Positions 1-64,000 of a stretch of DNA of 64,000 bases are shown piece after piece. The stretch lies in the IMG/VR virus record IMGVR_UViG_3300041956_000050, positions 44,064-108,063 of that record. One strand, given 5' to 3'. The notes below the pieces were generated by a model. The model was not told the DNA's origin. It made no database searches and saw only the letters and a list, made by a program, of their open reading frames with translations. The position numbers and the translations under genes were made by a program. Numbering within the stretch: position 1 is the stretch's first letter; each line of letters starts with the position of its first letter. The stretch comes from a virus.

Positions 1-409
1 CTCAAGCGTGATCAGGCAGGCCGGTGCAAAGGCACCGGGGCGCGGCTCGATGGACACCACGACGCCGATGGTCAGGCTCGGACTTGAGGTGGTCGAGTTC
101 GACGTTTCTGACACAGTGCAATTCGCTGGCGAGATCACTAGCAAGAATCTTTACAGGATCAAGGTGGCTCAAGGCAACTATGCAATCGATCTCTTCACCG
201 CCGCAATCTGCTCCGGAATCACCTACGGAGCCGCCGCCGAACGACGGCGATAAGCGATGGGCCGTCATCGCTATTGACTGGAGCAGGCCGAACGTGATCG
301 CCTGGTTCTTGTCCGAGGAGGATGCCGACAAGGCGGCAGACGGCTACGACTCCCTGGCATTACGCGCGATAGCGGTGCCCGAGGGGCACCCGATGATCAA
401 GGAGTAACC

Positions 410-565
410 ATGGATGACGAACTGAAGGAAGCTGCCGACAACTTGGCAGCCAACGTGAAGTCATTCCTGTCGTCGCTCCCGTTCGTAGCTCCAGAGCAGA
501 TCGAGTTCCAGGCTCAGGTCAAGCTACGCGAGCCGCTTGAGGAATATGAGAACGTGCGGAATTGA
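410..565 (+). CDS. small hypothetical protein (51 aa, MDDELKEAAD...)
   Basis: AAGGAG RBS upstream of ATG 410; ORF translated by hand; overlaps the start of ruvC. Confidence 0.55.
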   Translation: MDDELKEAADNLAANVKSFLSSLPFVAPEQIEFQAQVKLREPLEEYENVRN

Positions 566-1028
566 CATCGGTAGTGCTAACTACAGGGCTATAGCGCTCG
601 TCGTCAATGGCGCTCCAGTTCGCGCTGCTGTTTGGAAGCCACCCGACAAACGTGACAGCAGGGCTATCATCTTGGAGCACTCGTTCAAGTGGTTTCAACG
701 GTGGCTACATATATTCAACCCTGATGTAGTCAGTGTTGAGCAACTTGTGGTGTTCCACAACAAGAAAACGATTCGCGCACTGTCGCACCATGAAGGCGTT
801 GCCCTGCTCGCGGCGAAGCGCAGTGGGGCCATAGTGCTGAATCCGTCACCGAGCCAGTCGCGTGCTGTAGTCTTCGCCAACGGACGACTCTCCAAAGACG
901 ACGCATGGGTGGCCTTCAAGAAAATGTACCCCGATCTCAAGCTGCTCGCCAAGAACAGCGGAGGGTCCGACCAGATGGATGCGTACACGCACGCACTGGC
1001 GGCTCCGACTGTTCTTGAGCGAAGGTGA
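546..1028 (+). CDS. ruvC: RuvC-like Holliday junction resolvase
   Basis: GIDIG, VSVEQ and DQMDA acidic motifs of the RuvC/RNase H fold; start taken at ATG 546 after GAGGA. Confidence 0.85.
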   Translation: MRTCGIDIGSANYRAIALVVNGAPVRAAVWKPPDKRDSRAIILEHSFKWFQRWLHIFNPDVVSVEQLVVFHNKKTIRALSHHEGVALLAAKRSGAIVLNPSPSQSRAVVFANGRLSKDDAWVAFKKMYPDLKLLAKNSGGSDQMDAYTHALAAPTVLERR

Positions 1029-1675
1029 CAAGACGCAAGGCGAAAAACCCGCAAGGGCCGTTGCCCCTTGTCTGGCGCGGATATCGCAACTGCGACCGCT
1101 GCACGGCCTGGCGTCCTGTTAGTGACTTTACTGTTTACCAGACGCGCACCGGCTACGAGCAGATCAAAGGGACGTGTGATGCGTGTAAGCGCCAGGTCGA
1201 GCGCGACCGCTACAACAAGCTGTCTCCGGCGCAGAAGAAGCTCAAGGGAGTCAAGGCCAACAAGCAGGCGCAGAAGCGCCGCGACAAGGCACTCATCTAC
1301 ATCGAGAGACAGCGCGCCATTCTTGACAAGCAGAACGACAAGATCGAGCGGCTGGAGAAGAAGGTTGAAGTCGCTCGTTCGCGGGTTCTACATGAGGAGA
1401 ATGGCAGCGAAACGTATGTTGACGCAATACCGTTCAGGATGTGGCTGCTGCGCCGACATCGCGAGAGTGGTTACAACGTCTCTGATCTGGCCGACGAGAT
1501 CGGTTTCGATCACTCTCAGGTGACCAGTTGGCTCAACGGATACAAGTGGAATGGAGCCGGTCGTGATCCTGCGCCGATGCGGTCAATCAAGCTCAGCACT
1601 GTTGACGAGGTAGCAGTGGCGTTGGGTGACCCCGGCCTCGTGGAAAGACTGTACCCACTGCTGGTAGAGGACTGA
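1025..1675 (+). CDS. Zn-finger / coiled-coil / XRE-like HTH protein
   Basis: CDRC...CDAC, charged coiled coil, C-terminal VSDLADEIGFDHSQVTSWLNG. Confidence 0.6.
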   Translation: MTRRKAKNPQGPLPLVWRGYRNCDRCTAWRPVSDFTVYQTRTGYEQIKGTCDACKRQVERDRYNKLSPAQKKLKGVKANKQAQKRRDKALIYIERQRAILDKQNDKIERLEKKVEVARSRVLHEENGSETYVDAIPFRMWLLRRHRESGYNVSDLADEIGFDHSQVTSWLNGYKWNGAGRDPAPMRSIKLSTVDEVAVALGDPGLVERLYPLLVED

Positions 1676-1695
1676 TCCGGTAGAATGCCCTGCAA

Positions 1696-2388
1696 ATGGG
1701 TGGCACAGATATCGCCAGGGCTGACGAAGTTGGCCTCACAGACCGCCAGATAGGCGCGCTGGGCCGATTGCACCGGCTCGGAGCTAAGCCTCGCATCGAG
1801 GGCGAGGTGTACGACTCAGACCCGCAGATTCGCGCTCTGCAACTGGTCTACGAGGGCAAGATGGGTGGCAAGGGCCTGGGGCAAGGTCGGCCTCGAACCG
1901 GCGTGGATCGCAAGGCTCGCGCGGCTGAGGTGATTGCGGCTGAGATCCGCGAGCGCTTTACCGGCAGGATGATCAGGGCTATTGACAGAGCCTTGAAGAA
2001 GGACGCCGGAACCCGCGCTAATCTTGATGCAGTGAAGCTGGCGCTCGACATCGAGAACCGCGAGGCAGCGCTGGCACTGAAGGAATACGAGGCCGAGTTC
2101 GACACCGCCACAAAGGAGCAGCTAATTGCCACCCTCTTCGAGCTTGTCGCGGAACCGCAGACAGCGGCAGCTATCGAAGGAACAGCCTGGGACATCACAG
2201 ACGCGGAGGTCGTTGAAGATCCATCCGCTTCTGGAGAGAGTGGGGGTAACGGAAGTGCCCCCAGTGTTGGCAGCAATGGGGATCACTCCGGAGACTCTGG
2301 ATCAGTTAGAGCCGTCCGACTTGCGCGACATCGTAAGCAGAGTGAAAACCCTTTCACGAAGGCTGCAATACGAAGGGCCGAGCAATGA
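1696..2388 (+). CDS. probable terminase small subunit
   Basis: Lies directly upstream of terL; helical, with GRP motif; TAGAAT -10 at 1681-1686. Confidence 0.55.
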   Translation: MGGTDIARADEVGLTDRQIGALGRLHRLGAKPRIEGEVYDSDPQIRALQLVYEGKMGGKGLGQGRPRTGVDRKARAAEVIAAEIRERFTGRMIRAIDRALKKDAGTRANLDAVKLALDIENREAALALKEYEAEFDTATKEQLIATLFELVAEPQTAAAIEGTAWDITDAEVVEDPSASGESGGNGSAPSVGSNGDHSGDSGSVRAVRLARHRKQSENPFTKAAIRRAEQ

Positions 2389-4150
2389 CGATGAGCTTCA
2401 CGCCTGGATCAAGAAGAACATCGGTGTTGACATCCCTCGTGAGCCGGTCTGTGAAGATCACGTAGCACCCTTTCAGTTCCTGGCAGATCTCTTCTTCGAG
2501 CGCGTGCCCTCGGCGCTTGCGCTGGCGAATCGTGGTGGCTCCAAGACTTTCATCGTCGCGCTGCTCCACTACCTCAACTGCACGTACAAGGCCGGATGCG
2601 GCTGCCTGACCTTCGGGGCGACGGAGGCTCAGGGCAATCGCTGTTATGGCAATATTGAGGACTGGTGCTACGTCCACGACGAAGATACTGGCAGGCGTAC
2701 TGACACAGTTCTGCCGTTCATCAGGGAAAAGCCGAAGAAGTCACAGACGGTGTGGAAGACCGGCTCGGTGGTCGAGGTCGTGGCCGGGTCTGAGAATGCC
2801 GTCTCTGGCCCGCACCCGGCGAAGGCGCATGCCGACGAGATTGATCAGATGGAACGGCCGGTGTGGAACCAGAGCCGTGGTATGGCCGTCACTAATCGTG
2901 CCACTGGGCCGTTGCCGCTGTGGATGCAGAAGTACGAGGGAATGATCCCGCCGCAGGACATCGCTACGAGCACGCGCAACTCGACCAAGGGGCTGATGCA
3001 GGAGCTTCTGGATGAGATCGAGCAAGATGTCAAGGATGGAAACATCGCACAGTTTGCGCTCTACACGTGGTGCATTTGGGAGACGATCAAGGAAGTCCCG
3101 AACTGCCGCTGTGTTGACAAGCGCCTGCGGCGGAAGCGCCTCAAGCAACTCGACATGGATGTTGACTCCCTCTGCGAGTGCAACCGCGTTGTGAAGGGCC
3201 GTTTGCCAAGTGGCAAGCCGAGGACCCTGGAGTCCATCTGTAAGGGCAAGGCGTTCCGCTCGCGCGGCTGGAAGCCGTATGTAGATCTCGTGATGACGTT
3301 CAAGCGCAACACTCCTGGCACGTGGACGTTGCAGCATGAGTGCCGCCACGGCATTGACGAGAACAACTACATCCAAGACTGGTCGCTGAACCTGTACGGC
3401 ATCCGCCACTACGAGCCGCATCCGATGTACGGGCCGATCTACCGGGGCGTTGACTGGGGATCGACGCACCCGGCCTGTGTGCTCTACTTCCAGTACCTGA
3501 CAGCAGAGGTGCCAGCACTCGGGTTCGACTACGAGCCGATCTGGCTGGAGTCCGGGATCTATGTGCTGTTCCACGAGATCTACATCGCGGGCAGCGACAG
3601 CCAGACGCTCGCCAAGCGTGTCGTCATGGTTGACGAGCAGTACCGCAAGGAGTACGGCGGCGCTTGGAAGGTCAAGGCTACGTTCTGTGACCCGCAGGGA
3701 GCCGGTGACCGGATCATCTTCAACAATCACGGCATCCCTTCCATCTGGCCCGTCAAGACGCGCAACAAGATCCGCTTCATCGAGACAGTGCAGAACCTCG
3801 TCATTGATGACAAGTTCGCCGTCGATGTCGATGCCGCTCCGATGTTCTGCGAAGAGGTCGAGGGCTGGCAGAAGGACCCACGTACTGGCAAGGAGCTTGA
3901 CAAGTACAACCACGCGATGGCGGCATGGCGCTACGGCATCTCCAACGCCGAAGTGATCGAGAGCCACCGCAGCCAGAAGAAGAACAAGGCAGTCCAGTCC
4001 AATGGCGCACAGCCTCAGCGGCAGGCAGTAGTGAGCCGTCGCACACCGATGGCGGCTGAAGCTGGCGAGATCGTCTACGGTTCGATAGCATCGCGCGGAG
4101 GTTCGGCAGTTCCGCTCGACCCGCGCTTCACCCTCAACGTGGACAAGTGA
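2213..4150 (+). CDS. terL: terminase large subunit
   Basis: Walker A-like NRGGSKT, Walker B AHADE, nuclease motifs GVDWG and FCDP, C-terminal NHAMAAWRY; start inferred at TTG 2213 after GGAGG (ORF open from 2126). Confidence 0.85.
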   Translation: MKIHPLLERVGVTEVPPVLAAMGITPETLDQLEPSDLRDIVSRVKTLSRRLQYEGPSNDDELHAWIKKNIGVDIPREPVCEDHVAPFQFLADLFFERVPSALALANRGGSKTFIVALLHYLNCTYKAGCGCLTFGATEAQGNRCYGNIEDWCYVHDEDTGRRTDTVLPFIREKPKKSQTVWKTGSVVEVVAGSENAVSGPHPAKAHADEIDQMERPVWNQSRGMAVTNRATGPLPLWMQKYEGMIPPQDIATSTRNSTKGLMQELLDEIEQDVKDGNIAQFALYTWCIWETIKEVPNCRCVDKRLRRKRLKQLDMDVDSLCECNRVVKGRLPSGKPRTLESICKGKAFRSRGWKPYVDLVMTFKRNTPGTWTLQHECRHGIDENNYIQDWSLNLYGIRHYEPHPMYGPIYRGVDWGSTHPACVLYFQYLTAEVPALGFDYEPIWLESGIYVLFHEIYIAGSDSQTLAKRVVMVDEQYRKEYGGAWKVKATFCDPQGAGDRIIFNNHGIPSIWPVKTRNKIRFIETVQNLVIDDKFAVDVDAAPMFCEEVEGWQKDPRTGKELDKYNHAMAAWRYGISNAEVIESHRSQKKNKAVQSNGAQPQRQAVVSRRTPMAAEAGEIVYGSIASRGGSAVPLDPRFTLNVDK

Positions 4151-6798
4151 ACATGGCTGATGTGAATGTCAAGATAGATGAGGGCGGCGTCGAAGAGGAA
4201 GACGTTGCCAAGATCGAGAAGTCCGTCAAGGGTCTTGACCAGGCCCCGACGACTGCTCAGCAGACACCGACTCAGGATCAGTGGACGGCGTTCAGTACAG
4301 CGCTCGGCCCACCGTTCGACTCTGAGCGCGTCACGCTGTATCAGATGCGGCAGATGCGCAAGGATGCGATGATCGCCTTCGGCCTGCACTACATCAAGGT
4401 GCCATTGGTAAGGGCAGAATGGCACATCGAGGCGCGCGACAAGGACGGCCCGAACGCACAAGTTGCCGCGTTTGTTGACGCCGCGCTGCGTCCGATCTAC
4501 GCCAGGTACATGTTCCAGCGGATGCTCGCGCTCGACTTCGGCTTCCAGGCGATGACGAAGCGCTTCATCATGAAGAACCCCGGAGGGATCTATAGCGATC
4601 CCACAGAGGCCGACGAGACGCGCCAGATCAAGCCGATTTGGGACGAGGGCAGCATCGATCCGGTGATCTGGAAGGCTCCTGTCCCGCTGCGCCCCGAACT
4701 TGTCAAGCCTGTTTTCGATGACAAGACTGGTGAGTTCGCCGGGATGACCTACGACGCTCCGCAAGTGCAGCGCCAGTCCACGAAGACGAGCCGTGGCAAG
4801 TCCAAGGGCCTGATGGAGATGGACGTGTACCACAGCCTGTGGGGCACGAACGCCAAGGACGACGAGCACGGCTCGATCTACGGCTTCCCGCGCACCGGCC
4901 ATGCGAGGGACTACTGGTGGGCCTACAAGTTCCTGTTCCAGCTTTCCAACCGTGGCTACGAGCGCGTGGCGATCCCGCCCGTCGTGGCCTACCACCCCGA
5001 AGGCAGCAGCGTCATTGATGACACAACCGGTGAGACGCAGCCGAACTGGCAGATTGCGCTTGAGATGGCAGACCGGCTCCGCAGCAACGCGGTCGCGGCC
5101 GTGCCGTCAACAATGGCGGAAGCCGGACTGGGGGAAGCGTCCAACTCGCAGCGTGCGTGGGACTTCAAGTTCCTAGAGACGCCGTGGCAGTCACTGTCAT
5201 CATTCGATACGCGCTTCAATTACCTGAACGTGATGAAGCTGCGCTCGGTGTGGGTGCCCGAGCAGGCTTTCATCGAGGGCGAGGGCGGCACAAGCTCGCG
5301 CAACGTCGCTTCGCAGATGGCCGAGATCTTCCAAGAGTCGCAGGCACTGTTGATGGAAGAGGCCGACGACGAGATCAATCGCTACATGATCCCGCAGCTT
5401 CTGATCGTCAACTTCCCGGAGTTCATCAACAATGGCGGCATTGCTCGCAAGGTGTCACACGGCTTCCGCAAGGAGGACATCGAGTTCTACAAGCAGGTGC
5501 TCCAGTTGATCGGCCAGAGCACGCCGGAGAAGCTGGCCGACGAGGTGGACGTGACCGAACTGCTGCGCCGGATGGGAGCGCCCCTGCGTGACGCCCGCGT
5601 GCTGGAGCGCGAGCGCCAGAAGCTCCAGGCACAGAGCGCGCTCGGATCGCCGCCTCTTGTCAACGGTGGTTCCGGCAACGTCAGCGTGATCGCCAATCCG
5701 AACGTCAACCCTGGCTTCCAGAATGGCGGCTCGGTTCCGTCACCGCGTGGCGGCGGCGCTGCGTCGGCGGCGGCTGGGTTCGCAGACCCGATGTATCAGC
5801 AGGCCACGATCTACATGCAGCCGCCGCCCCACATGGACGCCTGGCTCGGAGACGCCGACGACTTCATCACGTCGCTACCTGTCAGCAAGCACTACACTGA
5901 CAAGACGATTCGCTCGCTGTCGCTGCAACTGCGGCGTGTGTGGGAGGCCCACTTCCGGCGTCTGTATCCCGACTTCGCCAAGTACGTCAATGGGCTTGAC
6001 ACGCTCGAACTGGCCGATGGCAAGCGCGTGCGCATCACCAAGAAGACGGCTGAGGCAGCGGCGCGCAAGATCATGGACAAGTGGGGCGTGGCCAGCGAGG
6101 AGATGGACAAGCTGGCCAAGCGCTCGGCAGAGATCATCCGCAAGATGGTTGACAGGGGAGCCAAGCTCGATCAGAAGCGGACGCGGATCGATGCCGACCT
6201 TGACGAAGATGACATCGAGAGCTTCGTCGGAGAACAGGTGGGGCGATTGATCCGGCTCACAGATCGCACGTTCAAGGAGGAGATGCGTGGATTCGTCACC
6301 GACGCCATCCGAGATGGCCAAGGCCCTGGCGAGATTGCAGACGGCATTACGGCACATTTCGAGGGCTTTCCGACGACTCGCGCGGATCGTATTGCGCGTA
6401 GCGAGACTCGTGATGCGGTCAACGCTGCCACACTGTTGTCTGGTCAGGCATCCGGTATCCGCTACGTCCGGGCGACGGACGGCGAGGAGTTCGATGAGGA
6501 CTGCAAGAATCGCAATGGGCGGCTATACACCGTTCGCGAGGCTTGGCGTGAGATGCGCAAGGAACACCCCAACGGCACGCTCGGGTTCGATCTCATCCCG
6601 CGAGCGAACTTCTCGGTCGAGTACGTGGCGCAGATGCCTGACGGAGCGCCCGATGACTCCCTTGCCTTCTACGATTCGGACTCAGAGACGGCCTTCGTAG
6701 TCTTCAACAGTGATGGCACTGACCAGTACCTGTCGGAACTGGGCGAGTGGTTGATCCGCGAGGGCAGCAATGGCAACGGGGCGCATGCCAACGTATGA
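4147..6798 (+). CDS. portal protein fused to MuF-like minor head domain
   Basis: Follows terL; portal-like N-terminal ~500 aa; C-terminal RADRIARSETRDA...C...HPNG typical of Mu gpF/SPP1 gp7 domains. Confidence 0.75.
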   Translation: MNMADVNVKIDEGGVEEEDVAKIEKSVKGLDQAPTTAQQTPTQDQWTAFSTALGPPFDSERVTLYQMRQMRKDAMIAFGLHYIKVPLVRAEWHIEARDKDGPNAQVAAFVDAALRPIYARYMFQRMLALDFGFQAMTKRFIMKNPGGIYSDPTEADETRQIKPIWDEGSIDPVIWKAPVPLRPELVKPVFDDKTGEFAGMTYDAPQVQRQSTKTSRGKSKGLMEMDVYHSLWGTNAKDDEHGSIYGFPRTGHARDYWWAYKFLFQLSNRGYERVAIPPVVAYHPEGSSVIDDTTGETQPNWQIALEMADRLRSNAVAAVPSTMAEAGLGEASNSQRAWDFKFLETPWQSLSSFDTRFNYLNVMKLRSVWVPEQAFIEGEGGTSSRNVASQMAEIFQESQALLMEEADDEINRYMIPQLLIVNFPEFINNGGIARKVSHGFRKEDIEFYKQVLQLIGQSTPEKLADEVDVTELLRRMGAPLRDARVLERERQKLQAQSALGSPPLVNGGSGNVSVIANPNVNPGFQNGGSVPSPRGGGAASAAAGFADPMYQQATIYMQPPPHMDAWLGDADDFITSLPVSKHYTDKTIRSLSLQLRRVWEAHFRRLYPDFAKYVNGLDTLELADGKRVRITKKTAEAAARKIMDKWGVASEEMDKLAKRSAEIIRKMVDRGAKLDQKRTRIDADLDEDDIESFVGEQVGRLIRLTDRTFKEEMRGFVTDAIRDGQGPGEIADGITAHFEGFPTTRADRIARSETRDAVNAATLLSGQASGIRYVRATDGEEFDEDCKNRNGRLYTVREAWREMRKEHPNGTLGFDLIPRANFSVEYVAQMPDGAPDDSLAFYDSDSETAFVVFNSDGTDQYLSELGEWLIREGSNGNGAHANV

Positions 6799-6896
6799 CG
6801 GAAACCTCTTGACGCTGGACCTCGACATCACTGTATTTGGTGTTGTCATAAAAGTCGCTGGCACCATAGAGGTGCTGAACGTCCGAAGGCGTGTCA

Positions 6897-7160
6897 ATGC
6901 GCCCACGTAGGACACACAACACCACCCGCACACTGTCGCTCCGGGGAGGCACGGAGGACAACGATCTGTGGGTGTACGACCTCCCTGACGGCGACGGTCG
7001 GCATGTGATCGCCTCGGTGTGGGAGCCATCCGACGAGGAACGCAAGGCCATCGCTGAGGGCGAGAACGTGCGTCTGCTGGTGTGGGCCATCCGGGGCACC
7101 CAACAACCTGTCGCTATTGACACCACCGACGAGCTACTGGGGAAGCCGCCGAATGAATGA
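6897..7160 (+). CDS. hypothetical protein
   Basis: ORF packed into the operon, with plausible codon usage. Confidence 0.55.
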   Translation: MRPRRTHNTTRTLSLRGGTEDNDLWVYDLPDGDGRHVIASVWEPSDEERKAIAEGENVRLLVWAIRGTQQPVAIDTTDELLGKPPNE

Positions 7161-7875
7161 GATCTGGCTGTCAGACAATGGCGAGCCGCCGATCATGCTC
7201 GCTGTCAGAAAACCTGGCCAGGTGGCGGCGCAGCCTGATGCCTCCGGCGCTGTTGTCAGGCGTGGTGCTGCCTCTGGCAACCCGAACTTCGATCCGGTCA
7301 CCGGCAAGTTTGCGGGCAAGAAGCTCAGGGCGCTCAAGGATGGCCTGGAGGTGGTCGCTCAGACTGTGCAGCAGGGCGCGCTTCCAACGCAGAGCGGCGT
7401 CCCTACCGGCGTCGATGCCGATGCGTGGGCGCGCAGGCTGGCGGCAGTGCGTGACGCTGGCCGGACACTCGATGACCTGACGGCTGAGACGCTGACCGCA
7501 TTCCTGCGGGCAAGGGTGCTGGATGTCAATCAAGTTGACATTGGTCAGTTCCTGTCAGACGTGCAGTGGCAGCGGATCGCGGATCTGGCAGACGCGCTCC
7601 AGCAGAAGCACAAGGAGAAGGGCTTCGTCCGGATCGATGCGACGAGTGGCTGGATCAAGAAGGTCTTCAACAACCTCGACGGCCCGATGGCCGGACATCT
7701 TGTCAAGATTCTTGAAGGAAGGGGATGGAGCCAGGACGAGATCAAGAACAACATCATCAAGCGTGTCAAGAACAAGGAGATTCGGGGCTACCTCGAAACC
7801 CTCTATGGCACGCCGCTAGAGCAGGGCAAGGAAGAGAAGCCCCAAAAGGAAGAAGAGGTAAAGAGTGGCGTCTAA
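7153..7875 (+). CDS. hypothetical protein (possibly virion-associated)
   Basis: In-operon ORF starting MNEIWLSDNG, overlapping its neighbours. Confidence 0.6.
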   Translation: MNEIWLSDNGEPPIMLAVRKPGQVAAQPDASGAVVRRGAASGNPNFDPVTGKFAGKKLRALKDGLEVVAQTVQQGALPTQSGVPTGVDADAWARRLAAVRDAGRTLDDLTAETLTAFLRARVLDVNQVDIGQFLSDVQWQRIADLADALQQKHKEKGFVRIDATSGWIKKVFNNLDGPMAGHLVKILEGRGWSQDEIKNNIIKRVKNKEIRGYLETLYGTPLEQGKEEKPQKEEEVKSGV

Positions 7876-8542
7876 CGGTAGGCTCCCGGCTAGTTCACTA
7901 GGGGCGATCCCTGGTGGTCGGCTGGAGAAGCATGCAGCCAATTCGTGGCTACGGCTGCGCGCATACATCGGCAAGAAGGCGAACGTCTGGATCTGTCCTA
8001 CATCCAGCAGGACTGCTTACAGGACGTATGCAGAGCAGCAGTACTTCTGGAACCTCTACATCCATGGCCACGGCGCTCTCGCCGCACGGCCTGGCACGAG
8101 CAACCACGGCTGGGGCGTTGCTGTGGATGTTCCGCAAACAGTGATGGCGGCACTGATCAACCGCTACGGTGCGGACTTCGGATGGCAGAAGCGCTGGAGT
8201 GATGCGCCGAGCGAGTGGTGGCACTTCAAGTACGCGCCGCAGTACGACAAGCACAAGGGCGAGAAGCCCGGTGGTGTCAAGCCCAAGCATCCGGCTCACT
8301 ACCTGATGCGAGACGAGAAGCACTGGCGCGCGGTGCTTCGGCGCGAGCGCAGGCTGGCCAGAAAGGCTGGCGGCTGGGACAAGGTTGGTGATGATCATCG
8401 CACCATGGCCAAGCGCGCAAAGGCATGGCTGCGTCGGCGCATGACGCATATCAAGAAGGCTGCCAACTCCGAGAGTGGCGGCTGGAAGAAGCATCACCGC
8501 CGTGTCCGCTACAACTACATCAAGAAGGTTGTCGATGGCTGA
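7865..8542 (+). CDS. M15-family Zn peptidase (endolysin)
   Basis: YRTYAEQ, ARPGTSNHGWGVAVD (SxH...D) and EWWH motifs; basic C-terminus. Confidence 0.85.
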   Translation: MASNGRLPASSLGAIPGGRLEKHAANSWLRLRAYIGKKANVWICPTSSRTAYRTYAEQQYFWNLYIHGHGALAARPGTSNHGWGVAVDVPQTVMAALINRYGADFGWQKRWSDAPSEWWHFKYAPQYDKHKGEKPGGVKPKHPAHYLMRDEKHWRAVLRRERRLARKAGGWDKVGDDHRTMAKRAKAWLRRRMTHIKKAANSESGGWKKHHRRVRYNYIKKVVDG

Positions 8543-8867
8543 GAACGAAGTCACTGAGTCGCCGGTCATGCAGACCGAGGACCATCTGGAAGAAGCGGTC
8601 CCCACCACAGAGGTGACAACAACGGTGTCAGACATCCCGGTGGACTACGGGAACCCTGGCGTTGCCGACATCGCTGACCCGGCGTTCGATGACGTGGAGG
8701 ACGAGGACGACATGCCTGGTCCCGGCGAGCCGAAGGACGACGACGAAGAGATCGAGGACGACGAGGACGAGATGGACGAAGAAGAGGAGCCGGTCGTTCC
8801 GCCTGGCATCGAGGAGGGCCAGACGGCCGAGCCGGATTCCGAGTACGACCACGACCCGCAAGACTGA
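8535..8867 (+). CDS. very acidic hypothetical protein
   Basis: D/E-rich ORF between the two lysins, overlapping both. Confidence 0.6.
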   Translation: MAENEVTESPVMQTEDHLEEAVPTTEVTTTVSDIPVDYGNPGVADIADPAFDDVEDEDDMPGPGEPKDDDEEIEDDEDEMDEEEEPVVPPGIEEGQTAEPDSEYDHDPQD

Positions 8868-9607
8868 TGACTCTTCCTCTGACTCCGAACAAGACGATCC
8901 CGTCATCGCTCCGCAGGGGTGATATGGGATGGCCGGTGTATGGCCTCCAGACGGGCCTCGACAAGCTCGGCCATGACTTGACGTTCGATGGCGACTTTGG
9001 GCCTGCAACCGATCTGGCTGTGCGCAACTTCCAGATCAAGCAGAAGCTCACCGTCGATGGCATCGCCGGTATTACTACCCAAGCTCGGATCGTCACGCTG
9101 ATCGATGCCAAGACTCACGACAATCACCCTAGGCTGCCAACCGGTCTGCTGCGTGGGTTTGCGGAGTCAGAGGGAGGCAACAACCTCGGCGCTGTCAACT
9201 GGTCTGTCAAGGGTGGCGTCGATTGCGGAGTTGTGCAAATCCGCTGCTATGGCCCGCCGTACAAGTCGGAGGAGATGTACGCCGCCTATCACCCCGGCGT
9301 GGCGATGGAGCGGGTGGCAGTCACGTTCCTGGCGCGGACGCTCAGCTATAGCGAGATGAAATACGCCAAGAAGCATCCCATCGCTTTCTCACAGCGGTGT
9401 GCAGCCTTGTCATGGAACTGGCCCTTCGCAGCACAGGAGTACGCCGTGAATGGCGCGCTCCCCAACCCCAACAGGATTGCTGACTGGGCGGTCGGTATCA
9501 AGTTCCCCGATGGAACACCTGTCCGGACATGGAAAGACTGGGCACAGTTTTACGCCATGGGAGGCCCACACGGCGAGGGCAGAGTCACTCGCTACGTCCG
9601 CTGGTGA
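8867..9607 (+). CDS. peptidoglycan-binding domain plus lysozyme/SLT-like endolysin
   Basis: LRRGD...LQ...DGDFGPATDLAVRNFQ...VDGIAG (PG_binding_1), then ES..G and DCGVVQI glycosidase-like motifs. Confidence 0.8.
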   Translation: MTLPLTPNKTIPSSLRRGDMGWPVYGLQTGLDKLGHDLTFDGDFGPATDLAVRNFQIKQKLTVDGIAGITTQARIVTLIDAKTHDNHPRLPTGLLRGFAESEGGNNLGAVNWSVKGGVDCGVVQIRCYGPPYKSEEMYAAYHPGVAMERVAVTFLARTLSYSEMKYAKKHPIAFSQRCAALSWNWPFAAQEYAVNGALPNPNRIADWAVGIKFPDGTPVRTWKDWAQFYAMGGPHGEGRVTRYVRW

Positions 9608-9618
9608 AAGGAGTATTG

Positions 9619-10017
9619 ATGGGAGGACTCACACAAGGAGAGCGCCCGGCGATCACGCCGCCACAGATCGTGGCGATGATCATCGCTGGCATTCCCCTTG
9701 CCGCGCAGTTCCTGCATGGTTTCGGGATCTACGATCTCTCGGCCGAGTCGCAGGAAGCCCTCAACAATGCTGTCACGTGGGCTGGTGTGTTTGCTGGCTC
9801 GCTGATCGGCGGCGATGCGGTGCTGAGGACAGGCCGCAATCTGCGCAAGGGCAAGGTCGAGGCTGTCCTGGCCGAAGGCGGCGAGGCTCACACGCTGGAG
9901 ATCGTGCAGGACAGCATGCTCGTTCCGGCCAGCAAGCCGGTTGTCGCTACTGGCGGCACCCTCCAGGGCGGTGATCCGTCAACCAAGACCGGGTTCGAGG
10001 AGCCTCCGAAGCTATGA
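9619..10017 (+). CDS. putative holin
   Basis: AAGGAG RBS, two hydrophobic segments, directly after the endolysin. Confidence 0.6.
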   Translation: MGGLTQGERPAITPPQIVAMIIAGIPLAAQFLHGFGIYDLSAESQEALNNAVTWAGVFAGSLIGGDAVLRTGRNLRKGKVEAVLAEGGEAHTLEIVQDSMLVPASKPVVATGGTLQGGDPSTKTGFEEPPKL

Positions 10018-10256
10018 CTCTGCGCGGGCACGAAGATCTCAAGCCAAAGGCCATCGTCGGCTTCGACATGGGGTTCGCCCTGGTTGACTGCGGCGGTGAG
10101 GTGAAACGCTACCGGCTCGCTGTCGGGGCCATGGGCAACCTGATGGCAGCGCCGGTCGATGAGGCGGCGCTGAATGGAGTCGATCAGCTAGGATCACTGA
10201 CCGATCCCGGTCTTCGTGCCCCGCGTAGGCACACCACAGTAGACCAACGGATGTAA
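10014..10256 (+). CDS. hypothetical protein
   Basis: ATGA overlap with the holin gene. Confidence 0.5.
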   Translation: MTLRGHEDLKPKAIVGFDMGFALVDCGGEVKRYRLAVGAMGNLMAAPVDEAALNGVDQLGSLTDPGLRAPRRHTTVDQRM

Positions 10257-10265
10257 GGAGTATTG

Positions 10266-10568
10266 ATGGCAGATAACCACCCACGGCTGGTGCAGAACTC
10301 GAAGGGAGTGCGTTGTCAGCGCTGCACCGGCATTCATGAATACCTGACACGCCTCAGTGACGACACCCGAGACTGCTCCACCCCAGTCGCCTTCGGTCCA
10401 GACAAGGCGCTCAAGATGGCAACCCTACTCGCCAACGGCGCTGAAGATGTGGTTCGTATTCCTGATGACACTATTGTCGTTATGGATGACAGCGCTCGTC
10501 GGCTGCCACGGTCAGGCACAGGGACCATCCGGCTCGCACAGTTCACCACCGTCACACGTTCAGCGTGA
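10266..10568 (+). CDS. hypothetical protein
   Basis: AAGGAG RBS, CxxC motif. Confidence 0.55.
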   Translation: MADNHPRLVQNSKGVRCQRCTGIHEYLTRLSDDTRDCSTPVAFGPDKALKMATLLANGAEDVVRIPDDTIVVMDDSARRLPRSGTGTIRLAQFTTVTRSA

Positions 10569-10580
10569 GCACTGAAGCAG

Positions 10581-10670
10581 GTGGATGATGTCGTTATTCT
10601 TTTCGTCTGCCTGCTGTGTCTCTTCCTCATCGCCATCGTCTGGATTATCACGGCGCTGCCTGGGATCTAG
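10581..10670 (+). CDS. 29-aa single-TM peptide (MDDVVILFVCLLCLFLIAIVWIITALPGI)
   Basis: Translated by hand; strongly hydrophobic; fills the gap before dcd. Confidence 0.4.
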   Translation: MDDVVILFVCLLCLFLIAIVWIITALPGI

Positions 10671-10691
10671 CTAGTCGGGTATGATCGCGTC

Positions 10692-11234
10692 ATGAGCTTC
10701 CTATCTGACCGCGATCTGATGGTGCTCGGGCCGACGCTCGTGACGCCGTTCGATCCTGAATGCGTAGGTCCGGCGAGCATCGACCTCCATCTGTCCGAGG
10801 AGTTCGCGGTGCCGGACATGAACGCACGGCTGGCCTACATCGATCTCGATGGCCCTGCCTCCTTCACCCGTCCTATCGTGCGGGCGTCGGCTGAGGACGG
10901 CTTCGTCTTGCACCCCGGCGAGTTCGTGCTCGGCGTCACCGTTGAACAGGTCAGCCTTCCCGACAACATCGTTGGCAGGATCGAGGGCAAGTCATCGCTC
11001 GGGCGGCTCGGCCTGATGGTTCACATCACGTCGGGCTTCATCGATCCCGGCTTCAAGGGCTGCCTGACGCTACAGATGACAAACGTCCTGCGCATCCCCA
11101 TCGTGCTGCGACCTGGCAAGCGCATCTGCCAGGCGGTGTTCGCCTACCTCACCAATCCTGCCATGAATCCTTATGACAAGGGTCGTGTCTACAACTCCGA
11201 AAGTGTTGTTCCCTCGAAGGGTGTGACGGCATGA
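10692..11234 (+). CDS. dcd: dCTP deaminase
   Basis: LSDRD, PASIDL, LHPGEFVLG, EGKSSLGRLGL, GFIDPGF and ICQ motifs; leaderless (TATGAT 6 nt upstream). Confidence 0.92.
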   Translation: MSFLSDRDLMVLGPTLVTPFDPECVGPASIDLHLSEEFAVPDMNARLAYIDLDGPASFTRPIVRASAEDGFVLHPGEFVLGVTVEQVSLPDNIVGRIEGKSSLGRLGLMVHITSGFIDPGFKGCLTLQMTNVLRIPIVLRPGKRICQAVFAYLTNPAMNPYDKGRVYNSESVVPSKGVTA

Positions 11235-11443
11235 TCTACTGCGGGAAGTGCGCAAACTCGCGCAACTACCCCACGTCGTCAATGCGGACAAGTCGTGGCT
11301 CGTGTGAGATCTGCGGTGGCTTCGATCAGATCCAAGTCAAGAGTCGCGACGGAATCTCGACCCGCAACCTGCCGAATTTCTCCTACCCCGACAACCTGTT
11401 GCCGTCAATGGTCGAGACAGAATCGGAGGAAGAAGTTGGCTAG
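11231..11443 (+). CDS. small Zn-finger protein
   Basis: CGKC...CEIC; ATGA overlap with dcd. Confidence 0.55.
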   Translation: MIYCGKCANSRNYPTSSMRTSRGSCEICGGFDQIQVKSRDGISTRNLPNFSYPDNLLPSMVETESEEEVG

Positions 11444-11634
11444 GGTCCTCGTCACTTACTCCAAGCCGGTGCCAGGCTGGCGGGATCTCGACTGCTCGGA
11501 GCCGTTCCTTGAGCGCGGCACGACGTTCTCGTTCTACGGCGCGGTGCCGGAGCTAGGCATCGAGGAAGTCAAGTGTGACGACATTCCTGTCGAGCACGCC
11601 TACATCAAGGATGAGGTGCTGTACGTGGAGGGGT

Positions 11635-12039
11635 ATGCCAACTTCGGGTGAGATCGGGCGGGGCCTGGAGGAACGGATCGCGAAAGCGCTCGGTGGCACG
11701 TTCGTCAAGCAATCCGGTGGCGGCAGGTTCGAGAAACTCGATGTCAAGGATGCTGCCAAGTTCGTGTACTTCGCCAGAGCGACGACCCGGATGAGCGATG
11801 CCGGGTTTCGTGCGCTGTGGAAGATGTGGTCAGAGACGATCCGTGGCACGCGGGGACCGGCTGGCCACGGCAACGATGCGAAACCGGCGATGGTGTTCGA
11901 GATGAACGGTGAACTGCTAGTGACAATGCGCTTGGCAGATCACGTGGCGTTGGCGACTGAGGAGATTGCCCCCTACGTCCAGACAACCAAGGCCCAAGAG
12001 CGAAGGGCGCGGGCATTACAGAATCCGAGGGAACGCTGA
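11635..12039 (+). CDS. PD-(D/E)xK Hjc-like resolvase homologue, possibly degenerate
   Basis: GRGLEERIAK...SGGG...LDV pattern; the expected ExK position reads ARAT. Confidence 0.5.
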   Translation: MPTSGEIGRGLEERIAKALGGTFVKQSGGGRFEKLDVKDAAKFVYFARATTRMSDAGFRALWKMWSETIRGTRGPAGHGNDAKPAMVFEMNGELLVTMRLADHVALATEEIAPYVQTTKAQERRARALQNPRER

Positions 12040-12362
12040 TGCGCGCATTCATCACGATCAACCTCAAGAAATCCACGAACGACAAGCCGGAGAGTCCAGT
12101 GCGGAGCATCGAGCTTCCGTACCTGACAAAGAATGGATTGCCTGTCTTCACCCTTGACACAGAGGAACCGTTCTTCATTGGCACCGATTTCATCCAGATC
12201 GATGCGGTTCCCGGCATGATCGGTATCGCTCAGAAGGGTGACCAGATCTACTGTGTTGACAGCCATGAGGAGGTGCAGGCTCTCCCCCTCCGCATCATCA
12301 CACAGAAGCAGTACGAACGCTTCCAGCACCTCGAAGAGTCGTTCGTGAAGGAGACGGTCTAA
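12039..12362 (+). CDS. hypothetical protein
   Basis: TGATG overlap, in operon. Confidence 0.6.
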   Translation: MRAFITINLKKSTNDKPESPVRSIELPYLTKNGLPVFTLDTEEPFFIGTDFIQIDAVPGMIGIAQKGDQIYCVDSHEEVQALPLRIITQKQYERFQHLEESFVKETV

Positions 12363-12363
12363 A

Positions 12364-12654
12364 ATGCCCAGGCGTAAGCGAAAGTCAACATCATCGTCAA
12401 GGAGGAGAAAGCGCGGGACGCCGAGGCCGAAGAAGCGCTCGACGGCCAAGGGCGTGAAGAAGCTCAAGGCGAGCAGCTTCGCGTATCCGAAGACCCGCAA
12501 GTACCCGATCAACACCAAGAAGCGCGCTCGTGCGGCGCTGGCTTACGCGGCACGCAGCGACACCGCTGGCAGCTACTCACATGTCGCCAAAGCTGTCAGA
12601 AAGAAGTACCCCGGCATCAAGATCGGCGGAAAGAAGAAGACAAGGAGGAAGTAA
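12364..12654 (+). CDS. highly basic protein with FAYP..RKYPI...ARAAL motif (DUF6582-like)
   Basis: Composition and motif recognised by eye. Confidence 0.6.
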   Translation: MPRRKRKSTSSSRRRKRGTPRPKKRSTAKGVKKLKASSFAYPKTRKYPINTKKRARAALAYAARSDTAGSYSHVAKAVRKKYPGIKIGGKKKTRRK

Positions 12655-12817
12655 GCAGTGCCGACAAAGAAGCCACTCCACCCCAAGCTGCGCGAGAACT
12701 CCGAGCGCCTCAAGCGCGGAGAACCACTGCACAGCAAGCGCAACGCGCCCACATCGGCCGGTGCCCCTCCGGCGCGGCCGAAGATCCGTTCAGCCAAGGC
12801 CAGAAAGGGGTAGAGAC

Positions 12818-12979
12818 ATGCCTGGTGCCGCGAGCAAGATGCGCAGCCACCTGTCAAGGCAGGGCAAGAAGGGCAATCGCAAGATGAAGAAGAACTCCAG
12901 CCGCAAGCAGAACGCTGCCAACAGTCGTGTCGGCGGCTATGCCGGGGCGAACTTCAGCAACGACATTGGCCGTCGCTAG
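12818..12979 (+). CDS. small basic protein
   Basis: MPGAASKMRSHLSRQGKKG..., K/R-rich. Confidence 0.5.
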   Translation: MPGAASKMRSHLSRQGKKGNRKMKKNSSRKQNAANSRVGGYAGANFSNDIGRR

Positions 12980-13237
12980 ATGGACGACGCCGACCTTGAG
13001 CGAATTACGCGCATCGCCAAGGGCGGGCTTGAGAGCGCGAGAGAGGAGCCGGACGAAGACGAGCACGATCTGCACCTAGATACTTTCGCCATTGTTGGCG
13101 TGTGGGCCTGGAAAGACGATGAGGGCAATGACTGTGAGGGGTACAGCATCTGGTCTGAAACGCGCCGGACCCACGTACAGGCAGGAATCCTCGTCGCTGG
13201 CTTGCAGCGCTTGTCAGAGGGCGGGGGAAAGAACTAA
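12980..13237 (+). CDS. hypothetical protein
   Basis: Abuts the previous stop codon. Confidence 0.55.
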   Translation: MDDADLERITRIAKGGLESAREEPDEDEHDLHLDTFAIVGVWAWKDDEGNDCEGYSIWSETRRTHVQAGILVAGLQRLSEGGGKN

Positions 13238-13259
13238 CAACAATCACGACAGGAGCATC

Positions 13260-13499
13260 ATGGGAGACGAGGAGAAGGACGAGGGCCAGGAGCAGGAGCA
13301 GGGACCGATCCGCGAAGGTTCCGATCAGGTCGCGGGCGACCCGCGTGGCAACGCCATCGAGGGTGGCGCTGCCCCGAGCATCGGCGGCGGTGTCGCGAGC
13401 AGCGGCACGCCTGCCGGAGAGGACGTTCCCGAGCCTGGTGAGGGCCAGGGACCAGGGCAGGGTGAGGGTGCCCGAGAGGGCAAGTCCTCGCAGGAGTAG
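13260..13499 (+). CDS. acidic Gly-rich hypothetical protein
   Basis: AGGAG RBS before MGDEEKDEG. Confidence 0.5.
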   Translation: MGDEEKDEGQEQEQGPIREGSDQVAGDPRGNAIEGGAAPSIGGGVASSGTPAGEDVPEPGEGQGPGQGEGAREGKSSQE

Positions 13500-13511
13500 C
13501 GACACCGGCCC

Positions 13512-13868
13512 ATGGCTGAGATCGTCATACGCATACCAATCGAGATCCCCGAACTGGAGGTACTGATGGCACAGATCGATGACGTTGCCGCACAGGTCCA
13601 GCAACTGACCGAGGCGGTGCGTGGCTTCATGAACAGGCAGGCCGACATCATCGGCCAACTCAACGCCGAACTGTCAGCACTGAAGGCTGACGACGACGTG
13701 GAGAACTCCAAGCTGGAGGGCCTGTCCGGCGTCATCCAGAGCCTCACTGACGAGGTGAACAGGTTCGGCCAGAACACCGAGGTGCCGGTCGATCCCGCCG
13801 ATCCGGGAGGCGAGGTGGAGCCGATCCAGCCGGACCCGGTGCCCGAGCCGGAAGAACCGGCCGAGTAG
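13512..13868 (+). CDS. coiled-coil hypothetical protein
   Basis: Heptad pattern, Pro/Glu tail. Confidence 0.6.
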   Translation: MAEIVIRIPIEIPELEVLMAQIDDVAAQVQQLTEAVRGFMNRQADIIGQLNAELSALKADDDVENSKLEGLSGVIQSLTDEVNRFGQNTEVPVDPADPGGEVEPIQPDPVPEPEEPAE

Positions 13869-13902
13869 AACTGTCAACACTCAGGACCAAGGAGGGATAG
13901 AA

Positions 13903-14709
13903 GTGCTACGGCCTCTCGCAGCCACGGCGCTGATCGCGCTATCGGTGCCGCTGGCTGCGTATGCCGGTGGAGGGACGACATCGGAACACAAGGTGGCGAT
14001 CTGTCACAAGGGCATGACGCTCTCCGTGGACAAGAGCGCGGTTCAAGCGCATCTCAACCATGGTGACACGTTGGGTCCGTGTGAGTGCCCGAAGTTCAAG
14101 CACAAGCATTCGTCGCATCACCACGGCAAGCGCGTTCATGGCCATGGGCACCGCAAGCACCACAAGCCGCATTGCCCGAAGCCACACCCGACGCCAACAC
14201 CGACTCCGACACCAACGTCAACACCGACGGCAACTCCAACGGCAACACCCACAGCAACACCGACGGCAACGCCAACAGTGACGCCAACTCCGACACCGAC
14301 GCCAGTGGTTGGGCCTCCCGGACCCCCTGGTCCGCCTGGCCCTCCGGGACCGCCTGGACCTCCCGGCCCGCCTGGTCCTCCTGGCAAGGATGCACCCGTC
14401 TCATGCCCGAAGGGAAGCATTCGAGTCGCCAAGTGGCGCGTTGTTGTCAATCGTGGTCACAGAGTGACCTCGTTCAAGGCGACGTTCAACGGTGAGAAGG
14501 CCCAAGTCAAGCGCACACGCACCAAGAGCGGTCGTCGGATGTTCGTCATCCGTATTGACATGCGCGGACTGACGAAGGGCATCTACAACGCGCGCATCCG
14601 TTACAAGTTCGCCGGAGAGACGCGCAAGTTCCCGCACAGCAAGGTCCATCTGTACCGGGCCTGCGGTGGCAAGGACTCGCTCAACGAGAAGTCCATCATC
14701 ACCATCTAG
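13903..14709 (+). CDS. secreted protein with His-rich segment, PT repeats and collagen-like GPP repeats
   Basis: Signal peptide, KVAICHKG...HLNHGDTLGPC, (PT)n and (GPP)n. Confidence 0.8.
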   Translation: MLRPLAATALIALSVPLAAYAGGGTTSEHKVAICHKGMTLSVDKSAVQAHLNHGDTLGPCECPKFKHKHSSHHHGKRVHGHGHRKHHKPHCPKPHPTPTPTPTPTSTPTATPTATPTATPTATPTVTPTPTPTPVVGPPGPPGPPGPPGPPGPPGPPGPPGKDAPVSCPKGSIRVAKWRVVVNRGHRVTSFKATFNGEKAQVKRTRTKSGRRMFVIRIDMRGLTKGIYNARIRYKFAGETRKFPHSKVHLYRACGGKDSLNEKSIITI

Positions 14710-14723
14710 GAAGGAGTAGTGAC

Positions 14724-14987
14724 ATGGCCGGACTCACTGTCAAGCAGACGCCGCTCAAGAAGGCAGGCGGTTACACAACCACGACGCCGACGCTCTCGCC
14801 GGGAGCGGGGCACCTCAAGCCGTTCGGCGGCGGTGTGCCCGACAGGCGTCCGGCCAGCCACGCGGTGGCCTCCCCCTACCACCGTGGGCGCAAGGGCCGC
14901 AACAAGGACACGGAGGCGCTGCTCAAGAACGTCCCGCGCACCGTCGTGACCGACGCCGCCCCGCCGCCCCCGGAGGAAGAGGAGTAG
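14724..14987 (+). CDS. hypothetical protein, last gene of the rightward block
   Basis: AAGGAG RBS. Confidence 0.55.
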   Translation: MAGLTVKQTPLKKAGGYTTTTPTLSPGAGHLKPFGGGVPDRRPASHAVASPYHRGRKGRNKDTEALLKNVPRTVVTDAAPPPPEEEE

Positions 14988-15005
14988 CAGTTGTCATGTA
15001 GCTGA

Positions 15006-15049
15006 CCAGGCGGATCGAGTTAGCGCAAGATCCGCCTGGCGGCTGCGTT
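15006..15049. terminator. hairpin between convergent gene blocks
   Basis: CCAGGCGGATC...GATCCGCCTGG inverted repeat. Confidence 0.6.
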
Positions 15050-15374
15050 CTGGCTCTCCAGCGTTATGGAGAGCGCTCGCGCCCGGAGCGGAGCATGGAC
15101 GGTGACCCGTCTGCTCCGGGCATTCTCAGTCGCAACACGACTGCACTGTTGTCATGCAGCGTGGACACGTCCAGTGTCCGTGGATGCGGATCAGCGTCAC
15201 GTGGTGTAAACATGCAGGACACTTCGTCACGTCTTCCCCCTGCCATTCCCTCTCGCATGGACATTCCGGGTCGATCTCTCCCAAGATGCAGGCCCTGGTG
15301 TGCGTGTAAACAGTAGCGCCCGAAGCAGAAGGAGAGGGGAAGGGATTCTGCTCCGGGCGCACCGTTAGAGGGTA

Positions 15375-15995
15375 CTACTTGCTGCGCATCTTGACGCGCC
15401 CGGTGCTGCGGCGCGTCGAAGCGGCGGGCTTGCTGGCCGCGCCACGGCGGGTGCCGGTCGAGCGCGTGCCCCGCGTCGAGGGGCGGGTCGTCGCCTTCGC
15501 GCCGGACGCGCGCTTGGCGGGAGCCTTCTTGGTAGCAGTCTTGCCGTTGCCGCTGGTCACGCCCTCGCGCTCCGCGAACTCGCCCATCTTGTAGAGCCAC
15601 TGGCGGGAGATGCCGGACTCGTCGGCCACCTTCGCCATCGAGACGCCTTCTGCGATGGCCTCACGCGCGGCGTCGTGGAGAGCGTTGATCGACTCCTTGT
15701 GCTCGATCTCGGCCTTCGTGCGGCGCTCACCCGCCTTGGCGACGGCCTTGAGCAGACGCGCCTCGGTGCGAGGATCGACGCCCTTGCTCGCACGCCGGAC
15801 GGGACCGTCGCCGTTGCCATTGGTCTTGGCAGCAGCAGCGGGCTTGCTGCGGGCAGGAGCACGCTTGGTAGGAGCGGTGCCCTTGCGGGTCGTGGCCTTG
15901 CGTCCAGCGGGCTTGGTGCTGCGGGTGCTACCGCGCTTGGCGGGAGCGGGCTTGTCCTCGGTCTTGGTGCCTCGGACCTTGATCTTGACTGGCAT
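15375..15995 (-). CDS. histone-like basic protein with central HTH
   Basis: K/R/A/T/P-rich arms flank GVSMAKVADESGISRQWLYK; AGGAGG RBS before ATG 15995; TATCAT -10 at 16039-16044. Confidence 0.75.
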   Translation of the reverse strand: MPVKIKVRGTKTEDKPAPAKRGSTRSTKPAGRKATTRKGTAPTKRAPARSKPAAAAKTNGNGDGPVRRASKGVDPRTEARLLKAVAKAGERRTKAEIEHKESINALHDAAREAIAEGVSMAKVADESGISRQWLYKMGEFAEREGVTSGNGKTATKKAPAKRASGAKATTRPSTRGTRSTGTRRGAASKPAASTRRSTGRVKMRSK

Positions 15996-16760
15996 GTTGT
16001 TTGACCTCCTGGGTCGGGTTGTTGTGCTTGTTGCCGTCATGATAGCAGACGGCAAGAGGGTTGTCGGCAGGAATGCTGCCGGACTTGAGCTAGAAGGCGA
16101 TGATGATCGCGAGTACGATCAGAATCAGCGGGAACACCTGGATTTTGCTCAAGGCGTGATCCCTTTGCTCCTTGCGCTTCTTTCCTGCCAGGTACTCCTT
16201 GTATTCCTCGGTCGTCATTCGTCGCCTTCCTTGTCGTCGATGTTGTCGTTCTTCTTCTCGCGCTTCTTACGGCGCGCTTCCTTCTCGGCCTCCTCCTGCA
16301 TGCGAAGCTTCTCGTCATGCGTGGGGATGCCGCGTGCCTTCATCTCGATCTCGACTCGGGCGATCAGGTTGCTAGCCATCTCGACCTGGCCGATATGCGT
16401 ACCGAGCGCGAGAGCCACCCACGCCGGTTCCTTCATGTACCCGCTGCGCCCTTCCACGTCGTGCATCCACGAGCCGTAGCGGTTGTGCATCGTGTACGTG
16501 ATGTCGTTGTTGCTGACATCGATCATCCAGTAGCCGTTCTCCTGCACCACGTTGCCGTAGCGCAGACCCCCGACCGTGAAGTCGCGGGTGGCACTCTGCT
16601 TAGCGAGCTTGCGAGCCTTGATCCCGGCAAGGCTGTTGTCGGGAGGCTCAGGCGCGAGCACGATCACCTGCGCTTGCTTGCGTGCGCGAAGTTCGGCAAG
16701 CGTCTTGGGCTTGCTGCGTTCCCGCCGACGCTTGTCGCGCACATCCCGCAATCCCATCTG

Positions 16761-17189
16761 TCATCCCTTCTGGTAGTAGCCGTAAACACACCTGCTACCG
16801 TCACGGCTTGGGTTGTGCATGTCATGTATGACGCCATCGATCACGGCTGTCACGTGCTTGCTTACGGCGACGACCAACCGGCCACCCGGTAGCTCGTCCT
16901 CGCGCAGATGCACGGTGCAGCCCTGGCCGATCTGCATCGTCGGCGTCCACACCCAGCCGAGATCGATCAGGTACGGCTCGTAGACGTTGCGGAACACACC
17001 GCTGCGGGCGCTCCTGACACCGCGTGTGCGATGCTTGCCACGGCTGAGCTTCATGCCGAGCGCGAGCGCTTCGTAGACATCCCCATATGGGACGCCAGTG
17101 GCAATGGCAATGCTGCGCGTCACGCAGTCGCCAGCAGTGCCGACATAGCCAGCGTCGGCGCGGCCACCGTCGTCCTGCACGAACTTCAT
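16761..17189 (-). CDS. conserved phage protein with possible Cys-His-Asp catalytic set
   Basis: GDCVTRSIAIATG...KHVTAVIDGVIHD. Confidence 0.55.
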   Translation of the reverse strand: MKFVQDDGGRADAGYVGTAGDCVTRSIAIATGVPYGDVYEALALGMKLSRGKHRTRGVRSARSGVFRNVYEPYLIDLGWVWTPTMQIGQGCTVHLREDELPGGRLVVAVSKHVTAVIDGVIHDMHNPSRDGSRCVYGYYQKG

Positions 17190-18827
17190 CCCTTGTCCTT
17201 CCGTGGTTGCTTGACGTTGGGCTTGGCCTTGCGCTGGAAGCGGCCGAAGCGGTTGAGGATGTAACCGCTCTCCTGCATCTCCTTGTGGATCGTCTTGTCG
17301 GAGTGGAGTCCGGCAGTGACGACGGCTGCGTCCAGCGCTTCCTTGCGCTTGGCGTTCTGCGCCTCGACGTGCTGTTGGCGGCGGCGCTTGCGTTGGCGCT
17401 GTTGACGGCTGTTCATCCTGGGATTATACAGGATCTCCGTCAGGAGTCCTGGCGACCCGCGTGCAGCCCGATGGTCATGCCGTCGATGGACAAAGCCGTC
17501 AGCGCAGGCATCAGGTTGTCGATCTCCGGTGACAGGCGGATCGCCGTCTTCTCGGTGCGCGAGAGTGCTCGCGGGTCTTGCCCGTCAAGAATCATGGCGG
17601 CTCGTAGCGCACGCTGCTGAGCGACGTACACCAGGCCCTCGGGGTCGGTGTTGAGCAGGTTGGCTACCCAGCCCTGGTCGTCGCCTGCATACTCGTCGCT
17701 GAGCGCATCCATGTACCTCGCGGACAGGCTCAGGTCGTCTTGTCCGATCATCCGTTCTCCTCGGTTGTGTTGTCGCTTGTATCGACACGAAGGCCAACTT
17801 CCTTTAGCGGCGGCGTCGTGCCATCCTCCTCGGCCATCTCGCGGATCTCGCGGATGACCTCCTCGTGGTTGTGGAACCGCTCGGGCAGATCCTCCCGGTT
17901 CATCTCCTCCAGCCGTCCGGCGTTTTCCTCCATGAACTTGCGGATCTCCGGATCATCCTGATCGAAGATCTCCTCGGTCGCAAAGAATGGCGACACGAAG
18001 TCCATGGCCACGTCGATGTAGCGCTCGACCGCCTTGTGCTGGCCGAGCAGCTTGATGTGCGCGAACATCCGCACGTGCTCCTCGCACGGCTCCTCGTCCT
18101 TGTGGCGGTGCATCAGACGCACACCGAGAATGTGCGTGCCCTTGGGGTCCAGCAGCTTGAACTGCGCGGGGGTCAGGTTGCGGTTGTAGCCACGACGGTG
18201 CGTATCGCGACAGATCTCGCGAAGCTCCCTCGTGTTCATGACAAGCGTTCTGTCACTTCGTTGCATTAGTTCCCCATGTGGTTGAGTTCATCACGCAGAA
18301 GCGCCCCGTCAAGCTCACGCTCTGCTTCGTACAGCGGGCCGTCAATGATCTCGCTCGCGCTCACTGATGCGCCAACGACTTTCGTGACGGCTTCCAGTTG
18401 TTCGCGGGTCAGATCGACCCTGATCTTGTCACTCATTGTGCTCCTTGTCTTTGTCAATCATCTTGCGCCAGCGATCCTCCGCTTCAGCGCGGCGATGGTC
18501 TGGCCAGGTATCGCCTACACCGGGCTTGCGCTCGGGAGGCTCAGGGTGTCGCCGCTTGTTCCACCAGATCTTGAAGTCGAAGATCTCGACAACGAGATAG
18601 ACAATAGCAGCGACAAGCGGAATGCCTACTACTGCCGCCTCGATCACTGGTAGGGCGGTTCAGGCTGCGGGTTCATGCCGGTGACTTTCATGAAGCAGTC
18701 CCAGCAGTAACCGTTGTCAGCGGCCTTCTCCTCGGGCGGGAACCCGGAGGGGTGGAAGTAGTCCTCGTTCGGTGTGCATTGGTACTCCTTGCAACAGTCT
18801 GCACACTTGACATCTGCCCAGCGTAGA

Positions 18828-19289
18828 TCAATCGCCATTTGCTTTCGCCATTCTGTCGTAGAGCACGACGTTGACTGCTGCACCCAGGTTCAGGCAACGC
18901 ACCACTGGGATACGCACGAAGCGATGACACACCGTTCGCACGCCCTTTGGCACCTCGCCATCCTCCGGGCCGAACACGTACAGCGCTCGCTCGGGATGCT
19001 CGAACTCGATCAGGTTCTCGGCTGAGTCAAGAACCTCGACACATACAGGAACGAATCCCTGCGCCGTGAACAGTTCAACAGGGCGGTCAGGATCATTGGC
19101 TGCGCCGAAGTCAACACGCCTGCGATATTCGCGCAGACGCTCCTCGCGTGGCAACCGAGCTTCGGCATCGCGCGCACCGCGCCAGCCGGTCCACCGAACC
19201 TGCGGCACGCCGAACTCAGCAGCAGCACGCACGACTGCGCCCAGGTTGTGGCCGTACTTGGGGTCGATCAGCAGGACAGCAGCACTCAT
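18828..19289 (-). CDS. SpoU/TrmH-family (TrmL-like) RNA 2'-O-methyltransferase
   Basis: PKYGHNLGAVVRAA, YVFGPEDGEV and VRIP...LNLGAAVNVVLYD SPOUT motifs. Confidence 0.88.
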   Translation of the reverse strand: MSAAVLLIDPKYGHNLGAVVRAAAEFGVPQVRWTGWRGARDAEARLPREERLREYRRRVDFGAANDPDRPVELFTAQGFVPVCVEVLDSAENLIEFEHPERALYVFGPEDGEVPKGVRTVCHRFVRIPVVRCLNLGAAVNVVLYDRMAKANGD

Positions 19290-19292
19290 GAC

Positions 19293-20255
19293 TCACCTCG
19301 TGAACTCGAAGGCACGCTTGACCGGCTTGATCGGTGCGTCCTCCGGCCCCTTCATATACGGACTGATCCAGATCTGCCGGTAGGCATTCGGATCACCGAC
19401 CTCACCGAGCGTGCCGTAGTATTGATTGCGCCAGTGCCCGCGCACCACCCACTGCCACTTGTACTCGATGTCGCTTTCGCCATGGTCGAGTTCGTGCGGC
19501 TGGCGTTGTCTGCGAAGAGTGATGACAGTCACGTCTTCGGTGCGGTAGTGGCGCTTTCGGTCACGCCGTAGCTGCCGGGGAAGCGTCTCCTTGACCGGCA
19601 CGATTTGTCGTGATAGACGCCAGAACGACTGGAGTAGGAGCCACGTCCTGGCCCGAAGGTCGATCTCGTTCTCGTGGTCGGGATCATTCTTGGCCATCGC
19701 CTGCCAGTCCTCCAGCATGCCGAACGGGATGTAGCCGGAGAACAGGATGACCCACGTTCCCAGCGCTTCCCAGGAGGCGCGCTCTCGGGCATCCATGTCA
19801 GGGCGGTTGAAGTCGTCCATGTCATCGATGTGCGACCACAGTGTGTACCACACGCCGTCTGGAGCCTTGTCCTCGCTCCACTCGACCTCTCCGGTGCCAG
19901 CCGGAATCCACGAGATCCCTCGGAACGAGATCTTGTTGCCATCGATGTCATTCATGATGACTTGATGCGGCAGCAGCGCGAAGCTGATTGGGCAGGGGAG
20001 ATCCCAGGCGTGCAGGACTTCCGCCTTGAATGACTCGCGGGCATAGTCCCACATGTCCACCACTTCTGATGACACGTACATCGGATCTGCCTCTTGCAGC
20101 AGATGCTCGTGAAGTGTCAACATCATTCCCTCGGGGAACTCCTCGTCGTATGCCTGCTCTTGGAAGTCCCGCAGGTAGTCGCGGAAGATCGGATTGTGTT
20201 TGATATTGCCTAGCAGCCTCTCTTGCTCGAAGGCTGCGTCACTCCATCTCTGCAT
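19293..20255 (-). CDS. hypothetical protein with C-terminal VRGHWR...WISPYMKG motif
   Basis: 320-aa ORF; motif type recalled from phage proteins. Confidence 0.65.
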   Translation of the reverse strand: MQRWSDAAFEQERLLGNIKHNPIFRDYLRDFQEQAYDEEFPEGMMLTLHEHLLQEADPMYVSSEVVDMWDYARESFKAEVLHAWDLPCPISFALLPHQVIMNDIDGNKISFRGISWIPAGTGEVEWSEDKAPDGVWYTLWSHIDDMDDFNRPDMDARERASWEALGTWVILFSGYIPFGMLEDWQAMAKNDPDHENEIDLRARTWLLLQSFWRLSRQIVPVKETLPRQLRRDRKRHYRTEDVTVITLRRQRQPHELDHGESDIEYKWQWVVRGHWRNQYYGTLGEVGDPNAYRQIWISPYMKGPEDAPIKPVKRAFEFTR

Positions 20256-20514
20256 TGATTACCTCCTTGGTCAGACGTTCAGGGCGCACGCCAAGTATCT
20301 TGGCAATGGCCATCCCTTCCTTGAACTTCAGCGACCGCTTCCCACTTTCGATCCTCGAAAGCTGTGACTGATTGATGTCAGCGAGCTTAGCCAGGGTCCG
20401 CTGTTCGATCTCCGCGACGGTACGCAGGTATCTAATGTTGACACCCACGTTCCAATCGAACTTGTCGTGAGATGTTTTACGGTCGCTATCCAACGTTGGC
20501 ATCCACCGCCTCAA
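20239..20514 (-). CDS. XRE-family HTH regulator
   Basis: IRYLR...QRTLAKLADINQSQLSRIESGKR; true start uncertain. Confidence 0.8.
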   Translation of the reverse strand: MRRWMPTLDSDRKTSHDKFDWNVGVNIRYLRTVAEIEQRTLAKLADINQSQLSRIESGKRSLKFKEGMAIAKILGVRPERLTKEVINAEME

Positions 20515-23500
20515 TCGGGTTGTAAACGCCGAACTCTGCTAGCGCCTCGCGGACGGCAGTGATGATGCCACCGGCCATCTGGTCGGCCTTGTCGTACTGC
20601 CGGGGCGTAACGTCGCCAATGACCTGGCGCATTGTGCCGCGACTCTTTGCAACTACTGTCCGAGCGATGGCGTCAACATCGTCGCCGTCGAACAGCCTGT
20701 CGCTATCGGCTTGCAACGCCAGGTAGGCGTTCTTGATGTCGCCCTGAATCTCGGCACCGATGGGCAGAGCGCCCAGCGCCTCGGCGGTCTTGTAGTCAGA
20801 CCGCAGGGCGGTGATGATCGTCTCGTGCTGCTCATCGGTCAGCTTGACGTATTTCACTTCGTCCTCACAATCGATTGGGAGTCGAGCTTGTCACCAATGA
20901 AGACGGTGACTCGCACTGTCGTTGACGATCCGATCCCTGGTATGTCGTTCGTGTCCTCGGTGATGAGCACGTACACGCCTTCGGTCAGGAACACCCTGTC
21001 AATCACCTTGACAGAGCGACCGAGATTTTCTCGGACCATCTGTACTGCTGTGCGTTGATTCAAATGATCCTCCTCGTCTTCGGCGGATTGTCCTTGGCTT
21101 GGATGCGCGCGGCGATCCGCTCCACCTGCTGGCGACGGCTACCACTGACGACATCTTCGATGGTCGCCCACAGGCCGTCATCCTGCTTGTAGATGACGTT
21201 GCCGGGAGCCTTGTCCTCGTGGGCGATCTGTATCTGAGCGCGGATGTATGACTGCTCCGATCCCATCAGTTCGCCCCATGCGCGGATAAGCACGTAGTCC
21301 ATGTCACTCCCTCATGTCTCGTGTAATGACACTGATGTCCTGCGACAGCACCCACGGTAGTTCGTTGGCTCTGTTCTCCAGCACAGCGCTCGCGAGCATT
21401 GCCGTCAGATCTTCGACGGTTGCATCGCGTGTGATGCCATCGTTCTTGATCTCGACGGCGACGAGGAACTCGAACGTCATAGCGCCACCGTGTCGGTCAG
21501 GATCAGGGCAACCACGCCCCCGATCAGCAGTATCACCAACACTAGCGATGCTACAGCGAACCAGAAGCGGCGTCTGCCAGCGGCCTGACGTGCGCCATCA
21601 GCCCATTCCTGAGAGATGGCGCACGCCTCCTGCCACGTATCAATCGACGGAGTGTCGCCGCCGTTGACGTAATCCGGCCGCTGCATGGCTACTTCTTCAC
21701 GACCGCGCGGGCGCGGGCGAAGACAGCGGGCCGCATCTTCCTGGCGATCTTGCGGATCTCCCGCGTCGTCTCCGGGCTGAGGTTCGTAGCCGTGTGACTG
21801 CGGGCCTTGCGGCCGTCGCCGGTTGCCAGGTATCCGAGCGCGTAGCGCACGATGTCTCGCTCGCGCACATTCATCGTGCGTCCTCCGAGCTTTGCCATCA
21901 GTCCTTGCTCCTCTCGTCGTCGGTGAACTTCGCCATTGCTTACGCCGCCGCCACGCTTCGGGGGTAGGCGATCCGGCCGGTCAGCACGAAGTCGAGCACC
22001 TTGCGGAACTCGGTCTGCGAGCACTCCGCACCGAAGCGGTAGTTGAAGCCGCTGATCATGTTGGCCACAGCGTCAACGGAGTTGACATCGTGCATGTAGA
22101 TGAGCGGCTGCCACTGGACGGGGATGCGGTGGTGATAGGAGCCAGCGTCATCCTCGCGTTCCCACTCGCCAGTCACGATGCCGACCAGATACAGCCCACG
22201 GCCACCGTGGCTGCCCATGGCGATCATCAGCGTCCCGATGTCGATCTGCGGGCGATTCGACTTCTTCCAGTAGTAGCCCTCTCCGATGATCACAGCCATG
22301 TCCTTCATGGCGTCAGTTCTCGCGGGCATGGCTGGAGTGTTGACACGAACAACTCGGTACATCACCTCTCCTCCAGCTTGCGTAGCGCCCGCTCGGTGGC
22401 CCGAGCCGCCTGCGTCCGGACCACGTTGCGGATAAAGCCCTGGTAGTCGCCCGCGTCCCACAGCCAGATGTCGGTGTGCGTCTTGCTGGTCGGCATCCAC
22501 GTGGCCCACACGATGCTGCCGTCGCTCAGGTGGTACTCGCCAATGCGGTCGCCTGCCATCCTGAGGTTGGCGGGGCGCATGCCGACCGGCTCGTGCCACT
22601 TGCTGTAGCCGGGAGCGAACACCACTCCGGCCTCGACCACGATGCCATCCACGACACCGGGCTGGTTGATAACTGTCGTCATTACTTACTCCTTCTCGTT
22701 GTCGGTGAACTTCTCTTCGCCGTCAGGATCGGTGAGGATACTGACAAGGAAGCCGCCTGGCCAGCGATGTGCGCTGACCATGCGTGACTCGTCCTTCTCG
22801 CTCTCGGCCACGATCATTCCGCGACCGGCGTCACGCGCCATTGTGAACACGCCCTGGCCCTTGACCTTGCCAGCACTGTTGAACTGACGCACGTCGATAC
22901 AGAAGTGACGATTCTCCTTCTCGCCTTCGTAGTCGCCAGTGGCGAAGTCGAACAGGTTGAGCCAGATGACACCTCCTTCCCACTCGATGGCGACATGACG
23001 CTGGTATTCACGTTGCCCCGGACCATGCGGCGGCGTCTTGGGATCACCCAGCAGGTTGATCAGCGTGTCGGGCACGAAGCCCATCGCCTCGATGGCCGTA
23101 GCCATGTTCTCCGAGACGGCCGGAGTGGCGTCAAGGTTGACAACCTGCTCCAGAATGGCGGCAGCTTCATCGGCCGCGCCGGACGGATCGTCGGCCACCT
23201 GGCACCGCTCCAGCGCGCGAGCGGCGGCGTCACGCAGACGCTCCTCAGATGTCGTCATGCTTGTTGACCTCCTCCTCGACCGCCGACCGCTCGATGCCGA
23301 ACGCATCGGCAGCGGCGATGATCGCGTTCTCTCGGGTGTAGCCAGCCTTGAACTGGCTCGGATCGCCCGCCGTCAGTTGGCGGACGAATTCCCACACGGC
23401 GTCCTTGCCGTACAGGTTCTGGTACTGCTGTGCGATGGGGTATGTCATTGCGTGATGTTTCCTTCCTCGATGACGTAGAAGAGTCCTTCCTCGTCCACGT

Positions 23501-24421
23501 CGATGGTCATCATGGTGATCTCGTCGTCAAGAACGACGACATATCGACCGGCCTGCTTCGGAGTATCGAGCAGCCACTGGATGAGCCTGATCTCCTCCTC
23601 GCGCTCCTCGCGCCCCAGCAGAATGGCGTCGTCCGGCGTGTAGCCGATGATCGTTGCCATTACGCCTGCGCCTCCACGGCCTCGCGGATTGCATCCTCGA
23701 CAGCGTTGCCGAGATTGAGTTGCCACTCCTTCAAGAGCGCACGCTCCTCGCTGTCGAGCTTCTTCTTCTCCTCACCGAGATCCTTGAGGTGCTGGATCAC
23801 GTCGTTGGGCGTGTCGGCCTTGAGCACCTTGGTGTAGGGGTCAAGCTGCGGCTTCTCGCTGCCAATAGTGGTGAGGATCTTGCTGCCTCGCGCGTGCTTG
23901 CCGTTGGCAACACCCTTGCGTCCGTCAGGCATCCGGAAAGGCACAGTGACCTTCACCTGCTGGCGCTTGATCGTCTGTCGCGCCTTGTTGACGGCGTTGT
24001 CGAGCGACTTCTCGTCGTTGCCCAGGAAGCGCTCGTTGGTCGGTGCATCCCCGGTGCGGTAGATCGTCCACGAACCGTTCACAGCGGCGTGGACCTCGCA
24101 CTCGATGTTGTTGATCTCTCGTGTACCCAGTAGTGCCATGTTGGCTCCTTTAGTTGTTGTGGGCCTGTGCCTCGACCCATTTCTTCGTGCCCTCGCGGGC
24201 CTGCCGGATCAGTGACTGCATCTCCATATCAGGGTTGTCAGCCTTGACGCTGTAGATGTGCTCCCCAGCCTTACCGTCCTTGACCATGATCTCATGAATC
24301 ATGACAAGATTCTCGCGCTCCATCAGCATCTTGCCGACTTCGCTGTGCTCGCCGGACCAGATGTCACCGATGTTGGTGCCATACGGGCCACGACGACCGA
24401 GCGACATGTGATCGAAGGCGC

Positions 24422-24838
24422 TCATGCCACCTTCCTGACATGAGGCTTGACGGGGATCTCGCGGCCGTCAGGGAGTCGGCGGACGTGGCCCTTGATCTGC
24501 CACTCACCGCGCGCCCGCTGGAGCGCCTTGGGAGCCTCCTCGTCCAGCTTGTCGAACAGTTCGTAGATGCGCCCCCACAGATCCCTGACGCGCTCGTCGC
24601 CAGTGTCAAGGGCGGCGGCGACGAGATCGGGGTTGAACTGGAGCCGGTGAGTGTTGTAGTACGTCGTCCACCCGCCGCCGATTGCCACGGTGGCGCAGGT
24701 CTTGCCATTCCGGTCGTCGTAGTCAACAGTGATGCGGCTGTCGTAGCTCTGCGCGTACACACGCAGGCCGGATGCCTTGCTGCCCTGTCGGGTGGCAGGA
24801 CCGCGAGCACCTTCAACGCCGCCGTAGAACGTAGCCAT
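24422..24838 (-). CDS. hypothetical protein
   Basis: AAGGAG RBS; C-terminal IKGHVRR...VKPHVR motif. Confidence 0.6.
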   Translation of the reverse strand: MATFYGGVEGARGPATRQGSKASGLRVYAQSYDSRITVDYDDRNGKTCATVAIGGGWTTYYNTHRLQFNPDLVAAALDTGDERVRDLWGRIYELFDKLDEEAPKALQRARGEWQIKGHVRRLPDGREIPVKPHVRKVA

Positions 24839-25352
24839 TGTTACTCCTTGTCGTCTATGTTGTCATACCGTCAGGCAGAAGTGGCACGTGGGTGGGCCGG
24901 GATGCGGCTCCCACGGCAGATCTGCCCAACGGGTTGTAACGATGAAACAGTCTTGACGATGAACCTTGCCGTGGCCTAGCTCATCGAGCGCGACTACGCA
25001 CGGCCCATGCGAGCGGTGCGGGCGCGGCGGCAGCGTGTAGCTGTCCATCTCCAGCAATACGCCGCCAGCGCCGTAGATGCGGATCTCCATCTTCATGTCG
25101 CGCTTGATCCTAGCGAACTATATGCCAGATGGCAACTGCGCCTGGCAGAAACAGCAGATGTACGCCATCGCTCCCGAAGCGCACTCGTGCTCGCGCACGG
25201 TGATCCTCGTCCGGCCCTGGAAGCGAATGCTGCGAAGCTCCTCGTTGCGGTCGCCAAGCTGCCGGTTGGCGTCAGCGCGACAGTCGGCCTCAACCGTGTC
25301 GCGCAACTCGTCGTCCACGAACAGGTCGAAGACGGCGGTCGGGGTGGTGTAG

Positions 25353-25751
25353 CTAGTCACGATTCCTCAATTCTGCCAACGCGGCGTCGATGCGCGCACG
25401 CTCGTCCTCGATCATCTGCTGGCGCGCGATGATCTTCTCGTGCTCGATGCGCAAGTCCTCAGCCTCCTCGCCAAGCTCCCTGATCAGCGTGTCCTCGAAG
25501 TCAGAGGTGAGCGCGTCCGGGTTGACCGGCGGCTGCTCCGTCGTCTCCTCGGCGGCGGCATACAAGCGCTTGCTACCGTGATAGTTGACGATCAGGTCGC
25601 CGCTGCGCACCAGAGCGGCGAGCACCGGGCCGATGCCCTGCGGCTTGACGCCGAGCAATGCGGCAGCCTCGCCTCCGGTGAACTCGCCGTGCTCACGCGC
25701 ATACTGCTGAAGCTGCGTGGCACGATCTGCGTTGTAAATAGTAACGTCCAT
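25353..25751 (-). CDS. winged-helix DNA-binding protein with coiled coil
   Basis: FTGGEAAALLGVKPQGIGPVLAALVRSG...KRLY. Confidence 0.6.
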   Translation of the reverse strand: MDVTIYNADRATQLQQYAREHGEFTGGEAAALLGVKPQGIGPVLAALVRSGDLIVNYHGSKRLYAAAEETTEQPPVNPDALTSDFEDTLIRELGEEAEDLRIEHEKIIARQQMIEDERARIDAALAELRNRD

Positions 25752-26047
25752 TGATCTACCTCTTCTTCCCGGTGTCGTTGTCTTCTTTGATCCGCTGGGC
25801 GCGGAGTAGCGCCTCGACCGCCCACTCCTTGATCGAGTCGCGATGAATCGGTGAGTCGAGATCCCACGTCTTGTCAACGTCAAGAGTCTCGACAAGTTCG
25901 CCGTCGTCGGTGACGATATGAATCCTGGGCATGTGTCCTTCTGTCGTCGGTGTTGTTGGGACCGGGGCGCTCCTCCCAACACCCCGGTCCCGCTGACCCC
26001 CTCGGCCCGAAGAGGCCAGGCGGGCGACTATACCAGCTTGATCCCAC

Positions 26048-26356
26048 CTAGTAGCAGTACGGCTGCCGGATGCTCCGGTCGAACAGAACCCCGGCGTAGC
26101 GGCTCCTGTACCACTGATAGGTCGCCTCGCAGGTGGCATCGTCTGTGTAGAAGACGACCGCGCAGCGGACCTTGTTGCGCGACCGACGCCAGCAGGACAT
26201 GTCGTAGTCGCCGTAGTCGGAGATCTGGTTCAGATCGATGCGGGCCTTGTGCTTCGCGGCCTTCATCGACAGGAACGGAGCAGCGCTGGCCTGCGCGGGG
26301 GCAGTGGCACCAGCGAACAGCAGAGCCGCGAGAGCGGCGAGGATGAACTTCTTCAT
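26048..26356 (-). CDS. small secreted Cys-containing protein
   Basis: Signal peptide MKKFILAALAALLFAGATAPAQA; AAGGAG RBS. Confidence 0.7.
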   Translation of the reverse strand: MKKFILAALAALLFAGATAPAQASAAPFLSMKAAKHKARIDLNQISDYGDYDMSCWRRSRNKVRCAVVFYTDDATCEATYQWYRSRYAGVLFDRSIRQPYCY

Positions 26357-26999
26357 GGTTACTCCTTGGTTATGTTGTTGGTGTTGACAGGCAGCGTCAT
26401 GACGACGATGCCGATGCAGATGCCGAAGGCGAGCGAAGCTTCGTCCATCGCGGGGTAGTTGTCGAAGACGCTCTCCCCGATGAACTTCTCGATCTCGGCA
26501 CCTTCGGGGTAGGTGTCCATCATGGCGACCAGATCGGCCGCGTCATGCAGGCGTTCGGCGCTAATCATCGTCGCGGATGACCTCGATCTTCCAGCCGTCC
26601 GAGAGCACGATGGTTCCGCCCTCATCCGGCATGTCCAGCGCCTCGGCCTCAGCACGGTAGAAGCCGTACTGCGTCAGCGCCTCACGGTCCTCACCGAACG
26701 CTTCCATGCGGTCGTGAACAACCTGCACAGCCACGTCGCGCGCCTCCTGCAAGCCTTCGCAGGCGGTGGTGAAGCATACTCCTGCGGCGCTGGCCGGGTA
26801 CGCCTTGACAAGATACCTCACGACTGCGGCTCCCAGTCCACCGTCCGCGAGAAGTTGCCCTCGACGTAGAACACGCCGATCTCGAAGTCGCCCAGCTTGG
26901 CGTCAAGCTCGTCGGCATGGGCGTCCCATATCTCCTGAGCGACACCAGTGATGTCGCCTTCGGTCACGTCTTTGACATCAATGATGATGCGGTAGTTGC

Positions 27000-27890
27000 T
27001 CATCGCGTCTCCGTTCCGCGTGCGTTCCACTCTGCACGCTCGTTGTTTTCTGCCAGCCGTGCCTCGATGGCGTGCTCCAGTGATGCGTAGCACTCATCGA
27101 CGGTGTGCTTGTGGTCACCGACGAAGCCGAAGCAGGAGTCGTGGTAGCCCGTCTCCTCGTCCTGCACGCTGTAGTAGGTCACGTCGCCCTCCAGATAGGA
27201 GGCGTAGACCTTCACCTCGTCGCGCAGCGCAGCCTCGATCTGCTCATCAGTGGCGTCATCACCGATGCACGCCTTGACCATCTCAGGCGTGTCGAAGACG
27301 AAGCCGACGAATGAGGTGTCCCATCCGGCGCTGTCACCCATGAAGCGATCCGTCGAGCGCACGTCGGACTTCTGGAGCACGTCGCCCACCCTCGGTCCTG
27401 CCGACATCGTGATGCCGGAATGCTCGTACACGAACAGACCGATGACAACACGCGCGCCATGCTCAGCCTTGAAGTAGCGTGCCGGGTCCACCGTGAAGCG
27501 ACCGTCGCCGTTGCAGACGTGACAGTCATCGGCGGTGCCGAGAGGATCGCCCTCGACAGGATGCTCGATCACGCCGCTGCCCTTGCACTCGTCGCACTCG
27601 ATCTCGAAGTCGATCTCCGAGATGTCCTCGTCACCGAGATTGTAGCCACGATAGCTGACGGCCATCGTGCCGACGTTGCTCCAGTCGCGCGGATTGGCAT
27701 GACTGATGTCAGATTCCTCGTAGGCGACGGTGCCCTCCAGACCATCGAACGGGAACACCCAGTCGTTGGTCGTCAGGTCGAACTCCTTGATCGTGTACGT
27801 CGTCTCGGGGTGGCCACGATCCTCCACCGCATGGACGTTGTAGACAACATCATTGACGGTGATCGTGCCCTCATCCATGTTGTAGCTCAT
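27000..27890 (-). CDS. hypothetical protein with DnaJ-type CxxCxGxG Zn insertion
   Basis: CDECKGSG...CHVCNGDG. Confidence 0.65.
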   Translation of the reverse strand: MSYNMDEGTITVNDVVYNVHAVEDRGHPETTYTIKEFDLTTNDWVFPFDGLEGTVAYEESDISHANPRDWSNVGTMAVSYRGYNLGDEDISEIDFEIECDECKGSGVIEHPVEGDPLGTADDCHVCNGDGRFTVDPARYFKAEHGARVVIGLFVYEHSGITMSAGPRVGDVLQKSDVRSTDRFMGDSAGWDTSFVGFVFDTPEMVKACIGDDATDEQIEAALRDEVKVYASYLEGDVTYYSVQDEETGYHDSCFGFVGDHKHTVDECYASLEHAIEARLAENNERAEWNARGTETR

Positions 27891-28866
27891 TGATCCTCCA
27901 TTGGGTAGCGGTCTGCGATTTCCTGATCAGCATGGCTGTCAGTGTCTTCTGTGAACAGATGAACAAGACGGCCGTCGCCGGAGGCCGCATGATCGGCGGC
28001 GCAGACGGGGCACATCAGGTTGGCACTGGTGATCTCGGCCTTGTCGCCATACATGTCAGGCAAGACGTACAGAGCCGGGGCACCGCAGTCATAGCAGTTG
28101 CCCTTGCTGTCGTCCCACGTGAACTCAACCTTGACAAGACTCATGCTGTCTCTTTCTCGTGTTGTTCTTTGGCCTCTATCACGGCGGTCTGCATCCAGCC
28201 GTCACCGATGTAGTCCTCAACGATCTCGTAGATCAGCGAAGCCACGTCGTTGTGACCGGCGTCGGCGTAGCGCAGCGCCAGCACCAGATAGTCGCGACCC
28301 CACTTGAGTGGCTTGACCTTGCCATTGCGCAGCGAAGTCACGTCGATGTCCAGTACGTTGACGATCCCGAAGGTGTTGATCTCGTTGTCGTGATCGGGAT
28401 CGCGCACGACCACGACAATCGGCTTGCGGATCTTGCGCGCCGTCATGACAGAAACTCTCCGTTCCAGTGCTTGACGATGTTCTCGACGCTGACCCAGGCG
28501 AAGTCCGCCCGCTTGCCATCCGGTATCTGTGCCACCGTGGCAAAGTCGTTCTTGATCCCGCAGATGACAGCACGCTTGCCGTCGAGTGTGACCTCGTTAT
28601 CCGCAAGCTCGCGTCGTCGCTCGATGGGCATGATGTCAGTCACTTCTTCTGTTCCTCCACGGACAGGACTTCCTCGATATCGGCATTGCCTTCGGTGAAC
28701 TTGGCGATGTTGCCGGAGGTGACCATCTCCTCGGCGTAGACCTTGCGATCCTCGTCGTCCACCTGATTGACGGGGGTGTCGTTGTAGGTGGCCACATCCT
28801 TGTCAGTGAACTCGACAAGGTAGCGGCGCTCTGTCCTCTCGACAGTGTTGACTTCGTACACGTACC

Positions 28867-30378
28867 TCATGACTGCTCCTTCTCAAGCTCTCTGCGCATC
28901 CGGCGCTCGCGAGCGATCCTGATGCCTCGGGGGATGCTTTTCTCGGCCGGAGCCGCGACGTAGTTATCGATCCACGACAGCGACCCACGGTCGAGTCGCT
29001 CGATGGCGCGGGTGACGCTGACGTAGCTCAGCATGCACTCGCTCTTGACAGGTCCGGACGGCGTACCGTCCTCGTTCATCGGCTCGCGGAAGTCCGGGCC
29101 GATCTTGACCGACTGCCACTCACGGCCCTTGGACTTGTGAGCGGTGCTGACGATCACGCTGGCGTAGCGCTCATCGACAGCTTTGTTGGCCACGTCCATC
29201 ACCGTCTCGACACCGTAAGTGTCAATCAAGTTGACGAACACCTTCAGGTCGGAGCCACCCTCGCCATGCACGTACTGACTGACCTCGGTCCAGTTCTTGA
29301 AGCCGATCAGTTCGGGGTGGTAGGTCTGCTCGCCGCGCATCAGATCGCGCGCTGCCTCAGCGAATGCGCGGATCTCGCCAGTGCCACCGACGATGGCCAC
29401 CTGCTGATTGGCCTGCTGCTGATGCAGTGCCTCGGCCACCACGCCTGCGTTCGTGCGGCACAGGATCGCCTTCGCCGTGTCAAGCATGGCGATCTCAGAC
29501 GGGATCTCCTTGAAGCCCTTCAGCCGCAGCGGTGCGTCGATCTGGTCGAGCCACTTGTTGGCCTCGTCCGCAATGGCAGGGCCGAAGCGGAAGCTCTGTG
29601 ACAGCGTGAGCTTGTGCGGGGCATCGAAGCGGTCCATCGCGTCCTCAGCACCACGCCAGGCGTAGATCTGCTGCGCAGAGTCACCGACCATGATGATCTG
29701 TGCGTCCTGATTCTTGACAACTCCCTCGATGCAGGGATTGGCGTCCTGCGCCTCGTCAAGAAGCACGACATCGAACGGCAGCTTCGGGTTGGACAGCGCC
29801 CACAGCTTGAGGTAGATGTCGTGCTGGAAGCGCAGCTTGCCGTTGGTGTCGATCAGGTCGTGCCACGCCTTGACGGCGTAGGGGGCGACCATCTCGGCAA
29901 GCTCGCGGAAGTAATCCTCCGCACCGGGAATCCACGGTACGTGCCGGGAGGTGATCTGTGCGTCGGCTGAGTAGCAGAACTTCTTCACCGTCTCCAGCGC
30001 CAGCAGCGCCAGCTTGACGGGTCCGTACTGCGCCTCACCCCACGCCACGCCCTCCTTGATGCCAAGGATACTGGCACTTGCTTTGGCTGACACACGCGGT
30101 GCGTCGAGCCGGGACTTGAACTGCACGCCAACTGCGCGGAAGGCGAAGCTGTGCGCCGTAGCGGCAGTAGTGTTGCCGCCGAACTTCTTCTTGGCGTCAC
30201 CAGCGATGGCGCGGTTGTAGGCGATGTAGCCAAGCTGCTCGTACTTCGGCTTGGCCCTGGCGATCTGCGTGAGGTTGGTCGTCTTACCGCAACCTGCTCC
30301 GGCCTGCACGACGATGTTCTCGCCGGTCAGACTGGCCTCGATGATCGCTTCCTGCTCGGGTGTTGGCTTGTTTGCCAC
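28867..30378 (-). CDS. UvrD/SF1 DNA helicase
   Basis: AGAGCGKT, LLDEAQD, VGDSAQQIYAWRG, LSQSFRFG, STAHKSKGREW and YVSVTRA. Confidence 0.92.
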   Translation of the reverse strand: MANKPTPEQEAIIEASLTGENIVVQAGAGCGKTTNLTQIARAKPKYEQLGYIAYNRAIAGDAKKKFGGNTTAATAHSFAFRAVGVQFKSRLDAPRVSAKASASILGIKEGVAWGEAQYGPVKLALLALETVKKFCYSADAQITSRHVPWIPGAEDYFRELAEMVAPYAVKAWHDLIDTNGKLRFQHDIYLKLWALSNPKLPFDVVLLDEAQDANPCIEGVVKNQDAQIIMVGDSAQQIYAWRGAEDAMDRFDAPHKLTLSQSFRFGPAIADEANKWLDQIDAPLRLKGFKEIPSEIAMLDTAKAILCRTNAGVVAEALHQQQANQQVAIVGGTGEIRAFAEAARDLMRGEQTYHPELIGFKNWTEVSQYVHGEGGSDLKVFVNLIDTYGVETVMDVANKAVDERYASVIVSTAHKSKGREWQSVKIGPDFREPMNEDGTPSGPVKSECMLSYVSVTRAIERLDRGSLSWIDNYVAAPAEKSIPRGIRIARERRMRRELEKEQS

Positions 30379-33300
30379 TGCTTCGCTCCTTAGTTTCGGT
30401 CTATACGGGGCGTACTTCGGGGTGATCCTAGCAGGTTTGCTAGGCTCGGGGATCGCTGCCGTAGCCGTACCGCTCAGCGATGTGGGGCGGGATCATGCGG
30501 GCGAGATCCCAGTCGCCGTGGGCATCATCGAACGTGTCGTGATTGCCGTCATCCAGATCGACGCTGTACCACGTCGTATCCGGCAGCGGCTCACCGGTCA
30601 CGCCATGCTTCTGGTCGCGATAGGTGTTCGTGGCGTGCAGCACTGTGCCCCACTGCATCGCGTAGTGGGAGAAGAACCTGTCGCCAGGCTTGAACTGCGG
30701 TTGCGTCTGTGTTGTCATGTCACCACTTGTTGAGGGGTCGGGGTTGCGCTCGAACCGGCGGTACATCAGGGAACGATGGAGGAGACGCTTGTCTCGAAGT
30801 TGTCGAGCGCGACGTGAGCCTCGTCCAGATGGCCCTCATTCGCTTCGTCACTGTTGTCATCTTGCGCCGCTTGGACGGCATCAAGGGCAACGCGGACATC
30901 GTTGATCTTCTCCTCCAGCGCGTTGAGCAGATCCTCGTTACTCATCGTCTTCGCCCTCCTCGTTCTCCTCCGGAGCACCGTCAAGCAGCACACCGGGGAA
31001 GTACACAATCGTGTTCTGGCCCATCCCGTCCATGTTCAGACGGTCGGCCAGTTCGTGCGCGTTGATGCCCGCCTCGTTGAGATACAGCAGGATGTCGAAC
31101 GCATCACCGATCATGTCAACACAGAAGCCGAAGCCCTCGCGGGCGAAGCGGCCGGTGTACTCGGTGCGGATCACCTCGTCCGGATCAAGGTCGGCCTGCT
31201 CAACGGCGTTGGCCACGTCTTCGTATGACAGCTTCATGTTTGCTCCTTGATTGCTTTCTGAATTGCGTCCCAGGTCAGTGGCGACGGCGAGAACGTGACG
31301 CCTTCGAGGTAGTCGCCATCAGGGTTGACCATTGCTTGTAGCGTGCCCATGTCATCGATCACGGTGACGAAGTTCCAGCCATCGTCGCCCGCTTCTTGTA
31401 GCTCGATCTTCACAGGCCCAGGATGTCGCCGTGCCGGACATCCGACTCGACCTCACTGCACACCTCAGAGATCTCGCGCGCATCGAGGTAAGAGTAAGCA
31501 CCGTTGTCAATCTCGTGGAGCACGTTGCCGAAGTGGCGGTCGTGCCACTTGTCCCACGCGCTGTCGTCATGACGGTCGGGCTTGCCATCGTCCTTGTTGA
31601 CGAGCGCTGTCGCCTCCTCCACGGCAAGGCGCTGCACGTAGTCGTACTCTTGCTCGTTGAGGCTCATCAGATCTCCTCGAAGAACTCACCGTCGTTGCCG
31701 ATGGCGATCAACTCGTCAACTAGCTTGTCAGGAGCGACATCATCAATGCGCTCGTTGATGACCTGGCCGACCATCGAGCCGTCGAACGCCTCGCGCATCG
31801 CGTGGCTCATGTCCTGCGGCGGATCGTCGGCGGTGTGATAGACGACGTAGGTGTAGGTCGTCTTCTGTACGTGGGTCATCGCGCCAGCCTCACGTCAGCA
31901 CGCTTGAGCATGTCCTCGTAGGCGCGCTCCTTGGTCATGTCGTAGTGCCCGATGGAGCACATCGACTCGCCACGGTTGTTGATGTTGACACGATGCGTGC
32001 CACACTGATCATCGCGCTCCCAGGCGACGATGTAGATGCGCTCCCAGTAGCGCGGGCCGGTCACCCGCACGTCCTCGTCAGTCATGACAAGGGCGTACAC
32101 CTGAGCACCGCGCAGATTGTCACGGACGGCCTGCTCGACGCGGGCCAGGTAGTCGTTCATCTCGAAACGTGTCATTATTCCTCCTTAGTAGTAGATGATC
32201 TGACCGTCGCTGGTGACGGTCGAGAAAACTGCGCTCATCGACGTGGCGATGTCGTGCGCCGCTTGCTCAGTGCAGGGAAACTCGTTCTGACCACCACGGC
32301 CAGTAACGATGACAGTACCCTTGACTTGCTGATACTGCACCTGTGGCGGCTCAGGCAGCGCACCACTGGTGACGATCACCCGCCCATAGACCTTGCCGAT
32401 ATGGGGCCGGATCTCAGGCATCTTGTCAAGCAGGCCGTCCTCCGGCTCGATCCGCCAGGCTATGTCGCCACACTCGACACCATCCTCGTTCATGTAGTCG
32501 GATCGACGGGCGAGCGTCATGTTGTAGTCCGGCTCGGGATCGGTATACGGATAGATCGTCAGTGACGAGTAGTCCAGATCGAAGCCGAGTGCGTCGATGC
32601 TGAAACCGTTGTCAAACGCGCCTCTCCCTTGCGGATTGCGCTGCTCGTTGAAGTCAGCGCCCTGAAATATGACGGTAATCATGTTGTCTTCTATCGGGAC
32701 CGCTGGATGTGGGCGTCGAACGTGTTGTAGACGTGGCGCATGGCCTGCGCGCACTCGTCCCAGGTTCGGATGCCCCTCGGGAACACCTCAGAGGCGAACC
32801 AGTCAAGCTCGTACTTCTCGACAAGCTTCTTGACGGTCGGGCGCAGCTTGCCCACATTGGGCAGGAACATGCCGTGGTTCGCCTTGAACTCAGCGTTCTG
32901 CGTCTCCACGAGCATGATGATCATGTTGACGGTGCGCGTCTCCCCACTGGGAAACGTCACGTCAAGGTCTGCCATGGGCAGGTTGCCGATGGTCGGCATT
33001 TGTCACTCTCCTCGCTCGCGAGCGCTCTGCTCGCGGACTTCGTTGATGGTTTCCTCGTCCAGCCACTCGCTCGGATCGAACTTGTCACCGAACGTGATCT
33101 CGCCGTACTCCACGATCATGTAGGCCACGTCGTCGTGACTGTTGACGACGATGCCCATGTCGGAGTCGAGCGCGTAGTAGGTGATCGAGTCACCTGAGTT
33201 GTAGGACATGATGTGTGCCAGCATGATTGCCAGGCGAGCGCACGTCCGGGTGTCACTGCCGTAGCGGCCACCCGGTACACCCAGGTTGCCGTCCTGCATC

Positions 33301-34270
33301 AGAAACGCCATGGCGTGATCCATGAACACCTCCTCCCCGCCTTCCTCCTGGCCGGGGATCTCGGTCAGCATCGCGTTCAGGTTGTTGTCAGGACCAACGA
33401 CAGGCACCGTGAAGCTCTTGTTGTTCCACGTCACCTGCGTCCACCACTTGGGGTTGTCCATCAGCCTCTCCAATTGCTGTTCTCGGTGTCGCGCCAGTCC
33501 CACATCATGGGCGGGCGCTCATCCTCGTCTTCGTCCTCATCCTCGTCGTCGTCATCACCGTTGAAGTGAGCCTCGACGCACTGCTTGAGCGCATCCAGGG
33601 TGAAGGGAATGCGCGAGCGATTCTCGGCATGATCCCACACGTTGATTACGTCAACAGCATGGAAGTCATCCTCGTACATGCCGGACTGACCCTGCGGCTG
33701 TATGTAGCCGATGTCGATGTACTCGCCACCGTGCCAGCGGGCAACGATGCCCTCGTCCTCGTTGACGTACTGCATGTAGGCGTCACTCATGCTGACTCCT
33801 TCTGTGCGTAGTTGATTGGATACCAGCGGGAGCCGAGCGCGGTGAACTCCTCGGGCGGGTTGACAACCTCGTCGGTCCAACCCATGATCTCCTGCGTGGC
33901 CTGCCACTTGCCAGCGGCAAAGCCCTTCCAGAAGCCGTCCTCGGCTCCCTCGTGGTAGGCGTCGTTCTCACTGTCGATGGCGATGTCACTAATCCTGCGC
34001 ATCAGTCATCACTGCTTCCATCGCGCTCGGTGATCTCCACGTCAAGCGGGACGAGGTGCGGCTTGGCGTTGCGGTGATGCGGCCACATCTCGAAGAACCG
34101 CTCCTTGTGCGCTGCCAGAAGCTCGCGCACCTTGTCCGGCGTCGGCGGCATGGCGATGGAGAACCGGTGGTCCTCCGTGTAGGTCAGCAGGTTGCAGGAC
34201 GGGTCGCGGTCAGCGACCGCCGTGATACGGACGTTGATATACATGATGATCCTTGTGTCGTCGTTGTTGT

Positions 34271-35380
34271 CTAGTAGAACCAGGGCTGAAGCTCGCCGGT
34301 TCCGCACACCGGGCAGTAGACCTTCGTGCCCTCGCTCGTCGGGTACTGACCCGGCTGCTCGATGACGATCCAGGGCTTCTCGCCCGGTGCCAGCACGCCG
34401 GTCGAGGCGTTCAGGAAGGCGGCATCGATCTTGTCACCCTCGCGAGCGTTGTACTCGCTCAGCGCCAGCACCTCGTGGTCGGCGTAGTCGGAGCCGTTCC
34501 ACTCGGCGCTCTCCTCGTAGCCACCGTTGCCGGACCACATCGCCTGGCAGTCATGGTTGTCACAGCAGATGCCGTAGCGGCTCCAGTCGAACCATGACGG
34601 CGAGTCGCCCTCGATCCAGGCGGTGAAGGCGCGCGGCCGGGTGAACCCACCGCGAGCGTCAGCGCCACCGTGGATCATGATGAGCGCGATGCCCTCACCG
34701 TGGTCGATGGACTCATGCTCGAAGTAGATCCAGTGAATGTCCTGCGACAGACAGTTCTCCTCGTTGTAGGTGTAGCCCTCGGCGTAGTCGCCGTCGCCAT
34801 AGATGCCAGTTGCCGGATCGTAGCCGTGCATCTCGACCCAATCCTCGGCCGTCATCTCGGACTCACCCTCCTCGCGGGTGGCGTTCCACTCGATCCGCTC
34901 CTCGTTCTCCTCGGCAGCCTTGATCGCCATCTGGCGAGCGTAGTAGTCGGGGAACTCGCGGTAGATCTCGAACCATGACGGACGGTCATAGCGGTCCTTG
35001 CCCTCGTCCATCTGCTCGGCCAGCTTGTCAAGCATGGCGTCAGCCTCGGCGTTGTACTCAACGGCTTCCTTGAGCCAGTGGTACACACTGTGGTTGACCC
35101 ACAGTTCGGCCTGCGTGCCACCGTTCACCTTGTAGTCAGGGTCGCGGTGGCTCTCGTGCGGGCCAACGCACGGCCAGCCGAACGTGCTGACCGGCTGCGC
35201 CTCGAAATACTCGACGGCGGTCATGCGCGACGCACCGACGGCGGCTCGGTTGCGCTGCCACATACGGCCGTTGGCCCCACCGCTGTCAAGCATGTGGGTG
35301 CCAGTGTTCTCCATCAGCATGTCTGCGATCACGCGAGCGTTGATGAAGTCGCGGACCTTGGTCTTCTTGATACGGGGCAT
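34271..35380 (-). CDS. large acidic hypothetical protein
   Basis: 369-aa ORF with ENTGTHMLDSGG and IHGGADARGG motifs and a C-terminal CPVC. Confidence 0.65.
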   Translation of the reverse strand: MPRIKKTKVRDFINARVIADMLMENTGTHMLDSGGANGRMWQRNRAAVGASRMTAVEYFEAQPVSTFGWPCVGPHESHRDPDYKVNGGTQAELWVNHSVYHWLKEAVEYNAEADAMLDKLAEQMDEGKDRYDRPSWFEIYREFPDYYARQMAIKAAEENEERIEWNATREEGESEMTAEDWVEMHGYDPATGIYGDGDYAEGYTYNEENCLSQDIHWIYFEHESIDHGEGIALIMIHGGADARGGFTRPRAFTAWIEGDSPSWFDWSRYGICCDNHDCQAMWSGNGGYEESAEWNGSDYADHEVLALSEYNAREGDKIDAAFLNASTGVLAPGEKPWIVIEQPGQYPTSEGTKVYCPVCGTGELQPWFY

Positions 35381-38300
35381 CCCTTGTTCCTCGTCGTCGG
35401 TGTTGTCAGTTACTAGGCGGCGTCGTCAGACTCGATCTCGTACAGACCGAAGTCGCCGTCGAACCACTGCCACGCATATCCCTCCGGGATGACCGGCGGG
35501 TTGTTCTGGCCCTTGATCGGACGGTCGATGCCGTCGTTGTCGCCACAGTTGAGCCAGTTCAGAGCCTCCTCGGAAAGCTCGATCACCGACTCGTGCGGGT
35601 ACTCCTCCTCGTGGTTCCACTCGTCATACATGCCGAGCGTGAACTTCTCGAACGGGCCGATGATGAAGCCGAACTCAACAGCTACATCAATCATGTCGCG
35701 CACGATGTAGTGGCCACGGTGGTTGTCGAGCCAGCAGCCAGCCTGGTCGATAGTGATGATCGGTCGAATCTGTGCCATGGTTAGGCGACCTCCTCCTTGG
35801 GATTGCTGCGGCGGAAGCTGCGGGCGAACTCCTCCGTCGCACTGGTCTGAGCGTTGACGAAGATGCGCCGCGCCCACGCGGTGCGGCTCTCGTTGGACAC
35901 GTTGCACACCAGGCCGATGTGCGCGATGAAGTCCTCGTCGCTGACGAACCAGTCAACAGTGCCGGGACCATCGGGGTTCGGCTTGTAGAGCATCGCGCCG
36001 TGGATCTTCTCGATCACGCGGAAGCGGGCGACGAACTCGTCAATGTTGCTCTCGGTGATCGCGCCCAAACCGACGCTGATCGTGCCCCAAATGAGCGCGT
36101 TGGTCACCGGGTTCATGCGGCGACCGTGCGGCTCGCTGTCGTCCTTGATCCAGCAGACGCTCTCGTAGTCCTTGATCTTGTCGAAGCTGAAGTTGAGTGA
36201 CATGATTGTTGTCTCCTTACCAACCGGGGCGACCCCAAATGGGGTTGCCGTTGTGATAGATGCATTGCAGTTGCTCGCGAGTGAACTCCCACTCGCCACG
36301 TCCGGCGTTCGGCTCACCGCGCCGGTACGCCTCGATGCTCCGGCACGTGACGATGCGGACCTTGCCGTCTTCCTCGTCAATTGCGATGACGTTCTGCATC
36401 GTGTCGAAGTGCTCACCCTCCATCCAAGCGAGATCGTGCTCGCGGATGACCTCCCACGTGGCCTCCAGGGTGATCGTCGCCGGTCCTGTACCCGGCACCA
36501 TGATTTGTGTCAGCATTAGCGCTCCCTTCCGTCGTGCGTGCATCCAACCTGTCCGCACTGATGGCAGTAGTCGTCGTCTCCGATCACGGTCAGTTCGTCC
36601 ACGTCCACGAAGTGAACAATGTCGTCACCAACCATGATCGCCTGAACCATGTTGTCATTAGTGACAGTCTCCCACACGTACTCGAACTCGCCGTCGATCT
36701 CGTGCTCGACCTCACGTTCCTCCTCGACGTACCCGGCCAGCCAGAAGGCGATGCCGGGACCGAAGCGCTCGACCGTGTAGCGAGCGTCGAAGTCAATGTC
36801 AGTCATGATGATGCTCTCTCCATTCCTGTTCGATATCTCGAAGTGTTTGTAGTGCTGTCTCGTCCTCGGCCATCACTAGACCGACGGCCAGCCCGAGCAA
36901 CATGCTGCCGCTACGCTCGGCGGACATGCCCCACACATCGCACTGGTCGATGATGAGGCCGTGGTTGGGTAGCAGTCGCTTGACTGCCTCAGCCGGACCC
37001 CCACCCAATTCGCGGCCTGCCACCCCCACCAGATCCCATGCCTGACGGAAGGTCATCGCTCAGGGTGATTGTCGCGAGCAGCAGCGTCGAGTGCGGCGAT
37101 GCTCTCGTCACTGAGCCGGAAGCACGACGGCAGGCTGATGCGACCGACGCCACGCTTGATACCGAACAGCGGCTCCCATGCCTCACCGTCATGCTGACAG
37201 TGAACGGCAACCTGTAGGTCGGCAGTGTTGACGACGAAGCCCTGTAACGGGCGCGTCTGTGTGATGTGTGCTATGTGAAGCATGTTTCCTTTATGGGTGG
37301 CGGGTGTAGCCGTAGGCGGCAGCCATGTCGCGCTGCTCCGGCGATGCTTCCAGCATGTTGACACACAGGAAGCAGAAGCTCAGCCCGTTGGGATACTCCC
37401 CATCCGGGCCGGTGCGGTGCGGTTGGCCAGGAAGCCAGCGGTCGCAGCCGTCACAGCACCAGTCGGCAGCGCGCAGATCCTTGCTGCCGCACATCCAGTC
37501 GCCACCGTTGGGCCAGTGCTGATGGGCGACAAGATCAATGACATACTGTGCCTTGCGCTTGCCGCCGACAGTGACGTAGTTCGCCTCAGTGACGGTGCCG
37601 AGCGAGTCCAGCGACTTGCACCAGACGCGCTGGCCGATTGCGTACAGGCTCATGATTCCTCCTCGGGTGCGTAGCACTGGTCGCTGCCGCACGGTGCGTA
37701 GGGTTCCACCGGCACCCCGCAGCGAGGGCACGGTTCCATCTTGACAAGCTCGTCGTTGTCCATGAAGACAACTTCGTCGTGGCCATCTGGCAACGCCATT
37801 GACATTCGCGCTCCGGCCAGGATGATCGTGTAACAGCGCCCGCCGAGATCGGCAGCGCGGTCGCCATACTTGAGTGACGCCATCGCTAGAAGGGGATGTC
37901 GTCGCTGCTGACAGGAAGTGGTGCAGGCACCGGACGGCTCGCGCGGTCGGCATCGATGATGCGCTGAGCCTCACGGTACATCGGGTCGTCGGCGCAGCGG
38001 TAGCCGTCATACGCGGCGCTCCAGTCGCCAGGGTCGTAACCCATGGAGACAGCACCCATGCCATACTCGGCGCGCTGCTCACCTTCACTCTCGTGAGCCA
38101 TGCTCACGTATTCGTATGCTTCGTCAAGAGTCATGCTGTCTCCGTCGTCGTCGGTTGTCGGGGTTGATACTACCAGATTTCAGGACAGGTCGTCCGGCTC
38201 GCTGTGGTACTCGTCGTTGAGCGCGATGCACTCCCACAGCGTGCCCTCCCAGGCGATGAACCAATCGCCCTCGCGCTCGTCCTTGACCATCCACATGAAG

Positions 38301-40481
38301 CTGCTCGACAAGGTGCTGTCATAGGCGACCTTGCTCGCGGTGTCGGCGGGATACATCGTCCGCACCGTGTTCAGTGCGACCAGCATCTCGTGGGTTAGCG
38401 TTACTATTGTCATGCGTATGTGTCCACCTTCCTGACGGCGGCGTACATCTGGAATGAGCCGCCGACGCTCGCGTTGAAGTAGCCAAGATCGATGATCCGG
38501 CCATCGGCCAGCATCGTCTCAAAGACGGCGGACGGATCGGTGCAGCCGTGCTTGGACAGCACGCCCTCGATGAGTCCGCGCCCGTAGCCGGTGCCGTTGG
38601 GGTAGCGGTTCTTGCCGCGTGCCTCAAGGTGTGCCCAATCGGTGAACTGCTTGACCGGGCACTCATCGAGCAGCACTTCGTGAAGGAACGTCATCTGTCC
38701 ATGATCGTCACCGATGTCCTCCAACTTGAACTTGCGGATCGTGATGGTTCCGTCGTCATAGCTGACAAGTGTGACCATCTCGTCGGCGTAGCACACCCCC
38801 TTGGGGGAGGCAGCCGCCTCTTCGATGGCCTCGATCAGCAGCTTGCGACCCATCGGATGCAGGCTAGCCATGGTAACTCCTGTTGTCGTTGATGTAGGCG
38901 ATGATCTCGTCATCGTCACGGCCAAAGACCGGATTCTCGGTCAGGTCGGCGTGGCCGTCGTGGTGACCCCACACCTCACCCTTGACGGGCAGCACGGTGA
39001 AGTGCCGACCAGTGTCAAGATAGACGATGATGCAGTCACCGTCGTGGTCGAACGGGCCACGGTTCTGCTCGATCTGTAGCAGGGTGACTCCGGCGACCTC
39101 GGCCTTGATCCGCGCAGCGAACGCCTCGACGTGCTCGCGGCGGGCGATCCGCAGCTTCACACTGTCGAGCATGGAGAGGGCACGCTCGCGCGCATTGTTC
39201 AGTAGCTCACGTTCCTCGGGGATGGCGCGAGCCTCAAGCTCCTTGACGAAGCTGTCAAAGCTGTTGTCAGTCATTGGCACTGCCTCCGATCTTGTTGAGG
39301 ATGTGCGTCGGCTCGTCGCGCAGGATCTCGCGGTAGTGCAGCAGCGTGCCGACCGGATAGGTGGCGTAGTCGCTGGTCGTCTCGCGGTGCGAGCTACCCT
39401 CCACGAACCACTCCCCGAGCACCGTCTGGAAGTTGCGCTTGCTGTCGCCACTGACGATGACCACAATCTCGTGGCTCAAGCGAGCGTGCGTGTGGTACAG
39501 CACGTCCGGCCCGAACCGGCGCGTCAACTCACGGTTGACAAGCGCGTCCTGAGCGAAGCTGTCGCCATCGTCACTGGTCTTGACGATCAGGTTGTACGAG
39601 TACATGTCACACTCCGTAGTTGAAGATGTTGCCCGGAACGGTGCAGTACGTACCGTCCTGCGAGCCGGTCTTGCGCAGCCATTCGCGCACGGTGGGGTGA
39701 AGCTCGACCGGGACAGTGAACCACTCCGTCGGGTCGGACACGCCGTAGCGCATCTGACCGTGCTCCAGCGCGAAGATCATCGCCTCGTCATCGCGCATGT
39801 AGCTCGGCACGTCCACGCGGTAGATCCGCGAGTACGGCCCGTCACAGTCCGGCTCCCAGCTTGCGAGGAATTGCAGCATTGTTGTCAGTCTCCTTGTGCG
39901 ATGTGGGCATCGAGCTTGTCAATGAGCAAGCAGACTGCCTCGGTGTTGAGATTGATCGCGTCGATCATCGTCTGATCGCGCGCCTTCTGTGATGAGCCGA
40001 CCTTACCGGCCCACTGCATGAAACCGTGAGCCTTCTTGCGGATAGCGTCAGTGTTGGCGAAACGCTCACGCCGACGGTCGGCCTTCTCAGCCTGCTTTTC
40101 ATCGTAGCTTTTGAACATTGTTGTCACACTCCGGAGGAATTGGGGTGGGAGAGGGATGCGCCCATCTGCCAGAAGGCATCGGCGAGCGCGTCATCGCCAC
40201 TGTCAGCGGCAATGTCAGCGGTGTTGAAGCTGACCTCAGCGGCCAGCATTCGTGCGAGGTTCGCGCCAGTACCGACGCGCGGATCGAACAGGAACATGTG
40301 TCTCCTTTGTTTACCAGTCACCGCGCCGGAGAGACTGGCGCGCTGAGCGGCGGTCGTGGCGATTGGCGCGCTTGCCGGACTTGCCGTGCGAGCCACCCTT
40401 GCGGTCGAACGATGCGCGAGCGACGGCAGAGCCGCCAGCCTTGGCATCAGTGACAAGCTTGTTACGCTTCATGATTCCTCC

Positions 40482-41027
40482 TTACCAGGGACAGGCAACG
40501 TCGTCGCGGTGGAGGGCACCGCAGCCCTTACAGTCGATCAGGCGACTGTCATCCGTCTTGCACTCGCCGTTGGCACGGCGCTCCCGAGCGCGAGCGATCC
40601 CATCGTGGATCGTGTGCTTGTGCTTGGGCTTTTCTGACACAGTGGGGAGCGGCTGCTGCGGGTTCGGCTCCAGCGGAGACTCGACCTCCTCGCCCTCCTC
40701 GACCTGGCTATGCCAGTAGTGATGGCAGCGCCGACGGTCATCGTCGGTCTGCTGGCCGGTGCCACGGCAGGCATAGCACGGCCCGGTCTTGCCGGTGTAC
40801 TTACCGTTGACAACCGCGCCGCCCATATAGAACAGCCCGGAGCCAAGGCACTTGAAGCACTTCTCCTCACCGGCCACTTCGACGGTGAACCAGTCCACCG
40901 GATACCACTCGGCGCGATCCTTGCCGTAGCGGTAGATGTTGGCCCGCGTTCCGTCCTTACGGACGGCCAGCACGATGCCGCTGTCGCCATCGCGGACGTT
41001 CTTGACGATGTTTCCCTTGACCATCAT
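40482..41027 (-). CDS. DnaJ-type Zn-finger protein
   Basis: CFKCLGSG...CYACRGTG and a further CKGC; AAGGAG RBS. Confidence 0.65.
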   Translation of the reverse strand: MMVKGNIVKNVRDGDSGIVLAVRKDGTRANIYRYGKDRAEWYPVDWFTVEVAGEEKCFKCLGSGLFYMGGAVVNGKYTGKTGPCYACRGTGQQTDDDRRRCHHYWHSQVEEGEEVESPLEPNPQQPLPTVSEKPKHKHTIHDGIARARERRANGECKTDDSRLIDCKGCGALHRDDVACPW

Positions 41028-41049
41028 GTCTCCTTTGTTGACACAGTGA

Positions 41050-41110
41050 GGATGGCTGCTGGACGCCGGAAGTACACACACCAGAGACTCCCGACGCCCA
41101 GCAGCCACCC
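41050..41110 (-). ncRNA. 24-bp RNA stem-loop (possible RNase III site)
   Basis: Fully paired on the minus strand with 4 G.U pairs, which are all A.C mismatches on plus. Confidence 0.6.
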
Positions 41111-41139
41111 ACTCTGTGAGTGAGTGACTGTTGACTGTT

Positions 41140-41775
41140 TTAGTAGCTGACCGAGTTGACGGTGATGCCAGCCTTCGGCACGCAGAACGCCCACACGTTG
41201 ACGGCCATCGGATCGACCGTCGAGTGACCGCCAGCGTTGCCGCCGAACTGGACGATCCAACCGTCAAGACGGTTGTCCTTCGGCGTGTTCGTGTTCCAGT
41301 CCATGCGACCGGGGAAGGACGACGACACCGGAGTGTTACGGTTCCAGTCGCCAGTCTGGACAACCTGCACGCCGCCACTGATGGCAACGTAATCCTGCGA
41401 GCGGCCCTGATCGGCGGGATCGCACGCGACGGTGGCGATGGCACCCTGATTGGCGTTGCTGTACTTGGCAACGCTGTAGAAGCCACCCATGACACCGGGG
41501 TGACCGTTCTTGCCAGCGGGACCGGTGTCACCCTTGACACCCTGCGGACCCTGCGGGCCACGCGCACCGGTCGCGCCAGTGGCACCCTGCGCACCGGGCA
41601 CACCCGGCTTGCTGAGCAGCTTCTGGACGCCGGGGGAGAGGTCACGCTTGTGGACAGCGCCGTTCTGGATGTTCTTGCCGGTGATCATCTCCGGCACGCC
41701 AGCGGCGTTGGCAGCCGGGACAGCGAGAGCGATGGCAGCGGTCGTTGCGATGGCGATGGTACGAATGCGCTTCAT
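41140..41775 (-). CDS. secreted collagen-like protein
   Basis: Signal peptide, ITGKNIQNGAV repeat-like motif, Gly-X-Y run. Confidence 0.75.
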   Translation of the reverse strand: MKRIRTIAIATTAAIALAVPAANAAGVPEMITGKNIQNGAVHKRDLSPGVQKLLSKPGVPGAQGATGATGARGPQGPQGVKGDTGPAGKNGHPGVMGGFYSVAKYSNANQGAIATVACDPADQGRSQDYVAISGGVQVVQTGDWNRNTPVSSSFPGRMDWNTNTPKDNRLDGWIVQFGGNAGGHSTVDPMAVNVWAFCVPKAGITVNSVSY

Positions 41776-41861
41776 GTGATGTGTTCCTTGTGTTGATAGT
41801 TTCGGGACGGGTACTGCGTGGGCCTTTTAGTGTCATGCCCAGGACATGTCACTGTTAGTGA

Positions 41862-42167
41862 CTAGAGCGCCTTGACGGTGACGCGGATCTTCTGCGGCTT
41901 GCCGAGCGCCGCATCCTGCTCCTGCGAGAGATAGACCGGCGAGGAGCCGTTGTCGCTGATCTCCTCGAAGCGGACACCGCCGCCCGACTGCGGCTCGTGC
42001 GGCTTGATCTCGCGGGTCGTGCGGTCGCGCTTGCCGCGCTGCATCGTGATCGTCACGCTGTCCTGCTCGCGCTTGGGGGTGCGCGTGCGGGTGGCAGCGG
42101 GCTTCACCGTCGTCGTGTTCTTCTTGACGGTGGACTTGCGGGTACGACGGGTGGCGGTGGTCGCCAT
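41862..42167 (-). CDS. small basic protein with T/R/K-rich N-terminus
   Basis: AGGAGG RBS before ATG 42167; lies just downstream of ribozyme HH-A. Confidence 0.7.
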   Translation of the reverse strand: MATTATRRTRKSTVKKNTTTVKPAATRTRTPKREQDSVTITMQRGKRDRTTREIKPHEPQSGGGVRFEEISDNGSSPVYLSQEQDAALGKPQKIRVTVKAL

Positions 42168-42223
42168 GATTGATCCTCCTGTGGATCGGTGAGTGGCAGT
42201 CACTATGACTGGCACATACTGTG

Positions 42224-42315
42224 TACCGACAACCCTTGCGGTCGTCAGCGCGAGCACACACTCGCGAAGCCGCCAGTGTTGGCGGACTTTCGGCTGTTTT
42301 CAGCCGTTGTCGGTA
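42224..42315 (-). ncRNA. hammerhead ribozyme variant HH-A (non-canonical permutation)
   Basis: Minus strand: UACCGACAAC-GGCUG AAAA CAGCC-GAAAG(U)CCGCCA ACAC UGGCGG CUU-CGCGAG UGUGUG CUCGCG-CUGACGA-CC GCAA GG-GUUGUCGGUA; predicted cut between 42267 and 42266. Confidence 0.8.
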
Positions 42316-42488
42316 TTGACAACGATCACCCAGTTGGCATCGGGGTGCATTCCCCAGCGCGCCATGAACAGCGCGGCCGACAGCGTGCCGTCGTCATACT
42401 TGTTCATGTCAAGCCCGACCTCCAGTGCCTCGTCAACGGAGTTGACAGTAAGCTCGGGCCAGTCGGACGAATATATGACACTTGTCAT
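42300..42488 (-). CDS. hypothetical protein; its stop codon lies inside HH-A stem II
   Basis: AAGGAG RBS; TGA at 42302-42300. Confidence 0.6.
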   Translation of the reverse strand: MTSVIYSSDWPELTVNSVDEALEVGLDMNKYDDGTLSAALFMARWGMHPDANWVIVVNTDNG

Positions 42489-43308
42489 ATGTGCTCCTTT
42501 GCAGGGGTTTTCAGTTGCAGCAGACGGGACCGTGATCAGTCTCGATCACGTCCGGCCACCAGCTAGGCCGCACGCGGATACCGCAGCGCTCGCGCCCGCC
42601 GATCTTGCCCGAGGGCATTACCGCGCAGCCGATGATGTCAATTTCGACATCATTCATGTCCGCGAAATGCTCCGCATCGCGCTCGATGACATCGTACATG
42701 TCATCATGCACCCTGTAATAGCGGCGAGCGATGAAGCGGCCAGTGGCGAAGTCGGTGAACTCGAACGGGAATGTGTTACGCATAATGACATGCTCCTTTC
42801 AGGGTTTGATACTAGCGCCAGCTACTGCGGCGACGCTGATTGTCAGCGAACCACGCCTCGTAATGGCGCTCGGACAGTGACAGCGGCACGACATTCGCGC
42901 CCGAGCCGATGGCCGGATCGACCATCAGCGTCTCTGCCGCCATTACTGACAGCGGCGGCTGCTTGGGTGTGCGCTTGCGAGCCGGACGCTTACGCGGCGG
43001 CTCAACGGTGACGACAGCGGTCTGGACAGCCGCAATCGCGGCATCGAAGTCGAACATGTCAGCATCCCTCCGGACGCGAGTAGGTGACAAAGCCATCGGC
43101 CTGGACGTGAGCGTCAAGCCAACGGCACCCAACGGGGCGCGTGAGAATGGCGTCACCGTTGACGGTATCGTCAGCGATGTGCTGCCAGTCGTCGCCCATA
43201 AGGGCGATACGCGCCTTCTGCGCATCGGTGAGCGGATTCATGTCACGGAACGCTTCCCGTAGGGCCATGTCACGCATATTGTTCACCCTTTCCTTGTTTG
43301 ATCCTACC

Positions 43309-43605
43309 CTACGCCACGTAGGGGTCGTAGTTGTAGAACGTTCCGACCTCACTGTCAGTGATCGGAGCGCACGCCTCAGCGTCCGCCTCCAGTCGCCGGA
43401 GCGTGCGCTCCAGCGCAGCCAGCGCACGGCCGGAGCCAACGCGAGGGTCGGCGGTGCCGGAGAAGACCTCGATCTTCGCACGCTTGGCACCCTGAGCCTG
43501 CGACTCTCCGAGCCAGACCTGACGCCCATTGGGCAGGATCGCGGCGATCACCGTGGTGCCGACATTCGTCGGAATGGCAACCGTATCGAGCGTAGTGGTG
43601 AGCAT
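43309..43605 (-). CDS. hypothetical protein downstream of HH-B
   Basis: AAGGAG RBS. Confidence 0.65.
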   Translation of the reverse strand: MLTTTLDTVAIPTNVGTTVIAAILPNGRQVWLGESQAQGAKRAKIEVFSGTADPRVGSGRALAALERTLRRLEADAEACAPITDSEVGTFYNYDPYVA

Positions 43606-43626
43606 TACTGTTTACTCCTTACTGGA

Positions 43627-43715
43627 AGTGTCTGATCCCCCGTAGGGTCATCAGCGAGGGCACACACCCTCGAACGCCCGTAGGCGTTTCGGCCGTTTTC
43701 GGCCGATCAGTCACT
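43627..43715 (-). ncRNA. hammerhead ribozyme variant HH-B (same topology as HH-A)
   Basis: Minus strand: CUGAUC-GGCCG AAAA CGGCC-GAAACGCC UACG GGCGUU-CGAGGG UGUGUG CCCUCG-CUGAUGA-CCC UACG GGG-GAUCAG; predicted cut between 43673 and 43672. Confidence 0.8.
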
Positions 43716-43749
43716 ACTGTTTCACCCCTATGGGGTGGCCGGAATTGGC

Positions 43750-43929
43750 TCAGCCGCAGACCGAGCTACGCTGCCCGAAACCGAGCGCACGCATATCGCG
43801 AAGCCGGATGGAATCCTCACGCTCACGCTCATCGGCGAGATACTGCTCACGGACCCAGGTGAAGTCCTGCGAAGCGGACGCGACGAGGTTGGAACCGGTG
43901 CCCTCGGAGGGATCGAAAATACGCTGCAT
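43750..43929 (-). CDS. hypothetical protein
   Basis: GAAAGG RBS before MQRIFDPS. Confidence 0.5.
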   Translation of the reverse strand: MQRIFDPSEGTGSNLVASASQDFTWVREQYLADEREREDSIRLRDMRALGFGQRSSVCG

Positions 43930-44159
43930 TTGACTACCTTTCGTGTGGAGAGACAGTGTAAACACTGTCATTGATATGAAATATGACAAGTGGAATATGA
44001 CGTTTCGCTACCCTTGACATTCCACTCCCTTCCCGGCCTCTCCCGCTTCTTCCTTCTTGCGCGAGAGGTCCGTGTCAGCATTAGTGACACAGTGAAGCGG
44101 GGAATCTGCCCCGCAGCGGCGAAAATGTGCGCCCAGGAGCGTTCACTGTGTCAATAATC

Positions 44160-44441
44160 CTACCACTTCGTGCGCTGCGTACCGCGCGCCTGACGCCTGC
44201 GGGCGTGACGGCCGTTGATCGGCTTCTGGTGGAAGACCATCGGCTGCACATCGGCCTCGGCCACGCGGCCTCCAGTGACGCCGACACGAGTCTTGACATT
44301 CACTGTGTGACCGTTCTGCTTCGGTGAGGTGCGCAGACCCTTGACAGAAGTCAAGCCGGTGTAGCGCATATCGCCAGCGCCGTAGCCGGAGACGCCAGTG
44401 CAAGCGGTGCTGATCGGTGCTTGGGTGATTTCTGACAGCAT
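44160..44441 (-). CDS. hypothetical protein
   Basis: AAGGAG RBS. Confidence 0.55.
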   Translation of the reverse strand: MLSEITQAPISTACTGVSGYGAGDMRYTGLTSVKGLRTSPKQNGHTVNVKTRVGVTGGRVAEADVQPMVFHQKPINGRHARRRQARGTQRTKW

Positions 44442-44509
44442 TTTGACTCCTTTGGAGGGATGGTGGGGTGACAGTCATCTGTGCTGCCACCCCGTAGGGG
44501 TTGTTCGGC

Positions 44510-44794
44510 CTACAGCGAGGCGTAGTAGAGCGAGGCGTCGAGCATGGTGGGGAAGATGCGGCAGAAGTCGCGCATCGTGCGGTAGGGGCGAAGCCCGCTG
44601 TCACGGTGAGCGGAGTTGATCCGCTGGAACTGCCCGCTGCTCGGCTTGAGCGTGGCCATCTGCGCATCGCGCTTGGGGTCGCGCATGGTGGGGGCGCTCG
44701 TCTGCGCCTTACGCGGGAGCGCGATGGGCGCAATGGTGGTGCCCTCAAGGAGAGCGTTGACTTCTTCGATGGTGGCGATCATGGTGGCGGTCAT
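44510..44794 (-). CDS. hypothetical protein, first gene of the leftward arm
   Basis: GAAAGG RBS before MTATMIAT; lies just downstream of HH-C. Confidence 0.6.
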   Translation of the reverse strand: MTATMIATIEEVNALLEGTTIAPIALPRKAQTSAPTMRDPKRDAQMATLKPSSGQFQRINSAHRDSGLRPYRTMRDFCRIFPTMLDASLYYASL

Positions 44795-44833
44795 TTTGAC
44801 CCTTTCCGACAGCGTAGCTGTCAATGGTGGTGT

Positions 44834-44904
44834 GTGTTTCGGCCTTCCCGAAGGGCCATCCTCAGGCACTTTGTCAGCAAAGCTGACAGGGGACTGTGCG
44901 ACAC
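44834..44904 (-). ncRNA. type III hammerhead ribozyme HH-C
   Basis: Minus strand: GUGUC-GCAC[...UGUCAGC UUU GCUGACA...]GUGC-CUGAGGA-U-GGCC(CUUCGGGAA)GGCC-GAAACAC; GUC cut between 44900 and 44899. Confidence 0.8.
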
Positions 44905-45638
44905 TGCGCAGATCGAGTTTCCAGACCCCGTAGGGGTCAACGAGTTGCTGCGCTTTGTCCGTGAGGCTTCGCTCCCGGTTTCTGCCGGGTTGGCTGCCCT
45001 GAATCCGTAGGATCACGACTCCCTACGGGAGGATGCGAATAAGCGCTCCGTCGTGTCGCTTGTCTCCCCTACGGGGAGGGTTGCCATGTGGGCCAGCGTG
45101 ATCTACCGCCTCGGCGCTATCTGGACGCATCCTCGCATGATTGTTCCGTGCCCTCACGATTATTGGGCACATCCCTACTTCCCGGCGCTGCGATGCCTGC
45201 TAGGCGACAACGCACACGACGGTTTTCGACCGCACTGTTCACGCAACCGTAAGCCCCAAAGGGACGGCCCTCACGCACGCCTAGCCGTGAGGAGGGAGAT
45301 TGCGCACCGATCCGGCTCATGCGAGCGTGTTCTCGGACGGATTTGCACTGGGCACTAGCCCACACATGCCTATGTGGGTGCCCGCTGTGTGTCGGCGTCG
45401 TGCGCTGCCCGCTGTGGGCCTTAGGCGCTGCGCTCCGGTTATGTGGGAGCGGCCTGTGTCGGGAGCGGACGGCTCGACCGACGCCCCAAAGATCGGCCGG
45501 GTTCCTAAAGAGAATCTAAAGAACCCCTCTCGGAGCGGATCAAAAAGTGCCGTTTTGCAGGGAAGATAAAGTTAGATAAAGATGTCTCAAGACCCCCAAA
45601 TTGGCCAATAGTCAGGATTGTTGGCATTGGGAAAAACC

Positions 45639-45806
45639 CGCTATTTGCGGGATTCTCAAAAGGTCGCTATTTGCGGACTTTCTCGCGAGGGCAAAATGTC
45701 GCTATTTGCGACATCTCGACAAGGGTGTTTTCACCGTGTTTTTCAACGGTGAAAAGCTGTCGTGAATGCTTACTGTGAAAGCTGAGGTGACATGTGAGGT
45801 GACATG
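45639..45806. repeat. repeat cluster in AT-richer divergence region
   Basis: CGCTATTTGCG x3 (45639, 45665, 45700); TTTTCACCG/CGGTGAAAA inverted repeat (45728-45755); TGAGGTGACATG x2 (45783-45806). Confidence 0.8.
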
Positions 45807-46213
45807 TCACTATGACTGTTACTTACCCCCACCCAATTTCCTGTCACTAATGGCGCGACTTACGGTGAAGCGGATGTACGAGAGTCTGCCACCGGCAGAG
45901 AATGCTGACCCCTGAGGAGGCTGATTCATCACTCTTGACGTAGGCCCGGAAGCCCGAGTTGCCCTCAGGGTGCCGCTCTGTGCCCTGCCCCTGGCCCATT
46001 CCTACCATCCCCACCCAGTGTTTCAACAGTGTTGACACAGATACGCGGCGTAAGTCGAGCGTTCCGCTGCTGATCTCAGTGCGGGAGCGTGGCTCGGGTT
46101 GACCCCTACGGGGTACAACCCTGAGATTCCATACTGTTGGTACAGATTTGCTGGGATCAGGCGGGGATGCTAGCCTGTGCGGGACAACCCGACGACCCCA
46201 GGAGGTCAGCCCC

Positions 46214-46432
46214 ATGAGGGCGATGTTCTACGAGTACAACGATGTGCGGTCAGATCCGGAGCTTCCGCTGTTTGCGGTCATGGTCGAGAACCAGGCGGCG
46301 GGGCTACGGCTGGGACTACAGCGCGAGTCCGAGCGCAAGGGCAGCGAACGCCGGATCGTGATCGAGCCGCTGACCGCCGAGCAGGCGCAGAAGGAACTCG
46401 CGGGCGGCACGAAGTTCGTGGAGGTGAAGTAA
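46214..46432 (+). CDS. hypothetical protein, first gene of the rightward accessory arm
   Basis: GGAGG RBS before MRAMFYEY. Confidence 0.6.
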   Translation: MRAMFYEYNDVRSDPELPLFAVMVENQAAGLRLGLQRESERKGSERRIVIEPLTAEQAQKELAGGTKFVEVK

Positions 46433-46435
46433 GCA

Positions 46436-46696
46436 ATGGCTACACGCAGAGTGACCCCGCACGAGTTGGTGGTCGGCTCGGACGGCACGGCCTGGCAGGT
46501 GTTCCGGATTCGCCACGACGATGGCGCGTACACGGCGGTCACCGTGATGCAGAGTGCTCCGGCGCAGCGCGGGCCGAAGGCGACTGAGGAACGGCGGGTC
46601 GGCTACTCGTCCGCGCTCAACGTCCACACAGTGATGACAGAACCGCTGGTGTGGATCGAGGACTACGCGGAGCGCCACAAGCCGAGGGCGGCGTAG
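46436..46696 (+). CDS. hypothetical protein
   Basis: GGAGG RBS, in operon. Confidence 0.6.
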   Translation: MATRRVTPHELVVGSDGTAWQVFRIRHDDGAYTAVTVMQSAPAQRGPKATEERRVGYSSALNVHTVMTEPLVWIEDYAERHKPRAA

Positions 46697-46712
46697 CGAA
46701 CGACCGGAAAAT

Positions 46713-47257
46713 GCGGAGTGATCGGCTGCTACGGTCATTCCGCTGACCGGTCTGTGCCAGCTATCTGGTTTTCGGGGTAGAGGGCGCTAAGCTGCCCTGC
46801 GGCGCGGCCGGTGGCGGACCTCCAGACTCCCATCCGGCCGGTGCCCTACTCGGCCACACTGATGACATGTCTCAGGCGCAAGGATGTGCTGTTGCCGGGT
46901 ATGCTAGGGTGGCGCTCGCCGTCCCGGTGCTGAGATCCCCTCGACGCCGGGGCGGCGACCTACATAGCACCCGCCGTTCTAGACCCTGCCTTTGGCGAGT
47001 GCGCCTAGCCTCCGGCCTCCGCTGTGCTTCTGCTCATACGGGTTGAAGGGACACGCAGCGGGGGCCGGTCCCTATCTTCAGTGTTGACACTAGAAGACTA
47101 TACGAAGGTCTAGGTCATGGCGGCGGCGATTCTGCTACGGTCGCCTGCGCTGAGCCGGTGGTGGTGGCATGTCGAGAGCGTTCCGGCGAACACGCGACAT
47201 GACTCTTTACGTATCTGCGTGTCGGGCCGAGACGCGGGTGCGGCACCGGCTCAGCGC
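46713..47257 (+). ncRNA. cluster of structured small RNAs / hairpins
   Basis: Five long stems in an ORF-poor gap; several are preceded by TANNNT boxes. Confidence 0.5.
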
Positions 47258-47293
47258 CCTAGCAGCCCGTCCAGGCCATTCGTCCAGTCGGGG

Positions 47294-47323
47294 TTGACAC
47301 GGCGTTGAGAGCCGGTATAGGGT
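47294..47323 (+). promoter_or_regulatory. sigmaA-type promoter
   Basis: TTGACA-18 nt-TAGGGT upstream of ORF 47396. Confidence 0.6.
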
Positions 47324-47395
47324 CGCCCCGGCGCTCGGATAGCGCTCGGGGGCTAGGAAGCCCTCGACCTCAATACCACACAAGGAGGGACGCGC

Positions 47396-48775
47396 ATGCA
47401 ATTGCGCCTCCGTCTCGCGCTCGGTGTGGGCGCGATCCTGACTCTGGCCCTGCCAGCGTCTGCCCTAGCGGTCCCAGGTGACCGCGCCATCTCGAACCCC
47501 GCTCCGGGCGTCTTCCGACTGGACGACGACAACCTTGAGCCGGGGTGCTTCATCCCCGGTCGGCGTGCGCCGGTCGAGATCGACTCGCACCTCGACCTGA
47601 CGTTCCTGATGGCGGGCGAGATCGCCCGTGAGCTTCACGTCACGAATGACGACAACTCGCCCATCAACGTCGATCAGGTGCTCGTGCCGTCTGTCATCGA
47701 TGGCTACAAGATCTACAACACGTTCGAGAACACCGGACGCGCTGCGGACATCGGCCCGAACTTCACGGCCGTTGACATGTTCGCGCCGGACTCGAATGGT
47801 GTCGATGGTCCTGACGGCATCGATTCCCGCGACGTGATCGTCTGCGTCTCGGATCACGGCACGCCGCAGAACGAGCCGTATGCGCAGGAGGACGACGGAC
47901 TGGTGTCGGCCAAGAACCGGCCGATCCTGGCTCCGAAGCTGACTGCCCTCGGTGCGTCGGCCGTCGAGCCGCTGAACACCTACAAGGCCGGATTCGGCTA
48001 CGACACGGAGCGTTGGTACACGCCGCCGAGCTACGACGGCGCGAACACGTTCCCGTTCCACCCGACCGTGACCGATCCGGAGGCGTTCCCGTCTCCGACG
48101 TTCGGTGGCGATCTGCCGTTCCTCGTCCGGCTCAAGCCGCGTGCGGATGACTTCCCGTATGACGCGCGTCGAGTCAACGATGTTGACGGTGCCGCTGAGG
48201 CGTGGTACGGACCCGATCTCGAAGGTGATGTTGACGGGTTCGGCCAGGATGCCTGGTTCCGTCAGTCCGGCGACGATCACGACTGGATCGCGGGCGATCC
48301 GCTGGGCGGCACGCCGCTCCGGCTGATTGCCACGCTCACCCAGGGCGATCTTCCCATCGAGTGGACCCTGCGTCCGTCGCTGGGAGCGCCTGACACGCAG
48401 CGCAGCACGGAGTTCACCGACGACGATCTGCGCGCATGGGATGCCGAGTGGCAGGACTACTACGACTGCAAGGGTCCGAAGCCCTCGCTGCCGCTCCTGC
48501 CTGGCACCAACTCGCCCGCCTCCGACGACAACACTGACTGCAACCCGCAGTTGTCGATGCCGCCGGTCACGGTCGTCAACCCGACGCCGGTCGTCCGCGT
48601 CAACCCGACCCCGGTCGTCGTCAACACGCCTGTCAACTCTTCGAGCACCGGCAAGAAGCACGCCAGCAAGAAGCAGAAGAAGGCGTACCGCAAGTGCGTC
48701 AAGAAGGCCAAGGCCAAGCACGGCAAGAAGGCCAAGCGCCGCGCGATGAAGCGCTGCAACCGGATGAAGCACTAG
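47396..48775 (+). CDS. secreted acidic protein with Lys/Cys-rich C-terminal tail
   Basis: Signal peptide, D-rich body, VVNPTP linker repeats, KKAYRKCVKKAKAKHGKKAKRRAMKRC. Confidence 0.8.
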   Translation: MQLRLRLALGVGAILTLALPASALAVPGDRAISNPAPGVFRLDDDNLEPGCFIPGRRAPVEIDSHLDLTFLMAGEIARELHVTNDDNSPINVDQVLVPSVIDGYKIYNTFENTGRAADIGPNFTAVDMFAPDSNGVDGPDGIDSRDVIVCVSDHGTPQNEPYAQEDDGLVSAKNRPILAPKLTALGASAVEPLNTYKAGFGYDTERWYTPPSYDGANTFPFHPTVTDPEAFPSPTFGGDLPFLVRLKPRADDFPYDARRVNDVDGAAEAWYGPDLEGDVDGFGQDAWFRQSGDDHDWIAGDPLGGTPLRLIATLTQGDLPIEWTLRPSLGAPDTQRSTEFTDDDLRAWDAEWQDYYDCKGPKPSLPLLPGTNSPASDDNTDCNPQLSMPPVTVVNPTPVVRVNPTPVVVNTPVNSSSTGKKHASKKQKKAYRKCVKKAKAKHGKKAKRRAMKRCNRMKH

Positions 48776-48830
48776 CGACAAGTTCGCAAGCTCGCACAAG
48801 CTACAAGCCGACGCGAGCGGCGAGTAGAGG

Positions 48831-48863
48831 GGAGAGGCCCTGCTTCGGCGGGGCCTTTCCTTT
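48831..48863 (+). terminator. intrinsic terminator
   Basis: GGAGAGGCCCTGC TTCG GCGGGGCCTTTCC followed by TTT. Confidence 0.7.
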
Positions 48864-49021
48864 GCCCGCTCAAGCTCGGGGCAGCTTCTGCCGATGCCTG
48901 GTAGAATCATCCGGCTGCCGGTGCCTGGTGGCTTCCAGCGCTTGACCCTCCGTCGTTCGCGCCCCAGCATCCAGACACACCGGGTATCGGCAGCGACAAC
49001 ACAGACGACAAGGAGTAAGGG

Positions 49022-49399
49022 ATGCGATCTATGGTGATCGCCGCAGTGGCACTGCTGGCGGTCGGTATCGCCAACATCGATGTTCAGCCGACCGAGACGA
49101 AGACTGTCAAGGTTCCTGTCACGAAGACCGTGACCAAGACGAAGGTCAGGACCGTTTACAAGGAGCGGCCAGTCGGCAGTGGCGTGATGACGCGCGCCGA
49201 TTGCAAGAGCCTTGCGCATACGCGCGAGGACTTCCGCGTCATCGTCAACCGCTATGGCTGGCCGACCGGGCAGAACGGTGAGGACTCCGGCTCAGACACG
49301 CTCTGGTACAAGCTCACTGACGCCAGTGGCGACGAGTGCGAGCTTGACTTCTGGCAGGGCAAGCTCGATGACGTGCAGATCGAGGAAGATTGGTTGTAA
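49022..49399 (+). CDS. secreted/membrane-anchored hypothetical protein
   Basis: N-terminal hydrophobic helix, T/V/K repeats. Confidence 0.65.
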   Translation: MRSMVIAAVALLAVGIANIDVQPTETKTVKVPVTKTVTKTKVRTVYKERPVGSGVMTRADCKSLAHTREDFRVIVNRYGWPTGQNGEDSGSDTLWYKLTDASGDECELDFWQGKLDDVQIEEDWL

Positions 49400-49516
49400 T
49401 GACAAGAGCAATGAAGACCCGGCTGATCTTTGCATCACTGTTGGCGGTAGGCGCTGCGGTGGTGGCATATCTGCTTGGCTACAGCGACGGCTTCGACTCA
49501 GGAAGGACGGAGTTCT

Positions 49517-51729
49517 GATGGCGATTGATCTCGTTCTGGCTGCGCGCTTGCTGGAGCAGCGGCGCGAGGCCAACGTTGGCAAGCAGCTTGACAATGCGAG
49601 CTTGCCTGCTGGCTCCAGCATGTACTACTACTGCCACGGCTGCGGTGTCCAGACGGATGTCAAGCCGGAGGGCTGGTGGCAAGATCCGCCGCCGCCACGG
49701 CACTGTGAGGACTGCAAGGTGCTGATCGAGGCCGGTCTGCTCGATTCCGGCGAAACCTACGACACCTGGCTGCGCGAGCACGATCACAAACCGGTGCCGC
49801 GATGATGTCCATTATGCCAGCACACTTGAAAGAAATCTCTCCTCCGGCTGGCATGTCGAACTTCGACAACGAGATCGATGAGGGTGTCGAGGAGGCGTTG
49901 AAGGCTGGTGATTGGTATTGTCACCATGCTGCGTGGGATTTCAACGGCCTCGTCTGGTACGACGCCGAGTTGGGCATGTTCATCGAGGAGATCTGGCGCT
50001 ACAAGACGCAGGTCGGCACCTATCAAGCGCCGACGCTGCGAGAACTGATGGATCTGACAAACGACGACTGGGGATGGTCATGAACGACAACACTGCTGAA
50101 CACGATGTGCTGAAGGGCTACGCCAAGGGCCAGGGCTTCACGGTGCGCGGATTCCGTGACGACGAGGAGAACGGCCTCACCGCTGAGCTTGGCCGCTTCC
50201 GTGTCATCGAGGACGACGAGGACCATGGCCTGTACGCAGACGACGAGGGTGTGCTGGAGGCGTGCATCGTCGGCTCGGTCGAGTACCGCAATCAGCGCGT
50301 CTCGCTGTCGTTCATCCCGGACGGCTACGACGGTGGCAACGAGGTGTATGACCCCAGCGTTCTGGAGGAACTATGACAACACAGTTGAAGAACGTTGTGC
50401 GTCAGAACCCTGACTGGCTGACGCTAATCGGCGCGCTGGCGATGGTGCTCGGGGTCGCGGTGATAGCGTTGCTGGCCGATGCCGTCCCTGTGCTGGCGCT
50501 GGCAGTTGCCCTGGTGCCCCTCTGCGGGGGCGCATGGGCGCTCGGAGCAGCCTCTGCCATCCCGCAGCGGCGTGCGGAAAGGGCCGCAAAGACCGCGCAG
50601 ATCGAGCGCGAGCTTGAGATCGGATGATCCCAACGTGTAAGGTGCCTGCGAGAGACAGCGAGAGGGAGTCTGGAAGGTGGCGAGGATGAGCGAGCCGGAG
50701 AGCCGGAAGTGTCCGGCATGCGACTTCGTGGCCGCGAATGTGGCTGAAGAGGTCGCCCACATGGAGGCCAACCACCGCGATCTGGTCGAGGAACGCTTGC
50801 GTCAGGCAGGAATCTCCTTCGTGGACTACCGTACTGGTCCTGATCTGCCATCAATCATGACGCTAGCTGAGTTCCGGCAGATGATGGTGTTCATCGAGCA
50901 CTACGCCGCCAAGTTCCCCGGCGAGGACATCGAGATCGGCGTCCTTGTCAGGGACCGTGGCCGTCCTGCTCCGGAAGCGCTCTACCCTCCGCTGATGGCA
51001 CCGTGGATCGAGTTCTCGGTTGGCAAGCGCGCGTTCGCCATGTGGCGGGCGACGATGGATCTCTACGAGGTCGATCCGGTGACCGGCGCAGTTCATGACG
51101 AGCCGCTTCATAAGTCATGAATGACGACGAAAAGACGGAGGCCGAGAGACTCGATCCGCGTGAGTTCGTGGATCAGGACGATCCGCGCTACAACGGCTTC
51201 CGCATCCGCGAGTGGTGGATGGCGACGGCTGTCGATCCCGCCGACAATACAGAGGGTCCGCTATTTGTGTCAGGACTGATGGCGCAGATGTTCAACCTGA
51301 TGCCTGGTCCGGCGATGGCGGCTGACGAGCGGCGACTGCACAATCTGCGTGACTTCGCTGCCTGGTCGGCCGCGCAGTATGGCACCACTATTTGCATCCG
51401 GCACTTCAAGCCGGAAGGCGACCCGGAGATCATCATTCCCCAGTCAGGAGGAATCGGAAGTGACTGAGCGGTACGGGCTGTACGGCGTCATCCCTGTCGA
51501 GCGGGACGCCAACCCCACACCGATGACGCTGGCAGAGCAGAACATCGGTGACACTGGCGATACCTTGCTGTACGAGACGAGCGATCCCGGCGAGGCGCGG
51601 GCGATCTACGAGGCCGGGGGCTTCGAGCGCAACGGTGTCTGGCATGCTGTCACTCGCGTCGAGGATCGCCAGAAGCGCTCCGGCACGCAGCGCACCAGTG
51701 TCCCTTCCAAGCGTGACTACCGGTCATGA
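49517..51729 (+). other. run of small hypothetical genes (49517-49805, 49802-50083, 50080-50376, 50373-50627, 50677-51120, 51117-51467, 51460-51729)
   Basis: Tightly overlapping ORFs; one has CHGC..CEDC and one has two TM segments; starts approximate. Confidence 0.55.
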
Positions 51730-52097
51730 CCGATCTAGACGCCATCTATAGCGACATCCAACGCTTCATCGAGGCCAACTACGCCAGCCAGATCACGCTC
51801 TCTGACTTCGCCCACGCGCGCCAGATCCCCAAGAGCGACGTGCAGGCGGCGCTCAGCTACCAGGCGACCAACTGGGTGCGGATGCTGCTCAACGAGCGCA
51901 TGAAGCACGCGAGGGAGCTTCTGGCGTTCTCCGGCGAGACGGTCGAGGTGATCGCTTCGCGCGTTGGTTATGAGCCTTCGCAGTTTGCTCGCACGTTCAA
52001 AGCCGAGGAGGGAAAGGACCCGGAGGAGTTTCGCCAGTGGATACAGAACCAGCAATTGCAGGAAACCTCACCCCCAAACGAGTCGCCATCTTCTTGA
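51726..52097 (+). CDS. AraC-family HTH protein (DNA-binding domain only)
   Basis: RMKHARELL...TVEVIASRVGYEPSQFARTFKAEEGKDPEEFR. Confidence 0.85.
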   Translation: MTDLDAIYSDIQRFIEANYASQITLSDFAHARQIPKSDVQAALSYQATNWVRMLLNERMKHARELLAFSGETVEVIASRVGYEPSQFARTFKAEEGKDPEEFRQWIQNQQLQETSPPNESPSS

Positions 52098-52272
52098 CAG
52101 GTGTCGAGACTGCTGACGATGATCTGGCCGAGGTGGTCAATTCGGTGGTCGAGGATGCCGAGAGTCGAGGGCTGTTCTTCGAGTGGGCAGCCATTGGTGA
52201 GATGGACATGAATGATGTCGTGCCCAACTCGCCGCTGCATCATGCACTGATCGGGCGTCCACCTGATCGCTG

Positions 52273-52596
52273 ATGCCTGCTGTCATCGACAGGCTCTCCC
52301 CGCGCCAGGGCAAAGTGCTGCGCTACCTCTGCTCGACGCGGCAACAGCCGGTGACTCCGGATCGCACCATTCGCACGATTGAGTGGAGCGATCTGCCAAA
52401 GACCATCCTCCAGGCACGGAAGGCGCTGGAGGTTCTACGACGCTTCAAGCTCGTGGAGAAAGTTGGCAAGAATGCTTACTCGCCCACTGATGCGGGGCGC
52501 GAGATGATTGTAGTGGCGGACAGGGAGAACAGGTGGCAGGAGGCTCCCCCGCCGAAGGTGACCAACAAAGTCGCGAGACACAGGAGTAGTTACTGA
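52273..52596 (+). CDS. winged-helix protein
   Basis: LSPRQGKVLRYL...LEVLRRFKLVEKVGKNAYSPTDAG. Confidence 0.55.
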   Translation: MPAVIDRLSPRQGKVLRYLCSTRQQPVTPDRTIRTIEWSDLPKTILQARKALEVLRRFKLVEKVGKNAYSPTDAGREMIVVADRENRWQEAPPPKVTNKVARHRSSY

Positions 52597-52874
52597 TGGC
52601 ATGCACTCTGCTCATTCGTGGTGGCGAGATCGAACTCCACGAGTCGGAGAACTTCAACAAGCTCCGGCACCGGCTGAACAAGGCCCGCAAGCTGAGCGAG
52701 GACTACAAGAACGGCACCATCGACGGCAGCACCAACGGCCAGAAGTTCGACCCGTTCCACGTCCTGACCTTCCGCACCGCCGACGACGGCCGGATCGCGG
52801 TGGACATCGAGAACGCCATCGGCGTCTTGTCAGACGAGCCGCGCGACGGTGCAGACGAAGACGACGACGAGTAG
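52596..52874 (+). CDS. hypothetical protein
   Basis: TGATG overlap. Confidence 0.6.
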   Translation: MACTLLIRGGEIELHESENFNKLRHRLNKARKLSEDYKNGTIDGSTNGQKFDPFHVLTFRTADDGRIAVDIENAIGVLSDEPRDGADEDDDE

Positions 52875-52936
52875 ACTCCCTGGTGGGTGAGCGTCTTCCC
52901 GCCGTGGCGCTCACCCACTTCTTCTAAGGAGACATC

Positions 52937-53374
52937 ATGATTGTCGTCGTTGACAGAAAGCAGTTCACGCTGGAGGTCTGGAATCCCGGTCCTGGCGCTG
53001 AGCGCGCCAAGCGTGTTCACCACTGCCGGGTCGCGGTCGGCATGGAGGGGTTCGCCACGCCAAAGGGCGTCTATGAGACAGGGCCGCGCTCACGCACGCC
53101 TGACTGGCGTGCTCCGGCGTGGGTCGATCCGCCGATGGTGCCGGGGCAGATCTACCACTTCGGCTCACCGGCCAATCCGTACCAGGCGGGCCTCATCTCC
53201 CTGCACGGCCAGAGCCGTTCTGGCGTGCCACGTGAGGGCTACGCGATCCATGGCACCAAGAACGAGGCGTCGATCCCTGGTCGTGCCTCGCACGGCTGCA
53301 TTCGAGTCAAGAGCAATGACTTGCTGTGGCTGTACGAACATCTGGAAGACAACACAATTGTTGTAATCGTCTGA
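52937..53374 (+). CDS. L,D-transpeptidase (YkuD) catalytic domain
   Basis: VAVG...TPKG and YAIHGT...GRASHGCIRV catalytic motif. Confidence 0.9.
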   Translation: MIVVVDRKQFTLEVWNPGPGAERAKRVHHCRVAVGMEGFATPKGVYETGPRSRTPDWRAPAWVDPPMVPGQIYHFGSPANPYQAGLISLHGQSRSGVPREGYAIHGTKNEASIPGRASHGCIRVKSNDLLWLYEHLEDNTIVVIV

Positions 53375-53390
53375 GAGGCGTGTAAACACT

Positions 53391-53750
53391 GTGGCCGACA
53401 ACAAGTACGGGGAGATCTACACCGAGGACGAGGTGGTCGAAGTCGTCCAACTGGCTGTCGATGGTGTCCTTGAACTTCTTGACAAGGGCATTGACAAGAA
53501 CACCATCAAGCTGAGCTTCAGCGATGGCGATATCCGCGAGGCGGCGCGCACAGAGGTTGACCGGCACTGGCTCCCCGGAGAACCGCTGTTCATCCTTCGT
53601 GGCCAGGACCGCAGGGCGCTCGGAGCCGTCCGCTGGTATCGCGATCACCAGTGGCCCAACGCTGAGCGCGAGCACCTTGAGCGCATCGATGACGCGGTGG
53701 CGGCGTTCGAGGCGTATCGCAAGCTTGGCGCGATGAAGGAGCCGGATTAG
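53391..53750 (+). CDS. hypothetical protein (EPLFILRGQD motif)
   Basis: ORF with a motif type common in phages. Confidence 0.6.
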   Translation: MADNKYGEIYTEDEVVEVVQLAVDGVLELLDKGIDKNTIKLSFSDGDIREAARTEVDRHWLPGEPLFILRGQDRRALGAVRWYRDHQWPNAEREHLERIDDAVAAFEAYRKLGAMKEPD

Positions 53751-53846
53751 TCAGTGTTGATCCGCTATGTTGTCATAGCGTTGATCGTCATTGCCTGGTT
53801 CAATCTGTGGTTCTGGCTAGCACACTGGACGAGCTAAGGAGTCAAT

Positions 53847-54164
53847 ATGGATGAGGAAATCCCCGAGGGGTTCGATCCGCGTCAGTTCTTCGAGACGTTG
53901 CGCAAGAGCGCTTCCGTCAAGATGGGCGCTGTCGTGTTCGGAGAGGCGCAGATGGCGTACTACGAAGTCCTCAAGCAGCACATGGAGGAGGAGCACGCCT
54001 GGAACATGCTCGCGCACACCACGGAGTCCATCATCAAGGGCATCGCTGGCGCGGCTGGGCCAGTTGTGTCAGCACTCATGCAGGCGTCGTTCCTGTGGGA
54101 GATGCTGGGCGCGGAGGTCCAGAGCGAGAAGGGCGAGAAAGAAGTGCCTGGTAGCCAGTCATGA
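53847..54164 (+). CDS. hypothetical protein
   Basis: AAGGAG RBS. Confidence 0.55.
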   Translation: MDEEIPEGFDPRQFFETLRKSASVKMGAVVFGEAQMAYYEVLKQHMEEEHAWNMLAHTTESIIKGIAGAAGPVVSALMQASFLWEMLGAEVQSEKGEKEVPGSQS

Positions 54165-54368
54165 CGATCATTGGCGATCCGGTGCTGGACGAAATGGCAA
54201 AGGAGCTTCACGACGTGCTCGTGCAGCGCGGCCTCGACCCGCGCAATCCGCCGCAAGGCAACGATATGCCGGTGGACACGTTCTACGCTGAGTACAAGCG
54301 CCGTGGCGGCAATGTTTACACCGACGCTCGTGGAGCGGCAGTCTCACTGATCGAGAGGGTGAAGGAAC

Positions 54369-54827
54369 GTGCCGGAGCAGCTTGACCGCGAGAACTTCTA
54401 CCCTGTCTTCAAGATGCTTGTCGCCAGGACGCGGGTTCTGGCCACCGTCTGTGACAACGCCGCCGAGGTGCTGTCCGAGGAGTTCCAAGACATGGTGACC
54501 GGCCCGCTGGCGGCGGTGCAGGATGTGCTCAAGCAGTGCCCTCAAGCCGCGATGTGGGACGGCAGCTTCGAGGAAGACGACATCATTGTTGAAATCTTCC
54601 GCCACGAGGCGCAGCGCCCCGGCCCTCCGGTGTCAGTGAAGATCACTCACGTGCCGACCGACATGTCTGTTGAGTCCTACTCCAAGCAGACGGCGGTCGA
54701 GAACGAACTGGCGGTGCGGAGGGCGCTGGCTGAACGTGTCAGGAATGAGTGGGAACGCCGTCAGTCGGCTCAGGAAGGGGGCGGCAAGGGGTCTAGACGC
54801 CGCCGTAGCCTGCCGACGCGCAATTGA
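54369..54827 (+). CDS. class I release-factor domain-3-like protein lacking GGQ
   Basis: DIIVEIFR...SVKITHVPT..SVES...QTAVENELAVRRALAERV aligns by eye to RF1/RF2/ArfB consensus; basic tail. Confidence 0.55.
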   Translation: MPEQLDRENFYPVFKMLVARTRVLATVCDNAAEVLSEEFQDMVTGPLAAVQDVLKQCPQAAMWDGSFEEDDIIVEIFRHEAQRPGPPVSVKITHVPTDMSVESYSKQTAVENELAVRRALAERVRNEWERRQSAQEGGGKGSRRRRSLPTRN

Positions 54828-54971
54828 CAGTTCTCCTTCGCTACACTTCCTCCAGTCCTCTCGCGTCTCCATCCCTTGGCGCGGTCGAGGAGCGCCTCCT
54901 GTCGTCGGAGGTGTTGTCAACACTAGAGCCTCCGGCTAGCCACCGGGGGCTTTGGTGTTTCTGAGGCTGTT

Positions 54972-55280
54972 ATGATCCCCTTTGTGCAGACGCCGCCGAC
55001 GAACTGTCCGATGTGCGAGGCAGTAGGGCCGTTTCGCCCCAGGCACCGGCCGATATCTGATGACAAGATTGAGGTCTACATCCGTTGCACGACATGCAAC
55101 TGGACGCTGATTTTGCGCGTGAGCACACTGGAGATCGAGCGCCTGATTCGCAAGCGAGCGCACTGGGAGGCATACGGGAGGGCCACTCGCGTCAGACATG
55201 GCGTTGCAAGCTCACTCGCGGTGGCGCAGTTGAATAAGCTCAACAATCGCCTACAGGAGTTGCAGAATGAGATCGCGTGA
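54972..55280 (+). CDS. Zn-ribbon hypothetical protein
   Basis: CPMC...CTTC. Confidence 0.55.
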   Translation: MIPFVQTPPTNCPMCEAVGPFRPRHRPISDDKIEVYIRCTTCNWTLILRVSTLEIERLIRKRAHWEAYGRATRVRHGVASSLAVAQLNKLNNRLQELQNEIA

Positions 55281-55521
55281 TCTCACCCCGATGCAGCTAG
55301 AGATAGTCATGCATCTTGCCAACGGAATGCGAATGCGCGAGATCGCTACTGCTGTCCATCGCTCACGCAGCCTTGTCTACCAGCAGTGCGACAGCGCCAG
55401 GGTCAAGGTCGGAGCCAAGACGCTGCCACAGCTTGTGTCAATCGTAATTGCCTCGGGTCAGCTTGAGTGGTCGGACGAGAAGCGCCGTGTCAATGGTGCT
55501 AGGCCCGCTGACAACGGATAG
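55267..55521 (+). CDS. LuxR-type HTH protein
   Basis: LTPMQLEIVMHLANGMRMREIATAVHRS...KVGAKTLPQLV. Confidence 0.85.
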   Translation: MRSRDLTPMQLEIVMHLANGMRMREIATAVHRSRSLVYQQCDSARVKVGAKTLPQLVSIVIASGQLEWSDEKRRVNGARPADNG

Positions 55522-56470
55522 GCTTGATGGAAAGCCATCTGTCACTCATGCTTCCGTTTCCACTGCTGGTGACTCCGCGTAGGTCCCAGTTGACACCAGC
55601 AGTGGTGCCGAGGATTCCTGGCAATTTGACGTGGGTAGTGGTGAGCGTTTGAGTGGCGACTCTGCCCTTGTAAAAGCTGTAGCTGCCGTTTTGGTAGAGC
55701 CGCAAGTCTGCTGTCTGGCCGGACGTAGCAACTGACATCAGTGCTCCGAACTCAACGTCGAAGTACCCTCGCAGCGGGTTGAACGTCACCGCTTGCGCGC
55801 CACTGACTGAAGCTGTCAACGAAGTTGTTGTTTGGTCTACGACGCCGATGGGCGGGCCACCGAGGAACTGCCACCCGTAGCCATCGAGATCGTGCAAGGT
55901 GCGGTCGAATCGGAAGTGCCAGAGCGTTTCCGAGTCCGCTTGGAAGTAGCACTCGTATCCGGTGGGCAGATTGCTAGTGGAAGGAAGAATAGTGACAACT
56001 GGCAGGTTGCCGATCCCGAGAGCCATCAAGTCCCACTGGTCGTACTGGTCAGGGACGGGCTTTTGGTTGGGGTCAGCAGTGTTGGGAGCGCCCTTGGCGA
56101 TGTAGCTGGAGCCATTCTGCTCCACGGCGTCGAGCGTCACATACTGAGTGTTGTCTTGAACCGGGCCGCGCCAGTTGAGGCTCCGGCCGCTCACTCCCTG
56201 TGGGCCTTCTTCGCCCTCTGGCCCCTGCTGTCCCTGAGCGCCGGTATCACCTTTGTCACCCTTTGGGCCATCAGCGCCTTGCGGTCCCTGCGGTCCTGGC
56301 GCTCCATCTGCGCCTGGCGGACCTTCCGGCCCGACTCCCATCGTCCACTCAGAGCCGGTCCAGACGTGCATGTGCTCGTCAAGTGTATTGAAGTACGTCT
56401 CACCCGGCTGTGGGTTGGCCGGGGCTTCTTCTAGGCGGGTGACTCTCAGGCGTCCAGTGAACTCAGGCAT
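55499..56470 (-). CDS. collagen-repeat fibre protein
   Basis: Gly-X-Y run, LNWRGP...NGSSYIA module. Confidence 0.75.
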
Positions 56471-57488
56471 AGCCAGCTATGTTGATTCGTTTGGAGTTGG
56501 CGGGGGCGGATGCGGCGAGCATGATGCTGACATCACCATTGGCGGCGATAACGATGCCGGGAATCTCGTAGACGCCGGTCGCGTCGTCCAAGACCATGAC
56601 GTTCAACGCGCGACCGGACTTGAGGCGGTGCTGGGTCTGCGGAATTGAGATCACCGTTCCGGCTGCGTGAGTGGCGGTCGAGTAGAACCCCGCCTTTGGG
56701 ACACTACTGTTTACTTGAACCCAGTTGACGTTCGTGGAACCGAGCGAGCCGCCTTTGTTGCCGGTGTGCAGCCAGCACGTGTCAGACCAGACCGCGCCCT
56801 CCTCGACCCACACCTGAGCACCTTGCAGCCAGACCCACACCGTGGCGTCGGGGGCGCGCACCCACGCACTGCTCCTGACCTCGTAGATGCCGTTCTCCTT
56901 GGGATCGGTCTGCGCGATCACGAGCACGCGGTCGCCGCTCGTCAGCGAAACACCGTCAATAGTCGCGAAGCCTGAGAGCGAGACGTTGCCAGTTGTTGCC
57001 ACTCGGCATGGCTTCTTGTAGCAGAGGCCGTGAGCCGTGAGATCGACGTAAGCCTTGTTGGCACCGTCACTGTCGGATATGGGATCTCCGACGTTGATGA
57101 GGTTGTTGCTCTTGGCGTTGAGTCCGTTTACCTGAAAGTAGCTTCCTGACGACTTGACAACAGTCGGGTTCGGGTAGTTACCGCCGAGATCGCCGCCTGC
57201 CGGTCCTGTCAGGAGGCCGGGATCTCCCTGCGGACCTTGAGGGCCAGCCGGTCCTTGCGCTCCTGCATCACCATTGTCACCTTTTGGCCCTATTGGCCCT
57301 GCCGGTCCTGCTGGTCCCGGTACTCCAGGCTGTCCTTCTGGTCCTGCTGGGCCGAGATTCCCTGCGGCGATGATTGGAATGACAGGACTAGCTACTTCTG
57401 CGCTGACATCCGGGCTGGGGAGGACATCAACGTTGATGCTCGGTGGAACGTCAACACTAACGGTAACGATGTTAGAGCCTGGTGACAT
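56463..57488 (-). CDS. collagen-repeat tail-fibre-like protein
   Basis: Gly-X-Y run, [31 protein letters not shown]...DRVLV..QT..KENGIY. Confidence 0.8.
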
Positions 57489-57855
57489 CGAGACTCGATT
57501 CCACGGCTCCTTGCACCAGTGTTACCGGCGAGCGGCCGGAATCCGGCGTCCATTGCACGTCCCACACCCCTGTGTACTTCTCGATGGGGTTGGGAGTGCC
57601 GTGGAGAGCGGCGGTCTGCTCTCCAGTCAGTGAGATAATGACGCGCCCGTTGTCAGCGTCGGACATATCGACGGCGAAATCCGCAGTTGCAGCAGGGTTG
57701 ACACGTGAGGTGCGGATCTGAGCCGCCACTTCGCCCGTCAGCGGGAAGGGAGCGACGGAACCATTACTGACATTGATCTCTAGCTCGACACCATCACCGC
57801 CGTACAGCTTGAGATCAACTGATTCCGGGATCAGCGAAATGGTCTTGGAAGCCAT
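57472..57855 (-). CDS. virion structural protein (BppU N-terminal-like)
   Basis: GDGVEL...AQIR...ISLTGEQT...WDVQ pattern upstream of the fibre genes. Confidence 0.55.
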
Positions 57856-57882
57856 ATCGCCTGCGAATCCTACCAGGGAAAG

Positions 57883-57927
57883 CGCGCCCCGGCCGCATTA
57901 TGGGCAGTGAACCAGCAGCCGGGGCGC
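57883..57927 (-). terminator. hairpin downstream of rpf
   Basis: GCGCCCCGGC...GCCGGGGCGC inverted repeat. Confidence 0.5.
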
Positions 57928-57953
57928 AGAGGCCATTCTAGAGCAGACTCAGA

Positions 57954-58514
57954 TCAGCAGTTAGGCCAAGCGTCATACTTGACATTTGCTGCGATCTGAT
58001 CCTGCACCCACTCCGGCGCGTTGCCATAGGCACCGGGTGATCCTCCATGGGCGACCCACGTCCCGTAGTCGAACTGGTATTTCCCCCAGTACGTTCCAGA
58101 CGGGTCTACGACCTGGGGGTTTCCGCCGCTCTCGCACGCCGGATTGACCATCGGATTCGATGACCCTCCGTTGGCAACAGTACGATCACTTCTCACACCC
58201 GCTGGCGGCTGGCGCGGTGGCACAGCCTGCGAGTGCGAATAGGGCGGCGACTTCAGCAACTTGACAAGCTGCTTGTTACTGCGGCGTATCTCACTGCACA
58301 CTGCATGGAACGTCACGCCTTTGAAGCGCACCCCGTACTTGCGGATGTTGCGCCCCGGCGCGCGAGTGCCAAGCCTCTTGGCGACCTGGCGGTAGTGCTT
58401 GCTGTAGGACCGCTCCAGCTTGCGCTTGCAGTCGGACATGTCGGCGCTGGCCATCTCCGGCACCAGCAGCCCTGCTGCCAAGCTGGCAACAGTCACAACA
58501 AGTAGACGACGCAT
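57954..58514 (-). CDS. secreted resuscitation-promoting-factor (Rpf) transglycosylase
   Basis: Signal peptide; CESGGN...YWGKYQF..GTW...QDQIA...WPNC. Confidence 0.88.
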   Translation of the reverse strand: MRRLLVVTVASLAAGLLVPEMASADMSDCKRKLERSYSKHYRQVAKRLGTRAPGRNIRKYGVRFKGVTFHAVCSEIRRSNKQLVKLLKSPPYSHSQAVPPRQPPAGVRSDRTVANGGSSNPMVNPACESGGNPQVVDPSGTYWGKYQFDYGTWVAHGGSPGAYGNAPEWVQDQIAANVKYDAWPNC

Positions 58515-58518
58515 AACG

Positions 58519-58699
58519 GCTCCCTTAGCCGCCTCTCCCGCGCTTCTCTTGCTTCCTCAGCGCGCGGGCCGTGGCTAGGGGATCACCTCCCTTCGACGGG
58601 CCGAAGCCCCTTCAGTCCCTGCCGACCAGGCCGGTCAGCGGTCTGCCCGCGAGGGGCAGCCAGGTAACGACCGCTGGAATGGCCCGATTAGCAGGGACT
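58519..58699 (-). promoter_or_regulatory. long structured 5' leader of rpf
   Basis: Multi-segment hairpin 58614-58699, UUCG hairpin 58598-58609, RBS-occluding stem 58519-58582; TAGGAT -10 at 58730-58735. Confidence 0.6.
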
Positions 58700-58735
58700 T
58701 TCAGGACGACAGCGGTGGTTGAAGGGATGATCCTA

Positions 58736-58978
58736 TCAACCGGTGCTGCGGTCGGCCACGATCCGGCGCAGATCGGCCGGAGTCAGGCCCGACGCATCCG
58801 ACACTTCGTCAACGGTGCAGCCAAGAAGCGTGATCGCCTCGTAGCAGGCCCGCTCAAGGTTCTGGCGGGCCTCCAGCCCCCGAAGCTCCGCGCGGATGAG
58901 CGCGTTGCTCTGCGAGCGAACGACGATGAGAGTGTCATCAGTAAGCATGGCGAGATTCAGTGTACGTGATCGCAGCAT
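58736..58978 (-). CDS. small HTH-like protein
   Basis: GCTVDEVSDASGLTPADLRRI. Confidence 0.5.
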   Translation of the reverse strand: MLRSRTLNLAMLTDDTLIVVRSQSNALIRAELRGLEARQNLERACYEAITLLGCTVDEVSDASGLTPADLRRIVADRSTG

Positions 58979-59096
58979 CGTTGTCTATAGGCGCGTATCC
59001 ATTCGTTCTCAGCTTCTAAACCTAAAGCTGCCAAGTGTGTGAAAAGAATCACTGAATCGGCCGCTCATCTGACCGTAGCGCTGGTAGGTTCGCGCG

Positions 59097-59399
59097 GTGG
59101 TCGTGATCGCTCCTGGCTCGGAAGCAGCGCCGCTCCCTTCACTGGTCGAGGGGAACAAGCTTCGCTGTCCACAGTGTGAACAGCTTGGGGATCTGTTCCG
59201 CGACTTCCGGGTGCTGGAGCGCAACGACAAGTACGCCCATGAACTCAACATGGTTTACAAGCACAAGGCTTGCGGCCATGTCTTCTCCCCCGGCGACCCG
59301 CAGATCATCGCTGCCTACCTGGCTGGCGATCTGGTTCCGCGAGCGCTGCTCGATGAAGCCAAGCGACAACTGAGGGAAGGAGGTGCAAGAGCAGCATGA
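59097..59399 (+). CDS. Zn-finger hypothetical protein, leaderless
   Basis: CPQC...HKAC; TAGGTT 6 nt upstream of GTG. Confidence 0.6.
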   Translation: MVVIAPGSEAAPLPSLVEGNKLRCPQCEQLGDLFRDFRVLERNDKYAHELNMVYKHKACGHVFSPGDPQIIAAYLAGDLVPRALLDEAKRQLREGGARAA

Positions 59400-60667
59400 A
59401 GGAGACGCAGGTTCTGGAACTCTTCTTCGACAGCAATGGAGAGGTTGTTGAAGACAAGAGCAGTGGCAAGTCGGTGATCTGGAAGGACATCCTGCGCGAA
59501 GGCGAGTTCCCGGTGACGCCGGGTCGCAAGCGCAAGGTGCCGTTCCGTGTCGTTCCTACCGGCCCGTCAGCAGTGACGAAGGATCTGATCACGATCTCGA
59601 TGTCCGAACTCATGTCGTCCTACGACGGGAAGGCATTCGAGTCGGTCACGATCCCGCTGCGCCATCCCAAGCCGGGTGACGAGGACGACGTTCTCAACAA
59701 CACCGGCTTCGTGGACGGCCTGCGAGTCGTCAAGAAGAACGACAAGCACTACCTGCAAGCAGGACTCGGCTTCACCGAGCCGGATGTCGGCGGCAAGGTG
59801 CGTCGTGGCACGATCCCCAACGTCTCATCGGGGATCTTCTTCAACTACCACAACAAGGCCCAGGACAAGACGTTCCCGACCGCGCTCAACCACGTCTGCC
59901 TGACCAAGCACCCGATCATGGACGATCTGGAGCCGTTCCAGAAGGTGTACGCATCGGACGACGCCATTGATGACGGAGAGTTCGAGATCACGGTCATCGA
60001 GCTAGCCGACGACGAGGGTGACGACAACAATGATGCGAAGATCGTCTGGAACGAGCAGATGTCAACCAAGTGGGTCGTCACCGAGATCCGGAACCAGCTT
60101 CAGCCGGAGCAGCCGGAGGCCGAGGGCGTACCCGCAATGCCGCGACCCTACTACGAGGTGCTGGATATCAGCCGGGAGGACACGGCGCTCGTAGAGGAGT
60201 GGTTCAAGGGCGAGCGCAAGCGCTGGGTCATTCCCTTCGACATCGGTGACAACAAGGTCACCATCTCCCCGGCCACGCGCTGGGTCGAGGTCCGTGAGGC
60301 GATGATCGCCGCGTCGGACGACTTCGAGGACAAGACGTACTCGGTTCTGCTCGGCAGGCTGACCGGCGAGCTTTCGGACATGCTCGGTGATGTCGGCAAG
60401 GAGTACGCCGTGGAGAACGTCAGTACTGACGGCAGGTTCTCCGTCAAGAACATCACGACCGGGGCGACCTTCATGGCGTCCTACGTCGAGGTGCCGGACG
60501 GGATCATGCTGTCTGGAACGTCGGATTGGGAGAGCCTAACGGCCCCCGAGCCGCCGAAGCCGCAACCGAAGTCCGAGGAGAAGGTCGTGCCGCTGTATGA
60601 CACGAGCACTCCTGAGGGCCGTGTTGCTGCTGCCCGTCAACAGCGGCGACAGATGTTGTCGCGTTAG
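59396..60667 (+). CDS. prohead protease (Mu I-like) with extra domains
   Basis: ILREGEF, LRH, NVSSGI and HVCLTKHP motifs; upstream of scaffold and capsid genes. Confidence 0.65.
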   Translation: MKETQVLELFFDSNGEVVEDKSSGKSVIWKDILREGEFPVTPGRKRKVPFRVVPTGPSAVTKDLITISMSELMSSYDGKAFESVTIPLRHPKPGDEDDVLNNTGFVDGLRVVKKNDKHYLQAGLGFTEPDVGGKVRRGTIPNVSSGIFFNYHNKAQDKTFPTALNHVCLTKHPIMDDLEPFQKVYASDDAIDDGEFEITVIELADDEGDDNNDAKIVWNEQMSTKWVVTEIRNQLQPEQPEAEGVPAMPRPYYEVLDISREDTALVEEWFKGERKRWVIPFDIGDNKVTISPATRWVEVREAMIAASDDFEDKTYSVLLGRLTGELSDMLGDVGKEYAVENVSTDGRFSVKNITTGATFMASYVEVPDGIMLSGTSDWESLTAPEPPKPQPKSEEKVVPLYDTSTPEGRVAAARQQRRQMLSR

Positions 60668-60690
60668 CCACAGAGAAGGAGGTGTAAACC

Positions 60691-61254
60691 GTGGGGTTTG
60701 TTGAGGAGATCGAGAAGCTGGAACTCAGCGATGACCAGAAGGCCATCCTTCTGCGCGAGCACACCACCGAACTCGATCCGCTCAAGTCCGAGAGGGACAC
60801 TCTCAAGGCGACGAGCCGCATGTCAGAGGTTGACGGTGAAGTCGAGACTCTCAAGGGTCTTGGCTTCTCGGAGGCTCCTGGCCTGCTGAAGTTCTATCGC
60901 CGTGCGCTGCTGTCGCCGGACGCCGAGGAGCCGGGAGCGGTGTTGCTGTCTGACACCGAACTGGGCCTCTCCGGTGAGAAGGCAACAGGCGCGACAGGTC
61001 GAGAGGAGATGTCCGTCGCCGGAGCGCTGCGCAAGTTCGTGGAACTGCTGCCGCGCAACAACGAGGGCAAGCTCGAACTCTCGGACATGCGAATCACCGA
61101 CGATCATGGCCGTCCCGAGGACGGTGGGTCGGAGGAGGGCGAGACGAGCGATGACCATCGCGCGAATCTCGCCAAGATCACCGGGCGCGAGGTCAAGCGC
61201 ACTCGTTCCCGCTACAACCGGCACGGCGTTGTCTCCGGGGGAGGTGAGGAGTAG
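60691..61254 (+). CDS. capsid scaffolding protein
   Basis: Acidic and helical, between protease and decoration gene; AAGGAGG RBS. Confidence 0.55.
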   Translation: MGFVEEIEKLELSDDQKAILLREHTTELDPLKSERDTLKATSRMSEVDGEVETLKGLGFSEAPGLLKFYRRALLSPDAEEPGAVLLSDTELGLSGEKATGATGREEMSVAGALRKFVELLPRNNEGKLELSDMRITDDHGRPEDGGSEEGETSDDHRANLAKITGREVKRTRSRYNRHGVVSGGGEE

Positions 61255-61643
61255 TGGCGTGGAACATCCGCACGTCCAAGCAGATCGGCGCAGATCTGGA
61301 GATCCTCGTCAACCAAGTCAACGTTGATGTCGCCGCGTCGGTCGTTCTCGACGCCACTGCTGTCGCCCCTGATGGGACGACCGGCGAGCGCACGCTCGTC
61401 GCGGGCACGCCGCTCAAGAAGGATGCGGCGTCCAAGCAGTACAAGCGCTGGGTCACTGGAGACACTGACCCGATCCGTGGCATCCTGGCGCACACCGTCC
61501 GCTTCCCGGACGGGACGGCGCAGTCGGATGCTCCGGCAGCGATGTGGCACCACGGCCAGTGGTTCCGCGCCGACCGCATCGTCGGCTGGGCCACCGACCA
61601 GGCAGCCATCCGCGCCGCTCTGCCCACCTGCAAGTTCACGTAG
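61254..61643 (+). CDS. head decoration protein (lambda gpD-like)
   Basis: LVAGTPL...RGILA pattern; 129 aa directly before the MCP. Confidence 0.7.
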   Translation: MAWNIRTSKQIGADLEILVNQVNVDVAASVVLDATAVAPDGTTGERTLVAGTPLKKDAASKQYKRWVTGDTDPIRGILAHTVRFPDGTAQSDAPAAMWHHGQWFRADRIVGWATDQAAIRAALPTCKFT

Positions 61644-61660
61644 GGAGGAGGTGAAGACAG

Positions 61661-62722
61661 TTGGCAGTCATTGACGACATCATGGATCAGGCCGCGCTAA
61701 CCGACAGCATTGTTGGCCCGGTCGAGACTGAGATGGAGACGGAGCCGTTCCGAGGCGAGCAGATCGCGCCGATGCAGGACACGGATTCGCAGTACGTCTC
61801 AATGCGAGTCGAAGATCTCCATGCGTTCGGCATTGGCCAGTTCCGTGCCCCTGAGGCGAGCATCCCGCTCATGGACATCACTGGTCGTGAGGAGCGCGAG
61901 GAGGTCATCGAGCTTGCCTATCTGGACGAGGCGCACCGCATCTCGCCGCGTCGGTGGGAGATCCTCACCCAAGGTGGTGACACTCTTGCCGCTCGCGAGG
62001 CACGGCGTCTGGTCGAGATCGGTCAGATCCTCGAACGCCGCAACGAACGCCTGACCGAGTGGATGCGCTGGGGTGCATTCTCAGGACAGGTGACCATCGA
62101 GTACCAGCAGCGGGACACCGCCCTGGTGATCGACTACCCGCTGCCGTCCGGCCACAAGCCTGCGGCGGCGATCCCCTGGACGGACACGACCAACAGCGAT
62201 CCCGTCAACGACCTGAAGACCTGGCTGAAGACTGTCAGCAATGATGCTGGCAGCCCCGGCAAGTTCGTTCATCTCAGCGACGACGACGCCGAACTGATCG
62301 TGACCAACCAGAAGCTCCGCAACTACTTCAACGTGGATGTGGGGCAGCCGTTCATGCCCACGCTGGCCGACGTGCTCAAGCTCCTCCCCGCTGGGGTCGA
62401 GTTCGTGCCGGTCAACGAGGCGTACCGCGAGGAGTCGGTCGGCGGCAGCAAGCGCCCGGAGGACCACACGCGCTACCTGCCAATCGGCAACCTCCTCATC
62501 ACCACCAGCTACAGCATCGCTGGGTTCGGTGGCATCGCGGAGACGCTGAACGGCCCGGTCGAGATCAAGACCGGCCCGGACTCGACATCATTCCTGCCGG
62601 GTCCGCAGTCCGAGATCATCCTCAAGGGCGAGGGTGTCTACACACGCCTGCTGCGCCAGGGAAGCCGTCGCATCGTGCGGCTGAAGCGGCCGGAGGCGTT
62701 CCTCTACGGCGACGTGCGCTAG
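61661..62722 (+). CDS. major capsid protein (HK97 fold, gpE-like)
   Basis: 353 aa; RLTEWMRW, IDY and W...SDPVNDL motifs; strong RBS. Confidence 0.85.
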   Translation: MAVIDDIMDQAALTDSIVGPVETEMETEPFRGEQIAPMQDTDSQYVSMRVEDLHAFGIGQFRAPEASIPLMDITGREEREEVIELAYLDEAHRISPRRWEILTQGGDTLAAREARRLVEIGQILERRNERLTEWMRWGAFSGQVTIEYQQRDTALVIDYPLPSGHKPAAAIPWTDTTNSDPVNDLKTWLKTVSNDAGSPGKFVHLSDDDAELIVTNQKLRNYFNVDVGQPFMPTLADVLKLLPAGVEFVPVNEAYREESVGGSKRPEDHTRYLPIGNLLITTSYSIAGFGGIAETLNGPVEIKTGPDSTSFLPGPQSEIILKGEGVYTRLLRQGSRRIVRLKRPEAFLYGDVR

Positions 62723-62737
62723 AAGGGAGGTGACAAC

Positions 62738-63439
62738 ATGGGTTACAAGGTTCTCGTTGACGAGGTGACCGTTCACGTCACGATCAACAAGCTGCCCCAG
62801 CCGGACGGCTCGGTGATCTACCAGAACGGCCTCGGCCAGACGTACTACCGCGATGAGGTCGTCCCTGACGACAAGATCGCGGAGGACTGGAAGGAAGCGC
62901 TGGATTCGGGCGAAGGCCCGTTGGCCGAAGCGCTCAGCAAGAAGCTGGAGAAGTCCGATGACACCGGTGGTGACACCGGCAAGCGTCTCGGCGCTCCGTT
63001 CGCGGGCTACGAAGACATGGAAGAGGATGACATCCTCGCTGCCATGAAGGCGTTGCCCTCGGCCGCGATCCAGCGGATCAAGGAGTTCGAGGAGCAGCAG
63101 GACGAACCGCGCGAGCGGATCACCAGCTACAACGTCGGCTACGGGGAGTCCGCAGTGGATCGTCAGGCAGGACTGGTGTCATCTGACGTTCAGGACTCCG
63201 ATCCGGACAAGGCGTCGGCCCGAATCAGCACCCGCGAGGTGCCGGAGGAAGGGCCGGTCGTGCCCGGTGAGGGGATCACTGGGACGGGTGACCCGCAGGT
63301 TCCCTACGGCTCGCGTGCCGACGAGGAGAAGGGCGACATCAAGGGCAGCGGCAGCCCGCGCCGCCGTGGCCGTCGCGACCGGCAGCCCAAGCCCCAGGAG
63401 GGCGGGGCCGCTCCGTCTCTGGACAAGGCCAACGAGTAA
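62738..63439 (+). CDS. acidic hypothetical virion/assembly protein
   Basis: Follows the MCP; PFAGYEDM helical motif. Confidence 0.6.
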   Translation: MGYKVLVDEVTVHVTINKLPQPDGSVIYQNGLGQTYYRDEVVPDDKIAEDWKEALDSGEGPLAEALSKKLEKSDDTGGDTGKRLGAPFAGYEDMEEDDILAAMKALPSAAIQRIKEFEEQQDEPRERITSYNVGYGESAVDRQAGLVSSDVQDSDPDKASARISTREVPEEGPVVPGEGITGTGDPQVPYGSRADEEKGDIKGSGSPRRRGRRDRQPKPQEGGAAPSLDKANE

Positions 63440-63466
63440 GCAGTACTGACGAAAGGAGGGATTCTC

Positions 63467-63973
63467 ATGGCGTTGACAGATCCGATTGCTCTCGCGGCGA
63501 GGGACGAGCTTCCCGAGACGTGGGACAAGCTGTTGGAGACGCCGACGTTCGGTGAGGAAGCCCTCCAACGTCGCCTCGATGTCCTGCTGTACCGAGCGTT
63601 CGGCACTGTCGAGATTGAGCAGGATGATCTTGATCCTGTTCTTGTCAGTTATCTTGGCAAGCGCCTGGCGCTCGACCTGATCATCCCCGGCATCGACTAC
63701 TGGTCGAAGCAGGTGCTCTCGCTCACAGCAGGCGAGCGGGAGACGAAGGCATACAAGGATCGCGCGGAGGACTTGAAGGAACTCCGCAAGATGCTGCTGA
63801 ACGACACAGCGCAGATGGCGGTGGAAGTTGGAGCAGTGCTACCTCAGATCCCACGCCCGCAAGGCAACTTCAGCCGCGTGCTGGAATCGGGATTCTCGAC
63901 AGCACACGTGACATCTGACCCGCTGACGTTCCCGCCGCTGTATGGCCCGCCCGAGGAGACGACGACAGGATGA
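63467..63973 (+). CDS. putative head-tail adaptor
   Basis: Position and size after the capsid genes; helical. Confidence 0.55.
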   Translation: MALTDPIALAARDELPETWDKLLETPTFGEEALQRRLDVLLYRAFGTVEIEQDDLDPVLVSYLGKRLALDLIIPGIDYWSKQVLSLTAGERETKAYKDRAEDLKELRKMLLNDTAQMAVEVGAVLPQIPRPQGNFSRVLESGFSTAHVTSDPLTFPPLYGPPEETTTG

Positions 63974-64000
63974 GTCCGTACCTGTCTGAAGAACTCGTCG

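Follow-up and report, generated by a model that had tools for sequence, protein, structure and literature searches.

Two putative hammerhead ribozymes opened between A9 and G10.1 in an uncultured phage

Introduction

The closest described relatives of the elements analysed here are the type II hammerheads (GSC, RF02276), in which GAAA, a stem III hairpin, the cleavage site, a stem I hairpin and CUGANGA follow one another (Perreault 2011, PMC3088659). In most of them a pseudoknot links loop I with the tail after stem II, and clustered prophage hammerheads flank genes and cut both in vitro and in vivo (Perreault 2011, PMC3088659). Types SGC, CSG and GCS are natural non-circular rearrangements that standard models miss; they reorder three intact blocks and create pseudoknots, and block C stays unbroken, CUGAnGA being separated from the stem II strand by no more than 1-2 nt (Eckert 2023, PMC10085705). 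UNmYN and RNnA are the conserved docking motifs of loops I and II, AAAA being among the commonest natural loops II (PMC2632901). As far as its citation in PMC2632901 indicates, the work of De la Pena and Flores (2001) places one extra nucleotide between A9 and G10.1 in the CChMVd (+) hammerhead.

Here we describe HH-A and HH-B, two small intergenic RNAs encoded on the minus strand of an uncultured 108-kb phage, of which a stretch of 64,000 nucleotides (hereafter the window) was analysed. They are probably an active variant of a known ribozyme, in a layout that is new as far as could be found; no cleavage data are available, and activity is inferred. We assign a probability of roughly 0.66 to the joint explanation that they are genuine, probably self-cleaving hammerheads with the layout and role proposed below, and that they descend from phage type II/III hammerheads with a 6-bp stem I and a UGUGUG loop.

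Results and discussion

Architecture of the two elements

The initial annotation had placed two hammerheads on the minus strand, at 42224-42315 (HH-A) and 43627-43715 (HH-B), and both were found at these positions. From 5' to 3', each consists of one strand of a closing helix (P0), a GGCYG-AAAA-CRGCC hairpin, GAAA, a stem III hairpin, U16.1-U17, a 6-bp stem I with a UGUGUG loop, CUGAYGA, a tetraloop hairpin (P2b; CC-GCAA-GG in HH-A, CCC-UACG-GGG in HH-B) and the second strand of the closing helix (Table 1). This is the order claimed earlier, and minimum free energy (MFE) folds return the same five helices. The closing helix is likewise present in both copies as annotated, but its description had to be corrected for HH-B, where 6 bp, an A-A mismatch and 4 bp give a length similar to that of the 10-bp helix of HH-A.

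The core is complete in both copies (C3-A9, CUGAYGA; G12-A14, GAAA; A15.1-U16.1; H17 = U). The three helices abutting it have the C1.1-G2.1, G10.1-C11.1 and A15.1-U16.1 pairs, and all helices are kept by compensatory change. The cleavage positions predicted in the annotation are consistent with the core numbering. Both loop motifs are matched (UGUGUG as U-N3-Y-N, AAAA as R-N2-A) and are invariant between the copies.

As had been proposed, all three classic stems are closed, and the sole break in the circle of strands lies between A9 and G10.1, the latter pairing with C11.1 at the base of the capped AAAA hairpin. Both ends of the RNA exit there via P2b and the 10-11 bp P0. Block C is not unbroken, as P2b and the P0 3' strand follow A9, and the only way to G10.1 along the chain is from the 5' end via P0. 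The layout is indeed unlike types I, II and III, but that list is outdated, types SGC, CSG and GCS having been published in 2023. Similarly, the chain is opened at A9/G10.1, which had been called a fourth permutation, but in terms of blocks the sequence G-S-C (type II) is retained and block C is interrupted. In contrast with the rearranged types of Eckert (2023), HH-A and HH-B keep the ordinary order, have no pseudoknot in the fold and split block C, which is assumed to be impossible in that scheme. The A9/G10.1 layout is supported by two copies only, both in one genome.

Table 1. Features of HH-A, HH-B and HH-C, with positions in the window
Feature	Position	Strand	Remark
HH-A P0 5' strand, UACCGACAAC	42306..42315	-	Encodes the final codons of ORF 42300-42488
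HH-A capped stem II, GGCUG-AAAA-CAGCC	42292..42305	-	Contains the UGA stop (42300-42302) of the 62-aa ORF
HH-A GAAA and stem III hairpin (one bulged U, loop ACAC)	42268..42291	-	
HH-A predicted cleavage site, after U17 (42267), before C1.1 (42266)	42266..42267	-	By analogy; no cleavage data
HH-A stem I hairpin, CGCGAG-UGUGUG-CUCGCG	42249..42266	-	
HH-A core box, CUGACGA	42242..42248	-	
HH-A extra hairpin P2b, CC-GCAA-GG	42234..42241	-	
HH-A P0 3' strand, GUUGUCGGUA	42224..42233	-	
GUUGUC upstream of HH-A, within the ORF	42318..42323	-	Can pair with GACAAC of the P0 5' strand in the longer-context MFE fold
HH-B P0 5' strand, AGUG-A-CUGAUC	43705..43715	-	CUGAUC mimics the core box CUGAUG
HH-B capped stem II, GGCCG-AAAA-CGGCC	43691..43704	-	G10.1-C11.1 base pair; RNnA-type loop II
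HH-B G12 A13 A14 A15.1	43687..43690	-	
HH-B stem III hairpin, ACGCC-UACG-GGCGU	43674..43687	-	
HH-B predicted cleavage site, after U17 (43673), before C1.1 (43672)	43672..43673	-	By analogy of hammerhead numbering; no cleavage data
HH-B stem I hairpin, CGAGGG-UGUGUG-CCCUCG	43655..43672	-	UNmYN-type loop I
HH-B core box C3-A9, CUGAUGA	43648..43654	-	
HH-B extra hairpin P2b, CCC-UACG-GGG	43638..43647	-	Immediately 3' of A9
HH-B P0 3' strand, GAUCAG-A-CACU	43627..43637	-	AUCAG also complementary to core C3-U7 (anti-core strand)
HH-C, canonical type III hammerhead of the same operon	44834..44904	-	Predicted cut after C44900

Statistical support

MFE folds of the isolated elements have z scores of -5.0 and -5.4, and none of 200 shuffled sequences was as stable. 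A covariance model built from HH-B alone retrieved HH-A (54 bits, E ~1e-12); no other match in the window was credible. The full descriptor gave two matches in the 108-kb genome and none in 100 dinucleotide shuffles. In a structural alignment of the two copies, pairing holds in 98% of cells, and both sides have changed in 9 of 25 pairs (0-1 in slid controls), in line with the earlier remark that the stems differ and still pair; this alignment was fitted to our own model, which favours the pairing counts. The core and loops I and II had also been described as conserved, and a single base differs among their 21, the free N7, against 20 of 48 paired bases, with 9 compensatory pairs (Fisher p = 0.0017).

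Comparison with canonical hammerheads

HH-A and HH-B share with type II hammerheads the G, S, C order of blocks (GAAA, stem III, U17, stem I, CUGAYGA), a 6-bp stem I with a UGUGUG loop and an intergenic location immediately upstream of ribosome-binding sites within phage operons. In about one-fifth of the sampled type II members these blocks are also followed by a tail able to pair with the core box, as discussed below. The difference lies in stem II. In type II hammerheads, A9 is joined to 10.1 and both ends exit via stem II, which is open and 3-4 bp long, whereas in HH-A and HH-B stem II is capped, A9 leads into an extra hairpin and the ends are carried by a separate helix. The bases after A9 (CC...) and before G12 (...GCC) form 0-1 pairs in our elements; at least three pairs between these strands were found in 121 of 140 sampled cores. 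The type II pseudoknot is not recovered either. A pairing of the GUGU of loop I with the ACAC after P0 was considered and rejected: in HH-B these bases are better read as extending P0, and canonical relatives with UGUGUG loops have no such tail.

Phage type III hammerheads, for example at four loci of our collection, combine the same stem I and loop I with a GGCC-AAAA-GGCC stem II, and their box, stem II and GAAA string is nearly that of the 5' third of HH-B. Their stem III is open, and the box beside stem II is the active one. In HH-A and HH-B, by contrast, the box at this place is degenerate (CCGACAAC and CUGAUC, respectively) and acts as a helix strand.

As to the A9/G10.1 joint, a single inserted base gives the best fit in 9 of 21 canonical type II relatives and in HH-C, so that in this lineage insertions are tolerated there. 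The CChMVd (+) hammerhead, HH-C and three of the collected loci accommodate one base at this backbone position, whereas HH-A and HH-B accommodate two helices and both ends. The gap between A9 and G10.1 is bridged by a perfect four-way junction without unpaired linkers, in which, we infer, the core stacks on the capped stem II and P2b on P0. Loop I would dock with loop II as in ordinary natural hammerheads, and the RNA would be cut after U17. The natural hairpin ribozyme also sits in a perfect four-way junction, a scaffold that positions its catalytic parts. It belongs to another class, however, and its junction links two catalytic domains, while that of HH-A and HH-B lies between the core and stem II.

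A second pairing of the closing helix

The P0 3' strand is complementary not only to the P0 5' strand but also to the catalytic CUGAN box (hereafter the anti-core strand), and the P0 5' strand resembles that box (CCGACAAC versus CUGACGAC in HH-A). In HH-A, the P0 3' strand and the preceding G have an alternative partner in G2.1, the core box and CC, with which they can form a helix of 10 bp (GCUGACGACC). In longer-context MFE folds, the P0 3' strand is paired with the core box. Among 110 canonical type II relatives, 22 have a tail complementary to C3-N7 over at least five bases, compared with 3.1 when tails are shuffled (maximum 8 in 300 shuffles), and the partner of N7 tracks N7 (C-G 15, U-A 5, U-G 2). 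We met no description of such a strand in phage type II hammerheads in the literature searched.

These complementarities suggest that the P0 3' strand might swap partners between the P0 5' strand and the core box. Such an exchange would either silence the ribozyme for as long as P0 is unformed or, once cleavage has occurred, free the products and lock them in spite of the length of P0. In HH-A, translation of the final codons of the upstream gene, which lie in the P0 5' strand, could shift the balance between folds. As to origin, we infer one of two routes: an upstream box mimic was added to a type II hammerhead that already had an anti-core tail, or a tandem duplicate was trimmed (box'-II-GAAA-III-site-I-box). 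Only tentatively do we advance the full scenario, namely a natural opening at A9/G10.1 combined with strand exchange (on when mimic and anti-box strand form P0, off or releasing products when the box is captured), coupled to translation in HH-A, in elements that are intermediates of permutation by duplication.

It is also possible, if doubtful, that the ribozyme is active and the double complementarity of the P0 3' strand functionless, P0 being a mere clamp and the complementarity a leftover of the element's origin, whether this lay in a CUGANGA box that was duplicated or in an anti-core tail that was inherited. Anything complementary to a copy of the box is automatically complementary to the box, and the 5' segment (box mimic, stem II, GAAA) does resemble block C, stem II and block G of type III relatives. 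Nevertheless, the mimic and the real box have remained matched at N7 (U/U in HH-B, C/C in HH-A) although P0 differs at 4 of 6 aligned pairs. Moreover, anti-core tails with N7 covariation recur across numerous independent canonical type II hammerheads in which an upstream mimic is lacking, which indicates selection on core pairing.

Evidence for and against activity

Several observations would fit hammerhead-derived elements that are dead or very slow and kept as multi-hairpin punctuation (for mRNA stability or as a signal to host nucleases), with the core as a relic. The backbone is broken at a link that published surveys treat as uninterruptible. This break adjoins the region of the G10.1 metal site, and the junction might distort the core, a point against activity. 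H17 is U in both elements versus C in relatives, and hammerhead GUU and CUU sites are usually cleaved more slowly. With flanks of 20-60 nt, the predicted ground state sequesters the core, favoured by 3.5-9 kcal/mol in a nearest-neighbour calculation that ignores tertiary contacts. Lastly, non-functional members may exist among clustered hammerheads, as Perreault et al. note (PMC3088659). Yet 20 of the 21 core and loop I/II bases are identical while the stems have diverged by 42%, and a relic serving only as hairpins would have no reason to preserve CUGANGA, GAAA, U16.1-H17 and both docking loops. We consider loss of activity unlikely.

Assignment of stem II

Sequence comparison supports the identification of the AAAA hairpin as stem II because canonical type III relatives pair a UGUGUG loop I with GGCC-AAAA/AAGA/GUUA/GAAA-GGCC stems II and because the UNmYN and RNnA motifs fit. 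In principle, both stacking forms of a perfect four-way junction are possible, and A9 is covalently joined to P2b, so that in the other form P2b would take the place of stem II and the break would fall between 11.1 and G12. We rejected this very improbable arrangement: P2b is short (2-3 bp), its length and loop are not the same in the two copies, and it would yield a C10.1-G11.1 pair. The AAAA hairpin is nearly invariant and gives the canonical G10.1-C11.1, and its length and RNnA loop dock with UGUGUG in canonical relatives.

Searches for further copies

The initial annotation had expected weak or no Rfam hammerhead matches. A gathering-score scan of the whole window returned no match, and E-value scans of 42000-44000 (up to E = 10) and 44000-46000 detected no hammerhead family. 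This silence says little, given how the type II model (RF02276) performed at gathering score on eight loci where the descriptor recognises about a dozen canonical hammerheads: it picked out just one. The lone nearby Rfam match, to the DUF3577 RNA (18 bits, E = 2.6), was treated as chance.

In IMG/VR, a DNA pattern combining stem II, loop I and the box had no match, and the loop I pattern alone hit 55 loci, the real matches being canonical. Among the matches listed, the AAAA-hairpin pattern recovered only canonical type II/III hammerheads and the GUAAUGC loop pattern no instance of the new layout. It was also absent from the 100 stretches found with a GGCC..GGCCGAAA pattern, from the 23 loci of a metagenome scan and 17 of a genome-contig scan, and from ~120 sampled phage type II hammerheads. 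A covariance model (R2) run over ~1.7 Mb of collected loci retrieved only canonical relatives, at 33 bits or less. All real pattern matches listed were canonical type II or III hammerheads. An existing family with the same topology would have refuted the novelty claimed at the outset; none was found in Rfam or in the literature searched, although most subscription journals lay outside its scope and a prior report is possible.

A chance resemblance or an unrelated structured RNA, for which only the scarcely informative lack of an Rfam hammerhead match could be invoked, can practically be set aside, given the empty descriptor search of shuffled genomes, the mutual detection of the copies and the canonical HH-C nearby.

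Implications

Hammerhead searches and published layout theory assume that core blocks are never interrupted. If HH-A and HH-B cut, this assumption fails. In that case a class of ribozymes would be escaping descriptor and covariance searches, and permitted permutations would not be listed in full. The two elements would also demonstrate that a whole helical junction can be accommodated at the A9/G10.1 link, which would be useful for the design of clamped or switchable hammerheads. The anti-core strand points to a possible means of controlling cleavage or releasing products, and the box mimic offers a concrete route for the origin of RNA permutations.

Genomic context and proposed role

Only three hammerhead-like motifs were found in the 108 kb. 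They share one strand and a span of 2.7 kb, and each precedes a gene with a Shine-Dalgarno site. The third, HH-C, comprises GUGU-C17, a 4-bp stem I with an inner 7-bp hairpin, CUGAGGA, an inserted U, a GGCC..GGCC stem II and GAAA-CAC. No PHROG or Pfam match was obtained for ten neighbouring ORFs. A 387-aa ORF, probably not a real gene, had no homologue in the protein collection; neither this ORF nor the helicase had close kin in IMG/VR.

HH-A, HH-B and HH-C divide the operon into blocks of genes, as in known phage hammerhead arrays. Their cuts would separate about three genes, five genes and the remainder of the minus-strand operon. Each upstream piece would end with hairpins II and III and a 2',3'-cyclic phosphate, and each downstream message would begin with a 5'-OH, hairpin I and P2b, shortly before its ribosome-binding site.

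Architecture of the two hammerhead-like elements

HH-A and HH-B, the two hammerhead-like elements under study, were confirmed from the sequence, with the positions, strand and order of parts described in the initial annotation (see the table). In both, the 5' strand of P0, the closing helix that carries the two RNA ends, is followed by a GGCYG-AAAA-CRGCC hairpin, GAAA, the stem III hairpin, U16.1 and U17, and then by a 6-bp stem I with a UGUGUG loop, the core box CUGAYGA (C3-A9), an extra tetraloop hairpin called P2b (CCC-UACG-GGG in HH-B versus CC-GCAA-GG in HH-A) and the 3' strand of P0. All defining hammerhead core bases are present, G10.1-C11.1 being a base pair of the AAAA hairpin. Both closing helices are approximately 10 bp long, with an A-A mismatch followed by four further pairs in HH-B. 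These five helices make up the minimum-energy folds of the isolated elements (z = -5.0 and -5.4; none of 200 shuffles equally stable).

The position of the chain opening rests on which hairpin is stem II. An IMG/VR pattern scan (GAAA...GUGUGUG...CUGANGA) yielded numerous ordinary phage hammerheads that share the 6-bp stem I and its UGUGUG loop, including type II (L008, L011, L019, L026, L048, L017, L022) and type III (L006, L009, L025, L038) relatives. Stem II of the latter is GGCC/GGCC or GCUC/GAGC, with an AAAA, AAGA, GUUA or GAAA loop. Dufour et al. (PMC2632901) reported that a UNmYN loop 1 docks onto an RNnA loop 2 in most natural hammerheads, the commonest loops 2 being GNRA and AAAA tetraloops; UGUGUG and AAAA match the two motifs. 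P2b, the other candidate, is short, varies in length and loop between the copies and would give C10.1-G11.1. Given the relatives' stem II, the fit to the docking motifs and the unsuitability of P2b, stem II is the AAAA hairpin, which puts the break in the chain between A9 and G10.1, as had been proposed. The tolerance of a single extra base at this link, also put forward there, is seen in HH-C, an ordinary hammerhead of the same operon, and in 9 of 21 canonical relatives; the CChMVd hammerhead is cited as another case (reference 17 of PMC2632901).

P0, P2b, the core and the AAAA hairpin adjoin one another without unpaired linkers. Their geometry is that of a perfect four-way junction, made up of P2b, P0 and the core/stem II stack. 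In the arrangement that we infer, the core is stacked on stem II and P2b is stacked on P0, so that only the A9-to-10.1 link must exit the stack.

Conservation and search for further members

A covariance model built from HH-B alone with the proposed structure retrieved HH-A with a score of 54 bits; no other match in the 64 kb was credible. In the structural alignment of the two, 98% of cells pair and double-sided changes affect 9 of 25 pairs (P0, four; stem III, two; stem I, two; stem II, one), versus 0-1 in slid-partner controls, in agreement with the claim that the stems diverged yet still pair. The alignment was fitted to the proposed model; the helices are nonetheless plain in both sequences. 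Paired bases differ at 20 of 48 positions, as opposed to 1 of 21 in the core and loops I and II (Fisher p = 0.0017), whose conservation had also been noted; the exception, N7, is the only core position left unconstrained in every hammerhead. A full descriptor (core, capped stem II, P2b, P0 of at least 5 bp) gave two matches in the real genome, against none in 100 dinucleotide shuffles.

Seven IMG/VR pattern scans (four aimed at new members, the others broader), one metagenome scan and one genome-contig scan were performed, and the descriptor and the covariance model R2 were applied to ~3.7 Mb of fetched loci. Among the matches listed, there were about 120 distinct canonical type II cores and no second genome with the HH-A/HH-B layout, of which only two copies are known. 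These scans demanded particular loop or stem II sequences, and members with other sequences would escape them.

Relationship to known hammerheads

As predicted, Rfam did not detect HH-A or HH-B. This silence is weak evidence, because at its gathering score Hammerhead_II reported one hammerhead in eight loci (the seven type II relatives and L009) with about a dozen canonical type II/III hammerheads by descriptor. Counts of phage hammerheads that rely on Rfam are thus likely to be far too low. The Rfam DUF3577 RNA (RF02954), whose consensus also reads hairpin, CGAAA, hairpin, hairpin and resembles two thirds of a hammerhead, weakly matches HH-A (42244-42318, minus strand; 18 bits, E = 2.6), probably by chance.

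Eckert et al. (2023) knew of no alignment with more than one or two inserted nucleotides adjoining CUGAnGA, and derived six possible permutations from unbroken blocks. HH-A and HH-B keep the type II block order of that scheme, but their block C is split. Put differently, the layout can be described as a circular permutation whose opening, at a fourth site, lies within the junction instead of in a loop. The proposed reading as a fourth permutation is supported, with the block order still that of type II; no prior description was found in the literature searched, the coverage of which was incomplete. Judged from two sequences without experimental data, HH-A and HH-B are a new variant within the known hammerhead class, and we put the probability that they self-cleave at about two in three.

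A predicted second pairing for the core

In minimum-energy folds with 20-60 nt of flank, P0 no longer forms. In HH-B, C3-U7 (CUGAU) is instead paired with AUCAG from the 3' strand of P0; in HH-A, a 10-bp helix with three G-U pairs joins GGUUGUCGGU to G2.1, the box and CC. Without counting tertiary contacts, the alternatives are 3.5-9 kcal/mol more stable than the hammerhead fold when the latter is enforced. What makes them possible is that the P0 5' strand mimics the box (CUGAUC versus CUGAUG in HH-B, CCGACAAC versus CUGACGAC in HH-A), tracking N7 (U in HH-B, C in HH-A).

Among the matches listed in fetched loci, 22 of 110 distinct canonical type II hammerheads carry an anti-core tail, i.e. 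at least 5 bases complementary to C3-N7 starting at most 2 nt after stem II (shuffled tails: mean 3.1, maximum 8 in 300 trials). Examples are L017, L022, L048, L019, L234, L266, L300 and L010. With C at N7 the tail reads GUCAG, and with U at N7 mostly AUCAG; it would form an alternative hairpin hiding the core or locking the 3' product, and we found no description of it in the literature examined. Given this recurrence, the P0 3' strand looks homologous to the tail. What is new in HH-A and HH-B is the upstream mimic that captures the anti-core strand.

By inference, strand exchange could hold the ribozyme inactive as long as P0 has not formed. It could also act after cleavage, by displacing the upstream product and locking the downstream product, which would solve the release of products held by 10 bp. 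As the HH-A mimic and an upstream GUUGUC able to pair with it (42323-42318) both lie in the last codons of the 62-aa ORF, ribosomes could shift the folding balance.

Mimic, stem II and GAAA, which make up the 5' third of HH-B, form a nearly identical string to the box, stem II and GAAA of type III relatives, which fits, without proving, an origin by tandem duplication and trimming. In four type II loci (L234, L266, L300, L236), the 11.x strand is a palindromic GGCC that could form an open stem II with the 10.x strand downstream, or a capped hairpin with another GGCC located 4-6 nt upstream; these loci may represent intermediates on the way to a capped stem II.

Genomic context and proposed role

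The window makes up the 3' 64 kb of the source record, a 108-kb IMG/VR virus rated 96% complete. The virus, a tailed phage with 61% G+C, has a terminase, a portal, a major head protein and a helicase, and is without close kin in the searched collections. A whole-genome scan identified only three hammerhead-like motifs, all on the minus strand within 2.7 kb.

Features of the operon and its surroundings (window coordinates)
Feature	Position	Strand	Remarks
Terminator-like hairpin with U-run	45651-45637	-	Site scan, not above shuffle background
Promoter-like site	45590-45563	-	Site scan, not above shuffle background
~650 nt without convincing Shine-Dalgarno ORF	in 44905-45651	-	Between promoter-like site and HH-C cut
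HH-C	44904-44834	-	Canonical type III hammerhead, U inserted between A9 and G10.1
Three small genes		-	Between HH-C and HH-B
HH-B	43715-43627	-	P0 ends 6 nt upstream of AAGGAG, then ATG at 43605
Five genes (98, 72, 81, 90, 62 aa)		-	Between HH-B and HH-A
HH-A	42315-42224	-	Next gene starts at 42167
211-aa ORF	41775-41140	-	With start signal; overlaps 387-aa ORF
387-aa ORF	40482-41645	-	No homologue found; no Shine-Dalgarno start
CA-rich runs	42218-42223, 43628-43631, 44827-44837	-	Also in unrelated phage contigs L310, L402, L408

HH-C has a 7-bp hairpin within stem I and a GGCC-CUUCGGGAA-GGCC stem II; its predicted cut, after C44900, is ~100 nt upstream of an ATG at 44794. The full type III descriptor matched once in the genome and never in 200 shuffles, and Rfam gave no match there at E up to 10. 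HH-C may release the stretch upstream of it as a non-coding leader RNA.

Clustered prophage hammerheads flank genes or short gene blocks and cleave in vitro and in vivo (Perreault et al., PMC3088659). Since the arrangement in this operon is the same, we read the elements, by analogy and without experimental data, as putative RNA processing sites. Each cut would leave hairpins II and III at the new 3' end and I and P2b at the new 5' end.

HH-A overlaps the 3' end of the 62-aa ORF, whose UGA stop is within stem II. None of 10 neighbouring proteins matched PHROGs or Pfam, and the 387-aa ORF is probably spurious, a product of the high G+C. CA-rich runs (ACAC, UACACAC) 3' of several hammerheads, directly before the ribosome-binding site, may be unstructured spacers.

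Follow-up and report, generated by a model that had tools for sequence, protein, structure and literature searches.

Background

Hammerhead ribozymes that lie in clusters in prophages cleave in vitro as well as in vivo, and a role in transcript processing has been proposed for them (Perreault et al. 2011, PMC3088659). The hammerheads of these arrays are co-oriented within a few kb of the phage early region, where they flank genes or short gene blocks of unknown function and are proposed to divide a long transcript into gene-length mRNAs. Furthermore, in vivo cleavage is documented in D. vulgaris for type II copies located close to phage genes (PMC8782182).

The type II hammerhead (RF02276) has the GSC order of Eckert et al. 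2023 (PMC10085705), i.e. GAAA, stem III hairpin, cleavage site, stem I hairpin and CUGANGA. The chain ends emerge on the stem II side, and cleavage leaves products that carry the stem III and stem I hairpins as caps. Canonical stem II is open, abuts A9 and G12 and is without a loop II. In the published alignments at most 1-2 nt are inserted at the link between A9 and stem II, and a split of Block C is assumed not to occur (PMC10085705). The natural permutations SGC, CSG and GCS of the same study are likewise connected in unexpected ways and missed by standard models.

The locus described here resembles the prophage arrays, as at least two co-oriented hammerheads within a few kb flank phage genes or short gene blocks, and the same role is suggested for it. 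This layout has been known in phages since 2011. What differs is the composition, one type III copy (HH-C) and two re-wired five-helix copies (HH-B and HH-A), all of them predicted ribozymes; the re-wired form is rare. We consider it probable that the leftward early transcript carries three cis-acting self-cleaving hammerheads, which would separate a leader and several gene blocks, and that HH-A and HH-B are re-wired type III ribozymes.

Hammerhead sites and gene layout

The source phage is uncultured and comes from soil. Its genome (108 kb, 96% complete) holds portal, capsid and helicase genes. A descriptor scan was run on the window, i.e. the whole stretch of 64,000 nucleotides that was analysed, and on the whole 108-kb genome. 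The descriptor demands CUGANGA, GAAA, an A15.1-U16.1 pair, H17 and helices of at least 3-4 bp, and covers types I, II-like and III. Strict and relaxed settings agree on three sites in total, all on the minus strand (Table 1), and these are exactly the three motifs that the initial annotation had placed before the ATGs at 44794, 43605 and 42167.

The three co-oriented sites span 2.7 kb on the coding strand of nine small ORFs, each 67-105 nt 5' of a gene with a Shine-Dalgarno site. All of them have a complete core as in the hammerhead clan of Rfam, CL00010 (C3 U4 G5 A6 N7 G8 A9, G12 A13 A14, A15.1-U16.1 and H17). The triplet at the cleavage site is GUC in HH-C, while in HH-A and HH-B it is UU and then C. 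A Markov-1 null gave 0.003 matches per type per 64 kb at the strict setting and, at the relaxed one, 0.07 (type III) and 0.28 (type II-like) per window, the settings having been fixed only once the motifs had been seen.

Table 1. Features of the leftward arm, with positions in the window
Feature	Position	Strand	Details
Promoter-like site	45563..45590	-	TTGAGA, 16 nt, TATCTT; consensus scan, 9/12 matches, the count of such sites being not above chance
Hairpin-rich non-coding leader, ~650 nt	44905..45555	-	From reading of the sequence; HH-C would remove it
HH-C, type III hammerhead	44834..44904	-	Predicted cleavage after 44900 (C17), before 44899; stem III GUGU/ACAC; stem I GCAC/GUGC, bearing an internal loop and a 7-bp hairpin; CUGAGGA 44865-44859; one extra U at 44858, after A9; stem II GGCC/GGCC; GAAA 44840-44837
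Genes 1-3 (segment 1)	44794-44510, 44441-44160, 43929-43750	-	Shine-Dalgarno motifs; GC3 0.72-0.89
HH-B, re-wired five-helix hammerhead	43628..43710	-	Predicted cleavage after 43673 (U17), before 43672; closing 5' strand 43710-43705; stem II hairpin, AAAA loop, 43704-43691; GAAA 43690-43687; capped stem III 43687-43674; stem I hairpin, UGUGUG loop, 43672-43655; CUGAUGA 43654-43648; small hairpin 43647-43638; closing 3' strand 43637-43632
Genes 4-8 (segment 2)	43605-43309, 43277-43059, 43057-42812, 42783-42511, 42488-42300	-	
HH-A, paralogue of HH-B	42224..42315	-	Predicted cleavage after 42267 (U17), before 42266; closing 5' strand 42315-42306; stem II hairpin 42305-42292; GAAA 42291-42288; capped stem III 42288-42268; stem I hairpin 42266-42249; CUGACGA 42248-42242; small hairpin 42241-42234; closing 3' strand 42233-42224
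Gene 9, first in the segment 3' of HH-A	41862..42167	-	Shine-Dalgarno AGGAGG; GC3 0.94

The nine minus-strand ORFs, from 44794 to 41862, all look coding, with GC3 values of 0.71-0.94 and Shine-Dalgarno-like motifs, which makes it very probable that the minus strand of this region is expressed. Pfam and PHROG searches with genes 1-3 gave no match. The stop codon of gene 8 (42302-42300) falls within stem II of HH-A. The promoter-like site is read as the probable start of the leftward early transcript; its setting is a divergent control region, as genes on the plus strand, likewise with Shine-Dalgarno sites, begin near 46214 and 46436. Inspection of the leader by eye revealed no ORF with a Shine-Dalgarno site, and Rfam gave no match in it.

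According to the initial annotation, a read-through transcript would be cut into segments of 1227 nt (44899-43673) and 1406 nt (43672-42267), and this arithmetic holds. No terminator-like site was found on the minus strand between the ribozymes, and with three co-oriented cores before genes a read-through transcript would therefore be cut in this way.

Database searches

None of the three hammerheads was matched by Rfam, neither in the whole window at the gathering threshold nor in the region at E<=10. Three Rfam hammerhead models, used singly against this genome at E<=10, also gave nothing on target. On a narrow slice around HH-B, RF02276 reached 14.8 bits in an alignment covering the core only (model positions 4-56 of 66), in which stem II was left unplaced. 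One further RF02276 match (27234-27297, 14.5 bits) was rejected, as it is inside a coding sequence and without GAAA. Look-alikes that obey the helix rules are sub-threshold in Rfam as well, at 26.7 bits (L031) and at 41.8 bits with RF00008 (one L244 copy of the UGUGUG/AAAA type III subfamily described below). Because clear canonical relatives are thus also under-called, the silence of Rfam carries little weight.

Searches with blastn against a phage database, in near and distant modes, gave no match. The sole cultured relative of the portal protein is that of Gordonia phage Jumbo, with 21.5% identity, and the other portal relatives (L083-L089) are fragments in which the motif is absent. Using the 387-aa ORF, the helicase, gene 8 and gene 9 as queries, no relatives were found in viral, metagenome and genome contigs or in a large protein database. 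Pattern scans demanding CC before GAAA returned only chance matches and two type II look-alikes (L025 and L031).

No RNA run was listed as containing the region. DNA contigs from four soil runs showed no variation within the ribozymes. In one related strain from these contigs, 109 different letters replace 42211-42318, and a related strain either is without 42704-43447 or has other sequence there.

The five-helix layout of HH-A and HH-B

[quoted passage not shown] Between A9 and stem II, the two RNA ends come in through an additional small hairpin and a closing helix, which makes five helices. In canonical type II the open helix is stem II itself; HH-A and HH-B instead cap stem II as a hairpin and have a further, fifth helix as the open one, with two hairpins standing between this open helix and the core. 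GAAA directly abuts the capped stem II, and the hairpin, the closing helix and the chain ends follow A9, which breaks the published limit of 1-2 nt. Unlike the permuted forms of PMC10085705, in which Blocks C, G and S are kept whole and only reordered, HH-A and HH-B keep the type II order but have Block C interrupted, with A9 on one side of the break and the stem II strand on the other. As the chain is opened at the A9/G10.1 link, stem II would sit on a perfect four-way junction.

A canonical type II fold was sought in other registers of HH-A and HH-B, none of which pairs. The pseudoknot between loop I and the 3' tail that is typical of type II could form here as ACAC/GUGU, but it was set aside because it is not conserved in a second lineage (below).

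A model built from HH-B only finds HH-A with 47.5 bits (E = 9e-12). Of the 25 pairs, 8 differ between the two copies in both partners and none in a single partner, and the only core base that varies is the free position N7. Compared with shuffled sequences, both fold well (z = -4.85 for HH-A and -5.4 for HH-B).

At minimum energy both copies form a row of four local hairpins in which the 3' closing strand takes up the CUGAYGA box, and by folding energies the active fold is matched in stability by an inactive one whose catalytic box is paired. These energies, equal to or better than that of the hammerhead fold, suit a different reading, namely that HH-A and HH-B derive from hammerheads and are no longer efficient cleavers. 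The four tandem hairpins would then stabilise the transcript between genes, offer sites for nucleases or binding proteins, or be slow, conditional ribozymes kept off by the alternative fold. The failure of Rfam to place stem II fits this, as does the insertion itself, which lies where known hammerheads tolerate at most 1-2 nt (PMC10085705) and could reduce or even prevent catalysis in HH-A and HH-B.

A second lineage and the canonical subfamily

The same five-helix layout is present in one unrelated phage of 40% GC (L239, L244 and L206). The L239-type copy was retrieved by the HH-B-only model with an E-value of about 1e-7; such copies had escaped the pattern scans because CC before GAAA was demanded there. 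Comparing the two lineages over all five helices, 14/25 pairs are double-changed and 0 are single-sided, in a model-fitted alignment of four distinct sequences only. Pairing across both lineages amounts to 97.8%, versus 28-37% with the partner column slid.

This pattern of change speaks against tandem hairpins that no longer cleave efficiently. HH-A, HH-B and the L239-type copy retain all catalytic bases, while compensatory changes run through every helix; these include the long-range closing stem, for which a row of hairpins would have no use. In addition, all junctions have zero spacer nucleotides in both lineages. The loop pair of a canonical hammerhead subfamily has also been kept (see below), and we regard a loss of efficient cleavage as distinctly improbable.

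Stem I with its UGUGUG loop and stem II with its AAAA loop are the hallmark of a phage type III subfamily, of which 134 canonical copies were found at 118 viral loci, with 68 different stem I sequences. HH-A and HH-B share with it the 6-bp stem I, the 4-5-bp stem II, the same core and the frequent arrangement in arrays before genes. In contrast, stem III is open in the subfamily and capped in HH-A and HH-B, where the chain is instead broken between A9 and stem II and a small hairpin and closing helix are added. About half of the 134 copies have a 1-nt insertion or mismatch after A9, which is the position where HH-A and HH-B are opened.

We therefore suggest, tentatively and as somewhat short of an even chance, that HH-A, HH-B and the L239-type copies represent a further natural hammerhead wiring. 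It would be opened at A9/G10.1, would unite the type III contact between loops I and II with the capped products of type II, and would act as a one-way switch through its 3' closing strand. When paired to the 5' strand, this closing strand would give the active form, and when paired to the catalytic box the released, inactive one. Under the same reading, the form probably originated from the 3' half of a type III copy, the hairpin between two copies and the 5' half of the next copy of an array, fused together.

HH-C

HH-C lies 105 nt 5' of the first gene of the arm and has helices of 4 bp each. It obeys the published limit of 1-2 nt between CUGANGA or GAAA and the stem II strands. HH-C is not a member of the UGUGUG/AAAA subfamily, and it is without covariation support because no relatives exist for comparison.

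The fold of HH-C is not better than that of shuffled sequences (z = +0.35), the hammerhead fold being 6 kcal/mol worse than the minimum-energy fold when a possible pseudoknot is left uncounted. This pseudoknot is a 4-bp UCCC/GGGA pairing of the internal loop of stem I with loop II, of the same kind as the pseudoknots found in about 40% of the hammerheads surveyed by Perreault et al. (PMC3088659).

Such energies would suit a reading in which only HH-A and HH-B are real and HH-C is a chance hammerhead-like motif inside a structured leader. Rfam gives no signal for HH-C even in a 121-nt slice, and the relaxed type III null, with settings chosen after the motif had been seen, rises to 0.07 per window. 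However, a complete canonical core with 4-bp stems is found at the strict setting as well, where the null is 0.003, and the motif is on the same strand as the two other hammerheads, 1.2 kb away from them and shortly before the first gene of the arm. HH-C furthermore resembles the type II hammerhead-like L025 and L031, the latter below the Rfam cut-off, in its additional U following A9 and in its GGCC-GAAAC stem II. Together with the possible loop-loop pairing, this makes a chance origin of HH-C unlikely in our judgement, and we retain it as a putative third ribozyme.

Processing and fate of the products

With all three hammerheads active, HH-C would strip the structured leader of about 650 nt, and HH-B and HH-A would cut between the blocks of genes 1-3, genes 4-8 and gene 9 onward. 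The likely outcome would be gene blocks that are separate mRNAs, each with its own stability and translation. A comparable engineered case is RiboJ, reportedly a synthetic ribozyme insulator made as a single part from a satellite-RNA ribozyme and said to go back to Lou et al. 2012. There too, a hammerhead just 5' of a ribosome-binding site trims upstream RNA and leaves a defined 5' UTR that starts with a hairpin, whereas the array described here is natural and from a phage.

Cleavage of HH-A or HH-B would leave an upstream product ending in the stem III hairpin with a 2',3'-cyclic phosphate, and a downstream product beginning with the stem I hairpin and a 5'-OH. Both new ends would be buried in hairpins, and folding predicts that the products start or end in hairpins and refold alone. 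After cutting, the 3' closing strand may fold back onto the CUGAYGA box, by which the pieces would be released and re-ligation blocked.

The initial annotation had supposed that the closing stem could hold the cleaved halves together. Staying paired gains -1.6 kcal/mol in HH-B, and the -7.1 kcal/mol calculated for HH-A comes from pairs outside the closing stem, which does not bear this out; by the folding prediction, the 3' closing strand is able to capture the CUGAYGA box, so that either product would refold by itself. The initial annotation had also taken it as established that 5'-OH ends are poor substrates for RNase E and RNase J. This is half right: the part on RNase E may stand, but the part on RNase J falls, since the 5'-OH product of glmS is degraded as a substrate of the RNase J1 exonuclease, according to what PMC3328962 relates of Collins 2007.

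A different fate of the segments between the ribozymes was also considered, namely ligation by RtcB or by the ribozymes themselves into circular multi-gene mRNAs, as the initial annotation had proposed. Hammerhead products have 2',3'-cyclic phosphate and 5'-OH ends, and RtcB joins such ends. Viroids and retrozymes moreover use hammerheads for circular RNA (PMC6765202); in these systems the ends of a unit rebuild one ribozyme and are then sealed by a ligase or by that ribozyme. Here the flanking ribozymes are unlike, and the segment ends are therefore unable to rebuild a hammerhead: the chimeric halves form none, and the predicted cross-pairings are not hammerhead-like. Both ends are also buried in separate hairpins, and no gene for an RtcB or Rnl-type RNA ligase was found in the 96%-complete phage genome. 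Finally, a search by Perreault et al. for circles or splice products of such arrays was negative (PMC3088659). Circular mRNAs are thus very improbable at this locus, and separate mRNAs are the preferred outcome.

Conclusion

The array is one more case of a known and still unexplained phage habit. Within it, HH-A and HH-B break a working rule from the literature, by which stem II always stays attached to the CUGANGA block. They were missed by the Rfam models tested, and a second lineage with covariation was found. If active, the re-wired copies would widen the search space for ribozymes, and they would suggest that phages choose ribozyme topology to control which product ends are capped by hairpins.

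Detection of the three motifs

The window forms the right-hand 64 kb of a 108-kb IMG/VR virus record from soil with a completeness estimate of 96%, and the phage genome codes for a Mu-like portal, an E-type capsid protein and a UvrD-like helicase. We used a descriptor restricted to canonical features (CUGANGA, GAAA, an A15.1-U16.1 pair and a non-G at position 17) with helices of at least 3-4 bp, in the orders of type I, type II-like and type III hammerheads. Exactly three matches were found in the window, and the whole genome adds no others; all lie on the minus strand, with predicted cleavage after 44900, 43673 and 42267. Under a Markov-1 null, 0.003 chance matches are expected for each type in one window when the settings are strict, and 0.07 to 0.28 when they are relaxed. 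The initial annotation had placed three hammerhead-like cores in the interval 44904-42224 of the minus strand; these are present, and its segment lengths of 1227 nt (genes 1-3) and 1406 nt (genes 4-8) as well as its downstream start codons at 44794, 43605 and 42167 were correct.

Candidate ribozymes and the promoter-like site in the leftward arm
Feature	Position	Strand	Description
HH-C	44904-44834	minus	type III hammerhead, candidate
HH-B	43710-43628	minus	re-wired five-helix hammerhead, candidate
HH-A	42315-42224	minus	paralogue of HH-B, candidate
Promoter-like site	45590-45563	minus	putative

An Rfam scan of the window gave no family at the gathering score, and RF00008, RF02276 and RF00163, run singly on the genome with E<=10, missed all three motifs. 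On a 141-nt slice, RF02276 aligned HH-B from GAAA to CUGAUGA only (model positions 4-56 of 66, 14.8 bits) and left the stem II pairs unplaced; a narrow slice around HH-C gave nothing in Rfam. This silence is weak evidence, since look-alikes passing the helix rules score below threshold too. One in L031, another IMG/VR viral locus, agrees with the helix rules of the descriptor yet reaches 26.7 bits with RF02276, the best score in that locus, and of the four type III copies in locus L244 a single one was detected by RF00008, at 41.8 bits and below threshold.

Architecture of HH-A and HH-B

With a model built from HH-B alone, HH-A was the sole other match in the genome (47.5 bits, E = 9e-12), and both fold far better than shuffled sequences (z = -5.4 for HH-B and -4.85 for HH-A). 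The parts follow each other in the order closing 5' strand, AAAA-loop hairpin, GAAA, capped stem III and U17, continuing with a 6-bp stem I (UGUGUG loop), CUGAYGA, a hairpin of 2-3 bp and the closing 3' strand, with zero spacer nucleotides at the junctions throughout. Between the two, both sides are changed in 8 of 25 pairs and one side only in none, and N7 is the sole difference in the core. Compared with type II hammerheads (GSC), the block order is retained. Eckert et al. 2023 (PMC10085705) observed that insertions between CUGAnGA and its stems do not exceed 1-2 nt in known hammerhead alignments, and their permutation scheme rests on this rule, which HH-A and HH-B violate.

Canonical type III copies in loci L113, L120 and L121 carry the same 6-bp stem I with UGUGUG together with a 4-5-bp stem II with AAAA, which identifies the AAAA hairpin in HH-A and HH-B as stem II. 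Scanning viral contigs for this loop pair gave at least 118 loci (L140-L257, IMG/VR), where about 1 match is expected by chance, as estimated from the specificity of the pattern and a rough guess of the collection size. Among the matches listed from these loci, 134 of 136 instances fit the type III description in full. Stem I is represented by 68 different sequences, and A9 is followed by a 1-nt insertion or mismatch in 70 instances and by a 2-nt one in 2. The chain of HH-A and HH-B is thus opened exactly at the point where the subfamily tolerates small insertions. Members of this large phage subfamily often occur in 2-4 copies per contig, and a hairpin precedes every copy inspected.

A second lineage of the re-wired form

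The listed loci were also scanned for the permuted order, giving one element that is identical in L239, L244 and L206. It comes from a phage of ~40% GC and has the same five helices and zero-spacer junctions; its alignment to the HH-B model covers the full length (E ~1e-7). No further permuted copy was found among the matches listed (118 loci), so the form recurs yet is rare. Across four distinct sequences, double changes are seen in 14 of 25 pairs and single changes in none, and 97.8% of the pairing cells are paired versus 28-37% with slid partners. Covariation extends to all five helices, among them the closing stem and the small hairpin, on the basis of few sequences (these four) and a model-fitted alignment.

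In L244 the permuted copy is arrayed with four type III copies, each ahead of a gene; the closing 5' strand of the permuted copy contains the upstream stop codon. Type III copies of L240 and L188 share the stem II sequence found in the 5' half of the permuted copy, whose stem III loop region is in turn similar to the hairpins preceding type III copies. These two likenesses suggest that the re-wired form arose by fusion of two neighbouring copies.

Alternative fold and possible product release

HH-A, HH-B and the L239-type copy each have a closing 5' strand similar in sequence to the catalytic box (CUGAUC, CCGACAAC and CUGAUCA), which gives the 3' strand two possible pairing partners. The resulting folds are isoenergetic in HH-A (-46.8 versus -46.9 kcal/mol) and in HH-B (-43.6 versus -44.7 kcal/mol), and N7, being C in HH-A and U in HH-B, has a matching partner in the 3' strand of each. 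The two cleavage products are predicted to fold independently of each other, the 3' product beginning with the stem I hairpin followed by a hairpin of box and closing strand, and the 5' product ending with the stem III hairpin. The predicted gain from staying paired after cleavage is -1.6 kcal/mol for HH-B, and for HH-A it comes from pairs outside the closing stem. From these folding calculations, the alternative pairing may be a device for release and against religation, and possibly also a switch. Gene 8 extends into HH-A, its last codons and stop codon covering part of stem II as well as the 5' strand.

Type II hammerhead-like copies in L031 (7945-8024, 7555-7639 and 1752-1856) and in locus L025 (3682-3773 and 3322-3405) end in a 3' tail that reads GUCAG or similar and is the complement of the CUGAC box in the same copy. 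A core-sequestering tail is thus common to these copies and HH-A/HH-B, but the L031 and L025 copies are without the partner 5' strand.

HH-C

HH-C has a GUGU/ACAC stem III, a GUC cleavage site and a GCAC/GUGC stem I that leads into an internal loop and a 7-bp hairpin. After its CUGAGGA box come one extra U, stem II (GGCC/GGCC) and GAAA. At -17.8 kcal/mol, the hammerhead fold does not reach the stability of the MFE structure (-23.8), and the region folds no better than shuffles. A UCCC/GGGA pairing present in the MFE structure would, in the hammerhead fold, be a pseudoknot from the stem I internal loop to loop II; a loop contact of this type occurs in ~40% of hammerheads (Perreault et al., PMC3088659). 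As HH-C is without relatives, its support comes from the complete core, the low chance expectation, the strand and the position.

Gene context and neighbouring elements

Nine minus-strand ORFs between 44794 and 41862 have Shine-Dalgarno-like motifs and GC3 of 0.71-0.94; Pfam and PHROGs gave no match for any of them. Plus-strand genes start at ~46214 and ~46436. These two short adjacent genes (46214-46696) have strong Shine-Dalgarno sites and face the leftward promoter region, a layout reminiscent of a divergent regulatory switch or of a toxin-antitoxin-like pair.

A transcript begun at the promoter-like site would have a ~650-nt leader extending to HH-C, which would free it with a 2',3'-cyclic phosphate end. 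The leader (44905-45555, minus) has no convincing ORF and no Rfam match, and GC hairpins capped by UACG or GUAG loops are densely packed in it. No terminator-like sites were found on the minus strand from 45500 to 41500. Just upstream of the promoter-like site (45637-45712, minus), three tandem hairpins share the core GCAAAUAGC (45712-45698, 45678-45663 and 45651-45637), each followed by a U-tract; they could act either as terminators shielding the early promoter or as operator palindromes present in several copies. Genes 2 and 3 are separated by a 230-nt gap, in which the arms of an 11-bp inverted repeat, GACACAGUGAA / UUCACUGUGUC, flank a GCGGGG/CCCCGC hairpin (44085-44152, minus), a possible internal regulatory element of segment 1. 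Short GC hairpins of the form CCCC-UACG-GGGG, one with an AUA loop, recur 3' of genes and ahead of ribozymes (44486-44497, 44923-44934 and 43721-43735), and the same tetraloop is seen on stem III and the small hairpin of HH-B.

In a related strain, represented by contigs from other soil runs and ~13% diverged in gene 8, 109 different letters replace 42211-42318, the position of HH-A, and 744 nt of genes 4-7 (42704-43447) are missing or replaced.

Function

The initial annotation stated that 5'-OH ends resist RNase J. This is contradicted by glmS, whose 5'-OH product is degraded by RNase J1 (Collins 2007, as summarised in PMC3328962), so protection, if any, would come from the terminal hairpin and not from the 5'-OH. 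The suggested circular mRNAs are unsupported, because no RtcB or RNA ligase gene was found in the phage genome and the ends are predicted to be unable to rebuild the ribozyme.

Clustered hammerheads flank genes in prophages, and triple arrays cleave in vitro and in vivo; processing into gene-length mRNAs was proposed, and circles or spliced products were sought and none found (Perreault et al., PMC3088659). In D. vulgaris, three type II copies located near phage genes cleave in vivo (PMC8782182), and a 2019 review still lists the purpose of such hammerheads as open (PMC6765202). We propose that the array of the present phage, too, would process its transcript into gene-length mRNAs, and that the rationale of the re-wired form may be to give product ends capped by hairpins.
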